IMG/VR virus record: IMGVR_UViG_3300042566_001359
Origin: a virus
Lineage: Duplodnaviria > Heunggongvirae > Uroviricota > Caudoviricetes > Demerecviridae
DNA: 64,000 bases
Reading direction: 5' to 3' (one strand)
Shown: one piece after another, positions 1-64,000 of the stretch
How the letters are laid out: each line of letters starts with the position of its first letter
Position numbering within the stretch: position 1 is the first letter of the stretch
The notes under the pieces: generated by a model
What the model was told of the DNA's origin: nothing
The model's input: the letters and a program-made list of their open reading frames with translations, nothing else
Databases searched by the model: none
Translations under genes and position numbers: made by a program

Positions 1-3000
1 GCTAACATTAGCTGTTGTAGCAATAGCTACTTATGTTGCAGGCCCTGGTGGGGGTGCCAAAGCACTTAGCGCAGCAACAGGGTTTTCTACTGCAGTATCT
101 ACAGCTCTAATAGTAACTAGCGTTAACATGGCCGGCATGGCATTAGTAAACGCTATTGCGCCTGTGCGTATGCCGGGTCAAGCACCTGACCCTGGCAGCG
201 CAGCAGGCCTAAACTTGTTTACGGGTGCTAGCAATCAGGCAAGTCGTTTTGGCGCAATTCCCGTGGTGCTGGGAAAAATGCGCGTTACAGGCGTACTTGG
301 TGCCACTCCTTATGTGGATACTCTAACTGACACAAGCTTGTTAAACTTGTTAATTGTGTGGGGCTACGGTCCACTAAAAGTAGACGATATTTGTGTGGGC
401 ACAAACCCAATCAGCAACTACTACAACAAAAAAGATGATGCTGACCTAGAATTTGCACAAGATATTCCACTGCCTGTTACATTATACGGTAACGCAACCG
501 ATCCAGGTAGCGCTGCAGAAATTGCATTCAACAAATTGTACGGCCGTGATGTTGAACAGCAGCAAGTTAATATTCAGCTTGTAAACAACTCTGAAGATGG
601 TAATCCTTGGCAAGAAGTAGCTTTTGCACAAGACAATACCACAGCAGTTGACTTAGCTTTTACTTTTCCAGAAGGCATGCGTCAACTGGTAATCAGCGGA
701 GATGCCGCAGGTGCTATACAGCAAGCCACAGCAGCAGTTGAAATTCAACTACGTAAGAAAAAATCTGATGGAACTTGGCCAGCCTGGGCTCCTAGACCAA
801 GCTATGCTTTTGGTGACTATAGTGCACAAACACCCAACTCTGTGGCCTATAGTGACATATTACTTCCTATTCCTGATAGATTTAGTACTCAAGAAGGCAT
901 CTACAAAACTTTAACTCAACGACACGTGTATGCACTAAGCGACACCGGTACAATAGTTAAGTTTAGTGGTGCGGTAGCCGATGACTATACTAGTATAAGC
1001 GCCGAACTATTAGCAGAATATAAATCTGGCAGCTATGCTGGATTAGCTGGCAATGATGCTGATCAAACAACTTATACCATAAATCCAGTATTACCCTTAA
1101 ACGGATATAAAAAAATATGTACTGTAATACAGCAAGGCGGTAGTTTATTTAGTATAGAAAACCACCTGTCTTCGTATACCGGTTACTACGGGCTTGAAGC
1201 TACCGCTACTCAACTAAATATATTTAATAGCTATAGTGGAGGAGACGAAGGAGGTAATTTTTATCTCGTAAATAACGGTATAAAAGTAGAAATTAAAAGT
1301 GGTGCAATATACGCACTAACTAGTAATCAACCTGTAGCAGGTCAGTCTGTTGTTGTGTTTAATCGCAGCAATCTTACAACTTATGGAGCAGTTGCAGCCA
1401 ACAGTGACAGAGCTTGGTCTAAATTCTTGCAAGAAAACGCAGTATGGTCACCAGGGTCTAGCCCTACATTTGATATGACTGTAAATGTAGAGTTTCCATA
1501 TACTGGATACTACCATGTTGAAGCCAGTGCAGACGATGAAGGCACTGTGTACGTAGACAACCGCCAAGTTGTTGGAATACCAATTCCTGGATTTGCAAGC
1601 ACCGTTAGTAACTTAGTGTATTTAGAGGCAGGTACTTATCCTGTTAGAGTTTTTGCAAAAAATAGTGGTGGTCCGGCCGGAATAGCTTGTACTATTACTT
1701 TTAATGAAAACGGTGGCCTAAATAATCTACCAACGCCAGACACTATTTTGGTATTTGGTACTCCTGGATTTTATCACAAACGCAAAGATGCTTTTAACTT
1801 TGTTTACAAGATCAAAAACTTGCCACAAGGATTTTACGAAGCACGAGTACGTCGTGTAAATGACGATGTAACAGAGCCCGAAAGTTCTCTGAGAAATTAT
1901 AATAAGGTTGCACTACTAAGTGCTACAGCCTATGGTAATGCAATTGACCCGATTACTAACCTGCCGCAGGGGCCAATTAATAAAATACCAAACACTAACT
2001 TAGCAAAAACGGCTATACGTATACAAAGTACCAGCAAAGCCAACGGTAGTATTGATGGTGTAAATGCCTTAGTACAAACCATATGCCCAGACTGGGATCA
2101 GTATATGGGGTGGACTCCCAAAGCTACAAGTAATCCTGCTAGTTTATTTGTTTATGTACTAACACATCCTGGCAATGCTTACCGCATTAAAGCACAGGAT
2201 GTTGAGTCTCAAATAGACTTACCAACAATACAAAATTGGCATGGGTACTGTAAAAATCACAAGTTTGAGTTTAATAGCGTAATTACGCAAACTCAAAGCG
2301 TAATGGACGTATTACGAGATATTTGTGCAGCAGGTAAAGCTAGTCCAAGTTATGTTGATGGTAAGTGGACTGTTGTGGTTGACCAAGCTCGTCCATATGT
2401 TACACAGCATTTTACACCTCACAATAGTTGGGGCTTTGAATCTACCAAATTACTACCAAGGCTGCCGGACGCGTTCCGCGTTACTTTTGCTAACAGCGAC
2501 AAAGCCTATCAAGCAGATGAAATTTTAGTATTTAATTTTGGCAAAACCAAAGCCACAGCAGAAGTATTCGAAGAACTTAGTTTGCCTGGTGTAACCAACG
2601 CCAAGCAAGCAAAACACCTAGCCCGTTGGCATCTAGCACAAACAAAGTTACGTCCTGAAGTCTATACTCTTAACGTAGATTTTGAGTACTTGGTGTGTAA
2701 CCGCGGAGACCTAGTGCGTGTAGCTCATGATGTACCTCTTTGGGGTACCGGCACAGGACGTATTGTAAGTGTTAGTGGAAGCACTATAACACTAAGTGAG
2801 CCAGTTTATCTAACTACCGGCACACAGTATCAGATACGTATTCGTACTAATTCACCGTCAACTCTGCCTGGTTCAGAAAATAGTGAAACATATTTTCTAA
2901 ATCCAATCAGTGCTTCCGGAACATACACTACTCTTACAGCTAGCCAGGCTTTTGGCGATGCTGTGGAATCGGATAACCTGTATATGTTAGGTGAAATAGG

Positions 3001-3868
3001 AAAAGAATCTCAAGAACTTGTGGTACTATCCATAGAGCCCAGCGATAATACCAGCGCACGTTTAACACTAACAGACTACAGTCCAGAAATTTATACCATA
3101 AACATGAATTCGGACGACGATCTTCCAAGCTTTGATCCTAACATTAGTGGTGGCAGCAATCAATCTGTGCTGAATACTATCACACAGGCGCCCGTTATTG
3201 TTGGAGCCAGCAGCGGCAGTAGCCTAGCCGAAGAAATTGCCACTGGAACGTTTCAAAACGTATTGTTAATAAGTTTTGGTAATGTACCAGCATTAAGCGA
3301 AGCAGCGCAAAAAATTCAAGTTCAAGTTGTACTAGGCGACAGCGACTTTAGTTCTGGAAGCTTATTTGGTACTTACCTGCTGGATAAATCCACAGGCAGC
3401 TTAAGTTTAACAGGCCTAAAGACTCTTACTATTTACAAAATTCGTGCACGTTATATAAATGCAACAGGCTCTATAAGTGGACCTTGGAGTCCTATCTTCT
3501 ACACTACTTCCACAGGTAAGGTAGACAACGACTATATTGTGGACTCGCTGATAGTTGAGCTAGAAGATATATTTATTACTGCAATACCTGCTACCACACT
3601 GGATAAACCAGCAGACTTTAAAACTTTTGAGTACAGGCTGTACAAAGACACTGGTAACGAAGACTTCTGGGAACTGGATCCAGCTACTAATGGAATCCTT
3701 GTAGTACAAACAACCGATGTTGCAAGATTTAACTTGTTAAACGTACCACAACCAAGAATTTCTACTGCGGGTATAACATATCGAGTAGCATGCAGAGCCT
3801 TGGATAACAACAACAACTATAGCGCACAAAGTGCTTTGGGTACAATAGTTATTGCAACTATTAAATGA
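1..3868 (+). CDS. Tail tip / host-specificity (J-like) structural protein, 5' end outside window (annotated Met at 128 but frame open from nt 2)
   Basis: 1246-aa ORF; frame has no stop upstream to window edge; N-terminal IPVVLGKMRVTG-type motif resembling lambda J-family tail tip proteins; large beta-rich protein at start of fibre module. Confidence 0.6.
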   Translation, partial: LTLAVVAIATYVAGPGGGAKALSAATGFSTAVSTALIVTSVNMAGMALVNAIAPVRMPGQAPDPGSAAGLNLFTGASNQASRFGAIPVVLGKMRVTGVLGATPYVDTLTDTSLLNLLIVWGYGPLKVDDICVGTNPISNYYNKKDDADLEFAQDIPLPVTLYGNATDPGSAAEIAFNKLYGRDVEQQQVNIQLVNNSEDGNPWQEVAFAQDNTTAVDLAFTFPEGMRQLVISGDAAGAIQQATAAVEIQLRKKKSDGTWPAWAPRPSYAFGDYSAQTPNSVAYSDILLPIPDRFSTQEGIYKTLTQRHVYALSDTGTIVKFSGAVADDYTSISAELLAEYKSGSYAGLAGNDADQTTYTINPVLPLNGYKKICTVIQQGGSLFSIENHLSSYTGYYGLEATATQLNIFNSYSGGDEGGNFYLVNNGIKVEIKSGAIYALTSNQPVAGQSVVVFNRSNLTTYGAVAANSDRAWSKFLQENAVWSPGSSPTFDMTVNVEFPYTGYYHVEASADDEGTVYVDNRQVVGIPIPGFASTVSNLVYLEAGTYPVRVFAKNSGGPAGIACTITFNENGGLNNLPTPDTILVFGTPGFYHKRKDAFNFVYKIKNLPQGFYEARVRRVNDDVTEPESSLRNYNKVALLSATAYGNAIDPITNLPQGPINKIPNTNLAKTAIRIQSTSKANGSIDGVNALVQTICPDWDQYMGWTPKATSNPASLFVYVLTHPGNAYRIKAQDVESQIDLPTIQNWHGYCKNHKFEFNSVITQTQSVMDVLRDICAAGKASPSYVDGKWTVVVDQARPYVTQHFTPHNSWGFESTKLLPRLPDAFRVTFANSDKAYQADEILVFNFGKTKATAEVFEELSLPGVTNAKQAKHLARWHLAQTKLRPEVYTLNVDFEYLVCNRGDLVRVAHDVPLWGTGTGRIVSVSGSTITLSEPVYLTTGTQYQIRIRTNSPSTLPGSENSETYFLNPISASGTYTTLTASQAFGDAVESDNLYMLGEIGKESQELVVLSIEPSDNTSARLTLTDYSPEIYTINMNSDDDLPSFDPNISGGSNQSVLNTITQAPVIVGASSGSSLAEEIATGTFQNVLLISFGNVPALSEAAQKIQVQVVLGDSDFSSGSLFGTYLLDKSTGSLSLTGLKTLTIYKIRARYINATGSISGPWSPIFYTTSTGKVDNDYIVDSLIVELEDIFITAIPATTLDKPADFKTFEYRLYKDTGNEDFWELDPATNGILVVQTTDVARFNLLNVPQPRISTAGITYRVACRALDNNNNYSAQSALGTIVIATIK

Positions 3869-6800
3869 AAGAGATAATATGACAACATCAGCTGTGCTAT
3901 CACCAGGGATTAAATCCCTGCACCTTAGCTTAGATACTCCTGTTGACCTCGTTACCGGAAAGGTCCGTCGTGACCTTTCTGGTATTCGTGTTTGGTATTC
4001 TACACAAAGCGGATTCAATCCCAATAATAGTGAAGGAACCCAAGCTTTCAACGGTCTCAGTTCAGATATCACTATCAGTAACTTATTGGAAAGTACTCAG
4101 TACTTTGTTAGATACGCATTTATTAGTGCTATAGACCCTACTGTTTACACAATCTCACCACAGCTATCAGCATTAACTTATGACGAGAACGTCAGCGTTT
4201 ACGGAAACCTAACTAATCCAAGTAGTATAATTCAAACAAATAATGCTGGAACTAATGGTGATTATAGTGTAGCAGGTGGTGTATTCAAAGTATACAAGTA
4301 CAGCACTGAAGTTACCGGTCAAGGAGTTGTGTATGCGCTAGAGAGTAGCACTATAGTAGGCGGCCTGGCAGTAAGCATTAATCCAAATACTGGAGCATAC
4401 GCTGTAACTGGCTTAACTGATGACTATGGTTCAGTTATCTTGTCTGCTACATATGACGGCGTTACTATTCAAACCACACTGGTAGTAATTAAAGCTCGTG
4501 CTGGTGTGGACGGTACTAATGCGCAGCTATTAACAATTAATGCTGAAGGCACAGCCTTTGTGTTTAAAGATGCAGCAGCTAGCGCCAGCGACACTGCTAA
4601 ACTAACGCTAATTGCCAACCTTAAAAATGTAACTGGCACAGTAACCTGGACAGCAACCGCTTTTAATGTTAATAATGTAAGTTTAGGTCCTATTACTTTT
4701 ACCCAAACAGGTAACGCAATTGATATTAGTGCCGCACAATTTAATCCACCCGCTTATGCTAACACAGTTGCTTATGTTACGGTAACTGCTAGTCGTGTAC
4801 TTCTATCAGACACAGTTACACTATATCGTATTAACAACGGCACAGATCAGATAATTCTTGAGCTTACCAACGAGTCGCATACTATTCCTGCTTATTATGA
4901 CGGAACTACCGTACCTGCTAGCTATATTGGTAGTGGTACAGAAATACGTGTAAAACAAGGCAATCAATATTTAACTGTTGATAACACAGTACCATACGCG
5001 CCAGGAACTTGGACAGTTACTGCTGCCAACGGTGTAAATATTACACCAGACACAACACCTGGTATTTTTAGCAGCTACATTAACTATGACACTCATAGTA
5101 ACATGACAGCTGATCGTGCATACATTGACTATACTGTAACAGGTACCAGCCTAACTGGTGCGCCGTTTTCAATCTCACGCCGCCAAAGTTTTGCAAAGTC
5201 AGTGGCAGGTGAGCCAGGTGCAACAGCTACCCTAGTTAGATTAACTACTACTGAACTGGTCTTTATTAAGTTCAAAGACGGTACTTATAGTTCAAATAGC
5301 GTTACCATATACGCTAACACTCAAAATATTCCTACACCAGTGTTTGTGTGGAATAATGGTATTAACCCACCAGTTACAAAAGACAGCACTATAGACCCTG
5401 CAGCTAATCAGTTTGTATTTAACCGTCCTGCTGAGCTGGGCGTTTACACAATCACAGTAAGCGTAACAGATAAAAATAATCCCACACTGGGTACCGCTGT
5501 GGATTCTATGTCCATTGCTTTTATTGAAGAGGGCAGTGATGCCTACACGTTTCTTTTCAAAGATCCTGTAGCACAATTGAGTGCCAATAGTCTTGGAATC
5601 GTCGAAGGCGGCGTTACCAGTGTTGTAAACCACATTATTGGAGCACAAGGTATCGCACTGCTAGTGCCTGGTGCAGATATCGTATACAGCATAGACAGCA
5701 CAGAAAACTGTACAGCTACATTGGGTAGCGTAACTGGAACGTGGAACCAGCAATTTACAGTTAGTGGGGCATTTTTTACAAATGCCAGCATTACATCAGC
5801 CAGCGTAACCATCAAGTGCCAAGTTCCTGGCGGAATCTACTACTTGATGAAAACTTCCTATACAAAAGTACGCAAAGGTGAAACCGGTGCTGCCGGAGCT
5901 GCTGGAGCCAATGCCGTTTTTGCAGACTTGTTAAGTGAAGCAGATGTTGTCACCACACTAACAGACGGTACTGGATACACACTGCCTAGTGGTAATGCCC
6001 TGCAATTATACAGCGGGGGTACACTGGTTACTACGGGCGTTACTTATGGTGGCGGTGCTACTAAGAATGGTCTAACACTTGCTATTAATGCAACTGGTGC
6101 GATCACACTAAGTGGTGCTGCTTGGACCAGCAATCAAGAAACTTTTAACGTAACAGCAACACTTGCTGGCACAGCTTATACTGCAATCTATACAATTGCA
6201 AAATCAAAAGCCGGTAGCGATGCCGTGTTTGTAGACTTGTTAAGTGAAGCAGAAGTGGTTAACAGCGCAGCTGATGGTACTGGATACACCCTACCAACGG
6301 GCAATAGCATGCGCCTATTCAAAGGCGGTGTGCAAGTAACTAGTGGAGTCACCTACAGTGGCGGTGCCTCACAGAATGGCTTAACACTGGCAATTAATAG
6401 CAGCACTGGAGCAATCACACTGAGTGGTGCAGCCTGGACTAGCACCAAAGAAACATTTACATTAACTGCTACTTACAGTGGTGTAGCGTATACCTATACC
6501 TACAAGATTACCAAAGCTCGTCAAGGAACCACAGGTACACCAGGTACACCTGGAACTAATGGAACCAACGGTACAAATGGAACTAATGGAACCAATGGCG
6601 TAAACGCAGTAAAGTCCACAAGCGGATATATCTACTATACTAGTTCAACTGGCAGCAACCCAGGTACCCCAAGTGCCAGTAGTTTTAACTTTACCAACGG
6701 TAGTTTTACAGGTCTAACTGCTGGCTGGAGCACTACCATTACCATGACAGGTAACGGAACTTACTGGGCAACACGCTATGTGGTAACAGAATCAGCTTTT

Positions 6801-8030
6801 GGTAGCAATACCGGAACACCTAGCTTTGGTACGCCTTTTAATCACCAAAACTTTGAGGGATTGGTGACTTTTACCAACTTAAATAGTTATGCTACTCAAA
6901 CATATGCCGGTCAAGTAGCAAATACTGCAGTAGCTAATGCTGCAGGTAATTACGCAACAAATAGCCTATCCAACGTCACAACAATTGATGGTGGAAAAAT
7001 TAGTACAGGCACACTAAGCGTTGGATCAATACAAAGCAGTACTGTTAATGCATCATACGGCGTAAATTGGGGTATTAATACCTTTGCATTTGGAACCGGA
7101 TCAGTTTTAGCAGGTATATCAACTGTAGGTTATTTTAAAACAACTGACTCAGGTACACTTGGCCTAGGTGTTCTGTCGTCAAATAACATTGCTTTTGCAG
7201 CATCAACTGTATGGTCAAGTTGGGCAGGTGGTTTTGGCAATCGTTGGGGTGTTGGTATTGATGACCTTGCATCAGGCAATAATCGTACGCTGGCAGAATT
7301 TTGTTCTAATACTGTGGCTGGACGGTTTTTCCACCGTGATACTGGTTACACTGTAAACATGGCCACCGACAGTTATGCACTGATCACTAATGGTCCTGCG
7401 TATATGGGTGGTTCAGTAACAGTTCAGGCTGGTGGACTTATTTCAACTAATTACAACGGTTTTACTTGTACACTGGGAAATGTTAATTGTTCTATACAGG
7501 CGACACAATCTGGTATAACTACTTATATTAATAATGGAAGTGGGCTGGATACTACTGGTAATATTATTGTTGGTGGTAGAATATTTGGTGCAACTGTTAA
7601 CGTGGGTGGATATACTGGCGCAATTAATGCTGGCGATATTACTTGCAAGAAAGACTTTAAGGCTGAAGGAGACTTAAGAATTAATGGTGGAGTTTATAGT
7701 GGTGGTAGCTACCTAGGAAGCTCAAGACGTATCAAAGATAATATTAATCCAATCGATATTGGTCTAAACTTTATATTATCCCTAGAACCTGTTAAGTATA
7801 CACTAAAATCTACCCAAGACCCTAAGGTGGGGTTTATCGCGGAAGACTTTCCAGACACAAGATTTGTTCATGAAGGATTCGTTGATCCTGCTGATGAATC
7901 CAAAGGCAAGGAAATAGACGGACTAGACTACACTTCCTTGGTAGCCCCGCTGGTAAAAGCCGTACAAGAACTAAACGCAAAAATCATGTCACTTACTAGT
8001 GAAATAGAAACCTTAAAAGCATCCAAGTAA
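3852..8030 (+). CDS. Long tail fibre protein with collagen-like GT(P/N)G repeat and C-terminal intramolecular chaperone (peptidase S74) domain
   Basis: 1392 aa; GTTGTPGTPGTNGTNGTNGTNGTNG tract; internal ~105-aa tandem duplication; C-terminus SSRRIKDNI...DGLDYTSLVAPLVKAVQELNAKI matches S-D/S-x-R-x-K autoproteolytic chaperone motif of T5 pb1 / endosialidase-type fibres. Confidence 0.85.
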   Translation: MQLLNERDNMTTSAVLSPGIKSLHLSLDTPVDLVTGKVRRDLSGIRVWYSTQSGFNPNNSEGTQAFNGLSSDITISNLLESTQYFVRYAFISAIDPTVYTISPQLSALTYDENVSVYGNLTNPSSIIQTNNAGTNGDYSVAGGVFKVYKYSTEVTGQGVVYALESSTIVGGLAVSINPNTGAYAVTGLTDDYGSVILSATYDGVTIQTTLVVIKARAGVDGTNAQLLTINAEGTAFVFKDAAASASDTAKLTLIANLKNVTGTVTWTATAFNVNNVSLGPITFTQTGNAIDISAAQFNPPAYANTVAYVTVTASRVLLSDTVTLYRINNGTDQIILELTNESHTIPAYYDGTTVPASYIGSGTEIRVKQGNQYLTVDNTVPYAPGTWTVTAANGVNITPDTTPGIFSSYINYDTHSNMTADRAYIDYTVTGTSLTGAPFSISRRQSFAKSVAGEPGATATLVRLTTTELVFIKFKDGTYSSNSVTIYANTQNIPTPVFVWNNGINPPVTKDSTIDPAANQFVFNRPAELGVYTITVSVTDKNNPTLGTAVDSMSIAFIEEGSDAYTFLFKDPVAQLSANSLGIVEGGVTSVVNHIIGAQGIALLVPGADIVYSIDSTENCTATLGSVTGTWNQQFTVSGAFFTNASITSASVTIKCQVPGGIYYLMKTSYTKVRKGETGAAGAAGANAVFADLLSEADVVTTLTDGTGYTLPSGNALQLYSGGTLVTTGVTYGGGATKNGLTLAINATGAITLSGAAWTSNQETFNVTATLAGTAYTAIYTIAKSKAGSDAVFVDLLSEAEVVNSAADGTGYTLPTGNSMRLFKGGVQVTSGVTYSGGASQNGLTLAINSSTGAITLSGAAWTSTKETFTLTATYSGVAYTYTYKITKARQGTTGTPGTPGTNGTNGTNGTNGTNGVNAVKSTSGYIYYTSSTGSNPGTPSASSFNFTNGSFTGLTAGWSTTITMTGNGTYWATRYVVTESAFGSNTGTPSFGTPFNHQNFEGLVTFTNLNSYATQTYAGQVANTAVANAAGNYATNSLSNVTTIDGGKISTGTLSVGSIQSSTVNASYGVNWGINTFAFGTGSVLAGISTVGYFKTTDSGTLGLGVLSSNNIAFAASTVWSSWAGGFGNRWGVGIDDLASGNNRTLAEFCSNTVAGRFFHRDTGYTVNMATDSYALITNGPAYMGGSVTVQAGGLISTNYNGFTCTLGNVNCSIQATQSGITTYINNGSGLDTTGNIIVGGRIFGATVNVGGYTGAINAGDITCKKDFKAEGDLRINGGVYSGGSYLGSSRRIKDNINPIDIGLNFILSLEPVKYTLKSTQDPKVGFIAEDFPDTRFVHEGFVDPADESKGKEIDGLDYTSLVAPLVKAVQELNAKIMSLTSEIETLKASK
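5913..6543 (+). repeat. Diverged tandem duplication (~315 bp x2) inside tail-fibre gene
   Basis: protein-level repeat AVF(A/V)DLLSEA(D/E)VV...GAITLSGAAWTS...ETF(N/T)(V/L)TAT. Confidence 0.8.
6526..6599 (+). repeat. Collagen-like GGNACN triplet repeat (GT-P/N-G x ~8)
   Basis: GGAACCACAGGTACACCAGGTACACCTGGAACTAATGGAACCAACGGTACAAATGG... Confidence 0.9.
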
Positions 8031-8043
8031 TGCCTTAAAGCCG

Positions 8044-8079
8044 TAATACCTCCCCAGAAGTGGGGAGGTATTTTTTTGT
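8044..8079 (+). terminator. Rho-independent terminator after long tail-fibre gene
   Basis: ACCTCCCCAGAAGTGGGGAGGTATTTTTTT. Confidence 0.85.
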
Positions 8080-8080
8080 G

Positions 8081-8109
8081 TTGACAGTTATATGCCTCTG
8101 TGCTATAAT
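8081..8109 (+). promoter_or_regulatory. Consensus sigma70 promoter TTGACA-N17-TATAAT
   Basis: TTGACA 8081-8086, TATAAT 8104-8109, directly after terminator. Confidence 0.7.
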
Positions 8110-8231
8110 ATACCAAAATGTCCGCGAGCTCCCAATTTTTAGGTTAAATCAGAGTTACGTTGAATAAAATCAGTTAAATATACTAAGTGGCGGTAAGTAT
8201 TACAGCCAGTAATAATAGGGAGTACTAACTT

Positions 8232-8594
8232 ATGTTGGAGTCTAATTTTGAGCAAACCTTACAAGCCGTCAGCCTGGTAGCATTAGCAGTAATGGGGGTT
8301 TTTATTGGTGTGCAAAAAATCTTAAAGAATTGGCGAAGTACTGAAGCAGAGACTTCGCTTATAACACTTATGCACACAGAGCTAGAGCGCATTAACGAGC
8401 AGAACACTAAGCTTAGCGTAGAACTAGGCAGGTTGCATATAGAAATAATTGCTTTAAATAAAGAGTTGCAGAAACTAACAGTTGAAAATCAACACCTACG
8501 AAACGAGGTTTGCGCCCTTACTCAAGAAGTAAGCAACTTCAAACAATTGTCGGTGGCACAGAAAGGCAAAATATATGCAGCCAGCAAAACTTAA
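8232..8594 (+). CDS. Hypothetical coiled-coil protein with N-terminal TM helix
   Basis: 120-aa ORF after sigma70-like promoter and RBS-like AGGGAG; heptad-rich sequence. Confidence 0.5.
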   Translation: MLESNFEQTLQAVSLVALAVMGVFIGVQKILKNWRSTEAETSLITLMHTELERINEQNTKLSVELGRLHIEIIALNKELQKLTVENQHLRNEVCALTQEVSNFKQLSVAQKGKIYAASKT

Positions 8595-9171
8595 TTATAA
8601 AATTTACCAAGGCAGCACCTTTGAAGAAATGTATCGCTGGGAATCTGAAACAAAAGTTTATGTACCCATTCAAGCAGTTTCAAAAAGCGCACCTTGTGTA
8701 ATAACTACCACGCAACCACATGCACTACCACAAGGTTGGAGGTTTCGTGTGATAGGTGCAGGCGGTATAAAAGAACTTAATAGTATTGGGGACAGTTTTT
8801 ACTTAGCCACAAGTGTAACCGCAAGCACCGTTACCATTAATCAAACAAACAGCCTACAGTATACCGCATATACCAGCGGCGGTGTCATAGAATACAATCA
8901 ACCTGTTCCACTAGGCAGCTATAGTGCACGTATGCAAATTCGTGAAACAGTAGACAGCCCCACAGTAATATACTCTGGCACCAGCGGCACGGGCGGACAC
9001 ATTAGCTTAGACTTGGTTTCAAATACAATTAATATTCGTATACCTGCTGCAGTAACTCAAAATTTTGATTTTACCACAGCAGTGTACAGTGTTGAGCTGT
9101 ATGAGGCAGGTGGGTTAGTGATTCCGTTTTTAGCTGGTAACCTAACACTAGTGCCGGAGGTTACAAGATGA
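8575..9171 (+). CDS. Hypothetical structural protein
   Basis: 198-aa ORF in fibre module, Ser/Thr-rich beta-like composition. Confidence 0.5.
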   Translation: MQPAKLNYKIYQGSTFEEMYRWESETKVYVPIQAVSKSAPCVITTTQPHALPQGWRFRVIGAGGIKELNSIGDSFYLATSVTASTVTINQTNSLQYTAYTSGGVIEYNQPVPLGSYSARMQIRETVDSPTVIYSGTSGTGGHISLDLVSNTINIRIPAAVTQNFDFTTAVYSVELYEAGGLVIPFLAGNLTLVPEVTR

Positions 9172-9404
9172 ATCGAATTGTTGTAGTAGACGAAAACCAA
9201 ACAGTAGTCGTACAAGCAAACGTACCCAAAACTATTGTAACAGGTATGATGGGACCCAGAGGTGCTGCTAGTTTTGCAGAGTTGCAAGACATTGATTTAG
9301 CACAACTAGGGCCCGGATCATTATTAGTATATAATAACCAAACGCAGAGATGGACTGCAACCACACTCCTAGACCAGCAAACGGTTGAGTCTGGACAATT
9401 TTAA
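9168..9404 (+). CDS. Hypothetical protein
   Basis: 78-aa ORF, start overlaps upstream stop (ATGA). Confidence 0.4.
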   Translation: MNRIVVVDENQTVVVQANVPKTIVTGMMGPRGAASFAELQDIDLAQLGPGSLLVYNNQTQRWTATTLLDQQTVESGQF

Positions 9405-9416
9405 AGGAAAAAGAAC

Positions 9417-10739
9417 ATGGCTTCTATTTTAAGAATAAAACGCAGTGAGGTTAGTGGCAACCCAGCTGTATTAGGTGCAGGTGAACTTGCATACTCAGCA
9501 CTAGCGGATAATGGTTCCAATGGTGGTGATCGCTTATACATTGGTATGGGCACCGAAACCGCAGGAAACGCCGTTAATCGTATAGTAATTGGCGGTAAAT
9601 ATTTTACTGACTTAGTTACTGCCGCAACTCCGCTGAACACTGCTTCAACTCTTGTTCGTCGTGATGCTACCGGCAGCATTGTGGTTAACGTAACAGGTGC
9701 ACTAACAGGCAACGCAAGCACTGCCACTGCGTGGCAGAATCCGCGATCAATTAGCTTAACTGGCGACGCAACTGCCAGCTTTGCGAGTGTTGACGGCACA
9801 CAAAATTTGTCAACAGGTATTACACTGGCCACTGTTAACGCAGATGTTGGTACCTATGGCGGAGCAACCTCCATTCCAGTATTTACTGTTAATGCAAAAG
9901 GTTTAATTACTGCGGTAACCACAGCAGCTGTAGCAAGTAGCTTAAGCATCTCAGGTGGAACTGGCAGCGATACTGTTGCACTATTAACAGACACACTAGT
10001 GTTTGAAGGCGGAACTGGCGTAGCCACAACAGTAACCAACAACAAAGTAAGTTTTGCAATCGGTCAACCAGTTGCAACAACAGACAACGTTACATTTAAT
10101 AACTTAACAGTTAACGGTGTTTTCTCAAGCAACGACATTACTGCCACAAACGTTACCGTTGATGGTAATGCGATTATTGTAGGTAACTTAACTGTTCAAG
10201 GTACAACAACCACAGTTAACTCAACAACTGTGGCAATTGGCGACGCTAATATTACACTAGCCAAAGACGCTACCACAAGCGCACAAGCAGATGGTGCCGG
10301 CTTAACCGTTGGTGGCAGTGGTGCTACATTAACTTATACCAGTGTTAACGATCGCTGGAACCTAAACAAAGACTTGGTTGTAGCCAATGTGTATGCAGCA
10401 CTGCAAGGCAATGCCACAACTGCTACTGCGCTGCAAACAGCACGCACAATTGCAATCACTGGTGATATTAGTTACAACAGCGGTAATTTTGATGGTAGCA
10501 CAAACGTAACTGCAGCTGCTACGCTAGCCACAGTTAATGCAAACGTGGGTAGTTTTGGTGATGCGGTAACAGTACCCAACTTTACAGTCAACGCCAAAGG
10601 CTTGATTACTGCCGCTGGCAGCACAGTTATTCCCACAGCTACTGCACTAATCAATGGTTTAGCTAGTTTTAGCAGCACTAACTTTAGTGTTACAGGCGGA
10701 TTGGTAGCCATCGCACAAGTGGACGGCGGAACATATTAA
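9417..10739 (+). CDS. Tail fibre-like protein with internal sequence repeats
   Basis: 440 aa; repeated ATVNA(D/N)VG(T/S)xGxAT(S/V)xPxFTVNAKGLITA modules; Thr/Asn/Gly-rich. Confidence 0.7.
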   Translation: MASILRIKRSEVSGNPAVLGAGELAYSALADNGSNGGDRLYIGMGTETAGNAVNRIVIGGKYFTDLVTAATPLNTASTLVRRDATGSIVVNVTGALTGNASTATAWQNPRSISLTGDATASFASVDGTQNLSTGITLATVNADVGTYGGATSIPVFTVNAKGLITAVTTAAVASSLSISGGTGSDTVALLTDTLVFEGGTGVATTVTNNKVSFAIGQPVATTDNVTFNNLTVNGVFSSNDITATNVTVDGNAIIVGNLTVQGTTTTVNSTTVAIGDANITLAKDATTSAQADGAGLTVGGSGATLTYTSVNDRWNLNKDLVVANVYAALQGNATTATALQTARTIAITGDISYNSGNFDGSTNVTAAATLATVNANVGSFGDAVTVPNFTVNAKGLITAAGSTVIPTATALINGLASFSSTNFSVTGGLVAIAQVDGGTY

Positions 10740-10783
10740 TATTGGAGGCTCTATAGCCTCCACACTCCTTTTTAGGGCCAAAA

Positions 10784-13700
10784 ATGTCGAAAATTATACT
10801 TAAAAAATCTTCGGTAGTGGACAAGGTTCCACTACCAGGTGATCTAGATTATGGTGAACTAGCACTTAACTACGCAGACAGCAAACTGTTTTTTAAAAAA
10901 TCCGATAATACCATTGGCACTATTGGTGGCGGTGGTGCTGGCGGGGTTGGCCCATCATTGCAAAACCGTTATAGTTATACAGCTACTGCAGCACAAACTA
11001 CATTTTTGGCAAACTATACAGCACCCTATGTTGATGTATATCTAAACGGATTGCGACTAAGTTCTGGAGTTGATTATACGGCTACTAACGGTAGTTCAAT
11101 TGTGCTAACGCTTAGTGCTACTGTAAACGACTTGGTGGAAATTGTTGCCACTACTACTTACACAGTCCAAGACAGCACTAAACTACCACTAAGTGGTGGC
11201 ACAATGACCGGGGTGATTGCTTTTGCAGCAGGCCAAACGTTTCCGGGCACACAAACCACACTGGTAAGTGGCACAAGCATTAAAACCATTAATGGTACTA
11301 GTGTGCTGGGTAGCGGCAACATACAAATTGACGGCGGAGTAACCAGCTTTAATACCCGCACAGGTGCGGTTACACTAGCTAGCAGTGATGTTACAACTGC
11401 GCTTGGGTTTACTCCTGTTTCACAATCGGCTGTAAATGCTAGTATAAGTGCGCTTGTTGATAGCTCGCCTGCGGCACTAGATACACTAAACGAACTGGCT
11501 GCAGCCCTAGGTGACGATCCTAATTTTGCAACAACTGTTACTAGTAATATCGCCAGTAAGCTTTCACTGACTGGCGGCACATTAACTGGTGCTTCAACCG
11601 TTAGTGTTGCATCTTGGGCAAAATGGACTCTTGAAACAACCGGTACAACCGCCAAAGCTCGCCAAGGTTCCGACGCCAACGGACTAAACTTTACATCAAA
11701 CGCACTTTGGAATGGCAGCTGGACCGAAGATGATTCTACCAAAAAGAAGTTTGCTTATATCCAGCATCTTGGTAATGGTCGTCACGAGTTCAGAACTGCT
11801 GCTAGTGGTACTGGCATTTCTTGGGTAACCAGCCTTACAGTTGATGAAACCGCAGTAAACTCACTTGTTGCGCTCCAGCAATCAGGCAATCAAGTATTAC
11901 ATGCAGGAAACTATACCGGCTATGCACTACCAATAACCGGTGGTACAATGACCGGTGCGATTGCTTTTGTGGCCGGACAAACATGGCCTACGTTTAATCA
12001 AAGCACCACAGGTAATGCAGCAACAGCCACTGCGCTACAAACTGCTCGCACAATCAACGGTGTAAGTTTCAACGGATCGGCAAACATCACAGTTGCTGAC
12101 AGCACCAAGCTGCCATTAGCTGGCGGTACACTAACTGGCGGCTTAAGTGGCACAACAGCCACATTTAGCGGACTGATTAAAGCAGATGGTGGAACTATTC
12201 AAGTAGGCTCATCTGCTGGAGTTTACAGACAGCTGCGATACGATGGTACAATTTCTGCTGACGGTTCAACATTTAACACACTACTGCATGCAGGCAACTA
12301 CTCCAGCTACAGCCCTACACTAACTGGCGGTAGCGCCAGCGGCACCTGGGGTATTAATGTAACTGGAAGTGCAGGTTCCACCTCCAGCACAGTAGGTACA
12401 ACAGCTACTGCAATATTATCTGGGTATCAAGCGGCAATAAATACTACTACTCCTGGTACAGGTAACTTTGGTATACATTTTAACGGGCAATTAACTCCTG
12501 ATTATGCTTCTGGTATAACTTGGAATGGCGGAACTAGTACAACAAGCGCGCAAGCTGGTATTTATGTTCAAGGATCTGGTTCGTATGGAACCAAAATGTA
12601 CTTAGCTACCACAGATAGCTATGCTACCGGAGCAAGAACAGCTGTATCAATTGACCACTCTGGAAATGTTAACATTGTTCGTGGTGCTTTACAGCAAGCT
12701 GGTAATCAGGTATTACACGCAGGAAACTACAACAGTTATTCACCAACACTAACCGGCACTGGAGCCTCCGGCACTTGGGGCATCAGTATTAGCGGTACTG
12801 CTGCAAATGCCACAAACATTAACTCAACACAGGGTTTGTTGGGTTATGCAGGCTCCGCCTTAAATATTGATACTGGCGGACAGGGGGGCCCCCAAGTACA
12901 AAGTCAAGGCAGCGGAGCGGCAATGATTTCATTTCATCGTCCAGGCGCATATGCTATAAACTTTGGTCTTGGGACGGATAATCAACTGCGAACGGGTGGT
13001 TGGAGCCGTGGTGGAAACCACGTTATTTTAGACTCAGGAAACTACACTAGCTATGCACTTGCTCGTGTAAGCGCCAATCGCCCTGGTGTTACAAAACTAT
13101 ACAGAACCGACGATGACAGTGGCTATAATATACAAACCCACTGGAGTGCGGATGTAAGCGGGTACTGGTCGCTTCGTGGTTTCTTAAATGACAGCTACCA
13201 TGCACCAGCTTATGTGGCACTTTCGGGTCGTTCAAACCGAGCCAATGGTAACTTCTATATTGACGATAATTACGGCAATACTGTTGTTGGTGTGTATACG
13301 TCTACACGTTATCAAGGTGTGTATGCTATGGGCGATGCATACAAGATGTCTGCTGATGGGGCTAGTCTTGCTAACATGTATGGTATAGCATGGTCACATC
13401 CTAATGCTGGTGGTGCGGCAGGTAACCTAACTGATCACGGAATGTTGATTATCAACAATGGAGGTTTCCGTTGCGCTATTTCTAACAGCATTGTTGCCAG
13501 TGGTAACATTACAGCATATTCTGACGAGCGACTGAAAACCAACTGGCGTGATATGCCAGAAAATTTTGTAGCACGTCTTGCCAAAGTTAAAGTTGGTATT
13601 TACGATCGTATAGACACAGAAAACGGTACTCAAGTTGGTGTAAGTGCACAGTCTTTCCAAGAACTACTGCCACAAGCAATTACAACAGCTACAGACGACA

Positions 13701-13834
13701 TGCAGACCTTATCAGTCAACTATGGTGGTGCAGCACTTGCAAGTGCTGTTGAACTTGCCAAAGACAATTGCGAACTTCGTGCGCGTATCGAGCGCCTTGA
13801 AGCCTTAATCAACACCATCCTCAACAAGGATTAA
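10784..13834 (+). CDS. Tail fibre protein with C-terminal intramolecular chaperone (peptidase S74) domain
   Basis: 1016 aa; repeated ...HAGNY(S/T)(G/S)Y modules; C-terminus SDERLKTNWRDMP...ELRARIERLEALINTIL typical of self-cleaving chaperone domain. Confidence 0.85.
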   Translation: MSKIILKKSSVVDKVPLPGDLDYGELALNYADSKLFFKKSDNTIGTIGGGGAGGVGPSLQNRYSYTATAAQTTFLANYTAPYVDVYLNGLRLSSGVDYTATNGSSIVLTLSATVNDLVEIVATTTYTVQDSTKLPLSGGTMTGVIAFAAGQTFPGTQTTLVSGTSIKTINGTSVLGSGNIQIDGGVTSFNTRTGAVTLASSDVTTALGFTPVSQSAVNASISALVDSSPAALDTLNELAAALGDDPNFATTVTSNIASKLSLTGGTLTGASTVSVASWAKWTLETTGTTAKARQGSDANGLNFTSNALWNGSWTEDDSTKKKFAYIQHLGNGRHEFRTAASGTGISWVTSLTVDETAVNSLVALQQSGNQVLHAGNYTGYALPITGGTMTGAIAFVAGQTWPTFNQSTTGNAATATALQTARTINGVSFNGSANITVADSTKLPLAGGTLTGGLSGTTATFSGLIKADGGTIQVGSSAGVYRQLRYDGTISADGSTFNTLLHAGNYSSYSPTLTGGSASGTWGINVTGSAGSTSSTVGTTATAILSGYQAAINTTTPGTGNFGIHFNGQLTPDYASGITWNGGTSTTSAQAGIYVQGSGSYGTKMYLATTDSYATGARTAVSIDHSGNVNIVRGALQQAGNQVLHAGNYNSYSPTLTGTGASGTWGISISGTAANATNINSTQGLLGYAGSALNIDTGGQGGPQVQSQGSGAAMISFHRPGAYAINFGLGTDNQLRTGGWSRGGNHVILDSGNYTSYALARVSANRPGVTKLYRTDDDSGYNIQTHWSADVSGYWSLRGFLNDSYHAPAYVALSGRSNRANGNFYIDDNYGNTVVGVYTSTRYQGVYAMGDAYKMSADGASLANMYGIAWSHPNAGGAAGNLTDHGMLIINNGGFRCAISNSIVASGNITAYSDERLKTNWRDMPENFVARLAKVKVGIYDRIDTENGTQVGVSAQSFQELLPQAITTATDDMQTLSVNYGGAALASAVELAKDNCELRARIERLEALINTILNKD

Positions 13835-13835
13835 T

Positions 13836-14213
13836 ATGACAGAACCAACAACTATTCCAGCAGCTGAGCAGCCACAAAACTTTACTGCTGATTTCGCAAT
13901 CCGTATCACAGGATTGCGAACCCAAACCGTAGCCGGTGTGCCAGGTGTAGTAAAGCAAGTAGCCTGGACAATCACAGGCACAGAGGCTAATCAAACATTC
14001 GAGCTAACACAAACCACCACAGTGCCAGACCCTGATACTACAGAGTTCGTTCCGCTAGCAGAACTAACCGAGCCTCAAGTAGTTGCTTGGATTGAAGCAC
14101 ACGACATTCGACTGCCCAGCATCAAGCACCACATTCAACTTGTGCTAGATCGTCAAGTTGAGCAGGCTGCACTACAATCAACACCAATGCCTTGGGCAAC
14201 CACTGTGGAGTAA
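13836..14213 (+). CDS. Hypothetical protein
   Basis: 125-aa ORF directly abutting fibre gene stop. Confidence 0.5.
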   Translation: MTEPTTIPAAEQPQNFTADFAIRITGLRTQTVAGVPGVVKQVAWTITGTEANQTFELTQTTTVPDPDTTEFVPLAELTEPQVVAWIEAHDIRLPSIKHHIQLVLDRQVEQAALQSTPMPWATTVE

Positions 14214-14216
14214 TCA

Positions 14217-15158
14217 ATGCCATTACCAAGTAGTGGAGCGATTTCGCTAAGCCAAGTCAACACGGAACTTGGCTTAGCCTCAACCACAACAATTTCGTTA
14301 AACCAAGCTAACGTTCGTGGTCTTTTTGGCGTAGCCAGCGGTGCTATCAGCATGAGCAATGGTTATGGCAAGGCCAACACCTACGCCATTGAGTATTTGG
14401 TTGTGGCCGGTGGCGGTGGCGGCGGTACTTCGCAAAACTTTAGTTATGGAGGAGGTGGTGGTGCGGGAGGATATCGGACCGGTTCTGCAAACGTCGGTTC
14501 TGGTGTTACTATTACAGCTACTGTTGGTGCAGGCGGTTCAGGGGACAACAGCGGAAGTTCGAGCTCGTTCAACTCACTTGTGTCTACAGGCGGCGGTTAT
14601 GGGGCCAGGGGTGGATTTAGCGTATACGAGTATCCCTACCCACCGCGAGCGGGTGCAGCAGGAGGTTCGGGAGGTGGTGGTACACCTTACCAAACATACG
14701 GCAACGGCACGTCTGGCCAAGGAAATAGGGGTGGACAAGGTTATGGTAACCAATACAACTTCTGCGGATACTTTGGGTCCCGTTCGGCTTCTGGAGGTGG
14801 TGGTGGCGCCGGTGCTGTAGGTGGAAACGCATATGGCGACTATATGTGCTATTACGCGGTTGCTGGTCCTGGAGGTGCAGGTAGCACATGGTCAAACGGT
14901 ACGACGTATGCCGGTGGCGGCGGTGGATACGGCGATAACGGAGGTGCCCAACCCGGGGGCAGCGGTGGAGGCGGCAATGGAAATGCCGCCGGAACGGCTA
15001 ACACCGGCGGCGGTGGAGGTGGAAACGTACGGGCGGGAGGCTCTGGCGTTGTCATCGTTCGGTACGCAGGTGCACAACGCGGCACGGGAGGTACTGTTAC
15101 TTCTGCTGGGGGCTATACATATCACACATTTACTTCTTCTGGGACGTTTACATCATGA
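14217..15158 (+). CDS. Glycine-rich tail fibre-like protein
   Basis: 313 aa, long GGGGG/GxGG tracts; the GC-rich repeats generate overlapping alternative-frame ORFs that I treat as spurious. Confidence 0.6.
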   Translation: MPLPSSGAISLSQVNTELGLASTTTISLNQANVRGLFGVASGAISMSNGYGKANTYAIEYLVVAGGGGGGTSQNFSYGGGGGAGGYRTGSANVGSGVTITATVGAGGSGDNSGSSSSFNSLVSTGGGYGARGGFSVYEYPYPPRAGAAGGSGGGGTPYQTYGNGTSGQGNRGGQGYGNQYNFCGYFGSRSASGGGGGAGAVGGNAYGDYMCYYAVAGPGGAGSTWSNGTTYAGGGGGYGDNGGAQPGGSGGGGNGNAAGTANTGGGGGGNVRAGGSGVVIVRYAGAQRGTGGTVTSAGGYTYHTFTSSGTFTS

Positions 15159-15595
15159 GCCACTTTGCGCAAATAGACGAAAACAATGTTGTACAACAAG
15201 TGCTGGTCATTGACCAGGCCGAGATTGACACAGGCAACTGGGGCAATCCCGAAACTTGGATTAAAACCAGCTACAATACACGTGGCGGTGTGTACTACTC
15301 CCCAGACACAAACGATCCGGACCCGGATCAGTCCAAGGCGTTTCGAAAAAACTATGCAAGTATTGGATTTTCTTGGGATGGGGTTGGATTTATTCCACCA
15401 AAGTCACCGTTTCCATCATGGGTGCTGAACAGTTTTTCCTATCTGTGGGAAGCGCCGGTTCCTATGCCAGTGCCAAATAGCCCGCCATACTACGGTTGGA
15501 ATGAGGCTACGCTATCTTGGGTTATGTTACCCAATCAGCCAGAGCAAATGCCAAGTACAGACAACCCTGGAGCTGCACCAAATGTTATCGGTTAA
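15155..15595 (+). CDS. Hypothetical protein
   Basis: 146-aa ORF, start overlaps upstream stop. Confidence 0.45.
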   Translation: MSHFAQIDENNVVQQVLVIDQAEIDTGNWGNPETWIKTSYNTRGGVYYSPDTNDPDPDQSKAFRKNYASIGFSWDGVGFIPPKSPFPSWVLNSFSYLWEAPVPMPVPNSPPYYGWNEATLSWVMLPNQPEQMPSTDNPGAAPNVIG

Positions 15596-15905
15596 ACCTC
15601 TTGAAAACCTTGGATCTATCCGTGGGGCTATGTACGACTTTGAGAAAGCTGGCGACATCCTTCCGAAGCACAATCATACTGAAAGTAACATACATATTAC
15701 CATTGTAGCGCGTGGCAAAATCAAGGCGTATTCTCACGACTGGGAGTTGGAGGCGGTGGCTGGACAGATTCTGGATTTCAGGCCAGGAGAGCCGCACGAG
15801 TTCATGGCCCTTGAAGACAACACGCGGATCTTCAACATCATCAAGAATCCTGACTTGAGTGTACCTATCGCGTCAATGGATTACCAACAGGAGACGACAC
15901 CATGA
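15582..15905 (+). CDS. Cupin-fold-like small protein (start placed at internal Met)
   Basis: HNHTESNIHITIV ... GEPHEFMA spacing resembles cupin two-motif signature. Confidence 0.35.
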   Translation: MLSVKPLENLGSIRGAMYDFEKAGDILPKHNHTESNIHITIVARGKIKAYSHDWELEAVAGQILDFRPGEPHEFMALEDNTRIFNIIKNPDLSVPIASMDYQQETTP

Positions 15906-15993
15906 GCTTATATACAATACAACAACTTGTATCTCAAACTGTTTCTCCGGTACCGCAGCAATCTGCTATATCTTAAAACTATAAAGGACACTT

Positions 15994-16254
15994 ATGTCAA
16001 AATCAAGAACGTTAAGCGGCTTAGTGTCCGATGGTGGTGCGCTGGCCGATGGGCAACTAAATGCCCAAGATATTGGTGCACAGCCTGCGTTGGTGTCGGG
16101 CACCACGATCAAAACAGTAAATGGAGCTTCACTGCTGGGCTCAGGCAATATTACAGTTGAAGGCGGAGGAGGCGGTGGTGGTGGTGGCAGCGCACTGGAT
16201 TTTGGTACTTTTACCGCACCACCAAGATTTACGCTTGACATGGGAGCCTTTTAA
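15994..16254 (+). CDS. Small glycine-rich fibre-related protein
   Basis: 86 aa; GTTIKTVNGASLLGSGNITVEGG motif near-identical to motif in 10784..13834 product; poly-Gly run. Confidence 0.45.
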   Translation: MSKSRTLSGLVSDGGALADGQLNAQDIGAQPALVSGTTIKTVNGASLLGSGNITVEGGGGGGGGGSALDFGTFTAPPRFTLDMGAF

Positions 16255-16271
16255 AGGTTTAGGAGAACACA

Positions 16272-16487
16272 ATGACATTACAAATTAGAAGAGGTCTACA
16301 AATAGACCTGCCCTCAGACCCAGCAGAAGGTGAATTGCTGTATACCACCAACACTAAAAAACTATTTATTGGCATTGGCGGAGCACCCCAAGAACTCTCA
16401 GGAGTTAACAGTGCTCCAAACATAGACGGAGGTTTTCCAGACAGTAGCTACGCCGGCATATCGCCCATAGACGGAGGTAGTGCTTAA
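16272..16487 (+). CDS. Truncated paralogue carrying only the conserved N-terminal motif of the downstream receptor-binding proteins
   Basis: 71 aa; MTLQIRRGLQIDL...GELLYTTNTKKLFIG matches N-termini of the three following genes. Confidence 0.4.
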   Translation: MTLQIRRGLQIDLPSDPAEGELLYTTNTKKLFIGIGGAPQELSGVNSAPNIDGGFPDSSYAGISPIDGGSA

Positions 16488-17410
16488 TGTCCACAGTAAT
16501 ACAATTTAGAAGAGGTTCAATCTCACAGTGGAAGCAAGCTAACCCTGTGTTGCTTAACGGCGAACCCGGCATTGAGTTAGACACAGGTAGATTTAAGCTG
16601 GGTACAGGTACCTCTAACTGGAAAAACTTACCGTATGCTGGAGATCAGGGCCCCACCGGCACAGCTTCTACTGTTCCAGAAACCACTGGTGCAATAACTT
16701 ATGCACCAACAGCCACAGCTCCTGCTGGATGGTTGTCTTGTAACGGAAGTTTCGTATCAGCAGCAACATTTCCCGCACTACAGCCAGTGTTGCCTCCCAA
16801 ACCTGGATTTAGTGGAGGCGTAGGGGCACAATATGGCCCGGGTACCTTGCAAGGTATCGTGGTTTCTGCAAGCAGTGTAATCAGCACAGATAGTTGGGCT
16901 AGTGTAACAAACGTTGACGATGGTTTATCTGTGGGCACTACTTATCCCCGTAATGGTTGGCGAAGCCAGTACAACCCGTTTAACAATGATGGGCACTGGT
17001 TAAAGTTCGCTTTTCCAATACCAACAGTTATCAATACTTACTGGTTAGCAGATAATTCAGACGGTGACTGGAGCCCTACCGTTTGGACATTTCAAGGGTC
17101 TAATGATAACACCAATTGGACGGTATTGCACACAGTTGATAATGGTACTACAAGAACTATAAACAACACAATTTATGGTGGAGCTATAACTACCAGCGGT
17201 ATGGCTAACTATTCTTTTACCAATACTACCACATACCTGTACTATAGATGGGTTTTTACTCAATCTAATTACGGTTATGAAAGTGTTGAATTAACGGAAG
17301 CAGCCATGGGCGGTACCGTTATTGGCCCAGATAATACACTGCTAGTTTTGCCTGCTTTAAGTCCAATTAGTTCCAATAATACAACGTTTTACCCATATAT
17401 AAAGAGCTAA
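16487..17410 (+). CDS. Receptor-binding / tail-collar-domain protein, paralogue 1
   Basis: 307 aa; N-terminal IQFRRGS...W..NPVL..GE motif; phage tail-collar-like YAPTATAPAGWLSCNGS...FPAL; C-terminal FYPYIKS. Confidence 0.75.
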   Translation: MSTVIQFRRGSISQWKQANPVLLNGEPGIELDTGRFKLGTGTSNWKNLPYAGDQGPTGTASTVPETTGAITYAPTATAPAGWLSCNGSFVSAATFPALQPVLPPKPGFSGGVGAQYGPGTLQGIVVSASSVISTDSWASVTNVDDGLSVGTTYPRNGWRSQYNPFNNDGHWLKFAFPIPTVINTYWLADNSDGDWSPTVWTFQGSNDNTNWTVLHTVDNGTTRTINNTIYGGAITTSGMANYSFTNTTTYLYYRWVFTQSNYGYESVELTEAAMGGTVIGPDNTLLVLPALSPISSNNTTFYPYIKS

Positions 17411-17413
17411 ATT

Positions 17414-18280
17414 ATGCCAATCAATATACAACTAAGACGAGACACTGCCAGCGGCTGGACTGCAGAAAATCCTGTGTTAAAATCCAGTGAACTAGCAGCA
17501 GAAACAAACACTCGTAGAATAAAAATTGGTGATGGTAGTACTCCATGGAACTTACTACCCTACTCAGGCACTATTGGACCTGCAGGACGTAATGGTGCGC
17601 CTAATAGTATTGCAGGAACACTGGCATATTTTCCAACAGCCACAGCCCCCGCCGGATGGTTACGCACAGATGGTAGCACTATTTCTTCTACAGCATACCC
17701 AGAATTGTCCGCTCTACTTGCAAGTAGTAGCAACTTATTAGTAGCTCCTACAAGTATAAATACAGAGGGTGCTTATGGGTTTAGCTGGGCACCCGGCCTT
17801 ACACTATTCGATCCGTATGTGGATAGCGACGTATTTGGAACAGGAGAGTATTTAAGTAATCAGACTATGTCCGGAGAGCAAATTACCGCATTTAATTTTA
17901 GTTTTGCTCAACCTGTTGTACTGTCAGACTTAACAATATTGAACTTAGGTTACGGGATTGCACCAACTTATTGGAAGCTAGTGAGCGGCACGGATATAAT
18001 TGCAGAAACTGCACCAAATAGCTTGTTTTTGGCAGTGGGCGGAGTAACTACGTATAGCGGCAATGCTTTTATCCCTAACTGGTATAGTTTAAATAATACA
18101 CTGGCAAGACAAACTTACACATTAATTGTTGCACACACACAAGGTTATCCTGTAGACATTGGTATCACACGAATACTTTTTAAACAAACTGTAACTGCTC
18201 CTGTGGGGTCCAAGATACTACCCACACTTCCTACACAGCCCGCTGGCTTAACCAGCCTATACCCATACATAAAGACTTAA
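17414..18280 (+). CDS. Receptor-binding / tail-collar-domain protein, paralogue 2
   Basis: 288 aa; same N-terminal motif, YFPTATAPAGWLRTDGS...YPEL collar motif, C-terminal LYPYIKT; central region divergent. Confidence 0.75.
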   Translation: MPINIQLRRDTASGWTAENPVLKSSELAAETNTRRIKIGDGSTPWNLLPYSGTIGPAGRNGAPNSIAGTLAYFPTATAPAGWLRTDGSTISSTAYPELSALLASSSNLLVAPTSINTEGAYGFSWAPGLTLFDPYVDSDVFGTGEYLSNQTMSGEQITAFNFSFAQPVVLSDLTILNLGYGIAPTYWKLVSGTDIIAETAPNSLFLAVGGVTTYSGNAFIPNWYSLNNTLARQTYTLIVAHTQGYPVDIGITRILFKQTVTAPVGSKILPTLPTQPAGLTSLYPYIKT

Positions 18281-18281
18281 A

Positions 18282-19184
18282 ATGGCTACATCTGTATACT
18301 TAAAAAGAGGTACGACTACACAGTGGGCAGCTCAAAATCCTGTGCTAGCGTCTGGAGAAATTGCCTATGATACTACCACACGAAATCTAAAATTAGGCCA
18401 CCAAGGTTTGCCTTGGTCTGAATTATCTTCAGCATTTGTTGGTATAAAAGGACTTCCTGGAAGCTCACTGGGCTTAGCTAACAGAGTACAGTGGCTAGTT
18501 CAACCAACTGCACCCGATGGTTGGGTGGCATGTAATGGAAACATTTTATCAACAGAACAGTATCCTGAGTTACAAAACTTACCTGAATTTCCTGGATTTG
18601 CTGGCGGTATTGGAAATTTTTCAATTATGCAAGGTGGTGGAACAAATTATGGATATGGTCCGGGACAATCTTTTGCTTCCACTGATGTTACTGGATTATT
18701 CCCTAATACTATAAACTCAGTGTTCTATCCCGCAGGTAGTGGTTTGCTACTAGATGGTCCTAGTTATTACTGGCAGGGTGCACAAAATTATGCAACATCT
18801 ATTTGGGGGTACAAGTTTCACAGACCTGTTGTAATTAACAAGTTTGCAGTATCTTCTCAAAATTCGTCGTATGATTTTGGTAATATTCAGTTTCAAGGCT
18901 CCAATGATGGTCTTGCCTATGCAACTATTTGGAACCGTCCTGAAACTACATTTTTGCCACAACAAGGTACAGCAACCCCTATTACTGTTACTAATACAAC
19001 AGCATACTTATATTACAGGTTTATTGTTGGATTTAATACGTTTTATTTTAATGGTACCGTAGCTGCGGCAAAAATAGCTTTAGAAGGCGTACCTATTTTA
19101 ACAGACCCGGAATTACGGCAAGTCCCTAATTTAGTGCCTATTGCTGCTGGTGCCAGCACATTTTATCCATACCTCAAACTCTAA
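18282..19184 (+). CDS. Receptor-binding / tail-collar-domain protein, paralogue 3
   Basis: 300 aa; QPTAPDGWVACNGNILSTEQYPEL collar motif; FQGSNDG...TAYLYYRF shared with paralogue 1; C-terminal FYPYLKL. Confidence 0.75.
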   Translation: MATSVYLKRGTTTQWAAQNPVLASGEIAYDTTTRNLKLGHQGLPWSELSSAFVGIKGLPGSSLGLANRVQWLVQPTAPDGWVACNGNILSTEQYPELQNLPEFPGFAGGIGNFSIMQGGGTNYGYGPGQSFASTDVTGLFPNTINSVFYPAGSGLLLDGPSYYWQGAQNYATSIWGYKFHRPVVINKFAVSSQNSSYDFGNIQFQGSNDGLAYATIWNRPETTFLPQQGTATPITVTNTTAYLYYRFIVGFNTFYFNGTVAAAKIALEGVPILTDPELRQVPNLVPIAAGASTFYPYLKL

Positions 19185-19193
19185 GGAATTCCT

Positions 19194-19445
19194 ATGCAAA
19201 TCACAAAACCAGAACAAGCAGAAATACGTAAGGTCCTAGAAATGGGGCAAGCTACTACACTATCTCTTGCAGATATGTTAAAGATTGTTAGAAACTATAG
19301 ATTAAAAGAATCTGACTGGACACAGCTACCTGACGTAAACTTACCTAACTTACAAGAGTGGGTTACTTATCGACAAGCACTGCGTGATATAACCAAGCAG
19401 TCAACTTTTCCACAAACAGTGGTGTGGCCCGTGCAACCACAATAA
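19194..19445 (+). CDS. Hypothetical protein
   Basis: 83-aa ORF with RBS-like AAGGAA upstream. Confidence 0.45.
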   Translation: MQITKPEQAEIRKVLEMGQATTLSLADMLKIVRNYRLKESDWTQLPDVNLPNLQEWVTYRQALRDITKQSTFPQTVVWPVQPQ

Positions 19446-19456
19446 TTTAAAAACAC

Positions 19457-19876
19457 ATGTTTTGGATACTAGAAATTTTTCCAAATTGGATCTGGTGGGT
19501 GTTATTAACAGCTGGTTTATTCAGCTATTTTTTATCACACTTAATTCCACTAAAAACTTACCAATTGCCAATTAAAATTGCAGGCGGTACGACGGTAGCT
19601 GTAGTAATTTTTATACTAGGACTCTTATACGCCAATGGCGTATGGCAGCAGGCGGCTCAAGAATTACAAGCCAAAGTTGCCATAGCCGAAGCAAAGTCGC
19701 AGGTGGTAAATGAAGTTATAAAAGAACGCGTAGTTACCAAAACTCAAGTTGTCAAGCAACGAGGCGAAGCCACTGTGGAATACATCACACGCGAAGTCGT
19801 CAAACACAACGCCGGTTGCACAATACCACCAGAATTTATTAATGCACACAATCGTGCAGCAGAAACACCGCCATGA
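19457..19876 (+). CDS. Putative i-spanin (Rz-like) inner-membrane lysis protein
   Basis: 139 aa; N-terminal hydrophobic segments followed by Ala/Gln/Lys-rich coiled coil; stop overlaps start of lipoprotein gene (ATGA). Confidence 0.5.
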   Translation: MFWILEIFPNWIWWVLLTAGLFSYFLSHLIPLKTYQLPIKIAGGTTVAVVIFILGLLYANGVWQQAAQELQAKVAIAEAKSQVVNEVIKERVVTKTQVVKQRGEATVEYITREVVKHNAGCTIPPEFINAHNRAAETPP

Positions 19877-20139
19877 AATTAGGTTTACTACTAACTACCA
19901 TATTACTAGCAGGGTGTACAACTGTGGTGCCTGTTACACAATCATGGCCAGAACCACCAGGTGTGTTAGCACAACAACCTTGCCCGCTGCTGGAAAAATT
20001 ACAGCCTGATGCCAAGCTGTCTGATGTTGCCAACACTGTGGTAAAAAATTACACAGAGTACTATACGTGTGCTATTAAACTAGAAGCTTGGCAGCGTTGG
20101 TACACCGAGCAGCAAGTTATACACAAAGGATTGAAATGA
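19873..20139 (+). CDS. Putative o-spanin (Rz1-like) outer-membrane lipoprotein
   Basis: 88 aa; lipobox LLAGC after signal peptide; Pro-rich; Cys residues; embedded/overlapping arrangement with upstream gene. Confidence 0.6.
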   Translation: MKLGLLLTTILLAGCTTVVPVTQSWPEPPGVLAQQPCPLLEKLQPDAKLSDVANTVVKNYTEYYTCAIKLEAWQRWYTEQQVIHKGLK

Positions 20140-20762
20140 CTGAACTAACGCTACAGCAACTGCAGCAACTTATTCCACGTAATCCGTATGTCAAACAATG
20201 GCACGGTGCCCTTGCACAGCTACTACCAGACTACGAGATCAATACGCCACAACGTATTGCTGCTTTTGTTGCACAGTGTGCACACGAGTCCGGGAACTTT
20301 ACCGCACTGCGCGAAAATTTAAACTATCGTTGGCAAACACTGCGTAAGATTTTCCCCAAGTATTTTCCCACAGATGAACTAGCACAGCAGTATGCCGCAA
20401 TGCCCAACAAGCAGCAGGCAATTGCTAACCTGGTATATGCAAACCGCATGGGCAATGGACCACCAGAATCTGGTGACGGATATCGCTTTGCAGGCAAGGG
20501 CTTAATTCAGCTAACCGGCAAAGACAACTACACTTGGTTTGCAGCATCGCTGGAAATTAGTGTAGAGGAAGCGGCCGAGTACTTGGAAACATTTGAAGGT
20601 GCTGCGCAAAGTGCTTGCTGGTTTTGGGAAACAAACAAACTCAATCAGTGGGCCGACAAAGGCGATATCCTTACACTAACCAAGCGTATCAACGGCGGCA
20701 CTATTGGCCTAGACGACCGCATCAAACACTATAACCATGCACTACATGTGCTAGGAGCCTAA
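20136..20762 (+). CDS. Endolysin, glycoside hydrolase family 19 (chitinase-like lysozyme)
   Basis: AAFVAQCAHESGNF and GKGLIQLTGKDNY motifs characteristic of GH19; start chosen at Met overlapping o-spanin stop (ORF track start 20088). Confidence 0.85.
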   Translation: MTELTLQQLQQLIPRNPYVKQWHGALAQLLPDYEINTPQRIAAFVAQCAHESGNFTALRENLNYRWQTLRKIFPKYFPTDELAQQYAAMPNKQQAIANLVYANRMGNGPPESGDGYRFAGKGLIQLTGKDNYTWFAASLEISVEEAAEYLETFEGAAQSACWFWETNKLNQWADKGDILTLTKRINGGTIGLDDRIKHYNHALHVLGA

Positions 20763-20763
20763 G

Positions 20764-21336
20764 TTGCAGCTTTCTAAATATTTGTTACCACTTGTGCTCG
20801 CATTACAAGTTGGTTTAACTAATGCACAGCAGTTGGTAACACAACCAACTACTGAAACCAATAATCAACTAGTTACTAATAGTTTAGTAACTACTAAATC
20901 TGATGCTACCACAACAGTTAAGTCACCACCAGCGTCGGCAATATCACCTACAATAAATACCTCTAACACGGACTTGTGTACAGTGGGCGTTGCTGGTGCT
21001 GTACAAACTCAGATCCTGGGTATTAGTGCTGGCAGTACTGTTCGTGACATGAACTGTGAACGACTAAAGCTATCCAAAACACTATACGACATGGGTATGA
21101 AAGTAGCTGCTGTTAGCGCACTGTGTCAAGATCGACGTGTGTTTGATGCCATGATGCAAGCCGGCACACCTTGTCCATATGACGGAACAATCGGTGCCGA
21201 GGCTAAGGCGGCTTGGAAAGCCAATGAGTCGGAACAACCTGATCGTACCAAAAAATCCAAGGAACTAAGCAGTGAAACTAAAACACTTTTTGGCGGCGGT
21301 GCTATTCTTAGTTTGCTGCTCTTACTCTTACTCTGA
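20764..21336 (+). CDS. Secreted Thr/Ser-rich protein with C-terminal hydrophobic tail
   Basis: 190 aa; signal peptide MQLSKYLLPLVLALQVGLTNAQQ; ends ...GGGAILSLLLLLLL. Confidence 0.5.
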   Translation: MQLSKYLLPLVLALQVGLTNAQQLVTQPTTETNNQLVTNSLVTTKSDATTTVKSPPASAISPTINTSNTDLCTVGVAGAVQTQILGISAGSTVRDMNCERLKLSKTLYDMGMKVAAVSALCQDRRVFDAMMQAGTPCPYDGTIGAEAKAAWKANESEQPDRTKKSKELSSETKTLFGGGAILSLLLLLLL

Positions 21337-22123
21337 AGTAGTACGAGGCCAAACCCCAAATGCTGCAGCCAGTGGGCTGGCCTGGACCATGAACAACATA
21401 CTTCCAAAGTACACAGGCCTGTCCGTTAATGCAGTTAACTATCAGTATACTGCACAAAAACAAACCCAAGACAGTTTTGTGGTAGGTGTGCAAAACTTGT
21501 CTGCAACCGGCACTGGCTATGTTTTCAGAAGTCAAGATGATTGGACAGGCTTGCCAGGCAATACTATAACAAAAACTGTGCCGGTAGCTAACATACCTGG
21601 AAAACAGTGGGGTCCTGGTGAGATTGCCACCAGTGGAACAGGCAGGGTTGTTGACTACAGCGTATTCTACAGCTATACTTACGATACTTGCAGTGCTCAA
21701 GTTGTCACAGACCCAGCTTGTCCCAACTACAAGTCACCTAGCACATTTGGCTACAGTGAAGACGAGTTTGTTGTGCAAGGCTACCAAACCAAACAGTATG
21801 TACCAGATCCACAACAACAAGAAAACTCAGAAAAGTTTATGTTGGCCAATGCCAACACAGGCTTAACTGCAAAATCAACCAACACAGCTCGTAATGCGCT
21901 GTTAACAGCACAAGCTACAGGATTGGCTCAGTCCTTGTTAGCTTTAAATAACATACCAGGTATTAGGGCGTATAGCCAGCAAATACCTGGAGGCGTGTAC
22001 AAAGACGTACTCGAGTACGCAGATAAAAAGTTACCAGATAGCAGTAATAGTCGTAGACTTAACCTGAGCCAACAACGTCTGCACAATCAACTAGTTGATT
22101 TGCAGTATATGATTAAAAAGTAA
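21272..22123 (+). CDS. Secreted protein
   Basis: 283 aa; signal peptide MKLKHFLAAVLFLVCCSYSYSEV; 65-bp out-of-frame overlap with upstream gene. Confidence 0.5.
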   Translation: MKLKHFLAAVLFLVCCSYSYSEVVRGQTPNAAASGLAWTMNNILPKYTGLSVNAVNYQYTAQKQTQDSFVVGVQNLSATGTGYVFRSQDDWTGLPGNTITKTVPVANIPGKQWGPGEIATSGTGRVVDYSVFYSYTYDTCSAQVVTDPACPNYKSPSTFGYSEDEFVVQGYQTKQYVPDPQQQENSEKFMLANANTGLTAKSTNTARNALLTAQATGLAQSLLALNNIPGIRAYSQQIPGGVYKDVLEYADKKLPDSSNSRRLNLSQQRLHNQLVDLQYMIKK

Positions 22124-22132
22124 GGAATTAAC

Positions 22133-22633
22133 ATGATTAAAAAACTTATCCTGGCAGCTGCACTAACACTGGGTTTTACTGCTGGTGCAACTGAAGTACC
22201 TATTCGTGGAGTGGTTACCTCAAAATGTATTATTAACGTAGATACTCCAGGTATTTACGGTAACCCAACACCAGAAGTACTTAGTACATTTGCCGCTGAC
22301 GGCGGCCGACCTGCTGTTGTACGTTATGACGTAATTCAAGCAGGCTACTACAAAGCAGTTATTACTACACCAGATAACTTTACTACTTCTCCTACGTTAG
22401 CAGACTCAGTAACCTGGTCTAGCAATGTTGATGTAAGTAAAGTTACAAATGCTGCTATGTCTGCTTATACAACATCCAAACGTGTGTACAACGGTAACAT
22501 GACTGAGATTAACTTAACAGTACAAGGCACTGTTTGGTTTTCTGCTACTTCAAAAGCTGAATATGGTTTTGGCAAATCATTTCCAATGGGCGAATACAAA
22601 TCAGTTGTGTTAGCACAATGTATTGCACTATAA
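22133..22633 (+). CDS. Secreted beta-rich protein, fimbrial-subunit-like
   Basis: 166 aa; signal peptide; Cys near N-terminus and in C-terminal AQCIAL; size/composition reminiscent of pilus/SCPU-type subunits (weak). Confidence 0.5.
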   Translation: MIKKLILAAALTLGFTAGATEVPIRGVVTSKCIINVDTPGIYGNPTPEVLSTFAADGGRPAVVRYDVIQAGYYKAVITTPDNFTTSPTLADSVTWSSNVDVSKVTNAAMSAYTTSKRVYNGNMTEINLTVQGTVWFSATSKAEYGFGKSFPMGEYKSVVLAQCIAL

Positions 22634-22636
22634 CCT

Positions 22637-23020
22637 ATGCACAAACTAGTAAAGAGCCTAGTATTTAGCCTATGCTTGCTTGGTGTGCCTGTTATGGCAC
22701 ACCAATTTACACCTACCTACCCTAAGTTTGGTGTTTCTTTTGTAGACGGAGTACTTAGTACTCGAATGGAACTTTTTAACAAACGCCAAGACGTTGAGTA
22801 CTATGAACTAGATGTTTATGACGCAGATTGGAAACCATTGCCTTTTGCTACTGAAAACAAGTTGATAGGCATCCGGTATCTTGAAACAAAACCTGTGAAC
22901 GTGTACATTAAAGCCCAAGATTTATCTCGCATAGTCTATATCTGCACTGAGTCTAGAATGCGTAAACAAGACGCAAAGGACACAGTGATTTCATCAAAAA
23001 TATGTTCTAAGGTTAAATAA
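22637..23020 (+). CDS. Secreted small protein
   Basis: 127 aa, signal peptide MHKLVKSLVFSLCLLGVPVMAHQ. Confidence 0.5.
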   Translation: MHKLVKSLVFSLCLLGVPVMAHQFTPTYPKFGVSFVDGVLSTRMELFNKRQDVEYYELDVYDADWKPLPFATENKLIGIRYLETKPVNVYIKAQDLSRIVYICTESRMRKQDAKDTVISSKICSKVK

Positions 23021-23436
23021 TGCTTAGATTAGTATGTTGTGCACTACTCTTTGGTTTGTGGGTGCCTGCGTTTGCTCAAAACAACTCACTTAACCTAGCA
23101 CTACCAGGTGCAACAGGCAGCTATCAATCCGATAGTTTTCGTGCTGACGGCCTGGACTGTTCTATGGCAATAGGCAGTGCCACAAACTTGGAATTTGGTG
23201 TAATAGGTGTTATTAACCGAGCGCCTACAACAGTAACAACCGATTTAAATATGCAACAACGTGATGTTGGTGTATATGGTAGAATTACAATACCAATAGG
23301 TGCACCCAAAACTCGCCTAGACTGTAACGAACTATATCAGTTAGAGTTAAAAAAGAAGCGTATGGAAGTTCAAAAGTTAGAACGCGAGTTGCAAAACTTG
23401 CGAGCACTAAAGTTTGAGAACGTGGTTAACAAATAA
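23020..23436 (+). CDS. Secreted small protein with C-terminal coiled coil
   Basis: 138 aa, signal peptide ...VPAFAQNN. Confidence 0.5.
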   Translation: MLRLVCCALLFGLWVPAFAQNNSLNLALPGATGSYQSDSFRADGLDCSMAIGSATNLEFGVIGVINRAPTTVTTDLNMQQRDVGVYGRITIPIGAPKTRLDCNELYQLELKKKRMEVQKLERELQNLRALKFENVVNK

Positions 23437-23444
23437 AGGATATT

Positions 23445-24023
23445 ATGTCCACAGATATAAACAAAAAAGTAGATGAGCTAGAATCTGCTACCAAAAAATA
23501 CGCCAGCAAAGACACTGTTATTAGTATTGGTGGCTATGAGTTTACGCCAGCTAAACTAATGGTAGCCTTTACACTGGTAAGCTCGCTGCTGGGCGGTCTT
23601 TATGGAGCTTTTGAAGTCTACAAAGACTACCAAGGCATGAAAAAGAAAATAGCCGAATATGTTAGTCCTGACTTGTCACAGTTTGACAAGCGCCTGGCTG
23701 TTATTGAAGAAAACTCCTCAAAAACAACAGACTATACTCGTGATATAAAAACTGACCTAAAACAAGATATTCGCCGCAATGAGTCAGTAACTGAACAAGT
23801 TGAGCGCAGTGTAAAGCAAGCACAGCGTGAAACCGAGTCCGAAATGCGTCAAGCACGCAAAGATGTTCGCGAAGACTTGGACAAGGCAAAAAGTGAAGTT
23901 GATGCAATTCGTCGTGAAATGGCAACTGCTCGCCGTGAAATTTCACGTGAAGTTGAAACACTGAAAAAAGAAGTGGACAGCAAAATACAAAAAGCCATTG
24001 ATAACCCGCTAGCAGGAAAATAA
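23445..24023 (+). CDS. Membrane-anchored coiled-coil protein
   Basis: 192 aa; one TM segment then charged heptad repeats (REMATARREISREVETLKKE). Confidence 0.55.
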   Translation: MSTDINKKVDELESATKKYASKDTVISIGGYEFTPAKLMVAFTLVSSLLGGLYGAFEVYKDYQGMKKKIAEYVSPDLSQFDKRLAVIEENSSKTTDYTRDIKTDLKQDIRRNESVTEQVERSVKQAQRETESEMRQARKDVREDLDKAKSEVDAIRREMATARREISREVETLKKEVDSKIQKAIDNPLAGK

Positions 24024-24024
24024 A

Positions 24025-24294
24025 ATGAACACAGACCTTAAATTATTTAAGTGGCTGGGAATACTTGTACTACTACCAGTTACACTGGCATTTTTTGGTG
24101 GCGATCGTTTTCGTTATCCTTGCCAGAATCCTGCAAATTGGGAAACAGCTCAATGCAAGCGACCACTCTGTGATGTAACACGTACTTGTCCAGACCATGT
24201 ATTTAAAGGCCAGCGCGATCCGCGCATTGACCCACAAGCCACTGGTACGCCCGCAGCACCAACCCCAACCTCAGGAGCCACTTGTGCAAAGTAA
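24025..24294 (+). CDS. Small secreted Cys-containing protein
   Basis: 89 aa, signal-like N-terminus, four Cys. Confidence 0.4.
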   Translation: MNTDLKLFKWLGILVLLPVTLAFFGGDRFRYPCQNPANWETAQCKRPLCDVTRTCPDHVFKGQRDPRIDPQATGTPAAPTPTSGATCAK

Positions 24295-24322
24295 TCAATT
24301 TTTATACAGTGACGAGCAGCTA

Positions 24323-24736
24323 ATGGCTCGTTTAAAATTCTTTATTGGGGTATGTCTAGCACTTACCCTAACAGGAATTGTGTTTGTTGTGTTATACAGC
24401 TTAATCTTTGTAACACAGCCACTAAATGCTATCAGCCCAATTGATCAGAAGTTTTTTGAACTAATTGTGCCAATTGCTACGTTTTTAACTGGTACACTAA
24501 GTGGTATTATGCTAGCAGGTGGATCAAAAGAAGAAGTAGATGCCAGTTTAGCACTAATGAAGCAAGCGCAAGAAAACGCAGCTGCAGCAGCCAAAACCAG
24601 TTACGTACCAAAACAAGAACCAACATTTAGTCCAGGTTTAAGTACCACGCAAGGATTCAACGGCACAGCCACAGCCGAGATCAGATTTATAAACGGCAAG
24701 CCAGCTCCACAGCTTGCACCTCAACCGGAGATTTAA
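24323..24736 (+). CDS. Membrane protein (start placed at internal Met after upstream stop)
   Basis: TM segments FFIGVCLALTLTGIVFVVLYSLIFV and LIVPIATFLTGTLSGIMLAG. Confidence 0.45.
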   Translation: MARLKFFIGVCLALTLTGIVFVVLYSLIFVTQPLNAISPIDQKFFELIVPIATFLTGTLSGIMLAGGSKEEVDASLALMKQAQENAAAAAKTSYVPKQEPTFSPGLSTTQGFNGTATAEIRFINGKPAPQLAPQPEI

Positions 24737-24934
24737 ATGAAACAACCACTGATTACACTTGCATTAGTTTTAAGCTTATTGGCGCCAGCAGCAGTTTTTG
24801 CCACCGCTGAAACCAAGCGGGTATGTGTTGAGCAGGTCGATGCCAAAACCAAAAAGCCCAAAGAAGTGTGCAAAGAAGTAAAAGTTCATAAAAAGCTAGA
24901 AGGTACAAAAGTGCCAGAAAAGCAGGGTAAATAA
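24737..24934 (+). CDS. Small secreted Lys-rich protein
   Basis: 65 aa, signal peptide LLAPAAVFATAE. Confidence 0.4.
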   Translation: MKQPLITLALVLSLLAPAAVFATAETKRVCVEQVDAKTKKPKEVCKEVKVHKKLEGTKVPEKQGK

Positions 24935-24942
24935 TTTTTTAA

Positions 24943-24971
24943 TTGACACAGTACAAATCCTGTGGTAAAAT
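24943..24971 (+). promoter_or_regulatory. Sigma70-type promoter (TTGACA-N17-TAAAAT) upstream of phoH
   Basis: -35 TTGACA 24943-24948, 17-nt spacer, -10 TAAAAT 24966-24971; RBS AAGGAAG before ATG at 25013. Confidence 0.6.
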
Positions 24972-25012
24972 AATGCGTTACCCAGGATTTTTATCAACCA
25001 ACAAGGAAGTAC

Positions 25013-25771
25013 ATGGCAAGAAATAGTGGTAAATCCCATCGCACCTTTCCAGCAAAAAAGTCTAGTGAGCGCCCCACACAGGCAGAAAAGTCTAGACTGC
25101 GTCAAAGTAAGCACGAAGGCTTTGAAGAGCCTCAGCCTCAACGCAACTACACCTTTAAAGAAGTTCAACCACTAAACTTTGTACAAGGTGAATACTTAGA
25201 TGCAATTGAGAACAATGACGTTATATTTGGAATAGGTAGTGCAGGCACTGGTAAAACTTTTATTGCAGCCAACTATGCTGCTAGAGAGTTGTACTATAAA
25301 CGCGTAGACAAGGTTATCTTAACCCGTCCAAATATTGAAACCGGCAGGGGCCTAGGCTTCCTACCCGGTACACTAGAAGAAAAATACGCACCATACTTGC
25401 TGCCTTTTGACGCAATCTTTACTCGTGCCCTAGGCAAAGGCTTTTATGAGTATTGTTTAAAGGCCAAAAACATTGACCCTACTCCACTAGGATTCTTACG
25501 CGGCACTACATTTGACAACTGCATTGTGCTTGTAGATGAGGCACAAAATTGCACTCGTGAAGAAATGAAAATGTTGCTTTCACGCATTGGCAAGAACTGC
25601 AAAATGATCTTTTCAGGCGACGAATGTCAAAGCGACATAGGCGACGCTTCTGGTTTAATTGATGCCGTAGAGCGCCTAGATGGTATTGAAGGTATCGAAG
25701 TGGTAGAATTTCTTGACGAAGACATTGTTCGTTCAAAGATGTGTAAACAAATTATTATGGCTTATAGATAA
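25013..25771 (+). CDS. phoH: PhoH-like ATPase
   Basis: Walker A GSAGTGKTF, LTRPNIETGRGLGFLPGTLEEKYAPY and VLVDEAQN motifs typical of PhoH family. Confidence 0.9.
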   Translation: MARNSGKSHRTFPAKKSSERPTQAEKSRLRQSKHEGFEEPQPQRNYTFKEVQPLNFVQGEYLDAIENNDVIFGIGSAGTGKTFIAANYAARELYYKRVDKVILTRPNIETGRGLGFLPGTLEEKYAPYLLPFDAIFTRALGKGFYEYCLKAKNIDPTPLGFLRGTTFDNCIVLVDEAQNCTREEMKMLLSRIGKNCKMIFSGDECQSDIGDASGLIDAVERLDGIEGIEVVEFLDEDIVRSKMCKQIIMAYR

Positions 25772-25773
25772 AT

Positions 25774-26409
25774 ATGGCAAAAACATACAAACCAACAACC
25801 GGCATGGCAACTGCCGCTAAACGTGCCTTAAAGTGGAAAGCAGACGGCGAGCCTGGCGGTACGCTAGTTGGTTTGGCCAGAGCTAATCAACTCAAAGATC
25901 GTGAACCACTTTCGGAAAGTGTTGTCTTACGCATGTACAGCTTTTTTAGCCGTCATGAACCTGATAAAAAAGCAACAGGATTTCGCAGTGGTGAAGAAGG
26001 TTTTCCAAGCAAAGGTCGAGTAGCCTGGGACTTGTGGGGTGGTGATGGTGGATACTCGTGGAGTACTAGCAAGCGTAATCAAATTATGCGTGCACGTGAA
26101 GCCAAAGCATTGCGCTTGGTAACAGTTACAAAATCGCAGATTCCACACATGATGCTAATGGCAGCAGCACAAACCATAGAAAACTACGCTAACGAAAATA
26201 TTTCCGAAAGCTTAGATGCTTTCGGTCAGTTTATGTATCATGCACAACTGCTACGCAACAATCACTTAGACACTTACTTGTTAGACTTACATTTGGTCGA
26301 ACAACCTTATCGTGATATATTAGTACTGGTATTTAGTGAGCTAGCACCTGAAGGTATAATTGACTATGATGACGTTGACGACGAAGATAGTCTAGAGGAC
26401 ACACAATAA
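25774..26409 (+). CDS. Hypothetical protein
   Basis: 211-aa ORF, acidic C-terminus; followed by bidirectional terminator. Confidence 0.5.
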   Translation: MAKTYKPTTGMATAAKRALKWKADGEPGGTLVGLARANQLKDREPLSESVVLRMYSFFSRHEPDKKATGFRSGEEGFPSKGRVAWDLWGGDGGYSWSTSKRNQIMRAREAKALRLVTVTKSQIPHMMLMAAAQTIENYANENISESLDAFGQFMYHAQLLRNNHLDTYLLDLHLVEQPYRDILVLVFSELAPEGIIDYDDVDDEDSLEDTQ

Positions 26410-26446
26410 AAAAGCCCGCAACTAGCAATAGTTGCGGGCTTTTGTT
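26408..26446. terminator. Bidirectional rho-independent terminator between convergent genes
   Basis: AAAAAGCCCGCAACTAGCAATAGTTGCGGGCTTTTG hairpin with flanking A/T runs. Confidence 0.75.
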
Positions 26447-26904
26447 TAAACAGCCATGCTTGAGTAAAGCATCCAGCCATGTTTGCGATGTGCATCAATA
26501 CGCTCACTTAAAAAAGCACTTAATCCATGCTCACCATACTGCTCAGCTAGCGCATAAGCCTTTATGAGTTCTTCGTGTACTTTTCCGTTGTCAACGTATA
26601 GCGTGCGCAACATTTCATTTTTTGGTAGCACTTCCAAAGTGTCAGCAATCGTTGAGTGTTCTGCAAGTTGTGAAAAGCTAGCAGGCACCCAGCAGCGCAA
26701 AGCGCGAACACGCTCAGCAAAATCGTCAAGCTCATCATCTACCTCATCATAAATTTTTCCAAACAGTTCATGATACTGCAAAAAGTCGGGGCCTGTTACG
26801 TTCCAGTGAAAGTTTTCAGCTTTGACTAAGAACGCATAAGTTGTTGCAAAAGCACTTTTAAGTGCCAGTTTTAGGTCTTCCATATTATTCCTTATATTGT
26901 CCAC
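26446..26904 (-). CDS. dps: Dps-like ferritin-superfamily protein
   Basis: [34 protein letters not shown] matches Dps ferroxidase-centre signature (H-W-x-V-x-G...H...E...D...AER). Confidence 0.8.
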
Positions 26905-27491
26905 CAGTTGTTGTTGTTGTAAATTACATTAAGTGACTCATAAGGAGTCGTCATTGTAATTGCGGTAACACCATTTATTAGTGCTGGTGCTTCTGGCTGT
27001 ACCGTTAATTTTCGATTACCAACAGGTGCTCCAAATTCTAATTTGATTGTGTGTTTGGTACCTGGAGGTACTGAGTTGAGCAGTGTAACCGTTGCTTTAT
27101 CTTTTAGCTGTGCACCAATATAGCAATCGGTTTCACTAGCACAATAGTCTTCGGTAATAGTCACAGTATTGCACACACAGCCTTTGCCAGGTCCAGGTGG
27201 TCCAGGTGGTCCAGGTGGTCCAGGTGGTCCAGGTGGCCCTATTACAGGGCCTGCATTCACTATTGTACCATCAGTTAGCAGTAATAGTAAGTCCCCTGGA
27301 TTATCAGTTACTTCTGCTCCGGCAACTCCTACACCTGCCGGCCCTGGCGGACCTGCGGGCCCTTCTGGTCCAGGCGTACCTGGGCCGCCGTTTACCACAC
27401 TGTTTATAAACAAGTCACGGTCATCAATTGTTGGAGGAAGCGGCAAGTACGGTGGCATACTCCAGCCAAATGGCATTGTTTGATATTGCAT
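26892..27491 (-). CDS. Collagen-like (Gly-Pro-Pro repeat) protein with C-terminal Cys-containing globular domain
   Basis: [18 protein letters not shown] and [18 protein letters not shown] triplet repeats; 9-bp CCAGGTGGT x5 at nucleotide level. Confidence 0.7.
27190..27240. repeat. Tandem 9-bp repeat (GGTCCAGGT x5) encoding GPP collagen triplets
   Basis: direct reading of sequence. Confidence 0.9.
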
Positions 27492-27496
27492 GTTAG

Positions 27497-27541
27497 TTCC
27501 TTAACAAAAAAGCCCCCACGGCTTGTGGCTGCGGGGGCTAG
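27497..27541 (-). terminator. Rho-independent terminator
   Basis: AGCCCCCACGGCTTGTGGCTGCGGGGGCT hairpin preceded by A-run (U-run on minus strand). Confidence 0.7.
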
Positions 27542-27546
27542 CAATA

Positions 27547-28461
27547 TTAACGAATGTTAGTATTTGTGTTGCTTGGGTTAGCAGTTTGTGTTCCGCTTCC
27601 AACGTTGATTGCAGCATTTTCGCTGCGAATGCTCTGACCTAAGCTCCAGATCAAGTTGGCCAATTGGCCATACTGAGCTTGAGTTTGTTGCTGTTGTTGC
27701 ATCTGGTTGATGTTGTTGGTTGTTGTAACCTCAACACCACGTGCAGCAGCGCCACTAAACTCACGGCTACGTAGCTCAATAATAGCTGCATTAGCATCAG
27801 CTAGTTGACGCTGTAGGTTTAATTCGTATTGCTGAGTAATCAGTGCACGAGTCTTTTCACCATCAGCACTAATATCCTTGCTTAGTTCATAACGGTTTTC
27901 CATTACGTTCTGGTTAATAGCTGCCTGACCTTGCATTAGTGCAACTGCGTTTGTGTTAACTACGTCTTTTACGTTGTCAATACGTAGAGACAATCCTTGA
28001 GTAACTGCATTTAGTGCTGCATTAATACCAATAGTTTGGTTAGCTTGTGAGGCTTCCATTGCTGCTGTTGATACAGCTACTGCTTTGTCAACAGCGCCAA
28101 TGCTTTGCATTAGGCTCATGTTAGCCATGTCTTGTTCTGGTGGATTACGTAGTGTAGCGCCTAGGGCTGCACCACTACCGTCTCCACCTAGTAAGTTACC
28201 GTTGTTGCGTAGTAGGCTTCCTAGGATAAGACCGCCGATTAAACCGCCTCCGCCGAAACCACCATCATTGCTACCGCCCATACCCATAATCATACCGGGT
28301 GTCATTACTTCTGCCATTTTAGGCTCCTTTAAAGTTTCTTTTGCTTGAGATACTAGTTGCTTGTAATATTGGTCAGCAAAACTAGCCTGTTTTTTAAGCG
28401 CTTCCATAGCTTCCTCGGTTGCAGCCGGGGAAACAGGTACGCCAGTTGTGTTATCATCCAT
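27547..28461 (-). CDS. Hypothetical Gly/Gln/Asn-rich protein
   Basis: 304 aa; N-terminal Gly-rich low-complexity stretch, Q-run near C-terminus. Confidence 0.55.
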   Translation of the reverse strand: MDDNTTGVPVSPAATEEAMEALKKQASFADQYYKQLVSQAKETLKEPKMAEVMTPGMIMGMGGSNDGGFGGGGLIGGLILGSLLRNNGNLLGGDGSGAALGATLRNPPEQDMANMSLMQSIGAVDKAVAVSTAAMEASQANQTIGINAALNAVTQGLSLRIDNVKDVVNTNAVALMQGQAAINQNVMENRYELSKDISADGEKTRALITQQYELNLQRQLADANAAIIELRSREFSGAAARGVEVTTTNNINQMQQQQQTQAQYGQLANLIWSLGQSIRSENAAINVGSGTQTANPSNTNTNIR

Positions 28462-28671
28462 ATAAATAAATTTCTGTGTTGTGGATAGATATGATACTGC
28501 GTATCACTGCGCAGTTCCTAAAATTTAAGAACTGATATAATTATACAACAAAATGGTATGTAGTGCAACACAACTTTTAGGGTTCCAGGAGCAAAAATGC
28601 ACGGTAATAAGAAATTATGCAGGATATTTTTGGGCAAGTGCACTGGCGCACCCTACAAAAATTTGACGACA

Positions 28672-28708
28672 AAAAAGCCCCCGAATCTTCTGATGCGGGG
28701 GCTTTTTC
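28672..28708. terminator. Bidirectional rho-independent terminator
   Basis: AAAAAAGCCCCCGAATCTTCTGATGCGGGGGCTTTTT. Confidence 0.75.
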
Positions 28709-28717
28709 TTTGCCTAT

Positions 28718-28888
28718 TTATTCGGCTGCTGGCTGTGGTGCTGGTTGTGGCAACTGGGCTTCTGCTTGTGCGCGAACTTTTTGAGATAGCGGATTGCAGA
28801 TTTTAGCAGGCAGTTCTTGCAGTCCGGCTAGGATAGCATTAACTTCGTCAACAGACAGGTCAGAAAGGTTGATTTTAATATCGTTCAT
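28718..28888 (-). CDS. Small hypothetical protein (56 aa, below ORF-track threshold)
   Basis: my own minus-strand translation MNDIKINLSDLSVDEVNAILAGLQELPAKICNPLSQKVRAQAEAQLPQPAPQPAAE, ending just before the terminator. Confidence 0.3.
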   Translation of the reverse strand: MNDIKINLSDLSVDEVNAILAGLQELPAKICNPLSQKVRAQAEAQLPQPAPQPAAE

Positions 28889-28909
28889 GTTTATGGTTGG
28901 TTAGTTGGT

Positions 28910-29602
28910 TTAGGCTAGTTTCCAGCCTTTATGGGTTTTTCTTACCTTATTTAAGACTCCACATAAGTGGCTCTTATTAAGATCATGCTGTCTAGCAAAT
29001 TCGCTAAGATTACTTATAGTGTATGCAGTGTTATTTGGTGATAGTATAATAGGGTACTTTATATTTTTATGTTTAGCGGTATTAATTGACCTATTATGTT
29101 TCAGACTAAGTAAACATTCATAGTCTTCTGAGTATAGTGAAGCTAACCATTTATGTGATTTACCTTTTGATATATCGCGAATAGTAGAAATTTCTACTCC
29201 AGTAGTTTTTGCAATATCCTTAAACGGAATGTCCAGTAAAAGATTTTTAAAAACTGTAAGTATTGTTTCTTTTGAGTACTTGGAATTAGGGTGTGCGTCT
29301 CCCTGTAGTCCAGTACCTCCGCCGCCCGCCTTTGAGTTAATATTAAATCCATTATTAACAGAATTAAAAATCTCAATAGCCTCATTTTCAAGCATATCTA
29401 AATTATCTTCTAAAGTACACTCTAGTAATACTTCTAAGTAAGGTACACCATATAATAAATAAGCTTGCTGCAATTTAATTGAGGCAATATTATTTGCTAG
29501 GTTGTATTTATGTTTAGTCAATCTTTCTTCTATTCTCAGAGATTGACCCACATAAACTTTATTAGTTCCATTAAATTTTAGTAAATAAATGCCTATAGTC
29601 AT
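28910..29602 (-). CDS. GIY-YIG homing endonuclease (start placed at MTIGIYLLKF; ORF track gives a TTG-extended start at 29620)
   Basis: GIYLLKF...NKVYVGQS...RL motif; C-terminal HKGWKLA DNA-binding tail paralogous to ORF 46825..47505. Confidence 0.8.
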   Translation of the reverse strand: MTIGIYLLKFNGTNKVYVGQSLRIEERLTKHKYNLANNIASIKLQQAYLLYGVPYLEVLLECTLEDNLDMLENEAIEIFNSVNNGFNINSKAGGGGTGLQGDAHPNSKYSKETILTVFKNLLLDIPFKDIAKTTGVEISTIRDISKGKSHKWLASLYSEDYECLLSLKHNRSINTAKHKNIKYPIILSPNNTAYTISNLSEFARQHDLNKSHLCGVLNKVRKTHKGWKLA

Positions 29603-29628
29603 AATATTGTGTCCTAACAAATATTTTA

Positions 29629-29658
29629 TATTATACTATTTTGGACACAATATTTCAA
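29629..29658 (-). promoter_or_regulatory. Sigma70-type promoter (TTGAAA-N18-TATAATATA) for homing endonuclease gene
   Basis: minus-strand reading TTGAAATATTGTGTCCAAAATAGTATAATATAAAAT followed by AGGA RBS and ATG. Confidence 0.55.
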
Positions 29659-29676
29659 GTACAAATTTTTACTACG

Positions 29677-31644
29677 TCATTTTATAGGACAGGCTCCCGT
29701 GGCGCACTCTGCATCGGTAATTTCGTCAAAACTGTTGGTGTTATTTAAGTCTACTGTTAAAAGTGTTTTAACGTACTCGTGGTAAGTTTCTTCTGTTACT
29801 ACTTCTTGTGGAAGATATAAGTATCCAAGGTCTTTGGCAGTTTTAGTAGGGTCTGTGCGATAGATAAAACTCACACCCACATAACAATCCCAGTTTAGTA
29901 ACAACCAGTCAATGATCGCAGGAATTTCGCCGGGATCATAACTAATAGTTACTGATGTGTTCTGTTGGTTCCAACTAGTTTGCAATAGTTTGTAACGCTC
30001 CAACTGTACCACAGCTGATTCGATATTAACTTCTTTGCCGTCAACTTTATCAAATGGAACTCCATCCCACATTACTGGAAACGTAACAAGAACTCCAGAA
30101 TCATCAACAGGATGATTAATAACACGGTAACCCGCTTGACGTAGTTTTTCAACCACCGGGTCATGTTTGCTAAACTGAACATTGTTGAAAATGTACTTTC
30201 CTAGTGGTTTGTGTACTCCTTCTGGGCAATCCATGATTTTGCTGAGAGTGCCTGAAGGCTTGATACAAGTTACGTTCTTGGGAGCAGGTAAACCCAGTTC
30301 TAAACTCATACCCACAGCAGCCGATGTGGCAGTACGCTTTAAGTATTCATAGTCATAGCTGCCCATGTCAGGACGCATTGCAATACCAGTTAAGCCTACA
30401 CCGCAAAGTCGTAAGAAATAGTTGTTAAGGTGCCAAGACTCTTGAAGAATGCCGTCCTGAAGGTTAACACACGTTTGTCGGTAGTTGGCACGAGCTGCCA
30501 GTCGTATAGCGTTGTGCAAACCGGCAGTGTCGCCTTTGAACTTGGCAATGTCAGTTTCGGTAAGGTTACAGAAAGCCTTATTACCGAGTAAGATTTCAAC
30601 GCATGGATTGGCTCCCTTAAACCACGGAGCGCGTCTGAGTGCTTCAACTTCATTGATAAATCCTGGTTCACTACCACCGGCTTCAGTCATCATCCCAAAG
30701 ATGCGTTCTAAGTCGGTTTTTAGTGGTTTCTTTTTAAATACTAAACTGTTGTTTGATTGTGTGCGGTGCTGGTTATTATGCAACCACCAGTCTTTTTTGG
30801 CTACTGCGAATTCTTCCCATTCTGGCTGGTCATAGTCAAATAAAGCGATCTCGGCACTACGACGACTAGATAGAATAGTACCCAGGTGGTTAACAATATC
30901 GAGGATATCCATCCGAGTAAGTAAACTATCAGCACGGCCGTTGAGGATATTTGCAATAGCCACGTATGCAGTGGATATAGCACTGTCGCCACTTGAAATC
31001 CATCCATAGCCTTTTAGTCTTTCACCTGCTGGTCGTAGTTGCGAAAAGTCGAGTACGAGCGTATCAGCGGAATATTTTCCAGCCAGTAGTTTGCCAATTG
31101 ACTTTGCCCAGGCTTCTGCACTGTCTCCGATTTGAATTGTCCAGGTTTTGGTGTCTGGTTCCCAGTACTCAACGTTGTGCTCATTGCCACCTTTGGCAGT
31201 GCGTGTGCTTCTAACCACTCGAATGTTCTTGATTGGCTTTGAAAATCCATTTAGCGTTCCTACAATTGGTTTAAATCCAACGCCGCAACCTTGTAGCAAC
31301 AACCATAAGACGTCTACTACGTCATAGATTGTTTCAACGTGTGTAAAGCTGCAATTGAACTGAGATGCTTCACGTGTTTTGGCTACGTTAGTGCCGCCAA
31401 GCCACAGTGTGCGACCACTCATTAGCACTTTGCGATCTAGCATTAGTTGCTCAAGATCATAAAGTTCCGAGTATTCTAGGTCGTTTAAGTCACGACCAAC
31501 TGCCCGCTCCCACAACCACTGTTGGTGGTCAATAACACGTGCAACTGTTTCTGCCCATGTTTCAAATTGTTTTCCGTCGTCTGAGGTAGGGCGGTTGTAT
31601 GTACGACGTGTAATTACTTGTGCTCGTGTTGATGGTAGGTTCAT
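29677..31644 (-). CDS. Ribonucleotide reductase catalytic subunit (class I NrdA-like or class II NrdJ-like; class not resolvable by eye)
   Basis: 655 aa; GANPCVEIL (N-x-C-x-E active site), N-terminal RTYNRP...ETWAETVARV, C-terminal Cys pair CATGACPIK; no nrdB-like ORF within window. Confidence 0.8.
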   Translation of the reverse strand: MNLPSTRAQVITRRTYNRPTSDDGKQFETWAETVARVIDHQQWLWERAVGRDLNDLEYSELYDLEQLMLDRKVLMSGRTLWLGGTNVAKTREASQFNCSFTHVETIYDVVDVLWLLLQGCGVGFKPIVGTLNGFSKPIKNIRVVRSTRTAKGGNEHNVEYWEPDTKTWTIQIGDSAEAWAKSIGKLLAGKYSADTLVLDFSQLRPAGERLKGYGWISSGDSAISTAYVAIANILNGRADSLLTRMDILDIVNHLGTILSSRRSAEIALFDYDQPEWEEFAVAKKDWWLHNNQHRTQSNNSLVFKKKPLKTDLERIFGMMTEAGGSEPGFINEVEALRRAPWFKGANPCVEILLGNKAFCNLTETDIAKFKGDTAGLHNAIRLAARANYRQTCVNLQDGILQESWHLNNYFLRLCGVGLTGIAMRPDMGSYDYEYLKRTATSAAVGMSLELGLPAPKNVTCIKPSGTLSKIMDCPEGVHKPLGKYIFNNVQFSKHDPVVEKLRQAGYRVINHPVDDSGVLVTFPVMWDGVPFDKVDGKEVNIESAVVQLERYKLLQTSWNQQNTSVTISYDPGEIPAIIDWLLLNWDCYVGVSFIYRTDPTKTAKDLGYLYLPQEVVTEETYHEYVKTLLTVDLNNTNSFDEITDAECATGACPIK

Positions 31645-31657
31645 TTATTTCCTTGAT

Positions 31658-32047
31658 TTATTGAGTACAGGGACCTGCTACGAATCCACTCGCATCTGGC
31701 TTGCAGGTAGAATCTAATTTTACACAAGGTCCAACTACAAATCCGTCTGTGCAGTAGTTAATTGTGGGTTGGATAACTGGACTAGGCCCAATTACCACCG
31801 TAGGTGTTAGTGTAACCTGTGGGCCTTTTACCGGACCAATTACAAAAGGCAGTTGAGCTGCTGGACCTGGACCTACTACAGGGATTTCAGGTACTGCAAC
31901 AGTTCCTGATGGACCTAACACAAAAGGTGTGGGCAACTCAGCAATGGCTTTGTCAGACAGCTTTACTGCTTTTGGCAATTCTGGGGTGTTGCCACCGCCA
32001 CAAGCTGTTAGTGTGGCCACTAACAGCATTAATACAAAATGTTTCAT
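31658..32047 (-). CDS. Pro-rich lipoprotein
   Basis: 129 aa; signal peptide with lipobox LTACGG; repeated VxGP motifs. Confidence 0.5.
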   Translation of the reverse strand: MKHFVLMLLVATLTACGGGNTPELPKAVKLSDKAIAELPTPFVLGPSGTVAVPEIPVVGPGPAAQLPFVIGPVKGPQVTLTPTVVIGPSPVIQPTINYCTDGFVVGPCVKLDSTCKPDASGFVAGPCTQ

Positions 32048-32060
32048 AATATTTTCTCAG

Positions 32061-32534
32061 TTATTGTCCGGTACTACCAAAACCGCCAGTACCGCGTTGT
32101 GTGTCATTCCATGCATCACGGAATGTGGGAAGTTCTACTCGCTGCACTACCAGTTGTGCAATTCGGTCTCCAGCCTCAATCGCATAAGGGTCTTCCGAAA
32201 TATTTTTTAGCAAAACTTTTAAATTTCCACGATAGTCAGCATCTATTACGCCAACACTATGTGGGATTGTAATCCCACGTTTCCCTTGCGAGCTCCTGTT
32301 ATAAATAAAGCCTGCGAACCCTTGTGGAATTTTGACCGCTACTCCTGTATCCACAAGTTTTTGTTCGCCGGGATAAATTTCATGTGCTTCAAGTGCAAAC
32401 AAATCTGCACCAGCGTCATTGGGATGTGCACGTTGTGGTAGTTTTGCGCCTGGCTGTAGTTGGCAGTCAATTGTGGGTTCTGTGATGCAGTTGCTGCTGC
32501 TGCTGCCGCTGCTAATATAAAATTGGTTACTCAT
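32061..32534 (-). CDS. dut: dUTP pyrophosphatase
   Basis: AGADL, GVIDADYRG, GDRIAQL and RGTGGFGSTG motifs (dUTPase motifs I-V). Confidence 0.9.
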   Translation of the reverse strand: MSNQFYISSGSSSSNCITEPTIDCQLQPGAKLPQRAHPNDAGADLFALEAHEIYPGEQKLVDTGVAVKIPQGFAGFIYNRSSQGKRGITIPHSVGVIDADYRGNLKVLLKNISEDPYAIEAGDRIAQLVVQRVELPTFRDAWNDTQRGTGGFGSTGQ

Positions 32535-33376
32535 TGTAGGTAAAGTTCTAAGATTTGGTCGATTTGTTTGATGTTGGGGTCACCAATGGCTTCACGGCAG
32601 TGTGTTACCAAGTCCATTAGCTGGTAGTTAAGCATTAGTGTGTCTTTGCACTTGTTTAGCTCTTGAATATACTTGTACTTGCCTGGTAGTGGAATACTTG
32701 CGATAATGTCGTAAGTGCTGCCATACTCAGCCACAAGTGAAACTGCTCGTTTAGGCCCAATACCAGGGACACCAGCAACATTGTCGCCGCTGTCACCTGT
32801 AAGGCACTTAATACTAATGTAATCTTCAGGATTGAATTCATAGTGGTCATTCCAGTTGTCAAGGGTAACTTCTTTGCGTGTAACGTAACTGAATCGACTG
32901 ACGCCGGGTTGTACTAGCAAATCCCAGTCACGGTCTGAACTGATAAGCCAGATATCGTCTGTGCTAAGCTTAGACTTTTGTGATACAATATAAGCAGCAA
33001 TGTCGTCGGCTTCTACGCCTTGAAACTTTAGCACTGGATAGCTGGTTGTGGTTTCGATAGTGGCAATAGTTGCTAAAAAGTCTTCAAAGAACAGTTCAAA
33101 AGCTGCACGTTCTGCATCTGTTTGCTGTTCTTGTTTGTCTTTGCGGTTTTGCTTGTACTCAGGACTAAGTGCTTTGCGATAACTAGAACTACCTTGGTCA
33201 CATGTAATGATAACGTGCGATGCTTTATAGGACTTTTTTAAGCTGTCTACTGTGCGAATGTAATCAGTGGCAAAATCTGTGGCTCCACTATGCTTGTAGC
33301 GAAATGCCAAGTTTAAGGCATCAACAACCAGCAGCGTGTTGTTTGATTCTGTGGCTTTTTTAAATGTAATACTCAT
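32531..33376 (-). CDS. Flap endonuclease / 5'-3' exonuclease (RNase H-like)
   Basis: N-terminal LLVVDALNLAFRY PIN-like motif; H3TH motif GDSGDNVAGVPGIGPKRAVSLV. Confidence 0.9.
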   Translation of the reverse strand: MSITFKKATESNNTLLVVDALNLAFRYKHSGATDFATDYIRTVDSLKKSYKASHVIITCDQGSSSYRKALSPEYKQNRKDKQEQQTDAERAAFELFFEDFLATIATIETTTSYPVLKFQGVEADDIAAYIVSQKSKLSTDDIWLISSDRDWDLLVQPGVSRFSYVTRKEVTLDNWNDHYEFNPEDYISIKCLTGDSGDNVAGVPGIGPKRAVSLVAEYGSTYDIIASIPLPGKYKYIQELNKCKDTLMLNYQLMDLVTHCREAIGDPNIKQIDQILELYLQ

Positions 33377-33427
33377 GGTGTATTCTTTGTGGTTAAGTGT
33401 ATATTATACACTAAAAACCAAAGTATT

Positions 33428-33886
33428 TCAAGTTACAAATTCTGGATGCTCATGCTGCAACCAATCTTCTAGGAGTGCTATATAGAACTCATGGCTTTCA
33501 TGATTGTAGTAAATGCAGCGATAAGCATCGCTGTTTGGCATATCTTCAAAAGCCACAAAAATCTTTGAGCGATTAAACTTAAATATTAACAGTGGCTTTT
33601 TACTAACTTGCTGGCCTTGACGTATGGTTTGCTGCCAAAATTCCACTAGTTGCGGAGTTTTTGAGGTAAGCAGCTGTGAAGTAAGATGGTCTTCGGCATA
33701 GCCTTTTACTTCCACGCACCATAAGTTAGTGCGTCCTGGAACGTATAAGTCGCCTTTTAGCAAATGCTTGGGGTCTAGGGCACCACTTCCAGGTATTCGC
33801 TCCCACCCTAAACCGGTGTGTTTACGCAAGAGGTCACGCGCCACAGTTTCTGTGCGCGCACCTTTTGCTCGGGCATCAACGACCAT
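33428..33886 (-). CDS. Putative PD-(D/E)XK-type nuclease (possible junction-resolving enzyme)
   Basis: GDLYVPGRTNLWCVEVKGY resembles D...E-x-K core; basic N-terminus; placement beside recombination genes. Confidence 0.4.
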   Translation of the reverse strand: MVVDARAKGARTETVARDLLRKHTGLGWERIPGSGALDPKHLLKGDLYVPGRTNLWCVEVKGYAEDHLTSQLLTSKTPQLVEFWQQTIRQGQQVSKKPLLIFKFNRSKIFVAFEDMPNSDAYRCIYYNHESHEFYIALLEDWLQHEHPEFVT

Positions 33887-34185
33887 TACGCTTGCGTCGC
33901 ACTGGCAGTTTTACGTGCAGGTTGTACGATGGGCTTGGCAACCTTGGCGGCAGCCACAGGTTCAGCGGCTGGGGCTGTGTCAACCATTGGCTCAGGGGCG
34001 GGGACTGATCGAAAGTCAACAGTCTTAACCTCCAGTTCGTCTACGCTGTAGGTAACTGTGCCACTTTCAGCAGTTAAGCTGGCCAGTTCCTCTGCGGTAA
34101 CCGTCATGTTTAGTGTTACTGGTTGGCGCACACCATTTCGCATAATGGTTGGTTTAACCGCAGTGCTTCGTTCAATTTTAATCAT
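33886..34185 (-). CDS. Hypothetical protein (start moved to internal Met to avoid overlap with sbcC)
   Basis: ORF 33886..34227 in track. Confidence 0.4.
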   Translation of the reverse strand: MIKIERSTAVKPTIMRNGVRQPVTLNMTVTAEELASLTAESGTVTYSVDELEVKTVDFRSVPAPEPMVDTAPAAEPVAAAKVAKPIVQPARKTASATQA

Positions 34186-34186
34186 A

Positions 34187-36025
34187 TTATACCTCGATTT
34201 GTGATATGTTGTTGTGTTTGACAACATTTACCTTTTCTAGTAAGGGATGTGTAAATCCATGCGATACCAAAAAGGTGTTTAGGTGTTCTTCGCCTAGTAG
34301 AACTTCTACTAGTCGTTCTTTGCCATCCACATCCAGTGCCTCAACTGTTTCGTCCAAGATCAACAAGTTAATTCTGCTTGAACTTAGGGTCTGCATTAGT
34401 TTGCGAATAGCTAACAATGTGGCTACGTTAACTCTGGCACGTTCACCACCGCTTAGTGCCAGTATTTCAATATCACGACCATTGTCTGTGATAACCACAT
34501 TTAGTTTATCACTAGCCGAAATTTTAAAACCAATTTGAAAACGACCGTCTGACAAGTCAACCAAGTAGCTGTTTGTGATTTCTTCTAGGTCTTTGACCAA
34601 GCACTCAATTTTGTAAGCCACTAAGCCAGTGGTTGAAAACGTTTTTGTTAGCACGTTAACAGTACTCATGCGCTCTGATAGCTCGTGTAAGTTTGTGCTG
34701 TAGGTTTCCAACTCACTATTCATTTCAGTGATCTGAGTGCTCAATGACTCCACACGCGCATTGTGTGCACTAGCAGCCAAGTTGTGCTTTTCGGCTTGTG
34801 CAATCGCAGTTTTTAAGTTGCTGATTGCAGTTTGCAGTGCTTGAAACTTTGAATCCAGTTCGTTTTTGTCTAACAAGTCTGTGCTGATTTCTGGGTCAAT
34901 AAGTGCATGGTACTTTTCCCATTCTTCACTGGACTTGTTTGCGTTTTCCCAGGTTTGAGTACGTTTGACGATATCTGCACGTAGTGCGTCTAGTTCACGA
35001 ATACGTGCTGTTAGTGCCATATTGCTGGTTTGTGCAAAGTCTTGAATTTTTTCTTGCTCAGCTACTAGTTCAGCAATCTTGGCTTCATCAATCTCTTGTA
35101 AACAAGTCGGGCACGTTCCGTGCAGTGCAGCAATCTTTTTAACAAATGCTTGCGAATCACGAATTGTTTTTGAATGCTCAACTACTTGTTTGTCTAGCTG
35201 AGTGCTTTCGGTAACCAATGGACGCACATCTTCACTGGGCTTTTCAGGAATTGGAAACAGCTTGATTTTTGACTGTAGCTGGCGATAAGTGTTGTTTTGC
35301 GTGATACGTTTATTAATAGCTTCTAAGCTACCAATTTGCGTTTCAAGCTCAGCACTACCAGTTACCAGTTCATCTGGAACTGTGGGAACTGCTTGCAGCG
35401 GTTTAGGTAACAGGTTTGTGTTGGCATACTTGGTTAACCAAGCATTAACAGTGTCTACTTGAGCCTGCACTTTGGCAATATCACGGCTTAGCTCTTGAGC
35501 AGTTTCCTTAAAAACTTCTTGTGCTTGAGTATACTTGCCCAAGTTCAAGATTTCAATTAAGAACTTTTTACGTGCTGTGTCAGGTGCAGTTAAAAACTCT
35601 AGACTACCAGCATTTGACTGATACACAATCTGACTAAAGCTCTTGTGATCAAATCCCAAGATTTCTTCAATGGCTTTGTAAGTTTGTGTGCTGGTGTGTG
35701 CACTAATGTCTGTGCTACCACGAAACAGCTTAACGGTTTGAGTACTACCACGACGTGTGTTGATTGTGTACTCTGTGCCGTCTTTTTCAAACACCAGCGA
35801 GATTTCGTAGTGTTTGCTGTCAACATAGCGATTGATAATATCGGCTTTTTTAATTGACTTTGAATTCTTGTTGAACAGGACTTCTTCTAGGATAAGTGCA
35901 ATAGAACTTTTACCGTGGCCGTTTTTGCCTACCAGCTGCGTTAGCTGTGCATTGGAAAAATCAATAGAATTGTCCGCGCCGTAACTGAAAGCATTAGACC
36001 ATGCTAGTGTTTTTATTGTTATCAT
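34187..36025 (-). CDS. sbcC: SbcC/Rad50-like recombination ATPase
   Basis: Walker A GKNGHGKSS, central coiled coil with CPTC zinc-hook, C-terminal LSGGERARVNVATLLAI signature and LLILDE Walker B. Confidence 0.85.
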   Translation of the reverse strand: MITIKTLAWSNAFSYGADNSIDFSNAQLTQLVGKNGHGKSSIALILEEVLFNKNSKSIKKADIINRYVDSKHYEISLVFEKDGTEYTINTRRGSTQTVKLFRGSTDISAHTSTQTYKAIEEILGFDHKSFSQIVYQSNAGSLEFLTAPDTARKKFLIEILNLGKYTQAQEVFKETAQELSRDIAKVQAQVDTVNAWLTKYANTNLLPKPLQAVPTVPDELVTGSAELETQIGSLEAINKRITQNNTYRQLQSKIKLFPIPEKPSEDVRPLVTESTQLDKQVVEHSKTIRDSQAFVKKIAALHGTCPTCLQEIDEAKIAELVAEQEKIQDFAQTSNMALTARIRELDALRADIVKRTQTWENANKSSEEWEKYHALIDPEISTDLLDKNELDSKFQALQTAISNLKTAIAQAEKHNLAASAHNARVESLSTQITEMNSELETYSTNLHELSERMSTVNVLTKTFSTTGLVAYKIECLVKDLEEITNSYLVDLSDGRFQIGFKISASDKLNVVITDNGRDIEILALSGGERARVNVATLLAIRKLMQTLSSSRINLLILDETVEALDVDGKERLVEVLLGEEHLNTFLVSHGFTHPLLEKVNVVKHNNISQIEV

Positions 36026-36269
36026 GTGCGAGTTTTCGTTTTAGTTCTTGTAAGCCACCAACATACACACCATCTACAAAAATTTGTGGAACACTGCGTG
36101 CTTGTGGAACTAGCTCAATTAAGTCTTTTTTAGTGTAGCCGTTAATACCCAACATACGTTCTTCGATTGCAATACCATGTAAGTCCAGCAGTCGCTTGGC
36201 TTCGGTGCAGGCAGGGCAGTTTGTTTGTGACCATACTTGCGCTGATTTAGGTGAGTTTTTCTGCATGAT
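35994..36269 (-). CDS. Glutaredoxin / NrdH-like redoxin
   Basis: CPAC active-site motif, VPQIFVDGVYVGG glutaredoxin fold motif. Confidence 0.7.
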   Translation of the reverse strand: MMQKNSPKSAQVWSQTNCPACTEAKRLLDLHGIAIEERMLGINGYTKKDLIELVPQARSVPQIFVDGVYVGGLQELKRKLAHDNNKNTSMV

Positions 36270-37203
36270 TTTGCATCTCCTTGAGAACCTTGTCAATTGT
36301 GGGTTCTGGTAATTCTAAGATATAAGTTAAGTATTCGCGAACTTCTGCATCCAGCGACATTTCAGGGTCTAGGATTAGTGCACTATCAGTATCACGTTTG
36401 AGAACTTTTGAAGAAATAAGCTCACTATCGGCTAATTCTCCAAGCTCTTGCATGTCGCCTTGGACTTCGTACATGGTATGATCAAAGTCTGTGGGAACTG
36501 GCGTTTCGTCTGCGGCAATTGTTCGCTTAATGAGTTGCGGCAAGTTGAATTTAAGCCACTGATGTTCCAAGCTACTAGCATCAAGCAGAATAGCACCGGT
36601 ATCAACCCTGGAACGATGAAAGCTAGTAGTATAAGGGCTACCAGGGTAAAGAATATTTCTTTGAGAGTTTTCATAACTGTGTAGGTCACCGGCTAAGACA
36701 ACCTGCCAGCTGGCAAATATGTCCAAGTCTACTTCTGGTTTAACGTGTGGTGGAATCTCGCCACGAACGTGTGTGCAAAGAATACGGCCCACAAAAGCTC
36801 TGCCATTCTTTTCGTAATCTTTTAGCTTGTTGTAGGGAATAATGTCAATGTCAAAGCCGCAATTTTGGTAGTAATCGTCAATTACACTTACCAGTGGGTT
36901 TAAGCGATGTGTGGACCTTTTTAGGTTTGTTAAAAATGTTGTGTCTTTTTTCAACATTTCGTGGTTGCCTGGATAGATCAGTGTGGGCTTTGTAAATGAC
37001 TCCACAAAGTCAAAGTAGAGTTCTACTTCGTCCATGGTTGGTAGTCTGTCAAACACGTCACCACCTATGATTACCAAGTCTGCTGATTCTTGCATTTCTG
37101 CAAACTGCTCAACAAACATTTTGAAGCGATTTTTAGCCCAGGCAACTGGAACATTCTTTTGACCCAGCTTGATGTGTACGTCTGCTGTAAAGAGTATTTT
37201 CAT
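36247..37203 (-). CDS. sbcD: SbcD/Mre11-like nuclease
   Basis: DVHIK, GGDVFDR, GNHE calcineurin-like phosphoesterase motifs. Confidence 0.85.
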   Translation of the reverse strand: MKILFTADVHIKLGQKNVPVAWAKNRFKMFVEQFAEMQESADLVIIGGDVFDRLPTMDEVELYFDFVESFTKPTLIYPGNHEMLKKDTTFLTNLKRSTHRLNPLVSVIDDYYQNCGFDIDIIPYNKLKDYEKNGRAFVGRILCTHVRGEIPPHVKPEVDLDIFASWQVVLAGDLHSYENSQRNILYPGSPYTTSFHRSRVDTGAILLDASSLEHQWLKFNLPQLIKRTIAADETPVPTDFDHTMYEVQGDMQELGELADSELISSKVLKRDTDSALILDPEMSLDAEVREYLTYILELPEPTIDKVLKEMQNHAEKLT

Positions 37204-37209
37204 ATTATA

Positions 37210-37252
37210 CGAGACAAAATAGCCCGCTAAGCTTTTAAGTTTAGCGGGCTAT
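37210..37252 (-). terminator. Rho-independent terminator
   Basis: TAGCCCGCTAAGCTTTTAAGTTTAGCGGGCTA hairpin followed by U-run on minus strand. Confidence 0.7.
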
Positions 37253-37259
37253 GTGTTGT

Positions 37260-37901
37260 TTAACCTAGTTCTTTAACAGCTTCTTGAGCAGCGTCATCGC
37301 CTGCGTCGCCGTCGTCAGTGTTTGTGGTAATTTTTATCAGGGTTGCTAGTACTTCGGCTTCAGTTGGACGTGGGTACTTTTCGTCAATGGACTTGGCTTC
37401 GTCAGCCACAGCACGTTCAGCATCAGTTAGCTTGCGTGGCTTGCAACGTAACACACTTAGATCATAGCTGATGTTAAAAGCCAGTGGGCCTGTTTTGGTA
37501 CGCTTGAACACAACATCCCAGCCGGTGTCTGGATCGGTTGGGTCACCCAAGTCTTCGGCTGCACTTACAATTTGCTCAAACAGTTTCTTTTTCAAGTTAA
37601 GTGCTTTGACTTTGCCGTCTTTGGGGTCAATACAGTTAACTGTGTACGACCATGAGCACTTCAAGTCTGGAAAGTAGGTAGGAACGTGATCGACTTCCAG
37701 ATTGTCGAATTTTTCTTTGTCACGGCTAAAAGCCAAGCATTCAACTGGAATGTCTTTGTTGTTTGCACCCTTCAACCAGTAAATATAACGGGGCAATACG
37801 CCACCAATCAATCTGACTGTGTTTTCGCCGTCTTTGTACTCAAAAGCCTCAACTTTGTTGGAAATTGCTTTGCCTTTGGTGTTTTTAAATGAAATTGCCA
37901 T
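37260..37901 (-). CDS. Hypothetical protein with acidic C-terminal tail (possible ssDNA-binding protein)
   Basis: 213 aa; C-terminus TDDGDAGDDAAQEAV; position between recombination and helicase genes. Confidence 0.5.
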   Translation of the reverse strand: MAISFKNTKGKAISNKVEAFEYKDGENTVRLIGGVLPRYIYWLKGANNKDIPVECLAFSRDKEKFDNLEVDHVPTYFPDLKCSWSYTVNCIDPKDGKVKALNLKKKLFEQIVSAAEDLGDPTDPDTGWDVVFKRTKTGPLAFNISYDLSVLRCKPRKLTDAERAVADEAKSIDEKYPRPTEAEVLATLIKITTNTDDGDAGDDAAQEAVKELG

Positions 37902-37904
37902 TGT

Positions 37905-38279
37905 TTAATTCTCGTATTTGAAATATATTTTGTTTTGTGTTATTTTGAGCAGGGGATTGTGTGCAAGTGTATCTAAGTCTAGGTCTTTGAAATAACTCAA
38001 GTCTAAATGGGTAACTTTGTACAATTTGTACAAGCTATAATCGCGTCTTCCTGCTAGTCGAATATATTGTGCTTTAAAAGCTATATCCGTGGTGTCATCA
38101 AAAAGTGAAGCGGCGTCTAGTAAAAAACTGTGTCCGACAAGGTTGCGGTAATTATTTGTGTCGCGATGGTTTTTCGGTATTAGTTTTTTGCCAGAATGCC
38201 GTTCCAACATTTGTAGCATTAATTTAGGGTCACAGTTGGTTTCAGACTCCAGTAGTTCTAAGTTGAAGAATAAGGCCAT
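37905..38279 (-). CDS. Hypothetical protein
   Basis: 124-aa ORF preceded by conserved promoter. Confidence 0.5.
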   Translation of the reverse strand: MALFFNLELLESETNCDPKLMLQMLERHSGKKLIPKNHRDTNNYRNLVGHSFLLDAASLFDDTTDIAFKAQYIRLAGRRDYSLYKLYKVTHLDLSYFKDLDLDTLAHNPLLKITQNKIYFKYEN

Positions 38280-38298
38280 AATGTGTTGCTAAGACTAT

Positions 38299-38327
38299 AT
38301 TATACTACATTGACCAACGTTTGACAA
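38299..38327 (-). promoter_or_regulatory. Sigma70-type promoter (TTGTCA-N17-TATAATATAGTCT)
   Basis: minus-strand reading TACACTTGTCAAACGTTGGTCAATGTAGTATAATATAGTCT; same architecture and near-identical flanks at 46779..46807. Confidence 0.6.
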
Positions 38328-38338
38328 GTGTAAATTTA

Positions 38339-39649
38339 TCATACCGTTATTACCTGCCAGCCTTTACGTAAGTAAAGCGCAAGTCTGTCATTGTTTTGTT
38401 TTTTATCAGCATAGCCAGCAAAGTTAATGTCCACTACTAGTGGATTTAGTTTACCGTCATGCATACGCTGTACCCTGCCCACAATTTGCTCTAGCAAACT
38501 ATCGTTGCTCATTGGGGCGGCAAGAATCACACAGCTAAGCGAGTTAATAGATATGCCTTCTGAGAAGATTTGCCTACTACCCGCAATGGCACGCTTTTCT
38601 CCACTAAGCACTTGCTGCTTAACAAGTTGTCGTTCTTCGTATTCGGTATCGCCTGTAACAACCGCGCAATCTTCACCAATGTATTCCTTTACTTTGTGTA
38701 GAAATTCTACTCTGTCTGCAATAACCAACACACTGTGGCCTTCTTGAATATGCATGAGTGCTAGTGCAGCTATAAACTCACGATACTTTTCTGACTCCAA
38801 CAGTTCCGATACTTTCTCCACCCAGGTTACTCCTGGCTTGAGTGTAATGCCACTTTTAACAATGTGTACTGTGGGTGTTAGCGTATGTGATTGTGGCGGC
38901 TTATAGACTAGTGGTCCAAAGTAATCGCCGAATAAAATGTGCTTGCCGTCTTTGCGAATCATTGTGCCCGATAGGGCGATTCTGTAACGTGCATGGAAAG
39001 CGTCCACTGTTTGTGCAAATGTAGTGGCAGGACAGTGGTGCGCTTCGTCCAAGATAATACACCCAAACTCCTTAGCCAAATCACCAGCATGCTTAACAAG
39101 GGTTTGTATGTTGGCGACCGTGATAAAGTGGTCGGCGTAGTCCACTCGTCCACCACCAATAACGCCGGGTTCTTGCCCAAATAACACGGCGATTTCTTCA
39201 CACCACTGGTCTCGGAGTGCGGCAGTGTGGGTAATAACAAGAGTTTTTTGGGCAAACTTGTGTGCAAGGTGTAAGGCTGTAAAAGTCTTTCCCCATCCCA
39301 CAAGGGCATTGATAAAACAGGTGTCGTCGATTGGGTCATAAACCACTTGCTGCTCGGGTCGTAAACCAAATTTAGGCGTTGGAAAAGGTACTGCCTCAAG
39401 CACTCGTTTATCAATGATTTCATAATCTTCGGGCACTAAGTCTAAGCGGCCTTGTGGGATACTTAGAATACCTTTGGGCAATACTTTGTAGTTTTTGATA
39501 GTTTCTATGGGACTAAACTTTTTAGCACCAGTGTCTTTTTTGATTTTGTAGGTAAGTGCACTAATAACCCGCTTGGTATGTTCTACACCAGGGTTATCCA
39601 TGTAAATACGGTTTGATATTACTGCTTTAGGCATTAGACCATTCTCCAA
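38339..39649 (-). CDS. Superfamily-2 DNA helicase (DEAH box)
   Basis: Walker A GWGKTFTA, DEAH ILDEAHH, C-terminal helicase domain motifs. Confidence 0.8.
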   Translation of the reverse strand: MENGLMPKAVISNRIYMDNPGVEHTKRVISALTYKIKKDTGAKKFSPIETIKNYKVLPKGILSIPQGRLDLVPEDYEIIDKRVLEAVPFPTPKFGLRPEQQVVYDPIDDTCFINALVGWGKTFTALHLAHKFAQKTLVITHTAALRDQWCEEIAVLFGQEPGVIGGGRVDYADHFITVANIQTLVKHAGDLAKEFGCIILDEAHHCPATTFAQTVDAFHARYRIALSGTMIRKDGKHILFGDYFGPLVYKPPQSHTLTPTVHIVKSGITLKPGVTWVEKVSELLESEKYREFIAALALMHIQEGHSVLVIADRVEFLHKVKEYIGEDCAVVTGDTEYEERQLVKQQVLSGEKRAIAGSRQIFSEGISINSLSCVILAAPMSNDSLLEQIVGRVQRMHDGKLNPLVVDINFAGYADKKQNNDRLALYLRKGWQVITV

Positions 39650-40164
39650 CTATCTGGCTCTGATTTTTCACAAAAGCCATAAAAAATAAAGCCCATGCCG
39701 TGTTGTAAGACTCTGGCATAACTTTCAAACTCCGTGGGGTGTCGCATACATTTAAAACGGCTGCTAATGCCCACAAGTTCAACCACACACCCTAGACCAC
39801 TTGCAGGTAAAACTTGTTTGATCCGCTTTGTGGTCAGTTTGGCGCGTATGGTTTTACGGTACTGAAATGTGTGACCACTACTATCCACAAACCAAGTCTT
39901 TGATTTTGCAAGTTTAACCAAGTCTGCTAAAAAGTAAACCGCAGTGCGAATTGCAAACAGCTTTTCGCCCTGCGATTTTAGGTGTAGTCTGCGCAAGCCC
40001 AGTGTGCTACCAGGCACGGTTTTATCGTCTATGACTTTAAAGCTCACAGCAGCTTGATTTTGTTCATCAACATAGTTAACCATGTAGTATGTGACACCAT
40101 CACGCTGCTGTGGCTCACGCTCACCTAGCCGGAACACGGGCCAGGTTATTTCCGTTAAATTCAT
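39634..40164 (-). CDS. Hypothetical protein (start uncertain; overlaps 3' end of polymerase gene)
   Basis: ORF 39634..40242 in track. Confidence 0.4.
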   Translation of the reverse strand: MNLTEITWPVFRLGEREPQQRDGVTYYMVNYVDEQNQAAVSFKVIDDKTVPGSTLGLRRLHLKSQGEKLFAIRTAVYFLADLVKLAKSKTWFVDSSGHTFQYRKTIRAKLTTKRIKQVLPASGLGCVVELVGISSRFKCMRHPTEFESYARVLQHGMGFIFYGFCEKSEPDSWRMV

Positions 40165-42418
40165 AGAACTTTTCCCAGTCTCCAAAGCTATAGTCATCAC
40201 CCACGTCTTGGTCAACACCAATGGGTGCGCCAGGGATTTCACAACCCCAACTGTGCTGAGTGTTACGCTTTAGGATCTCGCAGTATTCCACCACATCTTC
40301 GTCTTTTACAAGCGCAACAATCGAGTCATGAACCAACATAAAGATTTTAGCGTCTAAGCCCTTTGCCGAAATCTCATTTGCTGTTCGCATAGCTCCAAGT
40401 AAGTTAACATCACTGGCAAGACTTTGTACTTCGGCATTAATGCCGCTACGGACTTCGTGAGCGGCAATGCCTTTATCTGAGCTAAACACATTAGGTAGTC
40501 TGCGTTTGCGTCCGAAGAATGAGTAAGTGTAACCGTTTTGCTCAATGAATCGTTTTCTGTCATTTAACCACTGTTTTAGTTTGCTGAACTTTGTAAAGTA
40601 TTGTTTGATATCGTCACGGGCTTGTTCTACTGGATAGCTTTCGCCTTCTGGTAAACCCTTGGTAACGGTTTCAGCAACTTTGTTAGCACCCGAACCGTAC
40701 AAGATACCAAAGCTAATAGCTTTAGCACTTTGACGCATACTTCCATACAGCTTTTTAACATCTTCAACTGGACAAGGCAGCGAGAATACCATTTTGGCAA
40801 TTGTTGAGTGGAAGTCGCCGCCACTAGAGAACACTTGTTGCAAGTTCTTGTCACCCGACAACACAGCGGCATAGTACATTTCAGCTGTTGTCAAGTCTTG
40901 CGATACAATCTTATATCCTGCTGGAGCCTGTAAACAACCTTTGATAATAGGGTTGTCCCGAGGAATTTGCTGAGCATTGAACTTCCCACTACTACTAAGA
41001 CGACCACTAGTAGTAAAGATAAGATTAAAATTCGTGCGGATACGACCATCACGGTCAATCTCCGGTAGAATCTTGGAAATGTAGGTATTTTGAATTTTAC
41101 CAAGTTGACGTACCTTTAAAATCGCCGCTGGCAGTGGGTGTTCTTCTGACAACTCACCAAGCACTTCTGCGTCGGTTGAGACTGCTCCTGTAGCAGTCTT
41201 TTTACCAGTAGGGTTAAGTCCCAAATAGTCAAATAACACAACACGAAGTTGCATTACGCTATTGGGATTAAATATCTTACCAGTATCTTGTTCAAATTGT
41301 TTGACTGCTGGGAATGCATACACTAACTTTTTGGCTTCATCAATTTCGTAATCCAAGTACTTTTCAGCAGCAGCCATGCGTTCACGACTAACAGGAATGC
41401 CTACTTCTTCCATGTCCATCAAGAACAATGTGCCTGGAATTAAGATTTCACTATAAACCTTGAGTAGCTTGGGGTTCGCTTGAACAATAGGCCAGAATTT
41501 ATGGAACAAGTCAAATGTAACCGCAGTGTCAATACTAGCGTATTGAGCGATTGTTTCAAACGGAATAAGGTCATAGGTAAAATCTTCTTGCAGCATACCG
41601 TGCTGGGCACAGTAGGACTTTTTGAACTCGTCCAGCGGTGTGTCGTAGTCGCCGTAATCGGTGTACTTTAGGGCCAGTGGTTTCAAACCATGACTATCAG
41701 TTTCGTCAAGCACATAGTGCATAACCATTGTGTCGTGTACACGGTCGCGTGGAAAGTCGATTGCAAGGTGATATTTAATCATCTTGAAGTCGAACTTCAT
41801 GTTGTGAAACACTGGATGGAATGTATTGGCAATTTTTTGTAGCAATGCAATACAAAGTTCGTCTAAACAATCAGTTTCAATATAACGACCCTGATGTGTT
41901 TTGTATGACAGCGACAGCCCTAGCACATAACCGTCACGTGGGTAAAGTGCAGTTGTTTCCGTGTCCCAGGCAACATAGCCTTGGGCATTGTCTAAGATTT
42001 CACGCAAGTACCGCTTGGCTTCAGCAGTATCTTGAATACCTGCATAATCGCCAACTACTTTGGTGGCACGTAGTTCACCACGAACATACTTGTGAATTTT
42101 GTCACAAGCACGTTGAAAGTCTGGTTTGCCTTCTGGCTTAAAAGCAAGCATAGCCGGGTTACTAATGGCAATAAACTTATCGTCCACTAGCTGACCGGCC
42201 ATGTTTGTTACTGACGTAATCTTGGCGTATTCTTTGGCGGCTTCTGCACCTACCAGGATAACGAAATCATAAGGCTCTAGGTCAACCACCAAGTCCACGT
42301 CTTTTTTAAGCAGTTTGGTGATTGGCACCGAACTCATGTGGTAGTGATCAAACTCAAAGTCAAAATAGTCGGTATACCGTGTACGGTTAGGTGCTTTGTC
42401 AATCAACGCAATTTTCAT
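40121..42418 (-). CDS. Family A DNA polymerase with 3'-5' exonuclease domain
   Basis: Exo I VAWDTETTAL; motif B RQSAKAISFGILYGSG; motif C LVHDSIV. Confidence 0.9.
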   Translation of the reverse strand: MKIALIDKAPNRTRYTDYFDFEFDHYHMSSVPITKLLKKDVDLVVDLEPYDFVILVGAEAAKEYAKITSVTNMAGQLVDDKFIAISNPAMLAFKPEGKPDFQRACDKIHKYVRGELRATKVVGDYAGIQDTAEAKRYLREILDNAQGYVAWDTETTALYPRDGYVLGLSLSYKTHQGRYIETDCLDELCIALLQKIANTFHPVFHNMKFDFKMIKYHLAIDFPRDRVHDTMVMHYVLDETDSHGLKPLALKYTDYGDYDTPLDEFKKSYCAQHGMLQEDFTYDLIPFETIAQYASIDTAVTFDLFHKFWPIVQANPKLLKVYSEILIPGTLFLMDMEEVGIPVSRERMAAAEKYLDYEIDEAKKLVYAFPAVKQFEQDTGKIFNPNSVMQLRVVLFDYLGLNPTGKKTATGAVSTDAEVLGELSEEHPLPAAILKVRQLGKIQNTYISKILPEIDRDGRIRTNFNLIFTTSGRLSSSGKFNAQQIPRDNPIIKGCLQAPAGYKIVSQDLTTAEMYYAAVLSGDKNLQQVFSSGGDFHSTIAKMVFSLPCPVEDVKKLYGSMRQSAKAISFGILYGSGANKVAETVTKGLPEGESYPVEQARDDIKQYFTKFSKLKQWLNDRKRFIEQNGYTYSFFGRKRRLPNVFSSDKGIAAHEVRSGINAEVQSLASDVNLLGAMRTANEISAKGLDAKIFMLVHDSIVALVKDEDVVEYCEILKRNTQHSWGCEIPGAPIGVDQDVGDDYSFGDWEKFYEFNGNNLARVPAR

Positions 42419-42629
42419 GTAATAATCCTTGTGATACTTTATTATAGCGTATCTGGGCTAATAGTTCAAGTTTGTTTGTGCTCTCGGGCACGGATAATTG
42501 TGTCCAGCAATTTGTATTCTGTTTCAGCTATCCAGTAGTTGGGACGCTTTAGCCATATGTCTTTCCACTGGTCTCGGAGTATTTTAAGACGATAGGTTGG
42601 CAGGCTATCTAGGTATTCTTCTTTTTGCA

Positions 42630-43496
42630 TTATTTGTTTACATACTCTGCAATCGACCTGACATTTTCACGATCTAAATCGCCGGGGTCTGTGCCGTCTG
42701 GTAAGTCGATGATTTCAACAACAAAGCCCTCTGCTTCAAGCACTGGCTTGAGTGCTTTTGCAGCACTGTTACCTGCCTCGTCCCCGTCAAAAAGCAAGTA
42801 GATGTGCGTGATGCCTTGAGCTCGGAATGGTAACAGTTTTTGTTTTGTGTCATTTTGAAGAGTTTTAGTACCAAAAGCGCATACTGCGTTTTCGCAGCCA
42901 TTGTCGTATAAGTTAAGCATATCAAATATGCCTTCCACCAATACCATTGACGAATAACCACTGGGTAGGTGTGCTGGAAACAGTGGCATTGTTACACCTT
43001 GTGGGTAGTTAACATATCTGGGATTGCCAGCACTCATTGTGTGACGGCCAACAAATACCACTGTTTTTTGCGTAATATCACGAATGGGAAATACAATACG
43101 ATCTTGTAGCTTTTCTACTTGATTGGTATAAAAAGCACCAAAGTGCTTGAGTGTTGCCGGGCTAATACCGCGAAACATTTTAGTCCAAGGTGTGTACCCT
43201 TGTGGCAAGTCCAGTTCACGTCCAAATGATTTTAGTGTGGCTAGCTTTTCTTTGAGTGCCGCAATCTTTACTGGAACCGGATTGGTAAAGACTCCGTAAA
43301 ACTTGAAAAGGTTGGTTTTAAAACCACAAGCAAAACAGTGTGCAACTCCACTTACACGATCAACGCGAAAGCTGGGATTTGAGTCAGGATGTTCTGGGTT
43401 CAAGCACTTGATCAAGTAGTCGCGACCACTGGATTGATAGCCTAGGCCATTCTTTTGAATTAGTTCTAGTACTGGGTCGCTCATTATGCATTCCAA
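42630..43496 (-). CDS. DNA primase (zinc-ribbon + TOPRIM, DnaG/T7-like)
   Basis: CLNPEHPDSNPSF...CFACG zinc finger; LVEGIFD and LFDGDEAG TOPRIM motifs. Confidence 0.85.
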   Translation of the reverse strand: MECIMSDPVLELIQKNGLGYQSSGRDYLIKCLNPEHPDSNPSFRVDRVSGVAHCFACGFKTNLFKFYGVFTNPVPVKIAALKEKLATLKSFGRELDLPQGYTPWTKMFRGISPATLKHFGAFYTNQVEKLQDRIVFPIRDITQKTVVFVGRHTMSAGNPRYVNYPQGVTMPLFPAHLPSGYSSMVLVEGIFDMLNLYDNGCENAVCAFGTKTLQNDTKQKLLPFRAQGITHIYLLFDGDEAGNSAAKALKPVLEAEGFVVEIIDLPDGTDPGDLDRENVRSIAEYVNK

Positions 43497-44872
43497 GGTA
43501 AATCTGCGCCACTGTCATTAACTGCAACTGTTTCTTCTTGCGACTTTTTCACTCGCTTAACCGATTCTTTAGCAGCAGGCTTGTCCACACTCTGTGGCGA
43601 GATGCGTAGTGTGTCCCAGTCAATTGGGCATGTGAAAGCCATCTCCTTGCCACCACGAATCTTAGTTGTTTCGAAAGAAACCGCATTCGTTTCTTTATCA
43701 TGCGCTTCCATTGTAAGCGCGATATCCGCTGCGTCCAAGATGCCTTTGGCAAATCTCGCCTCGCCGTCTTTGTCAATTTGATAAGGAGATACCATGACAA
43801 TTTCGTATTTCCGGGCCAGGTTTTTGAGCTTCTTTGAGACTTCAATCTGTGGCTTCCAATCATACTGGTCGTTTCCTTCTAAGACAATTTGGTTCAAGTA
43901 GTCAACCACAGCAACTTTTAGCTTGTCACCAAACTTTGCTTTGGCTTTGCCGATGTGCAAGTCGATGCTGCTTAGGGTCAGGTCACGGTCATCAACAATA
44001 ATCATTTGATTATCTGCTTTTAACTGAAAGTTTCGTACTAGTGTTTCTTCAAACTTGAATCTGTCACGATGACGTAGGAACTCACTGATAGTTTCGTCAG
44101 CGCCTTCAAACATACCAGCACGAGCTTTTACAACTGCCAGAACTTCAGTGTCAGTTAACTTGTGTTGCTTGAGATTTTGAAGATTAACATTGGCTAGAAT
44201 AGCCAAGTTACGCTCCATAGTCTCTTTGGCAGTCATTTCAATACTGAAATAAATGCAACTGTTACCAGACTCATATTGATTAATAAAAAGATTGCTACAA
44301 CTAATAGATTTGCCGGAGCCTCGTTTACCCCCAATGAGAATGAGTTCTTGGCGAGCAACGCCACCAAGCACACTGTCAAAACTGTTATTAAGGCCAAGAT
44401 AAACACGTTCGCGCTCCAAGTCTTCGGGGTGGCTAAACATCATCATGTCAGCCATTGTAAACACCTTTTCAGATGTATGGGTTTTTTCTTCGATTGTTAG
44501 CGCAATTGTGGCTAAGTTTTCTTTTATTTCGTTTGTGTCGTAGAGTGGCAGTTTATCTACGAACTTATCTAGTAATTTTACCGTTTCACTCTGAGTGTAC
44601 TGGTCGATTAGTGCGTCCAGTGCAACTTCGGCTGAAACGTCTGGTATCTCGGTTAACCGGAGAGTCGCCAGTGTTTTTGACGCCGGACCCTCCCTTAAGG
44701 TTAGTTCGAGTTCATCGAACGACGGAATAGCGCTGTACTTTTCATAGTACTTGTTAACCACGCTATACAAGGAAGAATACGCAGGATCTAAAAACACTAA
44801 CTTGAGCTTGGCCCAGATATCTAGGTTACGTTCTGTTAATAATTTGTTTAAGACTACTGCTGATGTATCCAA
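43484..44872 (-). CDS. Replicative DnaB-like helicase
   Basis: Walker A GGKRGSGKS, RecA-like helicase motifs; start overlaps primase gene. Confidence 0.85.
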   Translation of the reverse strand: MDTSAVVLNKLLTERNLDIWAKLKLVFLDPAYSSLYSVVNKYYEKYSAIPSFDELELTLREGPASKTLATLRLTEIPDVSAEVALDALIDQYTQSETVKLLDKFVDKLPLYDTNEIKENLATIALTIEEKTHTSEKVFTMADMMMFSHPEDLERERVYLGLNNSFDSVLGGVARQELILIGGKRGSGKSISCSNLFINQYESGNSCIYFSIEMTAKETMERNLAILANVNLQNLKQHKLTDTEVLAVVKARAGMFEGADETISEFLRHRDRFKFEETLVRNFQLKADNQMIIVDDRDLTLSSIDLHIGKAKAKFGDKLKVAVVDYLNQIVLEGNDQYDWKPQIEVSKKLKNLARKYEIVMVSPYQIDKDGEARFAKGILDAADIALTMEAHDKETNAVSFETTKIRGGKEMAFTCPIDWDTLRISPQSVDKPAAKESVKRVKKSQEETVAVNDSGADLPWNA

Positions 44873-44873
44873 G

Positions 44874-45173
44874 TTACCCTACTTTCGCTTCATTGTCAAT
44901 AATAACTTGATCTACGATTTCGGTAACTTTGTACATTATCTGATCTCGTAATTTTTTAATATCTTGCTGATACGTTGCACCACTGTCATACAACAAACTC
45001 AATTGCTCGTGAGTTAGTAGCTGTTGTAGCCCAAAATAAATGTGGTCATAAGCCATTGTAGATTCTGGAGTGATTTCTATCTGAGCAGCTTTACCGTAAT
45101 TTTTAACTGCAAAAGAAACTACTTCCTCTACTGTTAAAGATTCATTGTCGTGGTATGTGATTGTAACACGCAT
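44874..45173 (-). CDS. Hypothetical protein
   Basis: 99-aa ORF. Confidence 0.5.
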   Translation of the reverse strand: MRVTITYHDNESLTVEEVVSFAVKNYGKAAQIEITPESTMAYDHIYFGLQQLLTHEQLSLLYDSGATYQQDIKKLRDQIMYKVTEIVDQVIIDNEAKVG

Positions 45174-45190
45174 ACTTTGACCTCCTAAAA

Positions 45191-45227
45191 CAGAAAAAGC
45201 CCGGGAGCTTTATGGGACTCCCGGGCT
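45191..45227 (-). terminator. Rho-independent terminator
   Basis: GCCCGGGAGCTTTATGGGACTCCCGGGC hairpin followed by U-run on minus strand. Confidence 0.7.
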
Positions 45228-45243
45228 ATTGGTTTAAACCAGA

Positions 45244-45993
45244 TTAAGCTGCTGCTTTAGCTTCGGCTTTGGCTTTTTTAGCTGCACCATCATAGTCAGC
45301 AACTTTGATACCACGGCGAGTCAGCAATGTACGCAGACCACGTTCTGTTTTGTCAACAGCAGCTGCAATTTCTGCAACTGTCATGGTGTGAATACGATCA
45401 CCAAGGGCAACCACCGGATCAACGGATTCTTTGGCATGAGATTCGCGCTGTGCTGGAATCTTGCTAATCTGACCTTTGCGTGTCAAGCTCAGGGCTTTAC
45501 CACGAACACTGGCAACAGTCTTGTTGAGCTTGGCAGCGATATCTTCAATAAAGTTACCGGCATCAGCCATTTTCACAAAAGTGGCTTCTTCGGCTTCGGT
45601 ATAAGTACGAGCCACTTCCACTTTTTCAGCTGGCTTTACACTGCCAGTTAGTTCCAGGGCCAGCAATTTGCCTTGGATTTGTTTTGCAGTGAACTTGCCG
45701 TCAGCAAAGTTTTCAGCAATTTCTTTGTAAGTCAAGTTACCTGCATTAGCACTCACGAAATCGGCAAGATCAGCGCCTTCGTCGGGTGTAAATGCACTGG
45801 TTTTTTCTTTTGCAAGACTAGCAACTTCACGGTCAAGTTGACGCAGTTTAGATGCAATACTGCGAGTAGTTTTACCCAGTTGTTCAGCAGCACGCTCAAC
45901 GCTATCAACGCTAACGGGGCTTTCGCTTCCAACGATTTGCATCAGTTGGTCAACAGCTTCGTCAGACCAGTTTTTAGTAGCTTTTTCAGTCAT
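45244..45993 (-). CDS. Hypothetical protein with duplicated helical domain
   Basis: 249 aa; two related ~100-aa repeats; domain also resembles ORF 51641..52006. Confidence 0.5.
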   Translation of the reverse strand: MTEKATKNWSDEAVDQLMQIVGSESPVSVDSVERAAEQLGKTTRSIASKLRQLDREVASLAKEKTSAFTPDEGADLADFVSANAGNLTYKEIAENFADGKFTAKQIQGKLLALELTGSVKPAEKVEVARTYTEAEEATFVKMADAGNFIEDIAAKLNKTVASVRGKALSLTRKGQISKIPAQRESHAKESVDPVVALGDRIHTMTVAEIAAAVDKTERGLRTLLTRRGIKVADYDGAAKKAKAEAKAAA

Positions 45994-46753
45994 TTGTATT
46001 TTCTTTCAAGAAAGTATTTAGGTTTGTTATAATTGGGATGCCAAGTGATTCGGCTTTTTTGCGTTTTGTACTAGCCTTATCTTCTTCATCAACCAAATAG
46101 TCAGTGGTTTTAGTCACAGACTCTACTGCTCTGTATCCGGCAGCTTCCAGTGCTTGATAAGCATCTGCTTTGGTTTTGTAAGAAGATAGTTTTCCAGTGA
46201 TACAAACAGTTTTAGAATTGTTGTTACTGATTGTATTGGAATTTCTATTAGACTTAAAAGAGAACGGCAAAAACTCTCGTAAGTCAGGGAAATCTGTTTG
46301 TAACCAACCAACTAGGTTTTCGGTTACTTTGTCGCCTAAACCGGCTTGTTTGCAGGTTTCGTATGTGATTTGATCAATATGCTCAACCACTTCACAAATC
46401 TTTTTTGATGCTGTGCTGCCAACTAGGGTAATCGAGAAACTTGCTAATACTGTGGCTAAGTCAACAGCTTTGGCACGTTCAATTTCATCAAGTAGTTTTG
46501 CGGCAGTTTTTTCACTGCCCAAGGCTTCTGTTACAGCGTCTAGATCAAGATAGAACAGCTCAGTTAAATCTTGTAAGTCAAGCTTTTCTACTGTCTTTGG
46601 GCCCATGCCTTTGATGCCAAGGGTCTTACAAAAGTGCTCTAGTTTTTTACCCAGCTGTGCACCGCAAGCTGTGTTGCGGCAAAAGAGTTGGTCATTGACC
46701 AATTCAAGTGTGTAGCTACAGCAGGGGCAAACGGTTGGGATTTCGATCTTCAT
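45986..46753 (-). CDS. ligA-C: NAD-dependent DNA ligase, C-terminal fragment (Zn-finger, HhH, BRCT-like)
   Basis: begins MKIEIPTVCPCCSYTLEL...C.N..C (LigA zinc finger), then HhH region LGIKGMGPKTVEKL; own promoter and RBS. Confidence 0.85.
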   Translation of the reverse strand: MKIEIPTVCPCCSYTLELVNDQLFCRNTACGAQLGKKLEHFCKTLGIKGMGPKTVEKLDLQDLTELFYLDLDAVTEALGSEKTAAKLLDEIERAKAVDLATVLASFSITLVGSTASKKICEVVEHIDQITYETCKQAGLGDKVTENLVGWLQTDFPDLREFLPFSFKSNRNSNTISNNNSKTVCITGKLSSYKTKADAYQALEAAGYRAVESVTKTTDYLVDEEDKASTKRKKAESLGIPIITNLNTFLKENTND

Positions 46754-46778
46754 AGTGGTTTATTGCTTTGTAGACTAT

Positions 46779-46807
46779 ATTATAACTGATTGGGACGGCT
46801 TTGACAA
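46779..46807 (-). promoter_or_regulatory. Sigma70-type promoter (TTGTCA-N17-TATAATATAGTCT) driving ligase C-fragment gene
   Basis: minus-strand TACACTTGTCAAAGCCGTCCCAATCAGTTATAATATAGTCT. Confidence 0.6.
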
Positions 46808-46824
46808 GTGTAAATTTTTAGTGC

Positions 46825-47505
46825 TTAAGCTAATGTCCAGCCTTTGTGATGGTTTCTAGTACCTTTTAAAACTTCCGTGAGTTTTGGTTGTAGTAGTCCG
46901 TGTTCTTTGGCAAAATTTGTAACGTGAGTAACTTCATAGACTTTGCCTTCTGGTGATTTTATGGAAGGGTATTGCTTGCCGTAATAGTAAGGTAACTCTT
47001 GTTTTATTCGTATCAGCTCTGCATATTCGTTAGGACATACTTCTGATAGCCAGCAGTGGCTTTCTAAGGCAGCTATGTGCCTTATTGTATATATAGATAT
47101 ACCTGTTATTTCCTCTATTTCACGCTTACTTAATGTAGGAGCTTTCTGTATTAATAATCGTAATACTGAAATATACTGCTCATTAGTATACTTTGCAGTA
47201 CCTGATCTTTCTCCAAACATAATGGGATTACCAGACTCACTAAGAGTATTAAATCCGTTATTTACGGAGTCAAATATTTCTATAGCTTCTTTTTCAGTAC
47301 TATTTAGAGCAGCTATGTTAGCTTCTACCAATAGCTCTAGATTAGGCATTCCGTAGGTATTAAATGCTTGCTGTAATTTAGGTGCAGCTGCATTTCTATT
47401 AAAAGCACTTTTGTGCTTAATAAATCTATCCTCTATATCCAAGGACTGACCTATATAAACCTTATTTGTATAATTAAATCTTAACACATAAATTCCAGTA
47501 GTCAT
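46825..47505 (-). CDS. GIY-YIG homing endonuclease inserted between the two ligase fragments
   Basis: MTTGIYVLRFNYTNKVYIGQS...R..KH motif; C-terminal HKGWTLA; paralogue of 28910..29602. Confidence 0.8.
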   Translation of the reverse strand: MTTGIYVLRFNYTNKVYIGQSLDIEDRFIKHKSAFNRNAAAPKLQQAFNTYGMPNLELLVEANIAALNSTEKEAIEIFDSVNNGFNTLSESGNPIMFGERSGTAKYTNEQYISVLRLLIQKAPTLSKREIEEITGISIYTIRHIAALESHCWLSEVCPNEYAELIRIKQELPYYYGKQYPSIKSPEGKVYEVTHVTNFAKEHGLLQPKLTEVLKGTRNHHKGWTLA

Positions 47506-47524
47506 ATTTACCTCACTTGCTTAT

Positions 47525-47554
47525 ATTATAGCACATGAGGTATAATTTGTCCAA
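47525..47554 (-). promoter_or_regulatory. Sigma70-type promoter (TTGGAC-N18-TATAATATA) for the ligase-interrupting endonuclease
   Basis: minus-strand TTGGACAAATTATACCTCATGTGCTATAATATAAG then ATG. Confidence 0.5.
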
Positions 47555-47564
47555 CCAAAATTTT

Positions 47565-48515
47565 TTATGCATCAACTTTATGTAAAATACACGGAATAAT
47601 CATGCCTGCGCGAATAACGGCCACGGTGTCGCCAATACGCAAGTCTAGCATTTGAATAAAACCAGGATTATTAAGAGTAGCACGACTGACGAGAGCATCG
47701 CCAATAAGCACAGGTTCAAGAATTGCCACTGGGCTAACTTTGCCACTCTTGCCGACTTGCCACTCAACTGCAACAAGTTTGGTTTCAACGTGGGCTGCTC
47801 GTTCTTTTTTAGCATACGCACCGCGCGGATGCTTGGCCGTATACCCCATCTCGTAGAACTGACTATTGTTATTGACTCGGAAGACAACACCATCGCACGG
47901 GAATATTTTGTCGAGATCTGGTTCATTGATTACTCCAAAACCTGCCAGTTGCAGTGCTGCCAAGTCTGCGTTAAATGTTTCGTGTAGGCTAGGCTGAACG
48001 CCATAGGCAAAGAAACTCAGTGCTCGTGATTGAAATTCCGACACATCTTTTAAGTTAAGTGCGCCTGCTGCATAGTTGCGAGCATTTTCAATATTGAGTG
48101 GAGCCACAATCTCGCCAGTGATCTGGTAAACGCCTGGCCACGGCACAGTTTGTGGCACAATAGGATTGCCCAAGAACTTGTCAGTTACAATCTGACCTTC
48201 TACACCATCCCCACGGGTAAGAACTCGAACAAGATTACCGTCAACATAAAGTAAGCTAAGAGCTGCCCCATCAAGCTTAATGCTTGTAGCAACCGATCTA
48301 ATACCTTGGAGTGGTTGGGTACCTTCATCTTCGTAATACTTTTGCAGTGAATACATTTGATACAAGTGACGCTCAGTTTTTGAGTTCTGCTTAGCGCCCA
48401 CAGCATTATAGCCTACTGACGCAGCAAGCGCATCAAACTGTGCGTCAGTGATAAATGGGCTACCTGCGTAATACGCGGCTGAAGCTGAGTCGAGATATTG
48501 TGTGATTTTGTTCAT
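47565..48515 (-). CDS. ligA-N: NAD-dependent DNA ligase, N-terminal fragment (adenylation + OB domains)
   Basis: KLDGAA (K-x-DG adenylation motif), LTRGDGVEG, OB-fold motif VAVEWQVGKSGKVSPVAILEPVLIGDALVSRATLNN...GDTVAVIRAGMIIP; stops exactly at OB/Zn-finger boundary. Confidence 0.85.
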   Translation of the reverse strand: MNKITQYLDSASAAYYAGSPFITDAQFDALAASVGYNAVGAKQNSKTERHLYQMYSLQKYYEDEGTQPLQGIRSVATSIKLDGAALSLLYVDGNLVRVLTRGDGVEGQIVTDKFLGNPIVPQTVPWPGVYQITGEIVAPLNIENARNYAAGALNLKDVSEFQSRALSFFAYGVQPSLHETFNADLAALQLAGFGVINEPDLDKIFPCDGVVFRVNNNSQFYEMGYTAKHPRGAYAKKERAAHVETKLVAVEWQVGKSGKVSPVAILEPVLIGDALVSRATLNNPGFIQMLDLRIGDTVAVIRAGMIIPCILHKVDA

Positions 48516-48695
48516 AGCAACTATTATAGCAGTTTAGGGTCGCGGCTTCAAGTGTATTTTTAAAAGTGCTTGCCAAATGCACAGTAAATAGCAAACCACT
48601 TATTAGTGGGATTGCCTTCGTGTGCAGGGTTATAGTGCCAAGCAATATAAGGCATATTTCTACTAATTTGAAAATGCCTACAACCAAAACGTATA

Positions 48696-49076
48696 TTAAA
48701 GAGTAGGTTGCTCATGCTTTTCCTTGATTTTGTTGTAGTAGTGCGTGATAATTTCTTCACCTTCGGCACGGGCACAGATATCCAACATACCATCAATAAT
48801 GCCGCGCATGTTTTCCAGCGAGGCTGGAATGCTTACACCTTCACGGCTAGGAACCCACTCACCTTCATACGACAAAAAGTACTTGCGTAGTTGGATGTAA
48901 GTGGTTTCGCGAAAGTCGTTTACCACTAGTCGAACCTGAAAACCTTTGTCCATGTTTTCTTCGATTAGTTTTTCGTATTGTATATTAGCGTCCATAATTA
49001 TTCCGGTTTTGGCGCCTGTATAATTTTCTGCAGGCTTTTGTGATCTGCTGGCCAAGCCCAGTGTGTGGCAGCCCAA
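48696..49076 (-). CDS. Hypothetical protein
   Basis: 126-aa ORF. Confidence 0.45.
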   Translation of the reverse strand: MGCHTLGLASRSQKPAENYTGAKTGIIMDANIQYEKLIEENMDKGFQVRLVVNDFRETTYIQLRKYFLSYEGEWVPSREGVSIPASLENMRGIIDGMLDICARAEGEEIITHYYNKIKEKHEQPTL

Positions 49077-49243
49077 TCAGTAATACAATTATTTTCTGAG
49101 ATTTGCGACTCCCGACCTACTGCACGCATGGTACTAGACCAATAGTCCCAGTAGGTATCGAGTATTGCACGATCTGAGTAAATCTGGTATACTGCTTCGC
49201 TGGAAGTTTCTGATGCGGGTTCGCAATAAATCCAGTATCTCAT
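48998..49243 (-). CDS. Hypothetical protein (overlaps neighbour; weak)
   Basis: 81-aa ORF, Trp-rich. Confidence 0.3.
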   Translation of the reverse strand: MRYWIYCEPASETSSEAVYQIYSDRAILDTYWDYWSSTMRAVGRESQISENNCITDWAATHWAWPADHKSLQKIIQAPKPE

Positions 49244-49629
49244 TTCTTGGCCTTTTCTACAGCTTTTTCAATGCCTTCGTCAATATAGCCGTCTAGTTTT
49301 TGATTAATAATGGTAAGTACTTTGGAACCCATTTGCTCCACCTTAGGGTCTTGAGCAATTTTTTGTGCAGCATAAGCACCTACCATAGTGTATGCTGTCT
49401 TCTGACTAGGAAGAATCACTACTAAGAATACTGCCGCTAGACCAATACCAAACCACATTTTGACTCGTTTCCAAGCCCAGAGCTTGTTCTTATTATCGTC
49501 GCCATACTGATCGCCCATATAGAGGAATAAGCCTAATACAATCAGTGCAGATAGTCCAACTAAGGCACCAAGAATGCCACGGATACCTGATAATGTATTA
49601 ATTGCGTAAACAAGTAGTGCTAAATCCAT
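49240..49629 (-). CDS. Membrane protein (3 predicted TM helices)
   Basis: 129 aa; hydrophobic segments; immediately upstream partner of SPFH gene. Confidence 0.5.
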   Translation of the reverse strand: MDLALLVYAINTLSGIRGILGALVGLSALIVLGLFLYMGDQYGDDNKNKLWAWKRVKMWFGIGLAAVFLVVILPSQKTAYTMVGAYAAQKIAQDPKVEQMGSKVLTIINQKLDGYIDEGIEKAVEKAKK

Positions 49630-49630
49630 A

Positions 49631-50428
49631 TTACTTGTTCATCATCAGTGCTGTGAAGTTGCTGGGCACAACAATAGTCTGTACTTTGCCGTTCTTGATA
49701 CCTTCTGAGATATTCAACATGGCTTGTGCTTCCATAAACTTGATAGAACTACCACTGTTGTTGGCCAGTGCTGCCATACGGCGGCTTTCAGCTTCAGCAG
49801 TTTTAACTTCAACTTCTTTTTGCTTCAATTCGTTCTTGCTTCGAACCAGAGCATTAGCACTTTCAACAACTGTGTCACTTGGAACCACGTTACGAATCAT
49901 AACTTGACTAATCATGATTGCGCCGTCCAACTTTTCTTCGGCAAGGTTGCGAACGATTTCTTCTTGGATGAATCGTTCCATTTCATTACGCTTGTCTGCC
50001 ATATCCAGTGCTTCGTACTTGCGAGCTGCCTTGTAGATAGCGTTACGAGCATTTTGAACAATGTAGTTGTACATCACATAAGTATCACCTTTGAACTCAG
50101 CGTGGAAGCTTTTGTTCTTGGTTGAGTACAGTTCAGAAACTTGTTGGGGATTGATGTTGTAGACAACCACAGCATCCAAGTCTTTCATGGTAGAATTGTC
50201 AGCAGCCACTGGAGTCATGTTATCCATAGTAACATTAACATCTTTGATGGGAAAGGTCAATACCGTGCCAACAAGAGTTTGGTTAAAACTGCCGGGCAAC
50301 AGTTCACCACTTTGCACTTGTTTGTCAAAACCAACGCGCACGCCGACTTCGCCGGTTTCGATACGAGTACAGCCAGTAGCAGCAACAATAACAGCAGAAA
50401 GAGCAAGAAGTTTAAAAGTATTTTTCAT
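49631..50428 (-). CDS. SPFH/band-7 (prohibitin/HflC-like) lipoprotein
   Basis: lipobox VAATGC; SPFH-like core with C-terminal coiled coil (EAESRRMAALANN). Confidence 0.7.
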   Translation of the reverse strand: MKNTFKLLALSAVIVAATGCTRIETGEVGVRVGFDKQVQSGELLPGSFNQTLVGTVLTFPIKDVNVTMDNMTPVAADNSTMKDLDAVVVYNINPQQVSELYSTKNKSFHAEFKGDTYVMYNYIVQNARNAIYKAARKYEALDMADKRNEMERFIQEEIVRNLAEEKLDGAIMISQVMIRNVVPSDTVVESANALVRSKNELKQKEVEVKTAEAESRRMAALANNSGSSIKFMEAQAMLNISEGIKNGKVQTIVVPSNFTALMMNK

Positions 50429-50589
50429 TTAAAATAGTTGTGTGATAACAAAAAGAATTATTAGAGAAGCTGTAGCAAATGCTCCAACCTTAAACGCAAG
50501 TTTATACTCGCGTAGTGTAAATTTGCTAACAGCGTTATAAACAAAAGCTACTAGTAGAGTTACTAGTACAAATGCTATGAATATTTGAA

Positions 50590-51216
50590 TCAAATTCGTA
50601 CTCCTAGTTCACGAAGATGTTGAAGGCTGGCAAGCTCGTAAGCTTCTTGGTTTGCAGATTGCAACCACTTATCCGCTAGCAGCCACACACGGTAGATATA
50701 ACCGTATTTTTCGGTTTTGGTTTCAGTGTCAATACGAGCCAAGCTGTCGTAACGGGCACTGTAAACAATCTCGCCTACTTGGAATCGGTCACGCACTGCA
50801 CCGTCTGGAATAAGTTCTGGACTAAAGTAAGTATGGCCGGGCACACGGATTGGAACCGCGTGTGTTTCTAGAATATTTTTAATAAACGTGGGACTACGAT
50901 AAGTCATCTTGCTGATAGCGTCCACTGTTTCGCCGTTCAAGTACTCCGAAATAATGTACACAATGTCCTCGCGACTGGCAGGCTTACCACGTAGTTCAGC
51001 ACGCCGCTGTGCGTTACGAGCCTGAGTCTTTTTAAATTCTTCAATGATCGTACCAAGACGCGTGGTGTTGTATGCCATGCCTAGAATCTGGCAGGCATCT
51101 TTTTTGGTAATAGGTTTTACACCCTGTTCGATTGGCTCAAGCAATCGAATAACTCTGCTAATGTTAGCATCAGTCATCAATTCTGCTTCCAAGTCGCTTC
51201 GTTTTTTGGTTGCCAT
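50590..51216 (-). CDS. Hypothetical protein with HTH-like segment
   Basis: 208-aa ORF. Confidence 0.5.
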   Translation of the reverse strand: MATKKRSDLEAELMTDANISRVIRLLEPIEQGVKPITKKDACQILGMAYNTTRLGTIIEEFKKTQARNAQRRAELRGKPASREDIVYIISEYLNGETVDAISKMTYRSPTFIKNILETHAVPIRVPGHTYFSPELIPDGAVRDRFQVGEIVYSARYDSLARIDTETKTEKYGYIYRVWLLADKWLQSANQEAYELASLQHLRELGVRI

Positions 51217-51395
51217 TATTTAGCCTTTATAATAGATTTACATATAGGACACACAATACCTTGCACTACGTCAAAATCACCTAAGTAATCATGATTTATT
51301 CTGTGCTCTTGTATTTCCTCGTAGCTGTAGGCTAGCTCAGAATTACATTTTGGGCAAGTACAAGTAAAATTATTGCGCCTAACTACGTGTACCAT
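51216..51395 (-). CDS. Small zinc-ribbon protein (start at internal Met; abuts next ORF)
   Basis: CTCPKC...CPICK pattern. Confidence 0.4.
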   Translation of the reverse strand: MVHVVRRNNFTCTCPKCNSELAYSYEEIQEHRINHDYLGDFDVVQGIVCPICKSIIKAK

Positions 51396-51396
51396 A

Positions 51397-51609
51397 TTAA
51401 TACTTGCCTTTGGTTTTAATGCCGTACTTTTCCAGGTGGTTTGACTTTTGCTTTGCAGTATGCACTGCGATAGCTGTGCGTACTTCTTGCAGCAGCGCTT
51501 CGTCATCCCACACTAGCTCTGTACTACCATCTTGGTGTGTGGTAACTGTTAAGTGGCTGCCACGTACTACACGGGGCCACTTTTCTTTGGATTTTTTAAG
51601 TGTTGCCAT
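51397..51609 (-). CDS. Hypothetical small protein
   Basis: 70-aa ORF. Confidence 0.4.
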   Translation of the reverse strand: MATLKKSKEKWPRVVRGSHLTVTTHQDGSTELVWDDEALLQEVRTAIAVHTAKQKSNHLEKYGIKTKGKY

Positions 51610-51640
51610 AATAACAAAGGCGGCACGGAGCCGCCTGAGA

Positions 51641-52006
51641 TTAGCCTTTGATAACGCCCAAGAAGTAAACAGCGGCTTTGCCAGTCAATTTACTCAAGAT
51701 ATCAGCATCAACTGTTTTGCCTGCATCTTCGATAGCAGCAGTTAGGTCAGCAATAGCCGACTCTTTTGAAACGCGAGCAGGCTTGTCGCCAGTGCCAGCA
51801 GTTTTGGTTTTGCCTGGAGCAGCACCAGGGTCTTTTTTCACATACACGCCAGCTTGCACCAGCACCATACGCACGCCGTTAGCAGACATTTCGATTTCTT
51901 CGGCAATGTCTTTGATAATTTCGGTTGAGTTTTCAGGAGTTGGGCCAGCACCTTCGTACTTGGCAATAACTTCCGCTTTCAATTCATCAGTCCATGTAGC
52001 AGCCAT
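51641..52006 (-). CDS. Hypothetical protein sharing a domain with 45244..45993
   Basis: 121 aa. Confidence 0.5.
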   Translation of the reverse strand: MAATWTDELKAEVIAKYEGAGPTPENSTEIIKDIAEEIEMSANGVRMVLVQAGVYVKKDPGAAPGKTKTAGTGDKPARVSKESAIADLTAAIEDAGKTVDADILSKLTGKAAVYFLGVIKG

Positions 52007-52027
52007 TTTGTTTTCTTTCAGTTTTGT

Positions 52028-52321
52028 TTAAATGTGGTTTGTAGTTACGTCGGTCATTTTTTCTGGAAGGAATCGACGATAGTTATGCTTTAAGTCATAC
52101 TTTTGCATAATACTAATTTTAGCATTATACTGCTGGGCAAGCAAGTCACGATATTCGCTGGTGAATTCGGCAAACACTTCTTCTGGCATATCAGAAACGT
52201 CAATGCCTTCAAAGTGCTTGCAAGGTTGCAGGACTTCGATTACTGCACGATCACTGGTTGTGCCATCTGCTTTTGTGTATTTGAATTCTACGAGTTTCAT
52301 GTGGTTTGCCTTTTGTATCAA
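52028..52321 (-). CDS. Hypothetical protein
   Basis: 97 aa. Confidence 0.5.
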   Translation of the reverse strand: MIQKANHMKLVEFKYTKADGTTSDRAVIEVLQPCKHFEGIDVSDMPEEVFAEFTSEYRDLLAQQYNAKISIMQKYDLKHNYRRFLPEKMTDVTTNHI

Positions 52322-52372
52322 TCTAAGTATATATTATACAGCGATTGACATTGTGACTCAAGATAGAAATTC

Positions 52373-52633
52373 TTAATCTTGTTTGAATATTTCACGATGC
52401 AGCCCAGCTTGAAATCGCTGGGCCATAGTCTCGCTGAGCATGGGCGGTAGCAGCAGTGGAGCAACCACAGCACTAACCAAGATGTACACTATGGTACTAA
52501 TCTTGGGATATTGTGTAAAACTGTTTTGGATGCCAGCAGTTTTAGCCTGTTGCACCATTGGCCAAAACCACAAATAACACGCGGCAATTGCAATACTAAG
52601 TGCAAAAAGCAAATAGTACCCAATCAATTCCAT
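52373..52633 (-). CDS. Small membrane protein (2 TM)
   Basis: 86 aa, hydrophobic. Confidence 0.45.
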   Translation of the reverse strand: MELIGYYLLFALSIAIAACYLWFWPMVQQAKTAGIQNSFTQYPKISTIVYILVSAVVAPLLLPPMLSETMAQRFQAGLHREIFKQD

Positions 52634-53010
52634 GTGCTGGCCTTACGCATAAAAGCACGAGCGCCTAGTGAGAAGTCAACTTTGCCTTGTGGCAGGTTGA
52701 CAAACTGTTTGGTACCTGGCGTGCTTAGTGCCGCTTGCTGCACCTTAGGGTTGCTTGAGAACAGCTCTTTGGGAGCACAGCCACGAAACAGTTTAAACAG
52801 CTTGGCCAGGCGAATAGCGGTATGTGACCACTGTGGGTTGTTGGGCTTCTTACGCACCTGGCCAGACTCCAACACAGCATTTTGCAACTGCTTGTTATTA
52901 GGCTGAGACTTCAGCAAACGGGTAAGTCTACGCTTGCGATTGGCTTGAGTACGCAGTACTGCCTGAGAAGGGCCAGTGCTTGCTGCGGCTTTTTGAGGTT
53001 TTGTTGCCAT
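52624..53010 (-). CDS. Basic hypothetical protein
   Basis: 128 aa, Lys/Arg-rich. Confidence 0.5.
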   Translation of the reverse strand: MATKPQKAAASTGPSQAVLRTQANRKRRLTRLLKSQPNNKQLQNAVLESGQVRKKPNNPQWSHTAIRLAKLFKLFRGCAPKELFSSNPKVQQAALSTPGTKQFVNLPQGKVDFSLGARAFMRKASTWN

Positions 53011-53011
53011 T

Positions 53012-53266
53012 TTATAACTTTCGGATTTTGAATTGAGTTTTGTTGCTGTCTAGTGGCATAAGCTCTACTGCACCAGCGTTGGCTAAGAATTGCAGTGTTA
53101 AAAAGGCTTCGCCATAAGTTTGTATGGTTTCACCAGGCTCGTTTACTATACGGGTTACACCGTCTAACATTTGCAGTGTAACCGGCTGGAATTCACCAGT
53201 AACAAGCTCGCTGAGCAACTTCTTGAACGGATTTGGGGTCGTGTCGGACTTGGTCATTTTCCACAT
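53012..53266 (-). CDS. Hypothetical protein (start uncertain; overlaps next ORF out of frame)
   Basis: ORF 53012..53356 in track. Confidence 0.35.
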   Translation of the reverse strand: MWKMTKSDTTPNPFKKLLSELVTGEFQPVTLQMLDGVTRIVNEPGETIQTYGEAFLTLQFLANAGAVELMPLDSNKTQFKIRKL

Positions 53267-53558
53267 AGGCTTCTGAGGTACTTTCTGCATACATTTCAAG
53301 TTGTCGGGCAAGGGTAAGGGTATCGCTGATACGTGCAACTTCTGTGAGTGCAGCAATCAGGTCTGGAATGTTGTTAACCGCAATAGGCATATAGCGACCA
53401 CAACCGTCTGTGATAGCTACTTCATCAGTGCCGCCTGGATTGGTACCAAACTCAACATAGTTGTAGTAAAAGTTGCCGGATTTATCGGGGCCAAAAAGGT
53501 TGTCATCACCAAAGGTGTCAACGTCTTGGGCTGGAACTTGTGCGAAATTAATTTTCAT
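53193..53558 (-). CDS. Hypothetical protein
   Basis: 121 aa. Confidence 0.45.
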   Translation of the reverse strand: MKINFAQVPAQDVDTFGDDNLFGPDKSGNFYYNYVEFGTNPGGTDEVAITDGCGRYMPIAVNNIPDLIAALTEVARISDTLTLARQLEMYAESTSEAYVENDQVRHDPKSVQEVAQRACYW

Positions 53559-53640
53559 GTGATTTTCTAGTAGAGTTGCGTTGTTAAAGAATAATTATAT
53601 CAAAAAGTAACACACACTTCAAGTGAATATTTCTGCAAAC

Positions 53641-53668
53641 AAAAAACCCACCTGGATGGTGGGTTTGG
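53641..53668. terminator. Bidirectional rho-independent terminator
   Basis: AAAAAACCCACCTGGATGGTGGGTTT. Confidence 0.7.
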
Positions 53669-53676
53669 TGTGGTTG

Positions 53677-53753
53677 TGGTACGCCGAACAGGACTTGAAC
53701 CTGTGACCAACGGCTTATGAGGCCGCTGCTCTGACCAACTGAGCTATCAGCGC
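53677..53753 (-). tRNA. tRNA-Met/Ile2 (anticodon CAT)
   Basis: manual cloverleaf: acceptor GCGCUGA/UCGGCGU, loop CUCAUAA, T-loop UUCAAGU, encoded CCA. Confidence 0.8.
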
Positions 53754-54271
53754 ACTTTAGATTTAACTTCTTCTAGTGAAACGGGTGTATAATTGATTCG
53801 TTCCATACAAACGCTAAAATAGCGTTTATCAGGTATTTGTGATAGTGGCAAGCGCACTACATTGTGGTGTAAATGCCCGTGTACATTTAATCCCCAGCGA
53901 GCTAGTGACTCACTATGAATGGGGATGTGTGTCATGATCAAGCCTTCAAACTGGTGGCTACCACGAATGTCTTTGAAGTACTTGAGGTAATCTGATGCTT
54001 TGCACTGATCGTGATTGCCCTTGACTAGTATCTTTTCGCCATTCATGCGTGCAAGAATCTCTAGCCCACGACCTTTGCGATCCATGCAAACATCACCTAA
54101 AAAGTAAACCTTGTCGCCTGATTTAACCACACTGTTGTGCGAATTAACCATGTGTTCATTCATGTGACTTACACTTTCAAACTCACGCAGTGCTGTGCCG
54201 TTATCACGTTTGAAGGTAAGAATGTTGGCATGATGAAAGTGATGGTCTGATGCAAAAAAGATATTAGCCAT
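53747..54271 (-). CDS. Calcineurin-like metallophosphoesterase
   Basis: DHHFHH, GDVCMD, GNHD motifs. Confidence 0.8.
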   Translation of the reverse strand: MANIFFASDHHFHHANILTFKRDNGTALREFESVSHMNEHMVNSHNSVVKSGDKVYFLGDVCMDRKGRGLEILARMNGEKILVKGNHDQCKASDYLKYFKDIRGSHQFEGLIMTHIPIHSESLARWGLNVHGHLHHNVVRLPLSQIPDKRYFSVCMERINYTPVSLEEVKSKVR

Positions 54272-54567
54272 TAGTATTGCTGCCAGCTAGTATCGCCACC
54301 AACACGATAACCATCGTGCTTGTCTGGGTCGTAGTCCTGGAAACTACCTTCAATGTCGTCGCTATAAGACTCCGAATCTTCATCAAAGTCTGGTTCGTCA
54401 CAGTATTCTGAATATGGGTAAATGCCGTATGCCTCTGCATTTTCTTTGGCACGCTCCCAGCACAACTCATTGAGTTCATCATCAGTTGCATCAGGTGACA
54501 CTTCCCAGAACTCGTGACTATCCATGCCGCAATAGCCAGTATGTAAAAACAATACAATTTTACGCAT
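54271..54567 (-). CDS. Acidic hypothetical protein
   Basis: 98 aa. Confidence 0.45.
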   Translation of the reverse strand: MRKIVLFLHTGYCGMDSHEFWEVSPDATDDELNELCWERAKENAEAYGIYPYSEYCDEPDFDEDSESYSDDIEGSFQDYDPDKHDGYRVGGDTSWQQY

Positions 54568-54575
54568 ATGATTCC

Positions 54576-54932
54576 TTAGATACTAACAGTTTGTGGTTGT
54601 GGCACAGTCAATTCTGCGCCTTCCAAGCACGCAAACAAAAATGTCTTGCCTGGGTTTAGTTTTGCCAAACGACGGCACTCACTACGAGCATCTGCACGGT
54701 AATTGTGTACAACAGGTACAGCACTAAAACTAAGGCCTACATTTGGTTGGTAGCTGCCAACAATATATCGTTTGTTGCGAACAGCTTCGTGTGCGGAATT
54801 TTGATTGTCAATTGTTTTTGGTGTCATATTAATTTGATTTAGTTCATTTATTTCGTTAAGTTTCATAATATCGTTTCTCATGTTACCTAGTATGCTGGAT
54901 AACACGATAGCTTCATCGCTGTCTGAATTCAT
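54576..54932 (-). CDS. Hypothetical protein
   Basis: 118 aa. Confidence 0.5.
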   Translation of the reverse strand: MNSDSDEAIVLSSILGNMRNDIMKLNEINELNQINMTPKTIDNQNSAHEAVRNKRYIVGSYQPNVGLSFSAVPVVHNYRADARSECRRLAKLNPGKTFLFACLEGAELTVPQPQTVSI

Positions 54933-55002
54933 AATGAAAAATCCCCTAAAGAAGTATATATTATACTCAATTTAGGGGATTTGTTCAAGACTAAATTTTC
55001 AG
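54933..55002. promoter_or_regulatory. Hairpin AAATCCCCTAAA...TTTAGGGGATTT enclosing the conserved TATATTATAC promoter core
   Basis: 11-bp inverted repeat flanking the GTATATATTATAC motif upstream of ORF 54576..54932. Confidence 0.45.
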
Positions 55003-55006
55003 TGTT

Positions 55007-55081
55007 TGGTACATCCTGACAGTTTCGAACTGCCGACCCTCTCGGTGTAAACGAGACGCTCTACCACTGAGCTAAGGATGC
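55007..55081 (-). tRNA. tRNA-Val (TAC)
   Basis: loop UUUACAC, T-loop UUCGAAA, encoded CCA. Confidence 0.85.
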
Positions 55082-55086
55082 AATAT

Positions 55087-55160
55087 TGGAGCGAGGTACC
55101 GGGATCGAACCGGTCTCACCAACTTGGAAGGATGGGGCACAACCACTATACCAACCCCGC
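55087..55160 (-). tRNA. tRNA-Gly (TCC)
   Basis: loop CUUCCAA, one stem mismatch, encoded CCA. Confidence 0.75.
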
Positions 55161-55164
55161 ATTA

Positions 55165-55392
55165 TTATTTTCGTTTTTCAGCACCAATTCGTGATGCTTT
55201 GTTCCAGTCATAGGCAACACCGTCTGGGCATGTTCCATTTTCTATGGCATCTACGCCAAATATGCCTACAATTTCTATTGTGCCGTTTGTGATTGTCACA
55301 AACTCGTCCACATACTTGGCCATTTCTAGGGCCAGAGCTAAGTCTTCTGTTCGACCTCTTAGCAGGCCTTCGTTGTCTATTACTTTATACAT
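55165..55392 (-). CDS. Hypothetical small protein
   Basis: 75 aa between tRNA genes. Confidence 0.4.
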   Translation of the reverse strand: MYKVIDNEGLLRGRTEDLALALEMAKYVDEFVTITNGTIEIVGIFGVDAIENGTCPDGVAYDWNKASRIGAEKRK

Positions 55393-55398
55393 ATAAGT

Positions 55399-55474
55399 TG
55401 GTGCGGGCTACAGGGTTCGAACCTGCGACATCCTCGTTGGCAACGAGGTGCTCTACCAACTGAGCTAAGCACGC
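55399..55474 (-). tRNA. tRNA-Gly (GCC)
   Basis: loop UUGCCAA, T-loop UUCGAAC, encoded CCA. Confidence 0.85.
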
Positions 55475-55475
55475 A

Positions 55476-55799
55476 TTAAAATGGGATATCGTCATCAAAA
55501 CTGGTATCGTAATCTTGACGACTGGCAATTTCTGCCAAGTATTCATATTTTTGGCCGTCCATGTAGGGGGCAACTTCTTCAGCTTGGTGAATTGTCCAAC
55601 GAGCAAAACTAGCTTGTTCTTGTATTAATTCAATGGCTTCTGGCTGAAATTTAACATAACCGGACTTTTCTGCCCATATTAAGTATTCGTAGTGATCTTG
55701 GGCTACATCACAGATTCTGCATCCGGCTAGCTTACCAAATGTAATTGTGTCTGTAATACCCAGTTTAGGGTTCTTGAGCTTACTAAAACCAATAGCCAT
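55476..55799 (-). CDS. Hypothetical protein (start at internal Met to clear tRNA)
   Basis: ORF 55476..55835. Confidence 0.4.
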   Translation of the reverse strand: MAIGFSKLKNPKLGITDTITFGKLAGCRICDVAQDHYEYLIWAEKSGYVKFQPEAIELIQEQASFARWTIHQAEEVAPYMDGQKYEYLAEIASRQDYDTSFDDDIPF

Positions 55800-55963
55800 T
55801 ACCAGTGCCTCCACACACCTGCTACAATAAAGCAATTTGTGCCTATATAGCTGAGTACAATTATGGTTCGGATTATGGCTACCACGTCAGCCTCACAGTT
55901 ATTTTTTCCGGCTTTGGCGCCGAGGGCATTTGCCCAAAGTGTCCAAACTTTTTTCATGGTTTG

Positions 55964-56055
55964 TGGCGGGTGGCAGAGGAGTCGAACCCCATCCCGTTTC
56001 CGAGAACCTGGTTTTCAAGGCCAGTCGCAGGACCAACCCCGCTGCATTACCACCC
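55964..56055 (-). tRNA. tRNA-Ser (TGA), type II with long variable arm
   Basis: anticodon arm CUGGC-CUUGAAA-ACCAG resembles E. coli tRNA-Ser(UGA); variable hairpin UCUCG-GAAA-CGGGA; encoded CCA. Confidence 0.75.
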
Positions 56056-56060
56056 ACTGT

Positions 56061-56654
56061 TTATTCTTTGGCTGCGTCAGTTTCCTGTGCGCGAGCTGCC
56101 TGCAACTTTTCCAGTCGCTGTGCAACTTCGTCACTGGTCATCCAAATGTCTTTGTTGTGCAACATGCTGGAAATTTCTTCACTGGTTAAAAAGTCTTTGT
56201 ATACCGCACTCATAAAGTTTTCAGACCAACGACGTTCAAATTGCAGTTGATCGTACATTTCACCGCCTTTGCCAAATGTTCCAGCACTATAGTTGTGAAA
56301 CATAAAAAGACTGTGCGGTGTGATTTCGTGTGCATGACCGTGTAAGAAGATCATGGTGGCTGCACTCATGCAAGCGCCTTCAACACTGGTAACAATAGTT
56401 GCTTCTGTGTCCGACATTACTCGCAAGAACTGTAGTGTGGTATACAGGTCACCACCAGGCGAGTTGATATAAATACGAATAGTATCTACTTCGGATGCAT
56501 TGCGAATGCAATCAAACCACTCAATGTATTCTTCAGCATCTAGCACAGGGCCGCTTAGGTAAAACTCATGAAGCTGTGCAACTGGCTTTGAAAAGCTATT
56601 TGTGTACTTTTCAGGTTGAAACAATTTAGGGTCGAGATAATTGTCTTTGTTCAT
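56061..56654 (-). CDS. ClpP-like serine protease
   Basis: INSPGG motif, Ser in GACMSAA, His in FMFHN; 197 aa. Confidence 0.75.
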   Translation of the reverse strand: MNKDNYLDPKLFQPEKYTNSFSKPVAQLHEFYLSGPVLDAEEYIEWFDCIRNASEVDTIRIYINSPGGDLYTTLQFLRVMSDTEATIVTSVEGACMSAATMIFLHGHAHEITPHSLFMFHNYSAGTFGKGGEMYDQLQFERRWSENFMSAVYKDFLTSEEISSMLHNKDIWMTSDEVAQRLEKLQAARAQETDAAKE

Positions 56655-56669
56655 GCGTTCCTTTAATAT

Positions 56670-56742
56670 AATTAAGCACTCTAGCTAGCCGTGGAGCCCT
56701 TGCTGTTATGCGCGGTGGGGTTTTAACCCAAAAGTGCTTAAT
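56670..56742. repeat. Perfect 12-bp inverted repeat TAATTAAGCACT...AGTGCTTAATTA directly upstream of ClpP-like gene
   Basis: direct reading. Confidence 0.8.
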
Positions 56743-57136
56743 TATATTTGCCAGCTTATTCTGTTACGAGGGAAGCCGAGCGAGAAACCCTAAGCAGTTT
56801 TTAAGCTGCTAGTGCGTACGTTTGATCGTTTGCGTTTATTTTTGTTTTGTGTCTGCGGCCAGGTAGAGCGTCTTTTTGTGCTATATGCACAACGACTACA
56901 CTTTGCCCCCAACCCTACGGCTTCTACATTGCCGAGTTGTCTACTTTGCTACTCTTAGCCCGGTCGATCCTGTGTCAGGCCCATCAAAAGCATACTACTA
57001 GCATATAAGCTAAAAGAGCCGATCCTTCCAACCGCTGTCGGCCACCCTTTGGGTAGGGTAATATACTTATGGTGGACCTGGCGGGCACTGCCCCCGCGTG
57101 TCGAACTCTTTTGGGTCTGCTTCATACAACCATATT

Positions 57137-57215
57137 TTAGCACACTAACGGACATGCGTCGTAACCACTTTCTAAGCCTGTGCACAGGCAGTGGGCTTCT
57201 AGTATGCTAAAATAT
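57137..57215. repeat. Inverted-repeat hairpin element A1 (CCATATTTTAGCACACTAAC...50 nt...TAGTATGCTAAAATATGG) abutting tRNA-Thr CCA end; spacer contains palindrome GCCTGTGCACAGGC
   Basis: direct reading; arm sequence ~85% identical to element at 63522..63632. Confidence 0.8.
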
Positions 57216-57290
57216 GGTGCCGGTTGCATGAATCGAACACGCGACCTTCTCGTTACAAGGGAGTTGCTCTACCAACTGAGCTAAACCGGC
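57215..57290 (-). tRNA. tRNA-Thr (TGT), weak anticodon stem
   Basis: perfect acceptor, D and T arms; anticodon loop CUUGUAA closed by only 3 bp. Confidence 0.65.
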
Positions 57291-57327
57291 ATTAATTGAC
57301 TATTTATTCCGCCGCCCGTCAATTAAG

Positions 57328-57404
57328 GGAACTACTGGAGTCGGTGACAGGATTCGAACCTGCATAATACGGATTTGCAATCCGTGGCCTAGCCGTTCAG
57401 CTAC
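57328..57404 (-). tRNA. tRNA-Cys (GCA)
   Basis: ACGGA-UUGCAAA-UCCGU anticodon arm, perfect acceptor, encoded CCA. Confidence 0.8.
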
Positions 57405-57413
57405 ACACCGACA

Positions 57414-57617
57414 TTAAATTTGTTGAGTACTTATACAAGTCTCAAAACCGTTCCACAGTCGCTCAAACTTCATTTGATACATTTGCTTGAGTCCGATCAA
57501 GTAGTTCATACGTTGATCTTCGTCCATGTTGTCATACATATCTAGATACAACTGAATGTCGTCAGTTACATTCCAGCATTGCATGATATTTTGTTCTAGG
57601 TCAAAGCGATCGCTCAT
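57414..57617 (-). CDS. Hypothetical small protein
   Basis: 67 aa. Confidence 0.4.
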   Translation of the reverse strand: MSDRFDLEQNIMQCWNVTDDIQLYLDMYDNMDEDQRMNYLIGLKQMYQMKFERLWNGFETCISTQQI

Positions 57618-57618
57618 T

Positions 57619-58146
57619 TTAAGCCAATATAAATTTTAAACGGTCAGCAGCATAGCTTGCTGCAAAAGCATTTGGTTTTACTTGAGCATCTACGTTACAA
57701 GTGCCCTTGATATAACCAATAGCCTGCTGCACAACACAGCTAGAGCCGTACAGTAGGTTTGGGTTAATATCCAAGTGAACTTCAACGTGACGATCTTGTA
57801 ACACATCACTTAGTTCATGAAATAGGTCCGAAACCTTGTAAACTTCTTGCATTAACCTGAGTGCGGGTTTAGATACACGTTGATCAAAGTCGCGTTCACG
57901 ACTAATGCTACCAAAAATTTTGCAACCGTGATTGCCGTCAATGTGTACTACAACTGCTAAGGTATAGTCAGCGTGCCATACACCATTAACTTTAACACGT
58001 TCGCTATCCGCACCAAGATAAACCTTTGTTTCTGCGCTCTGTGCTTGAATGAAGTCTTTGACTTCTTGTAAGTTAAATTCGTGCATAGTTGTGGTTGTGT
58101 AAAGTATATTATGGTAGGCCCTGAGAGAATCAAACTCCCACTTCAA
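57619..58146 (-). CDS. Hypothetical protein
   Basis: 175 aa. Confidence 0.5.
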   Translation of the reverse strand: MKWEFDSLRAYHNILYTTTTMHEFNLQEVKDFIQAQSAETKVYLGADSERVKVNGVWHADYTLAVVVHIDGNHGCKIFGSISRERDFDQRVSKPALRLMQEVYKVSDLFHELSDVLQDRHVEVHLDINPNLLYGSSCVVQQAIGYIKGTCNVDAQVKPNAFAASYAADRLKFILA

Positions 58147-58168
58147 CGTTCGTAGCGTTGTGTAATAT

Positions 58169-58762
58169 TCATTTTACTAAAGGCCTATTGTCTAGTTCTA
58201 CGGCAATATCTAAAAATATCTTATCACTATTTATTCTGTGAATGTACGCATGGTGTGTAGGACATAAATATACTAAGTTAGATAGGTCATTATTATACCT
58301 ATTCTCATCTATATGATGTACGTCTAGTATTAGGTTTTCTTCACATGAACAGCATTTAATTTTAAGATCGTTGTCTTTATAAAATCTATTTAAATACTCT
58401 ACGTAGCTATAGCTTCCGTCTTTCCTGTTTTTTGCCCCTTGAGTATGAGCAAAAAACTTATTACCACAGTTATAAGAGCATGTAGTCGGCTCTTTACCAG
58501 AAGATAAAAACTCAAATTCATTGTTACACTGTGGGCAAACTTTACTAATTAATTTAGCAGGCTCTTTGCCGTTAGCTGTAAAGTGAGAAGTACTAATATT
58601 GTGTAAAAGACAATAGTCTTTTATCATCTTACCGTACCTGTAGTTTTTGGAATAACCTAATGCTTGTGCAACTATTACGGCAGCGTGAGCGTTAGATATT
58701 AGTTCTAGTAGTTCTCCAGATTTATGGCTATCTTCTAAAACTTTTAAAAATGTTGTTGACAT
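58169..58762 (-). CDS. HNH homing endonuclease
   Basis: DVHHIDENRYNNDLSNLVYLCPTHHAYIH HNH motif plus Cys4 zinc ribbon. Confidence 0.8.
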   Translation of the reverse strand: MSTTFLKVLEDSHKSGELLELISNAHAAVIVAQALGYSKNYRYGKMIKDYCLLHNISTSHFTANGKEPAKLISKVCPQCNNEFEFLSSGKEPTTCSYNCGNKFFAHTQGAKNRKDGSYSYVEYLNRFYKDNDLKIKCCSCEENLILDVHHIDENRYNNDLSNLVYLCPTHHAYIHRINSDKIFLDIAVELDNRPLVK

Positions 58763-58840
58763 AAACTTTCCTATGTATAAGCTATATTATACAATAAAAG
58801 CATTTAAAAGTCAATCGAAAATTTTTTGAACTACCAAAAT

Positions 58841-58914
58841 TGGCAGAGGATAGAAGAATCGAACTTCTGACAACGGAATCAAAATCCGTGGTTATACCAT
58901 TTAACTAATCCCCA
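58841..58914 (-). tRNA. tRNA-Gln (TTG)
   Basis: ACGGA-UUUUGAU-UCCGU; D-stem GUUA/UAAC; U1-U72 terminal mismatch. Confidence 0.7.
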
Positions 58915-58922
58915 ACAAAACT

Positions 58923-58996
58923 GGCTCCACAGGCAGGGATCGAACCTACGACCAATTGATTAACAGTCAACTGCACTACCGCTGTGCTACTGTGGA
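58923..58996 (-). tRNA. tRNA-Asn (GTT)
   Basis: GUUGA-CUGUUAA-UCAAU, T-loop UUCGAUC, encoded CCA. Confidence 0.85.
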
Positions 58997-59000
58997 ATAC

Positions 59001-59092
59001 TTAATACTAGCGCCCGGTACGCCATCCCCGAGTGAGCTTCAGTGGCAGAGAAGGATGCCACTTACACACTATAGCGCATTCTCGCTAGTATT
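59001..59092. repeat. Perfect 12-bp inverted repeat TTAATACTAGCG...CGCTAGTATTAA enclosing 68 nt, between tRNA-Asn and tRNA-Asp
   Basis: direct reading. Confidence 0.8.
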
Positions 59093-59188
59093 AAATATGC
59101 TGCTTACGATATACAGCGTGACATTGTCGTAGTCACCGATTGGATTACGGACGCTCTAACCGGAACGGCACGGACCTAAGGCAGGTTT

Positions 59189-59263
59189 TGGCGGTCTAGA
59201 GGGGTAACGATCCCCTTCTACAGCAGTGACAGTGCTGTGTGCGTCCATGAACACTTCTAAACC
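59189..59263 (-). tRNA. tRNA-Asp (GTC)
   Basis: CAGCA-CUGUCAC-UGCUG, T-arm AGGGG-AUCGUUA-CCCCU, acceptor GGUUUAG/CUAGACC, encoded CCA. Confidence 0.8.
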
Positions 59264-59268
59264 ATATT

Positions 59269-59353
59269 TGGTACCCCCACCCGGACTCGAACCGGGAAGC
59301 CGAAGCGAGGCATTTTAAGTGCCTTGTGTTTACCAGGATTTCACCATAGGGGC
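59269..59353 (-). tRNA. tRNA-Leu (TAA), type II
   Basis: AGGCA-CUUAAAA-UGCCU; variable hairpin GC-UUCG-GC; encoded CCA. Confidence 0.8.
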
Positions 59354-59358
59354 ATATT

Positions 59359-59444
59359 TGGTGGAGAAGGAGGGGATCGAACCCACTTGCCTCTTGAGGC
59401 CACGGATTTACAATCCGCTGTCCTACCATTAGAACATCTTCTCC
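59359..59444 (-). tRNA. tRNA-Tyr (GTA), type II
   Basis: GCGGA-UUGUAAA-UCCGU; long variable arm; perfect acceptor GGAGAAG; encoded CCA. Confidence 0.8.
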
Positions 59445-59495
59445 GTTTAAAGAATAATTATACCGCAAATAGCAAATCACGGCAAATCTAAATTT

Positions 59496-59570
59496 TGGCA
59501 CCCCTCCAGGGACTCGAACCCTGACCAACGGTTTTGGAGACCGCGATGCTGCCAATTACACCAAAGAGAT
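59496..59570 (-). tRNA. tRNA-Trp (CCA)
   Basis: GCGGU-CUCCAAA-ACCGU as in E. coli tRNA-Trp; acceptor with three G-U pairs. Confidence 0.75.
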
Positions 59571-59595
59571 AAAATGCTTGGAATTATGCGTTACA

Positions 59596-59700
59596 GAGTT
59601 TTGTCGGGCTTTCACACCCGGTGCCATACCACTTGGCGAATTTCCCAATGGGAGATAAAAGAATCGAACTTTTGATGAAACTGTAACTATCGCCAAAGCA
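59596..59700 (-). ncRNA. tRNA-like module (perfect T-arm AAAAG-UUCGAUU-CUUUU and acceptor-like helix UUGGCGA/UCGCCAA enclosing an extra hairpin); candidate Y-RNA-like / Ro60-associated RNA
   Basis: manual folding; no anticodon arm; lies 250-350 nt 3' of the Ro60 homologue on the same strand. Confidence 0.35.
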
Positions 59701-59943
59701 ATAATAATAAAAAACCTTAGAACAACTATTGCAGCGATTTGGTTAGATTAGAAGTCTAGAAGTAACTGCAAAAAACACTAAAGGCTTAGAATAAGACTAG
59801 AAAAAGCAACGCGGGTATTTGTTTTTCAAACCATATTGAGAAGTAACCGCATCTAGCACTAAGTCCTATTCTAAGCCTTCGCTTAGAGCCCCACTCTCTC
59901 GCTCTGACCGGCTGGCTACGGTTCCTAGCGTGGGTTAGTATTA

Positions 59944-61320
59944 TTAAAGCACTTCTGCTTCGAGGGCTTGAATGTAATCAATCACAGCTTCGGAGAAACC
60001 AGTAATGGTTTCCCACTCAGCACTGTTGATGCCATTCTGATAAGAACCAACGTTCAGGATGTAGTTTTTGTCACGGGACAAACGCTTGGCTTTGTGAGGT
60101 TCGAAACCTCGGCCACCTGTGTCTTGTTCATCTGTAAACACGATTACTCGGTCTACAAAATTATCATGTTCTTGGCTGGCGATATAGTCCATAGCTTGCA
60201 CTAAGAAGATACCGCCACCGCCGATACGACGGCCGACCTCTGCACTGCGGATGTAGTCGCTGAGTGCAAAACCACGTCGATTTGGAATCAACATAGTTGC
60301 ATGTTTGCGAGTACCATCATTACCGGCTGTTGCGTAGATAACTACTTCTTCGCAGATTTCTCGTGCCAAGATAGCCAGTGAACAAGCAGCATCAAGACGA
60401 GAAATCTCGCTTTTAGCGCTTATTGTTTGCCCCATAGAGCCGCTAGTGTCAACCACCAAAACTGTACGTCCTGGTAGTTTAGCTTGTGTTGACAAGCTTG
60501 CTAGCATCATGCGCTCAAGCATACCCTCAAATTGAGGGACTTGACGGGCCGCAGAAATGTACCGGAAAGGCAACACTTTTGAAGCGTCAATGGTTTTTGA
60601 GTAAGCCTCAATCTCGGACTGAGAAATACCTGCTTGAGTCATGTTACGCAAGTTACGTAAGAATGCTAGTGCACCCAATTTGTTTTCACGCATAAGACGT
60701 GAGAATGTTTCAAGCTTATCAGCGCCCGCACTTAGTTGAGTTTCCCAGGTATCTGGAGTTTCCAACTTGTCTTCAGCAATTCGTTTGAATAGCTCGGCTT
60801 GCACAGCCGTTTGCGGTTTAGGGTGGCTCAGGAACATAACATCACGCAAGCGAATCGCTGCTGAGTTTTTGTCCCACTTGGCCAGCTGATACTCGCTGAA
60901 CTTGTTAAAACAAGCAGCAAGACCACGTTTAACCTGATTGCTCAGGGCTGACTTGCCGTCTTTCCAGTAAATGCTCAGGAATTCAGACATTTCGTCTGGA
61001 CGCTGAATAACACTGGTAAGGGCATTTGCTTGTAGTTTACCGTGACGTGCGAGTTCACGAACAAGCAGCAGAGGAACGTGACGAAGTTTGAACTTAGTAC
61101 GAGCCTCTAGTGCTAGTGCGGCAACCCGATCAGGGTTCACACTAGCTACCACGCTTTTAATCAGTTCAGCATGGCTTTTTCCATCAACATAAAACTGGTC
61201 TTCCCACAGCATTGCTGCCAGGGTCAAGCGACGCAGTTGTCGTTCTGGATTAATAGTGCGTACTGGAGTACCAACACTGTTAACAGTCATTGAAGCGGAT
61301 TTGCGATTAATCGCGGACAT
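59944..61320 (-). CDS. rsr: Ro60-like TROVE-domain protein with C-terminal von Willebrand A domain (Rsr homologue)
   Basis: 458 aa; N-terminal region with TROVE-like pattern (R.L...FY.DG...RTKFKLRHVPLLLVRELA); C-terminal MIDAS motif LVVDTSGSM; RBS AAGGA 8 nt upstream. Confidence 0.7.
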   Translation of the reverse strand: MSAINRKSASMTVNSVGTPVRTINPERQLRRLTLAAMLWEDQFYVDGKSHAELIKSVVASVNPDRVAALALEARTKFKLRHVPLLLVRELARHGKLQANALTSVIQRPDEMSEFLSIYWKDGKSALSNQVKRGLAACFNKFSEYQLAKWDKNSAAIRLRDVMFLSHPKPQTAVQAELFKRIAEDKLETPDTWETQLSAGADKLETFSRLMRENKLGALAFLRNLRNMTQAGISQSEIEAYSKTIDASKVLPFRYISAARQVPQFEGMLERMMLASLSTQAKLPGRTVLVVDTSGSMGQTISAKSEISRLDAACSLAILAREICEEVVIYATAGNDGTRKHATMLIPNRRGFALSDYIRSAEVGRRIGGGGIFLVQAMDYIASQEHDNFVDRVIVFTDEQDTGGRGFEPHKAKRLSRDKNYILNVGSYQNGINSAEWETITGFSEAVIDYIQALEAEVL

Positions 61321-61349
61321 GGATTTTTCCTTGTAAATAAGTAAGAACT

Positions 61350-61450
61350 AGGCGAAACAGAGATTTTAGCGCTCTACCAACTGAGCTACTCGACACACTA
61401 AAGTGCCAGAGGATGGACTCGAACCACCGACCTCTCGTTTAACAGACGAA
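61350..61450 (-). ncRNA. Circularly permuted tRNA-like element (T-arm, loop-closed acceptor hairpin, D-arm) flanked by bulged helix; candidate YrlA-type Y RNA immediately 5' of rsr
   Basis: minus-strand order: AAACGAGAGG / GGUGG-UUCGAGU-CCAUC / CUCUGGCAC-UUUAGU-GUGUCGAGU / GCUC-AGUUGGUA-GAGC / CUCU(U)GUUU pairing back to the 5' strand. Confidence 0.5.
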
Positions 61451-61705
61451 GTAACTGTTTCTTTCACTATACCTAAATTAAACACACTGGCTAAGAATCT
61501 GCGAAAGCAGTTCTTGGAATTGTTTAGCGTCTACATCGCCTAAGACGTTTGCACGGTTTAAAGTGTGTGGCTACCACAATTTGTGTGCCACAAGGGCATA
61601 CAGCTTTAGTATGAAGTAACTGACTTCTATCACTATAGCCAAAGTGTTTAATTTAAGTATAAATTATATCAAATATAACTTACACTGGCAAGTTTGTATT
61701 TTTAG

Positions 61706-61780
61706 TGGTGGACATAGCAGGATTCGAACCGGCGACCTAGGCCGTATGAAGACCGTGCACTACCACTGTGCTATATGTCC
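61706..61780 (-). tRNA. tRNA-Met/Ile2 (CAT), second copy
   Basis: acceptor GGACAUA/UAUGUCC perfect; loop UUCAUAC; T-loop UUCGAAU; encoded CCA. Confidence 0.75.
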
Positions 61781-62167
61781 AGGTGCCGGTTACATTCTCC
61801 GGCGGCACATTTCGTTGTGTCTGAAGACATTGACGCTGTTTAAAGTCCGCAAGGGGGCATAGTCTGTAGCCATTAGGTAAACAGATACCTTTACTTGTGT
61901 GTTATTTTTGTGTCAGGAAACATCAAACCCCGTGAGAGCAGCCCATCTTGTTTTCGCTTCAGCGGACGCAGGGTGGTCAATATACTTACCACTGATTACA
62001 AGCCTGCAAATGACAATGTAGCGTGGTGCTTATATCCACACATAGACGGGATACACCGGCGAGTTTCCTCAGATAAGCAATCGTATCTATTGTCAAAAAT
62101 ATGGTGGCGAGCCAATGCCAGGTTTACCAGCTCACTATGCGGCTGCAGAAGTGCTGGAGGGCTAATT

Positions 62168-62238
62168 TGGTTGCGGGGGAAGGACTCGAACCTTCTAAGC
62201 GGAGCTTATGAGACTTGCTTCTACCCTGACTCCCCGCG
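62168..62238 (-). pseudogene. Degenerate tRNA-like gene (intact acceptor and T-arm, no canonical D / anticodon arms; CAU-containing loop)
   Basis: GAAGG-UUCGAGU-CCUUC T-arm and CGCGGGG/CCCCGCA acceptor with CCA, but only 36 nt between acceptor and T-arm. Confidence 0.4.
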
Positions 62239-62244
62239 ATATTT

Positions 62245-62399
62245 TAGTAGTAGCCGTGGAATTCGTTTTTGTAACGAAACCAGGTACGCTCTAGCTCTTT
62301 TAACTGTGACCAAGTTTGTGGATTGTTGTCGGTGACAAAATCTTCAAAGCTATAAGGTTGCAGAGCTTTTTGTAGCTGAGCCAGTAAATCACTTAGCAT
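62245..62399 (-). CDS. Small hypothetical protein (51 aa, below ORF-track threshold)
   Basis: my own translation MLSDLLAQLQKALQPYSFEDFVTDNNPQTWSQLKELERTWFRYKNEFHGYY. Confidence 0.25.
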
Positions 62400-62664
62400 T
62401 CACAAACTCATAGAATTGCTTTGATTTGGCCAGTACTTCTCCAAAGTCAAAAGGCTTGGGCATAAACTTGGCAATCATTTCGGAAGTGTTTTGACCTTTG
62501 CTGGCCAGACTTTCTTGCATTTCGGTAATGAACTCCATGTTGGAGGCGTACTCAGCTTGCATTAGCTCTGCGGTCATTTTCAAGATTTCAAGACGAATCT
62601 CAAAAGGTGATTTATTACTCATTGTAGTTCCTGTGTTGTGATGTGTAAGGTGTAGGCTTTTCAC
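62389..62664 (-). CDS. Hypothetical protein
   Basis: 91-aa ORF. Confidence 0.45.
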   Translation of the reverse strand: MKSLHLTHHNTGTTMSNKSPFEIRLEILKMTAELMQAEYASNMEFITEMQESLASKGQNTSEMIAKFMPKPFDFGEVLAKSKQFYEFVNAK

Positions 62665-62715
62665 CTACTTGGAGCGTTATTTCAGCTCATGTTTGGTACT
62701 GAGGGAGGAAGTGTT

Positions 62716-62789
62716 TGGTACCCAGTAGAGGTATCGATCCTCTGATTAACGCTTATCAAGCGTTTGTTATACCATTTAACTAACCGGGC
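62716..62789 (-). tRNA. tRNA-Ile (GAT)
   Basis: AACGC-UUGAUAA-GCGUU; encoded CCA. Confidence 0.8.
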
Positions 62790-62794
62790 GTATT

Positions 62795-62869
62795 TGGTAC
62801 TCCGAACGGGTTTCGATCCCGCTTCTCCAACTTGAAAGGCTGGCGTCCTAGCCACTAGACGACCGGAGT
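62795..62869 (-). tRNA. tRNA-Glu (TTC)
   Basis: CCAGC-CUUUCAA-GUUGG; T-loop AUCGAAA; encoded CCA. Confidence 0.8.
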
Positions 62870-62918
62870 GTTTGCGTAAAGATTAATTATACAGAGATTA
62901 GGCTGCGTGTTCAAGACA

Positions 62919-63048
62919 ATATTTATAAGTTTAACCCTAACCACGGGCGAGTATGAGTCGAGACGTGGGCCTATAGCAACTACTAGGTGGATTAGTCCGT
63001 TCGTAAAGGATTGGTAATCACTCCAACTTAGGGTCAAACTTATAAATA
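62919..63048. repeat. Inverted-repeat hairpin element B (ATATTTATAAGTTTAACCCTAA...88 nt...TTAGGGTCAAACTTATAAATA) abutting tRNA-Phe CCA end
   Basis: 21-bp arms with one mismatch. Confidence 0.75.
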
Positions 63049-63050
63049 CT

Positions 63051-63126
63051 TGGTGCAACCTACAGGAATCGAACCTGTTTCCATCGCTCTTCAGGCGACC
63101 GCTATGACCACATCAGCTAAAGTTGC
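63051..63126 (-). tRNA. tRNA-Phe (GAA)
   Basis: GUCGC-CUGAAGA-GCGAU; perfect acceptor GCAACUU; encoded CCA. Confidence 0.85.
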
Positions 63127-63129
63127 TTA

Positions 63130-63342
63130 AAATACTGGATTTTGTGCTTGCCATGTTTCTGCTTCATGACCATCACAGTCAATACGCCAAGGGCAAGTAC
63201 TGAGAATTTGTGTTGAGCAATCGTCGTTACCCCAGCATACTGGAGGTTGAGTACCACGCAAGACTTTAATCTGCTTGTGCACTAAGTCACGACGATTTGC
63301 TAGATTGGCTTCTTTGTCTAGCAATACTTGAATTTCAGTCAT
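63130..63342 (-). CDS. Small Cys-rich protein (start at internal Met to clear tRNA-His)
   Basis: CWGNDDCSTQILSTCPWRIDCDGHE. Confidence 0.35.
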
Positions 63343-63351
63343 ATAAACCTT

Positions 63352-63426
63352 TGGGCAGTCGTTACGGATTCGATCCGTTCCTACGAGTTTCACAGACTCG
63401 GGTGCTTCCACTACACTAAACGCTGC
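63352..63426 (-). tRNA. tRNA-His (GTG)
   Basis: CGAGU-CUGUGAA-ACUCG; 5' G pairing with C before CCA (G-1-like); bulged A in acceptor. Confidence 0.75.
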
Positions 63427-63431
63427 ATATT

Positions 63432-63518
63432 TGGCGGGAGATACAGGAATCGAACCTGTCAGCCTATTTCTAAACGAAGGCTTAGCAAGCCTCTGTTGCA
63501 CCTTGCAACACATCTCCC
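63432..63518 (-). tRNA. tRNA-Ser (GCT), type II
   Basis: GAGGC-UUGCUAA-GCCUU; long variable arm; acceptor GGGAGAU; encoded CCA. Confidence 0.8.
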
Positions 63519-63521
63519 AGT

Positions 63522-63632
63522 ACCATATTTGAGCATACTAACATCCACTTTTCGAACTTGTACTTTGTTCGCGAATACGTGTAGTCTTGCAAAACCAGTG
63601 GTTGAACGCCAACTGTTAATATGCTCAAATAT
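63522..63632. repeat. Inverted-repeat hairpin element A2 (CCATATTTGAGCATACTAAC...70 nt...GTTAATATGCTCAAATATGG) between tRNA-Ser(GCT) and tRNA-Lys-like
   Basis: 20-bp arms, 1 mismatch; spacer has TTCGCGAA palindrome. Confidence 0.8.
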
Positions 63633-63635
63633 GGT

Positions 63636-63704
63636 AGGACTGAAGGGTAACGATCCCTTTTCTACTGGTTAAAAGCCAGTTGCTTCACCTTAAAGCTTCA
63701 ATCC
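63636..63704 (-). tRNA. tRNA-Lys (TTT)-like, short and irregular (possible pseudogene)
   Basis: ACUGG-CUUUUAA-CCAGU anticodon arm, AGGG-AUCGUUA-CCCU T-arm, D-stem GCUU/AAGC, acceptor closes only with 1-nt register shift. Confidence 0.5.
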
Positions 63705-63837
63705 CATTAACCGCCCCAACCTTCTCGGTTAAGTTTTCCGCGCAATTGCTTGTGCGATTTTTTATGAGAACCACTGCCGCCACGCTTCATCAAAGCTAAG
63801 GCTACGTGATTCCTAGGTTTTCGTGTTTTCATAATAA

Positions 63838-63915
63838 ACTTTAAATTTGGTGGAGAATATCGGATTCGAACCGATCTGTGTCCTGCTTGCAAAGCAGGTG
63901 TCCACCCCAAGCAGA
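63838..63915 (-). tRNA. tRNA-Ala (TGC)
   Basis: CCUGC-UUUGCAA-GCAGG; T-loop UUCGAAU; acceptor GGGGAAU/AUUCUCC; encoded CCA. Confidence 0.8.
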
Positions 63916-63921
63916 CCCATT

Positions 63922-64000
63922 CCCCAAATTGTGGTGCGTCGAGAGAGACTCGAACTCTCAATCCTTTCGGCACTGGCTTCTAAGACCAGCGTGTATACCA
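63922..64000 (-). tRNA. tRNA-Leu (TAG), type II, 5' part beyond window end
   Basis: CUGGU-CUUAGAA-GCCAG, variable arm, GAGAG-UUCGAGU-CUCUC, ...ACCA end. Confidence 0.7.

What the first reader, a model, noticed from the sequence alone, without database searches (positions are those of the whole stretch)
45986..48515. NAD-dependent DNA ligase split into two independently promoted genes by a GIY-YIG homing endonuclease
The N-fragment (47565..48515) carries the KxDG adenylation and OB domains and stops exactly at the domain boundary. The C-fragment (45986..46753) starts with its own Met directly at the Cys4 zinc finger and continues through the HhH region. The 811-bp gap between them is almost entirely the endonuclease ORF, leaving only ~130 bp of non-ORF sequence. 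That is too little for a group I intron core, so this is a free-standing endonuclease insertion producing a two-subunit ligase. Each of the three genes has its own TTGNCA-N17/18-TATAATATA promoter; the C-fragment promoter is nearly identical to the one at 38299..38327. T5-like phages are reported to carry ligase A/B subunits, but the promoter-per-fragment organisation is worth documenting.
Basis: partly seen in the sequence, partly recalled or inferred. Interest (0 to 1): 0.55.

Follow-up and report, generated by a model that had tools for sequence, protein, structure and literature searches.

The report
Homing endonuclease inside an already-split ligase
A distant T5-like phage carries the two-gene NAD-dependent DNA ligase typical of its family, and a selfish GIY-YIG homing-endonuclease cassette has recently landed in the short spacer between the two genes without having caused the split.

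Summary
The three ORFs, the breakpoint and the promoters are real. ligA (47565..48515) holds the adenylation and OB domains. ligB (45986..46753) holds the Cys4 zinc finger, HhH region and BRCT. A 226-aa GIY-YIG ORF (46825..47505) lies between them.

The causal reading is wrong. All 85 relatives examined have the same split, including T5, whose ligA-ligB gap already carries annotated promoters P-K 28a/b. About 60 of them have only a 66-93 bp spacer and no endonuclease. A solved two-chain structure (9hu3, Providencia phage PR1) matches both fragments end to end.

A relative with 99% identical ligase (L007) has the empty site. This defines a 740-bp, 34% GC cassette inserted exactly at the ligA stop codon. 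The ligB promoter is native; the endonuclease promoter arrived with the cassette.

The endonuclease is under purifying selection (dN/dS about 0.1). At least four divergent GIY-YIG lineages occupy the same site in other relatives. Occupied alleles carry diverged ligA 3' ends, which looks like homing. The cassette promoter sits inside an RNA hairpin that would hide the ribosome-binding site in read-through transcripts, as in T4.

Verdict: an ordinary free-standing homing endonuclease in a known split-ligase locus. Interest is low to moderate.

The parts
48523..48551 (-). ligA promoter, TTGAAG-N17-TATAAT. Only 7 nt separate the -10 hexamer from the ligA ATG.
   Evidence: 10 of 12 matches, TG before the -10. 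It is conserved in L007 and in most relatives, together with the spacer GACCCTAAACTG.
47565..48515 (-). ligA, the N-terminal ligase subunit: shortened domain Ia, adenylation domain with KLDG, and OB fold.
   Evidence: dN/dS against relatives is 0.04-0.08.
47568..47619 (-). Diverged tract at the 3' end of ligA next to the insertion. It is a putative co-conversion tract and/or an endonuclease-resistant target variant, and includes the Glu-to-Met change in AG[E/M]IIPC.
   Evidence: 13 of the 29 ligA mismatches to L007 fall in these 52 bp. The profile is 12 mismatches in the first 50 bp and then 3, 0, 0. It is the second-densest 50-bp window in 8.5 kb. The non-Glu residue is associated with GIY-YIG occupancy, Fisher p = 3e-5.
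46825..47564 (-). The 740-bp mobile cassette that is absent from L007. Its boundaries are ambiguous by 6 bp because GCNTAA is repeated at both ends. GC content is 34%.
   Evidence: Alignment of occupied and empty sites. GC is 34% against 46% for ligA, 40% for ligB and 43% for the window. Junction repeats are shown.
47525..47554 (-). Cassette-borne promoter of the endonuclease gene: TTGGAC-N18-TATAAT with an extended -10.
   Evidence: 11 of 12 matches, TG. It is absent from the empty site and conserved in homologous cassettes.
47506..47546 (-). Predicted RNA hairpin. The 5' arm UACCUCAU lies upstream of the -10, the TATAAT is in the loop, and the 3' arm GUGAGGUA is the Shine-Dalgarno sequence.
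   Evidence: dG -17.9 kcal/mol, z -3.76. Equivalent hairpins occur in five other cassettes, two of them from unrelated GIY-YIG lineages.
46825..47505 (-). GIY-YIG homing endonuclease ORF, 226 aa: an I-TevI-like catalytic domain, a central helix-turn-helix-like segment and an I-HmuI-like NUMOD C-terminal domain.
   Evidence: dN/dS among four homologues is 0.07-0.15.
46779..46807 (-). Native ligB promoter, TTGTCA-N17-TATAAT.
   Evidence: 11 of 12 matches. It lies in the 71-bp spacer that differs from the empty-site relative L007 at a single base, at 46821, outside the promoter.
45986..46753 (-). ligB, the C-terminal ligase subunit: Cys4 zinc finger (C9, C12, C25, C30), HhH region and BRCT.
   Evidence: dN/dS is 0.08-0.14.
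45244..45993 (-). D5-like transcription factor gene. It overlaps the ligB stop by 8 nt, as in T5.
   Evidence: phrog_323.
45198..45227 (-). Intrinsic-terminator-like hairpin that ends the ligA-(endonuclease)-ligB-D5 transcription unit.
   Evidence: 11-bp stem with 8 G-C pairs, followed by a T tract.

Best explanation
The window comes from a distant T5-like (Demerecviridae-type) phage. Its NAD-dependent DNA ligase is encoded by two genes, ligA and ligB, as is normal for that family. The genes are cut in the linker between the OB fold and the zinc finger, and the products presumably assemble into a heterodimer.

A 740-bp free-standing GIY-YIG homing-endonuclease cassette was later inserted exactly at the ligA stop codon, inside the native 71-bp spacer. 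The left end of the cassette supplies a replacement ligA terminus (GAT GCA TAA). The endonuclease ORF terminates on the remnant of the original ligA terminus (GCT TAA). The native ligB promoter follows untouched.

Inferred mechanism, not shown: in a mixed infection the endonuclease cleaves endonuclease-less genomes in or near the conserved 3' end of ligA. Repair from the donor then copies the cassette together with the adjacent ligA sequence. Occupied alleles are protected by substitutions there, such as Glu to Met or Asp in AGEIIPC.

Also inferred: the cassette's own promoter lies inside an RNA hairpin that pairs the ribosome-binding site with upstream sequence. The endonuclease would therefore be translated only from transcripts that start at its own promoter, and not from read-through out of ligA.
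For: Split is ancestral and known:
- T5 has ligA and ligB with the same breakpoint, and annotated promoters in the gap.
- Salmonella S124, Aeromonas TS3 and Vibrio D239 are split without an endonuclease.
- All 80 IMG/VR relatives are split, most with a 66-93 bp spacer.
- PHROGs has separate families for each subunit, and both match end to end.
- PDB 9hu3/9i5i holds both chains, from the T5-like Providencia phage PR1.
- The literature describes A and B ligase subunits in T5-like phages (PMC4319617).

Insertion is secondary:
- L007 (99% identical ligase) has the empty site, and the indel is a clean 740 bp.
- The cassette is 34% GC against 40-46% for its neighbours.
- Its distribution is patchy. 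Homologues at 68-70% identity occur in only 3 other lineages.

Gene is active:
- GIY, YIG and Arg27 align with I-TevI.
- dN/dS is 0.07-0.15.

Homing signature:
- 12 mismatches fall in the 50 bp of ligA that abut the cassette, against about 1 per 50 bp elsewhere.
- The same ligA-side excess is seen in L038/L036 and L050/L053.
- The non-Glu variant tracks with occupancy (5 of 6 against 2 of 50, p = 3e-5).

Regulation:
- Hairpins that sequester the RBS and hold the promoter inside them occur in all six cassettes folded, with z from -3.3 to -5.8.
- The native ligA, ligB and 38327 promoters lack such hairpins.
- The same logic is documented for T4 I-TevI, segB and Aeh1 mobE (PMC2988022).
Against: - No cleavage site, homing event or transcript start has been measured, so those steps are inference.
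- One occupied lineage (L060/62/67) keeps the Glu codon and shows no excess divergence against its nearest empty relative. Two empty haplotypes carry Met (L080 and L084).
- T4 free-standing endonucleases often cleave hundreds of bp from their own gene (PMC2988022), so the target need not be the adjacent 50 bp.
- The phage genomes are mosaic. An even denser mismatch patch lies at 45080..45129, unrelated to the cassette.
- The haplotypes used in the Fisher test are not phylogenetically independent.
- The Pfam GIY-YIG and NUMOD-like hits are below the gathering scores.
Confidence: 0.85

Rival explanations
1. One reading: insertion of this GIY-YIG gene split a once-continuous ligase into two genes, creating the two-subunit enzyme, as with the 'genes-in-pieces' nrdA of Aeromonas phage Aeh1.
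For: The endonuclease lies exactly at the domain boundary. There is precedent for homing endonucleases splitting phage genes, namely Aeh1 mobE in nrdA and T4 mobA in gene 39/60 (PMC2988022).
Against: Every relative examined has the split with the same breakpoint, and most have no endonuclease. L007, with 99% identical ligase, has ligA stop, a 71-bp spacer with the promoter, and ligB start. The ligB promoter and start codon are therefore older than this insertion.
Confidence: 0.03
2. An ancient version of the same idea: the ancestral split of the Demerecviridae ligase was created by an early homing-endonuclease invasion at this site. The endonuclease was then lost in most lineages, and the site has been re-invaded repeatedly since.
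For: - The junction is a recurrent landing site. At least four divergent GIY-YIG lineages occupy it: the window family, L039 (30% identity), L050 (no BLAST match) and Kamaji (25%).
- All of them terminate on remnants of the ligA terminus.
- Cassettes bring promoters, so losing the ORF could leave a promoter-bearing spacer like the one in T5.
Against: There is no direct evidence. No unsplit close outgroup was examined. A conserved intergenic spacer next to a conserved gene is the normal niche of free-standing endonucleases regardless of how the split arose (PMC2988022).
Confidence: 0.2
3. The intervening sequence is a group I intron or an intein, and a continuous ligase is made by RNA or protein splicing.
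For: GIY-YIG enzymes are often intron-encoded. The nearest structural match is intron-encoded I-TevI.
Against: - Rfam finds no match at E <= 1.
- Only 130 bp of the gap is non-ORF sequence, and most of it is promoters.
- ligA ends in a stop codon, and ligB has its own ATG and promoter.
- Empty-site relatives are still two genes, separated by 66-93 bp.
- No Hint domain was found. The fragments align with LigA up to the break, with no spare residues.
- The homologous enzyme was solved as two separate chains.
Confidence: 0.01
4. The endonuclease ORF is a decaying, inactive remnant that merely persists between the ligase genes.
For: Pfam scores are below the gathering thresholds. Many phage homing endonuclease genes are degenerate.
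Against: The ORF is full length in four lineages that differ by about 30% in protein, with pN about 0.2 against pS of 0.7-0.8. The catalytic GIY, YIG and Arg27 are retained. The promoter, Shine-Dalgarno sequence and regulatory hairpin are conserved.
Confidence: 0.07

Closest known systems
Bacteriophage T5 ligA/ligB (T5.116/T5.117) with promoters P-K 28a/28b in the gap
   Same: The OB / zinc-finger breakpoint is the same. The gene order is the same (PC4-like regulator, ligA, ligB, D5), including the 8-nt ligB/D5 overlap. A promoter lies in front of each ligase gene.
   Different: Protein identity is only 38-42%. T5 has a 202-bp gap with two promoters and no endonuclease. T5 ligA has a normal leader with a Shine-Dalgarno sequence, whereas here the -10 hexamer is 7 nt from the ATG.
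Providencia phage vB_PreS_PR1 two-chain NAD-dependent ligase, PDB 9hu3/9i5i
   Same: Both window fragments match the two chains end to end: ligA residues 4-315 at E 2e-61 and ligB residues 1-241 at E 2e-38. This is structural precedent for a heterodimeric ligase.
   Different: It comes from a different genus. No paper was found in the library, so activity data were not seen.
T4 free-standing GIY-YIG (seg) endonucleases and intron-encoded I-TevI
   Same: It has an I-TevI-like catalytic domain and occupies an intergenic position between conserved DNA-metabolism genes. Its distribution is patchy and the flanking DNA is diverged. The promoter is nested in an RBS-sequestering hairpin (PMC2988022).
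   Different: The host is a T5-like siphovirus and not a T-even phage. The nested promoter looks like a sigma-70 promoter with an extended -10, not a T4 late promoter. The C-terminal DNA-binding region resembles the I-HmuI NUMOD-like domain. The cleavage site is unknown.
seg43(25) in the split DNA polymerase gene 43 of Aeromonas phage 25
   Same: An endonuclease lies between the two halves of a split replication gene, and the split may pre-date the endonuclease (PMC2988022).
   Different: For phage 25 the order of events is uncertain. Here the empty-site allele shows directly that the split came first. [quoted passage not shown]
mobE in the split nrdA of Aeromonas phage Aeh1 ('genes in pieces')
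   Same: An endonuclease lies between two halves of an essential enzyme that must reassemble, and an RBS-sequestering hairpin regulates the endonuclease (PMC2988022).
   Different: In Aeh1 the endonuclease insertion is thought to have created the split, and mobE belongs to the HNH family. Here the split exists without the endonuclease.

Membership tests
NAD-dependent DNA ligase (LigA) | Adenylation (nucleotidyltransferase) domain with the KxDG lysine motif | tested here: met
   Pfam DNA_ligase_aden scores 86 bits against a cut-off of 27. KLDG aligns with the E. coli K115 motif.
NAD-dependent DNA ligase (LigA) | OB-fold domain after the adenylation domain | tested here: met
   Pfam DNA_ligase_OB scores 88.6 bits against a cut-off of 32.9, over residues 244-314.
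NAD-dependent DNA ligase (LigA) | Cys4 zinc finger, HhH region and BRCT in the C-terminal half | tested here: met
   ligB residues 3-244 align with E. coli LigA (2owo) residues 402-662. Four Cys align with the E. coli zinc-finger cysteines. Pfam BRCT scores 22.4 against a cut-off of 21.3. No separate Pfam HhH hit was found, so the HhH region is supported by alignment only.
NAD-dependent DNA ligase (LigA) | N-terminal domain Ia, which confers NAD+ specificity | tested here: inconclusive
   The N-terminus aligns with E. coli domain Ia but with large deletions. A YY...D.QFD.L segment is retained. Cofactor use was not tested.
T5-type two-subunit ligase (LigA subunit phrog_3359 plus LigB subunit phrog_3498) | Two separate genes broken between the OB fold and the zinc finger, each matching its subunit family end to end | tested here: met
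   phrog_3359 matches residues 1-315 of 316 at E 9e-95. phrog_3498 matches residues 1-253 of 255 at E 8e-72. The breakpoint is the same as in T5.
T5-type two-subunit ligase (LigA subunit phrog_3359 plus LigB subunit phrog_3498) | Conserved synteny with the D5-like gene downstream | tested here: met
   The D5-like gene (phrog_323, E 1e-40) overlaps the ligB stop by 8 nt, as in T5.
T5-type two-subunit ligase (LigA subunit phrog_3359 plus LigB subunit phrog_3498) | The subunits associate and seal nicks | not testable with these tools
   Support is indirect only: the two-chain PDB entry 9hu3 of a homologue, and purifying selection on both genes.
GIY-YIG homing endonuclease | GIY-(10-11 residues)-YIG motif and the catalytic Arg | tested here: met
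   Residues 1-53 align with I-TevI residues 1-54, including GIY, YIG and Arg27. PHROG homing-endonuclease families match at E 5e-11 and 1e-8. The Pfam GIY-YIG score of 20.9 is just below the 22.6 cut-off. The in-window paralogue scores 23.3 and passes.
GIY-YIG homing endonuclease | A separate C-terminal DNA-binding domain | tested here: inconclusive
   The I-HmuI NUMOD-like hit scores 22.7 against a cut-off of 27. Residues 182-225 align with I-HmuI (1u3e) at E 2.5e-3.
GIY-YIG homing endonuclease | Sporadic presence or absence among close relatives at a fixed site | tested here: met
   It is present in the window and L006 and absent from the 99% identical L007. Homologues occur in 3 further lineages out of about 50 haplotypes.
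GIY-YIG homing endonuclease | Site-specific cleavage of endonuclease-less alleles and preferential inheritance with co-conversion | not testable with these tools
   Only a sequence signature is available: diverged ligA 3' ends next to the cassette in 3 of 4 occupied/empty pairs, and a variant residue associated with occupancy.
Group I intron | A conserved catalytic RNA core detectable by covariance models | tested here: not met
   Rfam 15 in permissive E-value mode finds no match in 45500..49000. Only 130 bp of the gap lies outside the ORF.
Intein | In-frame insertion with Hint splicing domains and no stop codon between the exteins | tested here: not met
   ligA ends in TAA and ligB starts at its own ATG behind a promoter. 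No Hint domain was found by Pfam.

The most novel reading that the evidence does not exclude
The ligA|ligB junction of T5-like phages is a long-lived homing hot spot that at least four divergent GIY-YIG lineages use at nucleotide-identical positions. On this reading, the family-wide split of the ligase was itself created by an ancient endonuclease invasion at the OB / zinc-finger linker. The promoter-bearing spacers of T5 and its relatives would then be the scar left after the endonuclease was lost.
Probability: 0.2. Interest if true: 0.5.

Novelty: new member of a known kind. Interest (0 to 1): 0.3.

Why it matters
The main value is as a correction. The split ligase is an ancestral, structurally characterised feature of T5-like phages, and this endonuclease did not cause it.

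The locus is also a clean natural example of intronless homing outside the T-even phages:
- A near-identical empty site defines the cassette to the base.
- Several unrelated GIY-YIG lineages have converged on the same landing site.
- The ligA 3' variant gives a candidate target and immunity site.
- The regulatory design, a promoter inside an RBS-sequestering hairpin, matches the one worked out for T4.

It would suit experimental study of how free-standing endonucleases choose and protect their targets, and of whether adding a promoter upstream of ligB affects the balance between the two subunits.

Tried and rejected
- Megablast of the 3-kb region against GenBank phages gave no match, so the phage has no close sequenced relative there. 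tblastn was needed instead.
- Rfam in permissive mode gave nothing, so the intron reading was rejected.
- Searches for a paper behind PDB 9hu3 failed, both by code and by phage name. The source phage was identified by tblastn of the chain sequence instead.
- The first attempt at the codon-association test read the wrong codon (Gly instead of Glu) and gave a meaningless table. It was redone from the printed translations.
- The conserved ligA promoter spacer GACCCTAAACTG was checked as a possible repeated operator. The other near-matches in the window lie in coding sequence and not in promoters, so it is not a general motif.
- The promoter-in-hairpin design was tested as a possible cassette-specific feature. 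It is not exclusive: 2 of 10 other promoter regions have it, one belonging to the second GIY-YIG cassette and one to an unrelated 118-aa gene.
- An I-TevI-style CNNNG cleavage motif about 20-24 bp upstream of the insertion site was considered. It is present in both occupied and empty alleles, so it tells us nothing.

Full report
OBSERVATION. On the minus strand the window carries ligA (47565..48515, 316 aa), a 226-aa ORF (46825..47505) and ligB (45986..46753, 255 aa). Pfam places the NAD-ligase adenylation and OB domains in ligA and a BRCT domain in ligB. In an alignment with E. coli LigA and with T5 LigA/LigB, ligA ends at about E. coli residue 398 (...RAGMIIPCILHKVDA) and ligB begins at about residue 405 (MKIEIPTVCPCC...). 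The break is therefore in the linker between the OB fold and the Cys4 zinc finger, and T5 has the identical breakpoint. The middle ORF aligns with the I-TevI catalytic domain, including GIY, YIG and Arg27, and its C-terminus aligns with the I-HmuI NUMOD-like domain. The three best sigma-70-like sites on the minus strand sit directly upstream of the three genes. They belong to a family of 16 minus-strand sites in the window, against 3.7 expected on both strands by chance. The similarity of the ligB promoter to the one at 38299..38327 is real. The stated consensus TTGNCA...TATAATATA fits ligB fully, the endonuclease promoter partly and ligA poorly.

WHAT THE PHAGE IS. There is no close DNA match in GenBank phages. 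The proteins are 38-47% identical to those of Demerecviridae (T5-like phages), and the gene order (PC4-like regulator, ligA, ligB, D5-like factor, helicase) is that of T5.

THE SPLIT IS ANCESTRAL AND ALREADY KNOWN. T5 itself has ligA and ligB separated by 202 bp, and that gap carries the annotated promoters P-K 28b and 28a, with a further promoter upstream of ligA. Salmonella S124, Aeromonas TS3 and Vibrio D239 are split without an endonuclease. T5-like genome papers refer to A and B subunits of the ligase (PMC4319617). PHROGs has separate families for the two subunits, and both match end to end. The PDB holds a two-chain structure, 9hu3/9i5i, whose chains match ligA (E 2e-61) and ligB (E 2e-38) over their full lengths. 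I traced it to the T5-like Providencia phage vB_PreS_PR1. Among 80 IMG/VR contigs with 63-100% LigB identity, every one that includes both genes has the split, and about 60 have only a 66-93 bp spacer.

THE ENDONUCLEASE IS A RECENT INSERTION. Contig L007 has 99% identical ligase proteins and 98.3% DNA identity over 8.5 kb, yet only a 71-bp spacer. Aligning the two gives one clean 740-bp indel (window 46825..47564). The 71 bp that carry the ligB promoter differ by one base between the two, so that promoter is native. The endonuclease promoter (47525..47554) lies inside the insert. The insert is 34% GC, against 46% for ligA, 40% for ligB and 43% for the window. At the junctions, the left end of the cassette supplies a new ligA terminus (GAT GCA TAA). 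The endonuclease ORF ends on the remnant of the old terminus (GCT TAA in the window, and ...VDA* in L032 and in the unrelated L050), which gives imperfect direct repeats of 6 to about 20 bp.

A RECURRENT LANDING SITE. The same gap holds homologues at 68-70% identity in three other lineages (L032-34, L038, L060/62/67). It also holds a 30%-identical GIY-YIG in L039, a GIY-YIG in L050 with no BLAST match to the window ORF, and a 25%-identical one in Serratia phage Kamaji. L074 and Vibrio D239 have other small ORFs there.

THE GENE IS MAINTAINED. Among four homologues pN is about 0.2 and pS is 0.7-0.8, giving dN/dS of 0.07-0.15. Both ligase genes also show dN/dS of 0.04-0.14.

HOMING SIGNATURE (INFERENCE). 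Between the window and L007, 13 of the 29 ligA mismatches lie in the last 52 bp of ligA (47568..47619). The profile per 50 bp moving away from the junction is 12, 3, 0, 0..., whereas the ligB side has one mismatch near the junction. This is the second-densest 50-bp window in the 8.5 kb compared. A similar ligA-side excess is seen for L038 against L036 and for L050 against L053, but not for L062 against L059. Empty alleles almost always encode AGEIIPC. GIY-YIG-occupied alleles encode M or D at the Glu position in 5 of 6 haplotypes, against 2 of 50 unoccupied (Fisher p = 3e-5; haplotypes are not independent). The position varies among LigAs in general: D in E. coli and G in T5. I infer that the enzyme recognises or cleaves the conserved 3' end of ligA, and that the variant tract is co-converted donor DNA, an immunity change, or both. 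T4 free-standing endonucleases can cleave far from their own gene (PMC2988022), so this placement is a hypothesis.

REGULATION (INFERENCE). RNA from 47564 to 47495 folds into a hairpin (dG -17.9 kcal/mol, z -3.76). The Shine-Dalgarno sequence GUGAGGUA pairs with UACCUCAU, which lies upstream of the -10 hexamer, and the TATAAT is in the loop. Transcripts that start at the cassette promoter, at about 47517, would lack the 5' arm. Read-through transcripts from ligA would contain it. No terminator was found between ligA and the terminator-like hairpin at 45198..45227. Equivalent hairpins occur in the three homologous cassettes and in the two unrelated ones, L039 and L050 (z from -3.3 to -5.8). The native ligA, ligB, 38327, 42469 and 53622 promoter regions show none. 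This is the arrangement documented for T4 I-TevI, I-TevII, I-TevIII and segB, and for Aeh1 mobE (PMC2988022). It is not exclusive to the cassette. The second GIY-YIG gene in the window has it, and so does an unrelated 118-aa gene.

RIVALS. An intron is excluded: Rfam finds no match, too little non-coding sequence is available, and the empty alleles are still split. An intein is excluded by the stop codon, the start codon and promoter, and the absence of a Hint domain. A decaying pseudogene is unlikely given the dN/dS values. An ancient endonuclease origin of the family-wide split remains possible but untested.

COMPARISON AND VERDICT. The ligase is a member of the known T5-type two-subunit LigA/LigB. 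The insert is a new member of the free-standing GIY-YIG homing endonucleases. The closest analogy is seg43 of Aeromonas phage 25, which may have invaded an already split polymerase gene (PMC2988022). Here the order of events is shown directly by the empty-site allele. This is ordinary biology and well documented elsewhere, so interest is about 0.3.

Noticed in passing
window 48516..48551 (minus strand); L007-L034, L050-L063 and L085 upstream of ligA: The ligA -10 hexamer ends exactly 7 nt before the ATG and there is no Shine-Dalgarno sequence, which implies a leaderless or nearly leaderless ligA mRNA. The spacing and an unusually conserved promoter spacer (GACCCTAAACTG) are kept in relatives spanning 60-99% LigA identity. 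T5 itself has a normal leader. The spacer motif is not found in other promoters of the window.
   Followed up: partly
window 28910..29602 (minus strand), promoter 29630..29658: A second GIY-YIG homing endonuclease gene, 41% identical to the one in the ligase gap and ending ...HKGWKLA*. It sits immediately after the stop codon of a B12-dependent (class II) ribonucleotide reductase-like gene (29677..31644). It has the same promoter-inside-RBS-hairpin design, with z -4.15.
   Followed up: partly
window 48560..48721 (minus strand): A segment of about 153 bp that is absent from the near-identical L007. It changes the C-terminus of the PC4-like protein (48696..49076) and adds a 51-aa ORF (MSNLLFNIRFGCRHF...). 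That ORF has 49%-identical homologues at the same position upstream of ligA in L012, L015-L019 and L082.
   Followed up: partly
window 54915..55000 (minus strand): The promoter region of an uncharacterised 118-aa gene (54576..54932) forms a very stable hairpin (dG -25.5 kcal/mol, z -5.5). The arms are AAAUCCCCUAAA and UUUAGGGGAUUU. The hairpin encloses the -10 hexamer and pairs the likely ribosome-binding site. The design is therefore also used by a gene that is not an endonuclease.
   Followed up: no
window 45080..45129: This is the densest divergence patch between the window and L007, with 21 mismatches in 50 bp. It lies in the small ORF 44874..45173, just downstream of the terminator that follows the D5-like gene. 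It is a separate mosaic exchange, unrelated to the cassette.
   Followed up: no
L004 (Serratia phage Kamaji, ON287373.1) 3501..4217: The ORF between the Kamaji ligase genes is annotated as a hypothetical protein starting at locus position 3603. Reading from the ATG at 3501, which overlaps the ligA stop, restores an N-terminal GIY-YIG motif (MSSGLYRITNTITGDFYIGST). The deposited annotation appears to truncate a homing endonuclease.
   Followed up: partly
L064, L065, L068-L070 (2222..2905); L048 (2168..2878); L052 (812..1501, opposite strand): Paralogues of the endonuclease at 32-39% identity sit at other positions around the same locus in relatives. In five contigs they lie immediately upstream of ligA, in one downstream of ligB, and in one on the opposite strand. 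The whole ligase neighbourhood is therefore colonised by this family.
   Followed up: no

What the first reader, a model, noticed from the sequence alone, without database searches (positions are those of the whole stretch)
57137..63632. Family of inverted-repeat hairpin elements placed exactly at tRNA 3' (CCA) ends
Three elements abut a tRNA 3' end on the transcribed minus strand:
- A1 at 57137..57215, abutting the tRNA-Thr CCA.
- A2 at 63522..63632, just 3' of the tRNA-Lys-like gene (its CCA triplet is the last three arm bases) and a few nt 5' of tRNA-Ser(GCT).
- B at 62919..63048, ending two nt from the tRNA-Phe CCA (AAATACT-TGG).

Each has 20-21-bp arms enclosing a 50-90-nt spacer with an internal palindrome. 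A1 and A2 arms are ~85% identical (CCATATTT[T/G]AGCA[C/T]ACTAAC). B is a different sequence with the same architecture and the same ATATTT arm start.

This looks like either dedicated RNase III/RNase E processing hairpins separating tRNAs in the polycistronic transcript, or a small MITE-like mobile element that targets tRNA 3' ends. Neither is annotated in a standard way.
Basis: seen in the sequence. Interest (0 to 1): 0.6.

Follow-up and report, generated by a model that had tools for sequence, protein, structure and literature searches.

The report
Long-stem RNA spacers at phage tRNA ends
In the tRNA cluster of an uncultured T5-like phage, a few specific tRNAs are followed by a conserved RNA hairpin with a ~20-bp stem enclosing a small folded RNA; these most likely act as cutting sites for the host's double-strand RNase and release small stable RNAs like the unexplained "stable RNAs" of phage T5.

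Summary
The corrected coordinates are A1 57129-57218, A2 63521-63636 and B 62918-63050, all on the minus strand. All three are 20-27-bp stems, counting G.U pairs, around 50-83-nt folded interiors. A1 and A2 start at the discriminator/CCA of tRNA-Thr and tRNA-Lys. B starts 1 nt after the tRNA-Phe CCA.

- The window holds seven such stems in 7 kb.
- Thirteen related uncultured T5-like phage loci carry them at the same sites: Lys 12/12, Thr 6/6, Pro 8/9, Phe 7/12, and almost none at other tRNAs.

The structure is selected on the tRNA-sense strand, which points to RNA. Non-Watson-Crick arm positions are 70 G.U against 14 A.C. Arms and interiors also show compensatory changes.

A transposon-like (MITE) element is unlikely. 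There is no target duplication, no copy outside the tRNA cluster, and placement is site-specific.

The closest known case is phage T5 RNAIII. Its 20-bp stem also begins at an upstream CCA, and its annotated ends leave a 2-nt 3' overhang, as RNase III cuts do.

My best reading is RNase III-type processing stems that release small stable RNAs. Cleavage itself is inferred, not shown. Interiors are swapped between sites and phages, and this is the most novel aspect.

The parts
57129..57218 (-). Element A1. The 5' arm is 57199-57218 and begins at A73-C-C-A of the upstream tRNA. The interior is 57149-57198, with three small helices. The 3' arm is 57129-57148.
   Evidence: Inverted repeat (I13). Fold -40.2 kcal/mol, z = -5.1. 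The stem has 18 WC + 2 G.U pairs. Four homologous copies (WIN/L121, L060/L098, L118, L102) show 4 pairs with compensatory changes.
63521..63636 (-). Element A2. The 5' arm is 63610-63636 and includes U72 and the ACCA of tRNA-Lys. The interior is 63548-63609. The 3' arm is 63521-63547 and ends 2 nt before tRNA-Ser(GCU).
   Evidence: Inverted repeat (I2). Fold -42.6 kcal/mol, z = -5.2. The stem has 22 WC + 4 G.U + 1 mismatch. Orthologues in L061, L063 and L066 show 2 compensatory pairs.
62918..63050 (-). Element B. The 5' arm is 63026-63050 and starts 1 nt after the tRNA-Phe CCA. The interior is 62943-63025. The 3' arm is 62918-62942.
   Evidence: Inverted repeat (I7). Fold -44.4 kcal/mol, z = -5.4. 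Eight orthologues follow tRNA-Phe; the first 28 nt are invariant and the 3' arm varies only by G.U/G-C/U-A transitions.
57215..57290 (-). tRNA upstream of A1. It is tRNA-Thr(UGU)-like with a weak anticodon stem, and ARAGORN calls it Tyr(GTA).
   Evidence: 62 bits. Similar to phage tRNA-Thr genes. Orthologues are called Thr(tgt).
56801..57131 (-). Permuted (two-piece) tmRNA immediately downstream of A1. Its first helix, GGUUG, shares GGU with the end of the A1 3' arm.
   Evidence: Rfam RF04321, 91.3 bits against a gathering score of 47. The tag peptide ANDQTYALAA is read from the sequence.
63632..63705 (-). tRNA-Lys(UUU) upstream of A2.
   Evidence: 51 bits.
63432..63518 (-). tRNA-Ser(GCU) downstream of A2.
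63051..63126 (-). tRNA-Phe(GAA) upstream of B.
   Evidence: 59 bits.
62886..62914 (-). Sigma-70-like promoter (TTGAAC-17-TATAAT) directly downstream of B and upstream of tRNA-Glu. In relatives L061 and L066, B abuts tRNA-Glu directly, 4 and 0 nt away.
56665..56748 (-). Hairpin of the same build between the tmRNA 3' end and the ClpP-like ORF. Its arms are AUAUAAUUAAGCAC..., and its interior is homologous to metagenomic elements that carry CCAUAUUUUAGCAC arms.
   Evidence: I25; cluster 13; z = -3.4.
58995..59100 (-). Hairpin of the same build in the tRNA-Asp/tRNA-Asn spacer. Its 3' arm reaches the 5' end of tRNA-Asn.
   Evidence: z = -3.7; cluster 9, four phages.
59780..59880 (-). Hairpin of the same build just downstream of the Ro60 (TROVE) ORF.
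   Evidence: I19; z = -4.8; clusters 6 and 8.
61467..61662 (-). Hairpin of the same build: a 27-bp stem with a 142-nt interior. It lies between a strong promoter (61691-61663) and the YrlA-like RNA upstream of Ro60.
   Evidence: I1; z = -5.2; cluster 2, nine phages.

Best explanation
A1, A2 and B are transcribed spacer elements of the phage's tRNA/tmRNA cluster. Each is a long RNA stem of about two helical turns that closes a small folded RNA.

Shown here:
- The stems exist.
- They are conserved at specific tRNA 3' ends across a clade of uncultured T5-like phages.
- They are maintained by selection on the tRNA-sense strand.
- Their interiors are themselves structured.

Inferred mechanism:
1. 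In the polycistronic precursor, the near-perfect ~20-bp duplex is cut on both strands by the host's double-strand-specific RNase III. No phage-encoded RNase III was seen.
2. The cut separates the upstream tRNA from the downstream RNA (tmRNA, tRNA-Ser or tRNA-Glu).
3. The tRNA is left with a trailer of a few nucleotides, which 3' exonucleases trim back to the encoded CCA.
4. The downstream RNA is left with a short 5' leader. RNase P removes it where the downstream RNA is a tRNA.
5. The enclosed RNA is released as a stable hairpin with a ~10-12-bp terminal stem and a 2-nt 3' overhang, as in T5 RNAIII.

In A1 and A2 the stem pairs the tRNA's own N73-CCA, so the CCA end stays sequestered until the cut is made. 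Whether the released interiors have a function of their own is open.
For: Structure and chance:
- Folding z-scores are about -5.
- Seven stems of at least 18 bp lie in 7 kb of the window, against about three weaker ones in the other 57 kb.

Anchoring to tRNA ends:
- In the window plus 13 related loci, 43 of 258 tRNA 3' ends carry a stem of at least 18 bp starting at N73 to +2. Only 9 of 1290 random positions do (odds ratio 28, p = 1e-26).
- Stem lengths are bimodal: background 6-13, elements 18-27.

Site specificity: Lys 12/12, Thr 6/6, Pro 8/9, Phe 7/12, and almost none elsewhere.

Selection on the tRNA-sense strand:
- With strand-neutral detection, non-WC arm positions are 70 G.U, 14 A.C and 11 other (p = 4e-10).
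- Arm sequences differ between sites and phages while pairing is kept: 14 of 18 pairs show double changes (with an ascertainment caveat).
- Orthologous A1 arms show an A-U to U-A swap.

Interior structure: compensatory pairs occur in A1 (4), A2 (2) and B (2).

T5 analogue:
- RefSeq NC_005859 annotates RNAIII, RNAIV and RNA2H as stable RNAs inside the tRNA cluster.
- The full RNAIII stem is 20 bp. It starts at the discriminator of the upstream CCA-ended RNAI and ends at tRNA-His.
- The annotated RNAIII termini leave exactly a 2-nt 3' overhang. RNA2H and RNAIV ends also lie inside 17-22-bp stems.

Precedent: a review states that E. coli RNase III takes part in T4 tRNA maturation (PMC4810235).

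Established knowledge: bacterial RNase III cleaves RNA duplexes of about 20 bp, leaving 2-nt 3' overhangs.
Against: - No RNA-end data exist for this phage, so cleavage is inferred.
- The host is unknown, so RNase III sequence preferences could not be checked.
- The T5 termini are taken from the record's annotation. I could not trace the experiments behind them, and the RNAIV ends fit a 1-nt rather than a 2-nt overhang.
- Most tRNAs in the cluster are separated by only 5-8 nt and have no hairpin, so processing of the cluster does not generally need these stems.
- At the Lys site the interior ranges from 4 to 76 nt, whereas the B and post-Pro interiors are strongly conserved. One function may therefore not fit all elements.
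- The outer arm sequence (CCAUAUUU...) is conserved beyond what pairing alone needs, which could reflect a sequence-specific factor other than RNase III.
- The closest cultured relative, pVp-1, has no such stems.
Confidence: 0.55

Rival explanations
1. The main function lies in the enclosed small RNAs, for example regulators, decoys against host defences, or ligands of the phage's Ro60 protein. On this view the long stem only gives them stable ends and a way to be excised. This overlaps with the best explanation in mechanism but differs in what is selected.
For: - The interiors fold and show compensatory changes.
- The B interior and the post-Pro interior are conserved across phages whose Ro proteins are only 54-64% identical.
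- One interior family (cluster 1) is 99-100% identical between contigs whose flanks are 80-89% identical.
- That family recurs at post-Thr, post-Asp and post-Ser(UGA) sites.
- T5's counterparts accumulate as stable RNAs according to the record.
- A Ro60 gene and a YrlA-like RNA lie in the same cluster.
Against: - At the Lys and Thr sites the interior is replaced by unrelated sequences (at least 8 and at least 7 families) or nearly deleted (4 and 12 nt), while the stem is always kept.
- None of the seven window elements carries the Ro-binding motif GNCGAAN0-1G.
- Rfam YrlA does not match them.
- T5 has such RNAs but no Ro gene is annotated in the T5 stretch examined.
Confidence: 0.25
2. They are MITE-like mobile DNA elements with terminal inverted repeats that insert at tRNA 3' ends.
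For: - A family of similar inverted-repeat ends (CCATATTT...) encloses unrelated interiors.
- The same interior family occurs at different sites.
- There is presence/absence variation at the Phe site, 7 of 12 occupied.
- There is mosaicism. The window and L063 share a 100% identical tRNA-Thr but have unrelated interiors. The window and L060 have an 83% identical tRNA but a 90% identical interior.
Against: - There is no target-site duplication.
- All copies lie in the tRNA/tmRNA cluster and none in the other 57 kb of the window.
- Occupancy is fixed to a few syntenic sites, not spread over tRNA ends in general.
- Arm mismatches are strongly strand-asymmetric, 70 G.U against 14 A.C, which a DNA-level repeat does not predict.
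- The same interior occurs with different arms, so arms track the site more than the cargo.
- No transposase was noticed near the elements.
- Different upstream tRNAs next to identical elements can be explained by deletions within tRNA arrays of near-identical phages.
Confidence: 0.08
3. They are 3'-end protective or terminating structures that stop 3' exonucleases or RNA polymerase at the end of transcription sub-units.
For: - In the window B is followed at once by a promoter.
- The element at 56665-56748 sits where bacterial tmRNA genes have a terminator hairpin.
- Stable stems block 3' exonucleases (established knowledge).
Against: - No U-tract follows any of them and none is called terminator-like.
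- A1 and A2 are followed within 0-2 nt by another stable RNA gene with no promoter in between.
- In relatives B abuts tRNA-Glu directly.
- The stems are AU-rich and far longer than needed for a block.
Confidence: 0.07
4. They are DNA-level palindromes: protein operators, promoters or recombination sites. For example, the A1 3' arm reads TGCTAAAAT, an extended -10-like sequence upstream of the tmRNA.
For: - The outer arm sequence is conserved beyond pairing: CCATA is invariant in 46 arm pairs.
- TGCTAAAAT lies 4 nt upstream of the tmRNA's first helix at 57131 (seen in the sequence).
Against: - The A2 arm (TGCTCAAAT) lacks the key -10 bases.
- The strand asymmetry of mismatches points to one folded strand.
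- Compensatory changes keep pairing, not sequence.
- The scan found no promoter in the arms.
Confidence: 0.05

Closest known systems
Phage T5 'stable RNAs with unknown functions' in the tRNA gene region (RNAIII, RNAIV, RNA2H; RefSeq NC_005859, also annotated in DT57C and DT571/2)
   Same: - They lie in the tRNA cluster of a T5-like phage, on the tRNA-sense strand.
- They are 100-170-nt RNAs closed by pairing of their 5' and 3' ends around a branched interior.
- In the precursor the closing stem extends to 17-22 bp.
- The RNAIII stem starts at the discriminator/CCA of the upstream CCA-ended RNAI and ends at the 5' end of tRNA-His, which is the A1/A2 layout.
   Different: - There is no detectable sequence similarity. 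The T5 genomes are in the collection searched and gave no match.
- T5 has two or three such stems. This clade has many per genome, at fixed tRNA sites, with a shared CCAUAU arm start and exchangeable interiors.
- Stability of the RNAs is recorded for T5 and untested here.
RNase III processing stems flanking stable RNAs (rRNA operon stems, T7 early-transcript sites, the T4 tRNA precursor)
   Same: - A ~20-bp or longer duplex lies in a polycistronic precursor next to stable RNA genes.
- RNase III is reported to take part in T4 tRNA maturation (PMC4810235).
- The expected product geometry matches the annotated RNAIII ends of T5.
   Different: - The rRNA stems pair sequences thousands of nucleotides apart and enclose the functional RNA. 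Here the stems are local hairpins in spacers.
- In A1 and A2 the stems include the tRNA's own CCA.
- Cleavage is not demonstrated.
Bacterial and phage Y RNAs (YrlA/YrlB), ligands of Ro60/Rsr
   Same: - They are small RNAs with a long stem formed by the 5' and 3' ends.
- They are encoded within a few kb of a Ro60 gene on the same strand (PMC4201824). A Ro60 (TROVE) ORF is present at 59944-61320.
   Different: - A1, A2 and B lack the GNCGAAN0-1G motif and a T-arm/D-arm tRNA-like domain.
- The window's YrlA-like candidate is a separate locus at 61351-61461 (27 bits, below Rfam's threshold).
MITEs and other small inverted-repeat mobile elements
   Same: Inverted-repeat ends enclose a short non-coding interior, and the elements form a family with several copies per genome.
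   Different: There is no target duplication and no dispersed copies. Placement is site-specific and syntenic, and selection is strand-specific at the RNA level.
Phage T4 species 1 and 2 RNAs (rnaC, rnaD) in the T4 tRNA cluster (recalled from memory, not checked here)
   Same: They are small stable RNAs of unknown function that are co-transcribed with phage tRNAs.

Membership tests
RNase III processing site | Near-perfect RNA duplex of about two helical turns (about 20 bp) in the transcript | tested here: met
   The stems are 20, 27 and 25 bp counting G.U pairs. Clade-wide lengths are 18-27 bp.
RNase III processing site | Staggered double-strand cleavage leaving 2-nt 3' overhangs, dependent on RNase III | not testable with these tools
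   This needs end mapping or an rnc mutant. The only indirect support is the annotated ends of T5 RNAIII.
RNase III processing site | No inhibitory (antideterminant) base pairs in the enzyme's recognition boxes | not tested
   The host, and hence the enzyme's preferences, are unknown. The stems are AU-rich.
T5-type stable RNAs of the tRNA region | Encoded inside the tRNA cluster of a T5-like phage, on the tRNA strand | tested here: met
   The gene set is T5-like. The elements lie between minus-strand tRNAs.
T5-type stable RNAs of the tRNA region | The 5' and 3' ends pair into a closing stem around a branched interior, and the stem is longer in the precursor than in the mature RNA | tested here: inconclusive
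   The architecture matches, but mature ends are unknown for the window's elements.
T5-type stable RNAs of the tRNA region | Sequence homology to T5 RNAIII, RNAIV or RNA2H | tested here: not met
   blastn of A1, A2 and B against 50,697 phage records, including T5, gave no match.
T5-type stable RNAs of the tRNA region | Accumulates as a stable small RNA in infected cells | not testable with these tools
   No expression data are available.
MITE-like mobile element | Terminal inverted repeats | tested here: met
MITE-like mobile element | Target-site duplication flanking the element | tested here: not met
   The flanks share no direct repeat, and CCA/TGG belong to the inverted repeat.
MITE-like mobile element | Dispersed copies in varied genomic contexts | tested here: not met
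   All copies are in the tRNA/tmRNA cluster. Occupancy is restricted to a few tRNA sites.
MITE-like mobile element | DNA-level repeat, so mismatches should be symmetric between strands | tested here: not met
   70 G.U against 14 A.C, p = 4e-10.
Y RNA / YrlA | Encoded within about 4 kb of Ro60 on the same strand | tested here: met
   The Ro ORF is at 59944-61320(-). A1 is 2.7 kb downstream, and B and A2 are 1.6-2.3 kb upstream.
Y RNA / YrlA | GNCGAAN0-1G Ro-binding motif in the 5' strand of the stem | tested here: not met
   A regex search found no match in any of the seven elements. The motif is taken from PMC4201824.
Y RNA / YrlA | tRNA-like domain (T and D arms) or a match to Rfam RF02553 | tested here: not met
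   No YrlA match overlaps A1, A2 or B at E up to 5.
Intrinsic terminator | G+C-rich hairpin followed by a U-tract | tested here: not met
   No terminator-like site was found at the elements.

The most novel reading that the evidence does not exclude
The hairpins form a modular system. A few tRNA 3' ends carry conserved double-stranded 'sockets' anchored on or next to the CCA. These sockets host interchangeable small structured RNAs, which are swapped between sites and between phages by recombination in the arms. RNase III releases them as stable RNAs that act in host takeover, for example against tRNA-targeting defences or with the phage's Ro60 and tmRNA. This would give the 40-year-old T5 'stable RNAs of unknown function' a general logic.
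Probability: 0.2. Interest if true: 0.75.

Novelty: new variant of a known kind. Interest (0 to 1): 0.5.

Why it matters
Phage tRNA clusters are usually annotated as strings of tRNA genes with meaningless spacers. Here some spacers are as conserved as the tRNAs, and they are clearly selected as RNA.

If they are RNase III sites, they show how a phage organises maturation of a crowded tRNA/tmRNA/Y-RNA transcript, and how it produces extra small RNAs at no extra cost in promoters.

They also make the long-unexplained T5 stable RNAs (RNAIII, RNAIV, RNA2H) approachable. The architecture recurs in distant relatives, with many natural variants in the interior and a fixed stem. That is the kind of natural experiment that separates a 'processing signal' from a 'functional small RNA'.

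The practical consequence is that annotation pipelines miss these elements entirely. There were no Rfam hits.

Tried and rejected
- **Rfam:** scans at gathering and permissive thresholds gave no family for A1, A2 or B.
- **Deposited phage genomes:** blastn of the three elements against 50,697 records found nothing. A megablast of the whole region matched only tRNAs.
- **Literature:** eight searches found no description of CCA-anchored hairpins or of the T5 stable RNAs. Only the Y RNA paper and a review mentioning RNase III in T4 tRNA maturation were useful.
- **Terminator idea:** rejected, because there is no U-tract.
- **Promoter in the arms:** only the A1 arm resembles an extended -10, so it is not a family feature.
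- **Phage-encoded RNase III:** no signature motif in 1.23 Mb of window plus loci.
- **RNaseH-like ORF:** I tested whether the cluster-embedded ORF has a T5 counterpart in T5.069. It does not.
- **Architecture across Demerecviridae:** pVp-1 has none and T5 has two or three, so it is not general.
- **Covariation test of the T5 RNAIII stem:** not possible, because 283 genomes are at least 95.9% identical.
- **Near-identical elements behind different tRNAs:** these looked like transposition at first. They come from near-identical phage variants with deletions in the tRNA array, so they are not evidence for mobility.
- **Arm-only covariation count:** the sequences were selected for forming stems, so it is only supportive.

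Full report
**What the window is**

The window comes from an uncultured phage with a T5-like gene set.
- It has a split NAD-dependent ligase, an SbcC-like nuclease, DnaB- and D10-type helicases, ribonucleotide reductase and long tail fibres.
- Its family-A DNA polymerase is 50% identical to that of Vibrio phage pVp-1, a member of Demerecviridae.
- No deposited phage shares DNA with the 56.7-64 kb region apart from single tRNAs.

From 53.6 kb to the end, the minus strand carries at least 22 tRNA genes. The same stretch holds:
- a permuted two-piece tmRNA at 56801-57131 (RF04321, 91 bits);
- a Ro60/TROVE ORF at 59944-61320;
- a weak YrlA-like RNA at 61351-61461;
- an HNH endonuclease ORF and an RNaseH-like ORF.

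**Checking the observation**

All three inverted repeats are real. Read as minus-strand RNA with G.U pairs allowed:
- A1 is a 20-bp stem (57199-57218 with 57129-57148) around 50 nt.
- A2 is a 27-bp stem (63610-63636 with 63521-63547) around 62 nt.
- B is a 25-bp stem (63026-63050 with 62918-62942) around 83 nt.

Each folds about five standard deviations better than shuffled sequence. The A1 and A2 arms are 86-88% alike. The shared arm pattern occurs four times against 0.42 expected.

A1 begins at the discriminator base of a tRNA-Thr-like gene and ends against the first helix of the tmRNA. A2 begins inside the end of tRNA-Lys and stops 2 nt before tRNA-Ser. B starts 1 nt after the tRNA-Phe CCA.

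**The set is larger than reported**

Four more stems of the same build lie in the same 7 kb:
- 56665-56748, between the tmRNA and the next ORF;
- 58995-59100, which ends at tRNA-Asn;
- 59780-59880, just after Ro60;
- 61467-61662, between a strong promoter and the YrlA-like RNA.

The other 57 kb of the window has only about three weaker candidates.

**Relatives**

An exact search for the arm pattern in viral contigs found seven loci with inverted pairs. In each, the A1-type element follows tRNA-Thr, usually ahead of a tmRNA, and the A2-type element follows tRNA-Lys.

Fetching loci through the Ro60 protein gave 38 related loci. A clade (L057-L070) is syntenic with the window.

In the window plus 13 non-redundant clade loci:
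- 43 of 258 tRNA 3' ends carry a stem of at least 18 bp that starts between the discriminator and +2. Only 9 of 1290 random positions do (odds ratio 28, p = 1e-26).
- Stem lengths are bimodal, with background at 6-13 and the elements at 18-27.
- Occupancy is site-specific: Lys(UUU) 12/12, Thr(UGU) 6/6 plus five orthologues that ARAGORN calls Tyr, Pro(UGG) 8/9, Phe 7/12, and almost nothing at the other tRNAs.
- Elements that seemed far from any tRNA still follow a T-arm plus NCCA that ARAGORN had missed, for example a tRNA-Ser(UGA).

A gapped-pattern scan of metagenomes added 34 loci with the same arms.

**RNA or DNA?**

I re-detected the repeats with a strand-neutral rule. The non-Watson-Crick positions in the arms are 70 G.U on the tRNA-sense strand, 14 A.C and 11 other (p = 4e-10). 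A repeat that mattered only as DNA would not show this bias.

Arm sequences diverge widely between sites and phages while pairing is kept. Fourteen of 18 pairs show double changes. This set was selected for forming stems, so the count is supportive only.

The cleaner cases are orthologous sites:
- At the Lys site every phage has a stem, although the arms differ.
- Homologous copies of A1 show an A-U to U-A swap in the stem.

The interiors are also structured. A1 has four compensatory pairs among four distinct copies, A2 has two, and B has two. The first 28 nt of B are invariant in eight phages, and its 3' arm varies only through G.U, G-C and U-A transitions.

**Is it mobile?**

Some features look cassette-like.
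- The Thr site holds at least seven unrelated interior families and the Lys site at least eight, including near-empty hairpins of 4 and 12 nt.
- One interior family appears after Thr, Asp and Ser(UGA).
- The window shares a 100% identical tRNA-Thr with L063 but has an unrelated interior. It shares a 90% identical interior with L060, whose tRNA is only 83% identical.

Several features argue against a classical MITE.
- There is no target duplication.
- There is no copy outside the tRNA cluster.
- Arms track the site more than the cargo.
- The mismatch bias argues for RNA-level selection.
- Near-identical elements behind different tRNAs come from near-identical phage variants with deletions in the tRNA array.

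Recombination within conserved arms and tRNAs is a sufficient explanation. The region also holds homing-type HNH genes.

**The T5 analogue**

The T5 RefSeq record annotates eight 'stable RNAs' of unknown function in its tRNA region. RNAIII, RNAIV and RNA2H fold with their ends paired around a branched interior. In all three the stem continues beyond the annotated ends, to 17-22 bp.

The full RNAIII stem is GCCACAAUUGAAAAUUCGUA paired with UGCGAGUUUUCAAUUGUGGC.
- It begins at the discriminator of the CCA-ended RNAI and ends in the 5' end of tRNA-His, which is the A1/A2 layout.
- Counting from the sequence, the annotated RNAIII ends (5' at the ninth stem base, 3' six bases before the end of the stem) leave exactly a 2-nt 3' overhang, the geometry of RNase III products.
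- RNA2H fits this geometry as well, and RNAIV is off by one base.

RNAIII is at least 95.9% identical in 283 T5-like genomes, so its stem could not be tested by covariation. There is no sequence similarity between the T5 RNAs and A1, A2 or B. pVp-1 has no such stems, so the trait is patchy within the family.

**Mechanism**

Shown: conserved, site-specific, strand-specific RNA stems of about two helical turns, next to stable RNA genes, with structured interiors.

Inferred: host RNase III cuts the stems. No RNase III signature was found in 1.23 Mb of this phage and its relatives. Cutting would free the upstream tRNA with a short trailer, give the downstream RNA a short leader, and release the interior as a stable hairpin. 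RNase III is reported to take part in T4 tRNA maturation (PMC4810235).

Weak points:
- Most tRNAs in the cluster do without hairpins.
- The outer arm sequence is more conserved than pairing requires.
- Interior conservation ranges from none at the Lys site to strong in B.
- The T5 ends rest on a database annotation.

I put 0.55 on the RNase III processing and stable-RNA reading. I put about 0.25 on the view that the enclosed RNAs are the selected function. The MITE, terminator/protector and DNA-palindrome readings together get about 0.2.

**Comparison and novelty**

The elements work like T5 RNAIII and like RNase III processing stems. They cannot be filed as sequence homologues of the T5 RNAs. 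They fail the tests for Y RNAs, terminators and MITEs (see the membership table).

What is new:
- the systematic anchoring at the CCA of particular tRNAs;
- the number of such elements per genome;
- the exchange of interiors within conserved stems.

I rate this as a new variant of a known but poorly understood kind, of moderate interest.

Noticed in passing
window 56801-57131 (-): The phage encodes a permuted, two-piece tmRNA with tag peptide ANDQTYALAA. Rfam RF04321 scores it at 91 bits, and ARAGORN missed it in the window. Relatives carry orthologues with varied tags (ANDTQFALVA, ANDNVFALAA, ANESVYALAA and others). Some variants carry internal deletions of the tmRNA.
   Followed up: partly
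window 59944-61320 (-) and 61351-61461 (-): A Ro60/TROVE ORF of 458 aa sits inside the tRNA cluster. Just upstream is a YrlA-like RNA with T-arm, acceptor-like hairpin and D-arm in permuted order and a closing stem. It scores 27 bits, below Rfam's 69-bit threshold. Conserved long-stem elements flank the gene on both sides.
   Followed up: partly
window 57619-58086 (-): This ORF matches Pfam PF04308 'RNaseH_like' (YkuK family; E = 2e-17). It lies between tRNA-Arg(ACG) and tRNA-Cys. The same ~760-nt gap is present in all syntenic relatives. It is a candidate RNA-processing nuclease and has no homology to T5.069.
   Followed up: partly
window 57215-57290 (-): The tRNA-Thr(UGU)-like gene has a weakened anticodon stem (A27.A43 and C31.C39 mismatches by standard numbering), which makes ARAGORN call it Tyr(GTA). 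It is 100% identical in L063.
   Followed up: partly
window 55968-56055 (-): A tRNA-Ser(UGA)-like gene with a long variable arm was missed by ARAGORN (Rfam tRNA-Sec model, 35.9 bits, below threshold). In relatives it is followed by a 'GCCAUAAG...CUUAUGGC' hairpin. In the window it runs straight into an ORF start.
   Followed up: partly
window 63356-63424 (-), 62165-62252 (-), 59598-59705 (-): There are further tRNA-like sequences: one tRNA that only Rfam calls (37 bits); one with a T-arm and an ...CCCCCGCAACCA end that no tool calls; and one stretch with a T-arm-like hairpin followed by a D-arm-like sequence (permuted order). The last two do not fold better than shuffles.
   Followed up: partly
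window 58169-58762 (-) with promoter 58814-58786: An HNH endonuclease ORF with its own strong promoter is inserted between tRNA-Gln and tRNA-Arg, like the homing endonucleases in the T5 tRNA region.
   Followed up: no
L057 3368-3556, L059 2746-2935, L063 2593-2782, L067 720-909, L090 2257-2442 (outside the window's span): A ~190-nt structured RNA enclosed by a CCA-anchored stem follows tRNA-Pro(UGG) in most relatives. It is conserved even in L090, whose Ro protein is 54% identical. It occupies the position before tRNA-Leu(UAG)/Ala that RNA2H holds in T5.
   Followed up: no
L057 11608-11711, L061 9975-10080, L104 1974-2078, L111, L113, L117, L127: One interior family (CAACCUUAACUCCACGGUG...GCGAACGGGUCU...) is widespread in metagenomes and is found after Thr, Asp and Ser(UGA). 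It is 99-100% identical between contigs whose flanks are 80-89% identical. Some copies contain GGCGAACG, which fits the Ro-binding motif, but the motif is not conserved across the family.
   Followed up: partly
L060 879-1000: A CCA-anchored stem here encloses a tRNA-like sequence with D-arm-like and T-arm (GGTTCGAATCC) features and no CCA of its own. This suggests that some interiors derive from tRNA genes.
   Followed up: no
L095 (T5 NC_005859 30278-30397, 32826-32953): In T5 the annotated ends of RNAIII give exactly a 2-nt 3' overhang inside a 20-bp precursor stem that starts at the CCA of RNAI. The ends of RNAIV and RNA2H likewise lie inside 17-22-bp stems. The record's annotation does not mention this.
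   Followed up: yes
window 56061-56654 (-): A ClpP-like protease ORF (PF00574, E = 9e-13) lies directly downstream of the tmRNA and its hairpin. The pairing of a proteolysis-tagging RNA with a protease gene is suggestive.
   Followed up: no
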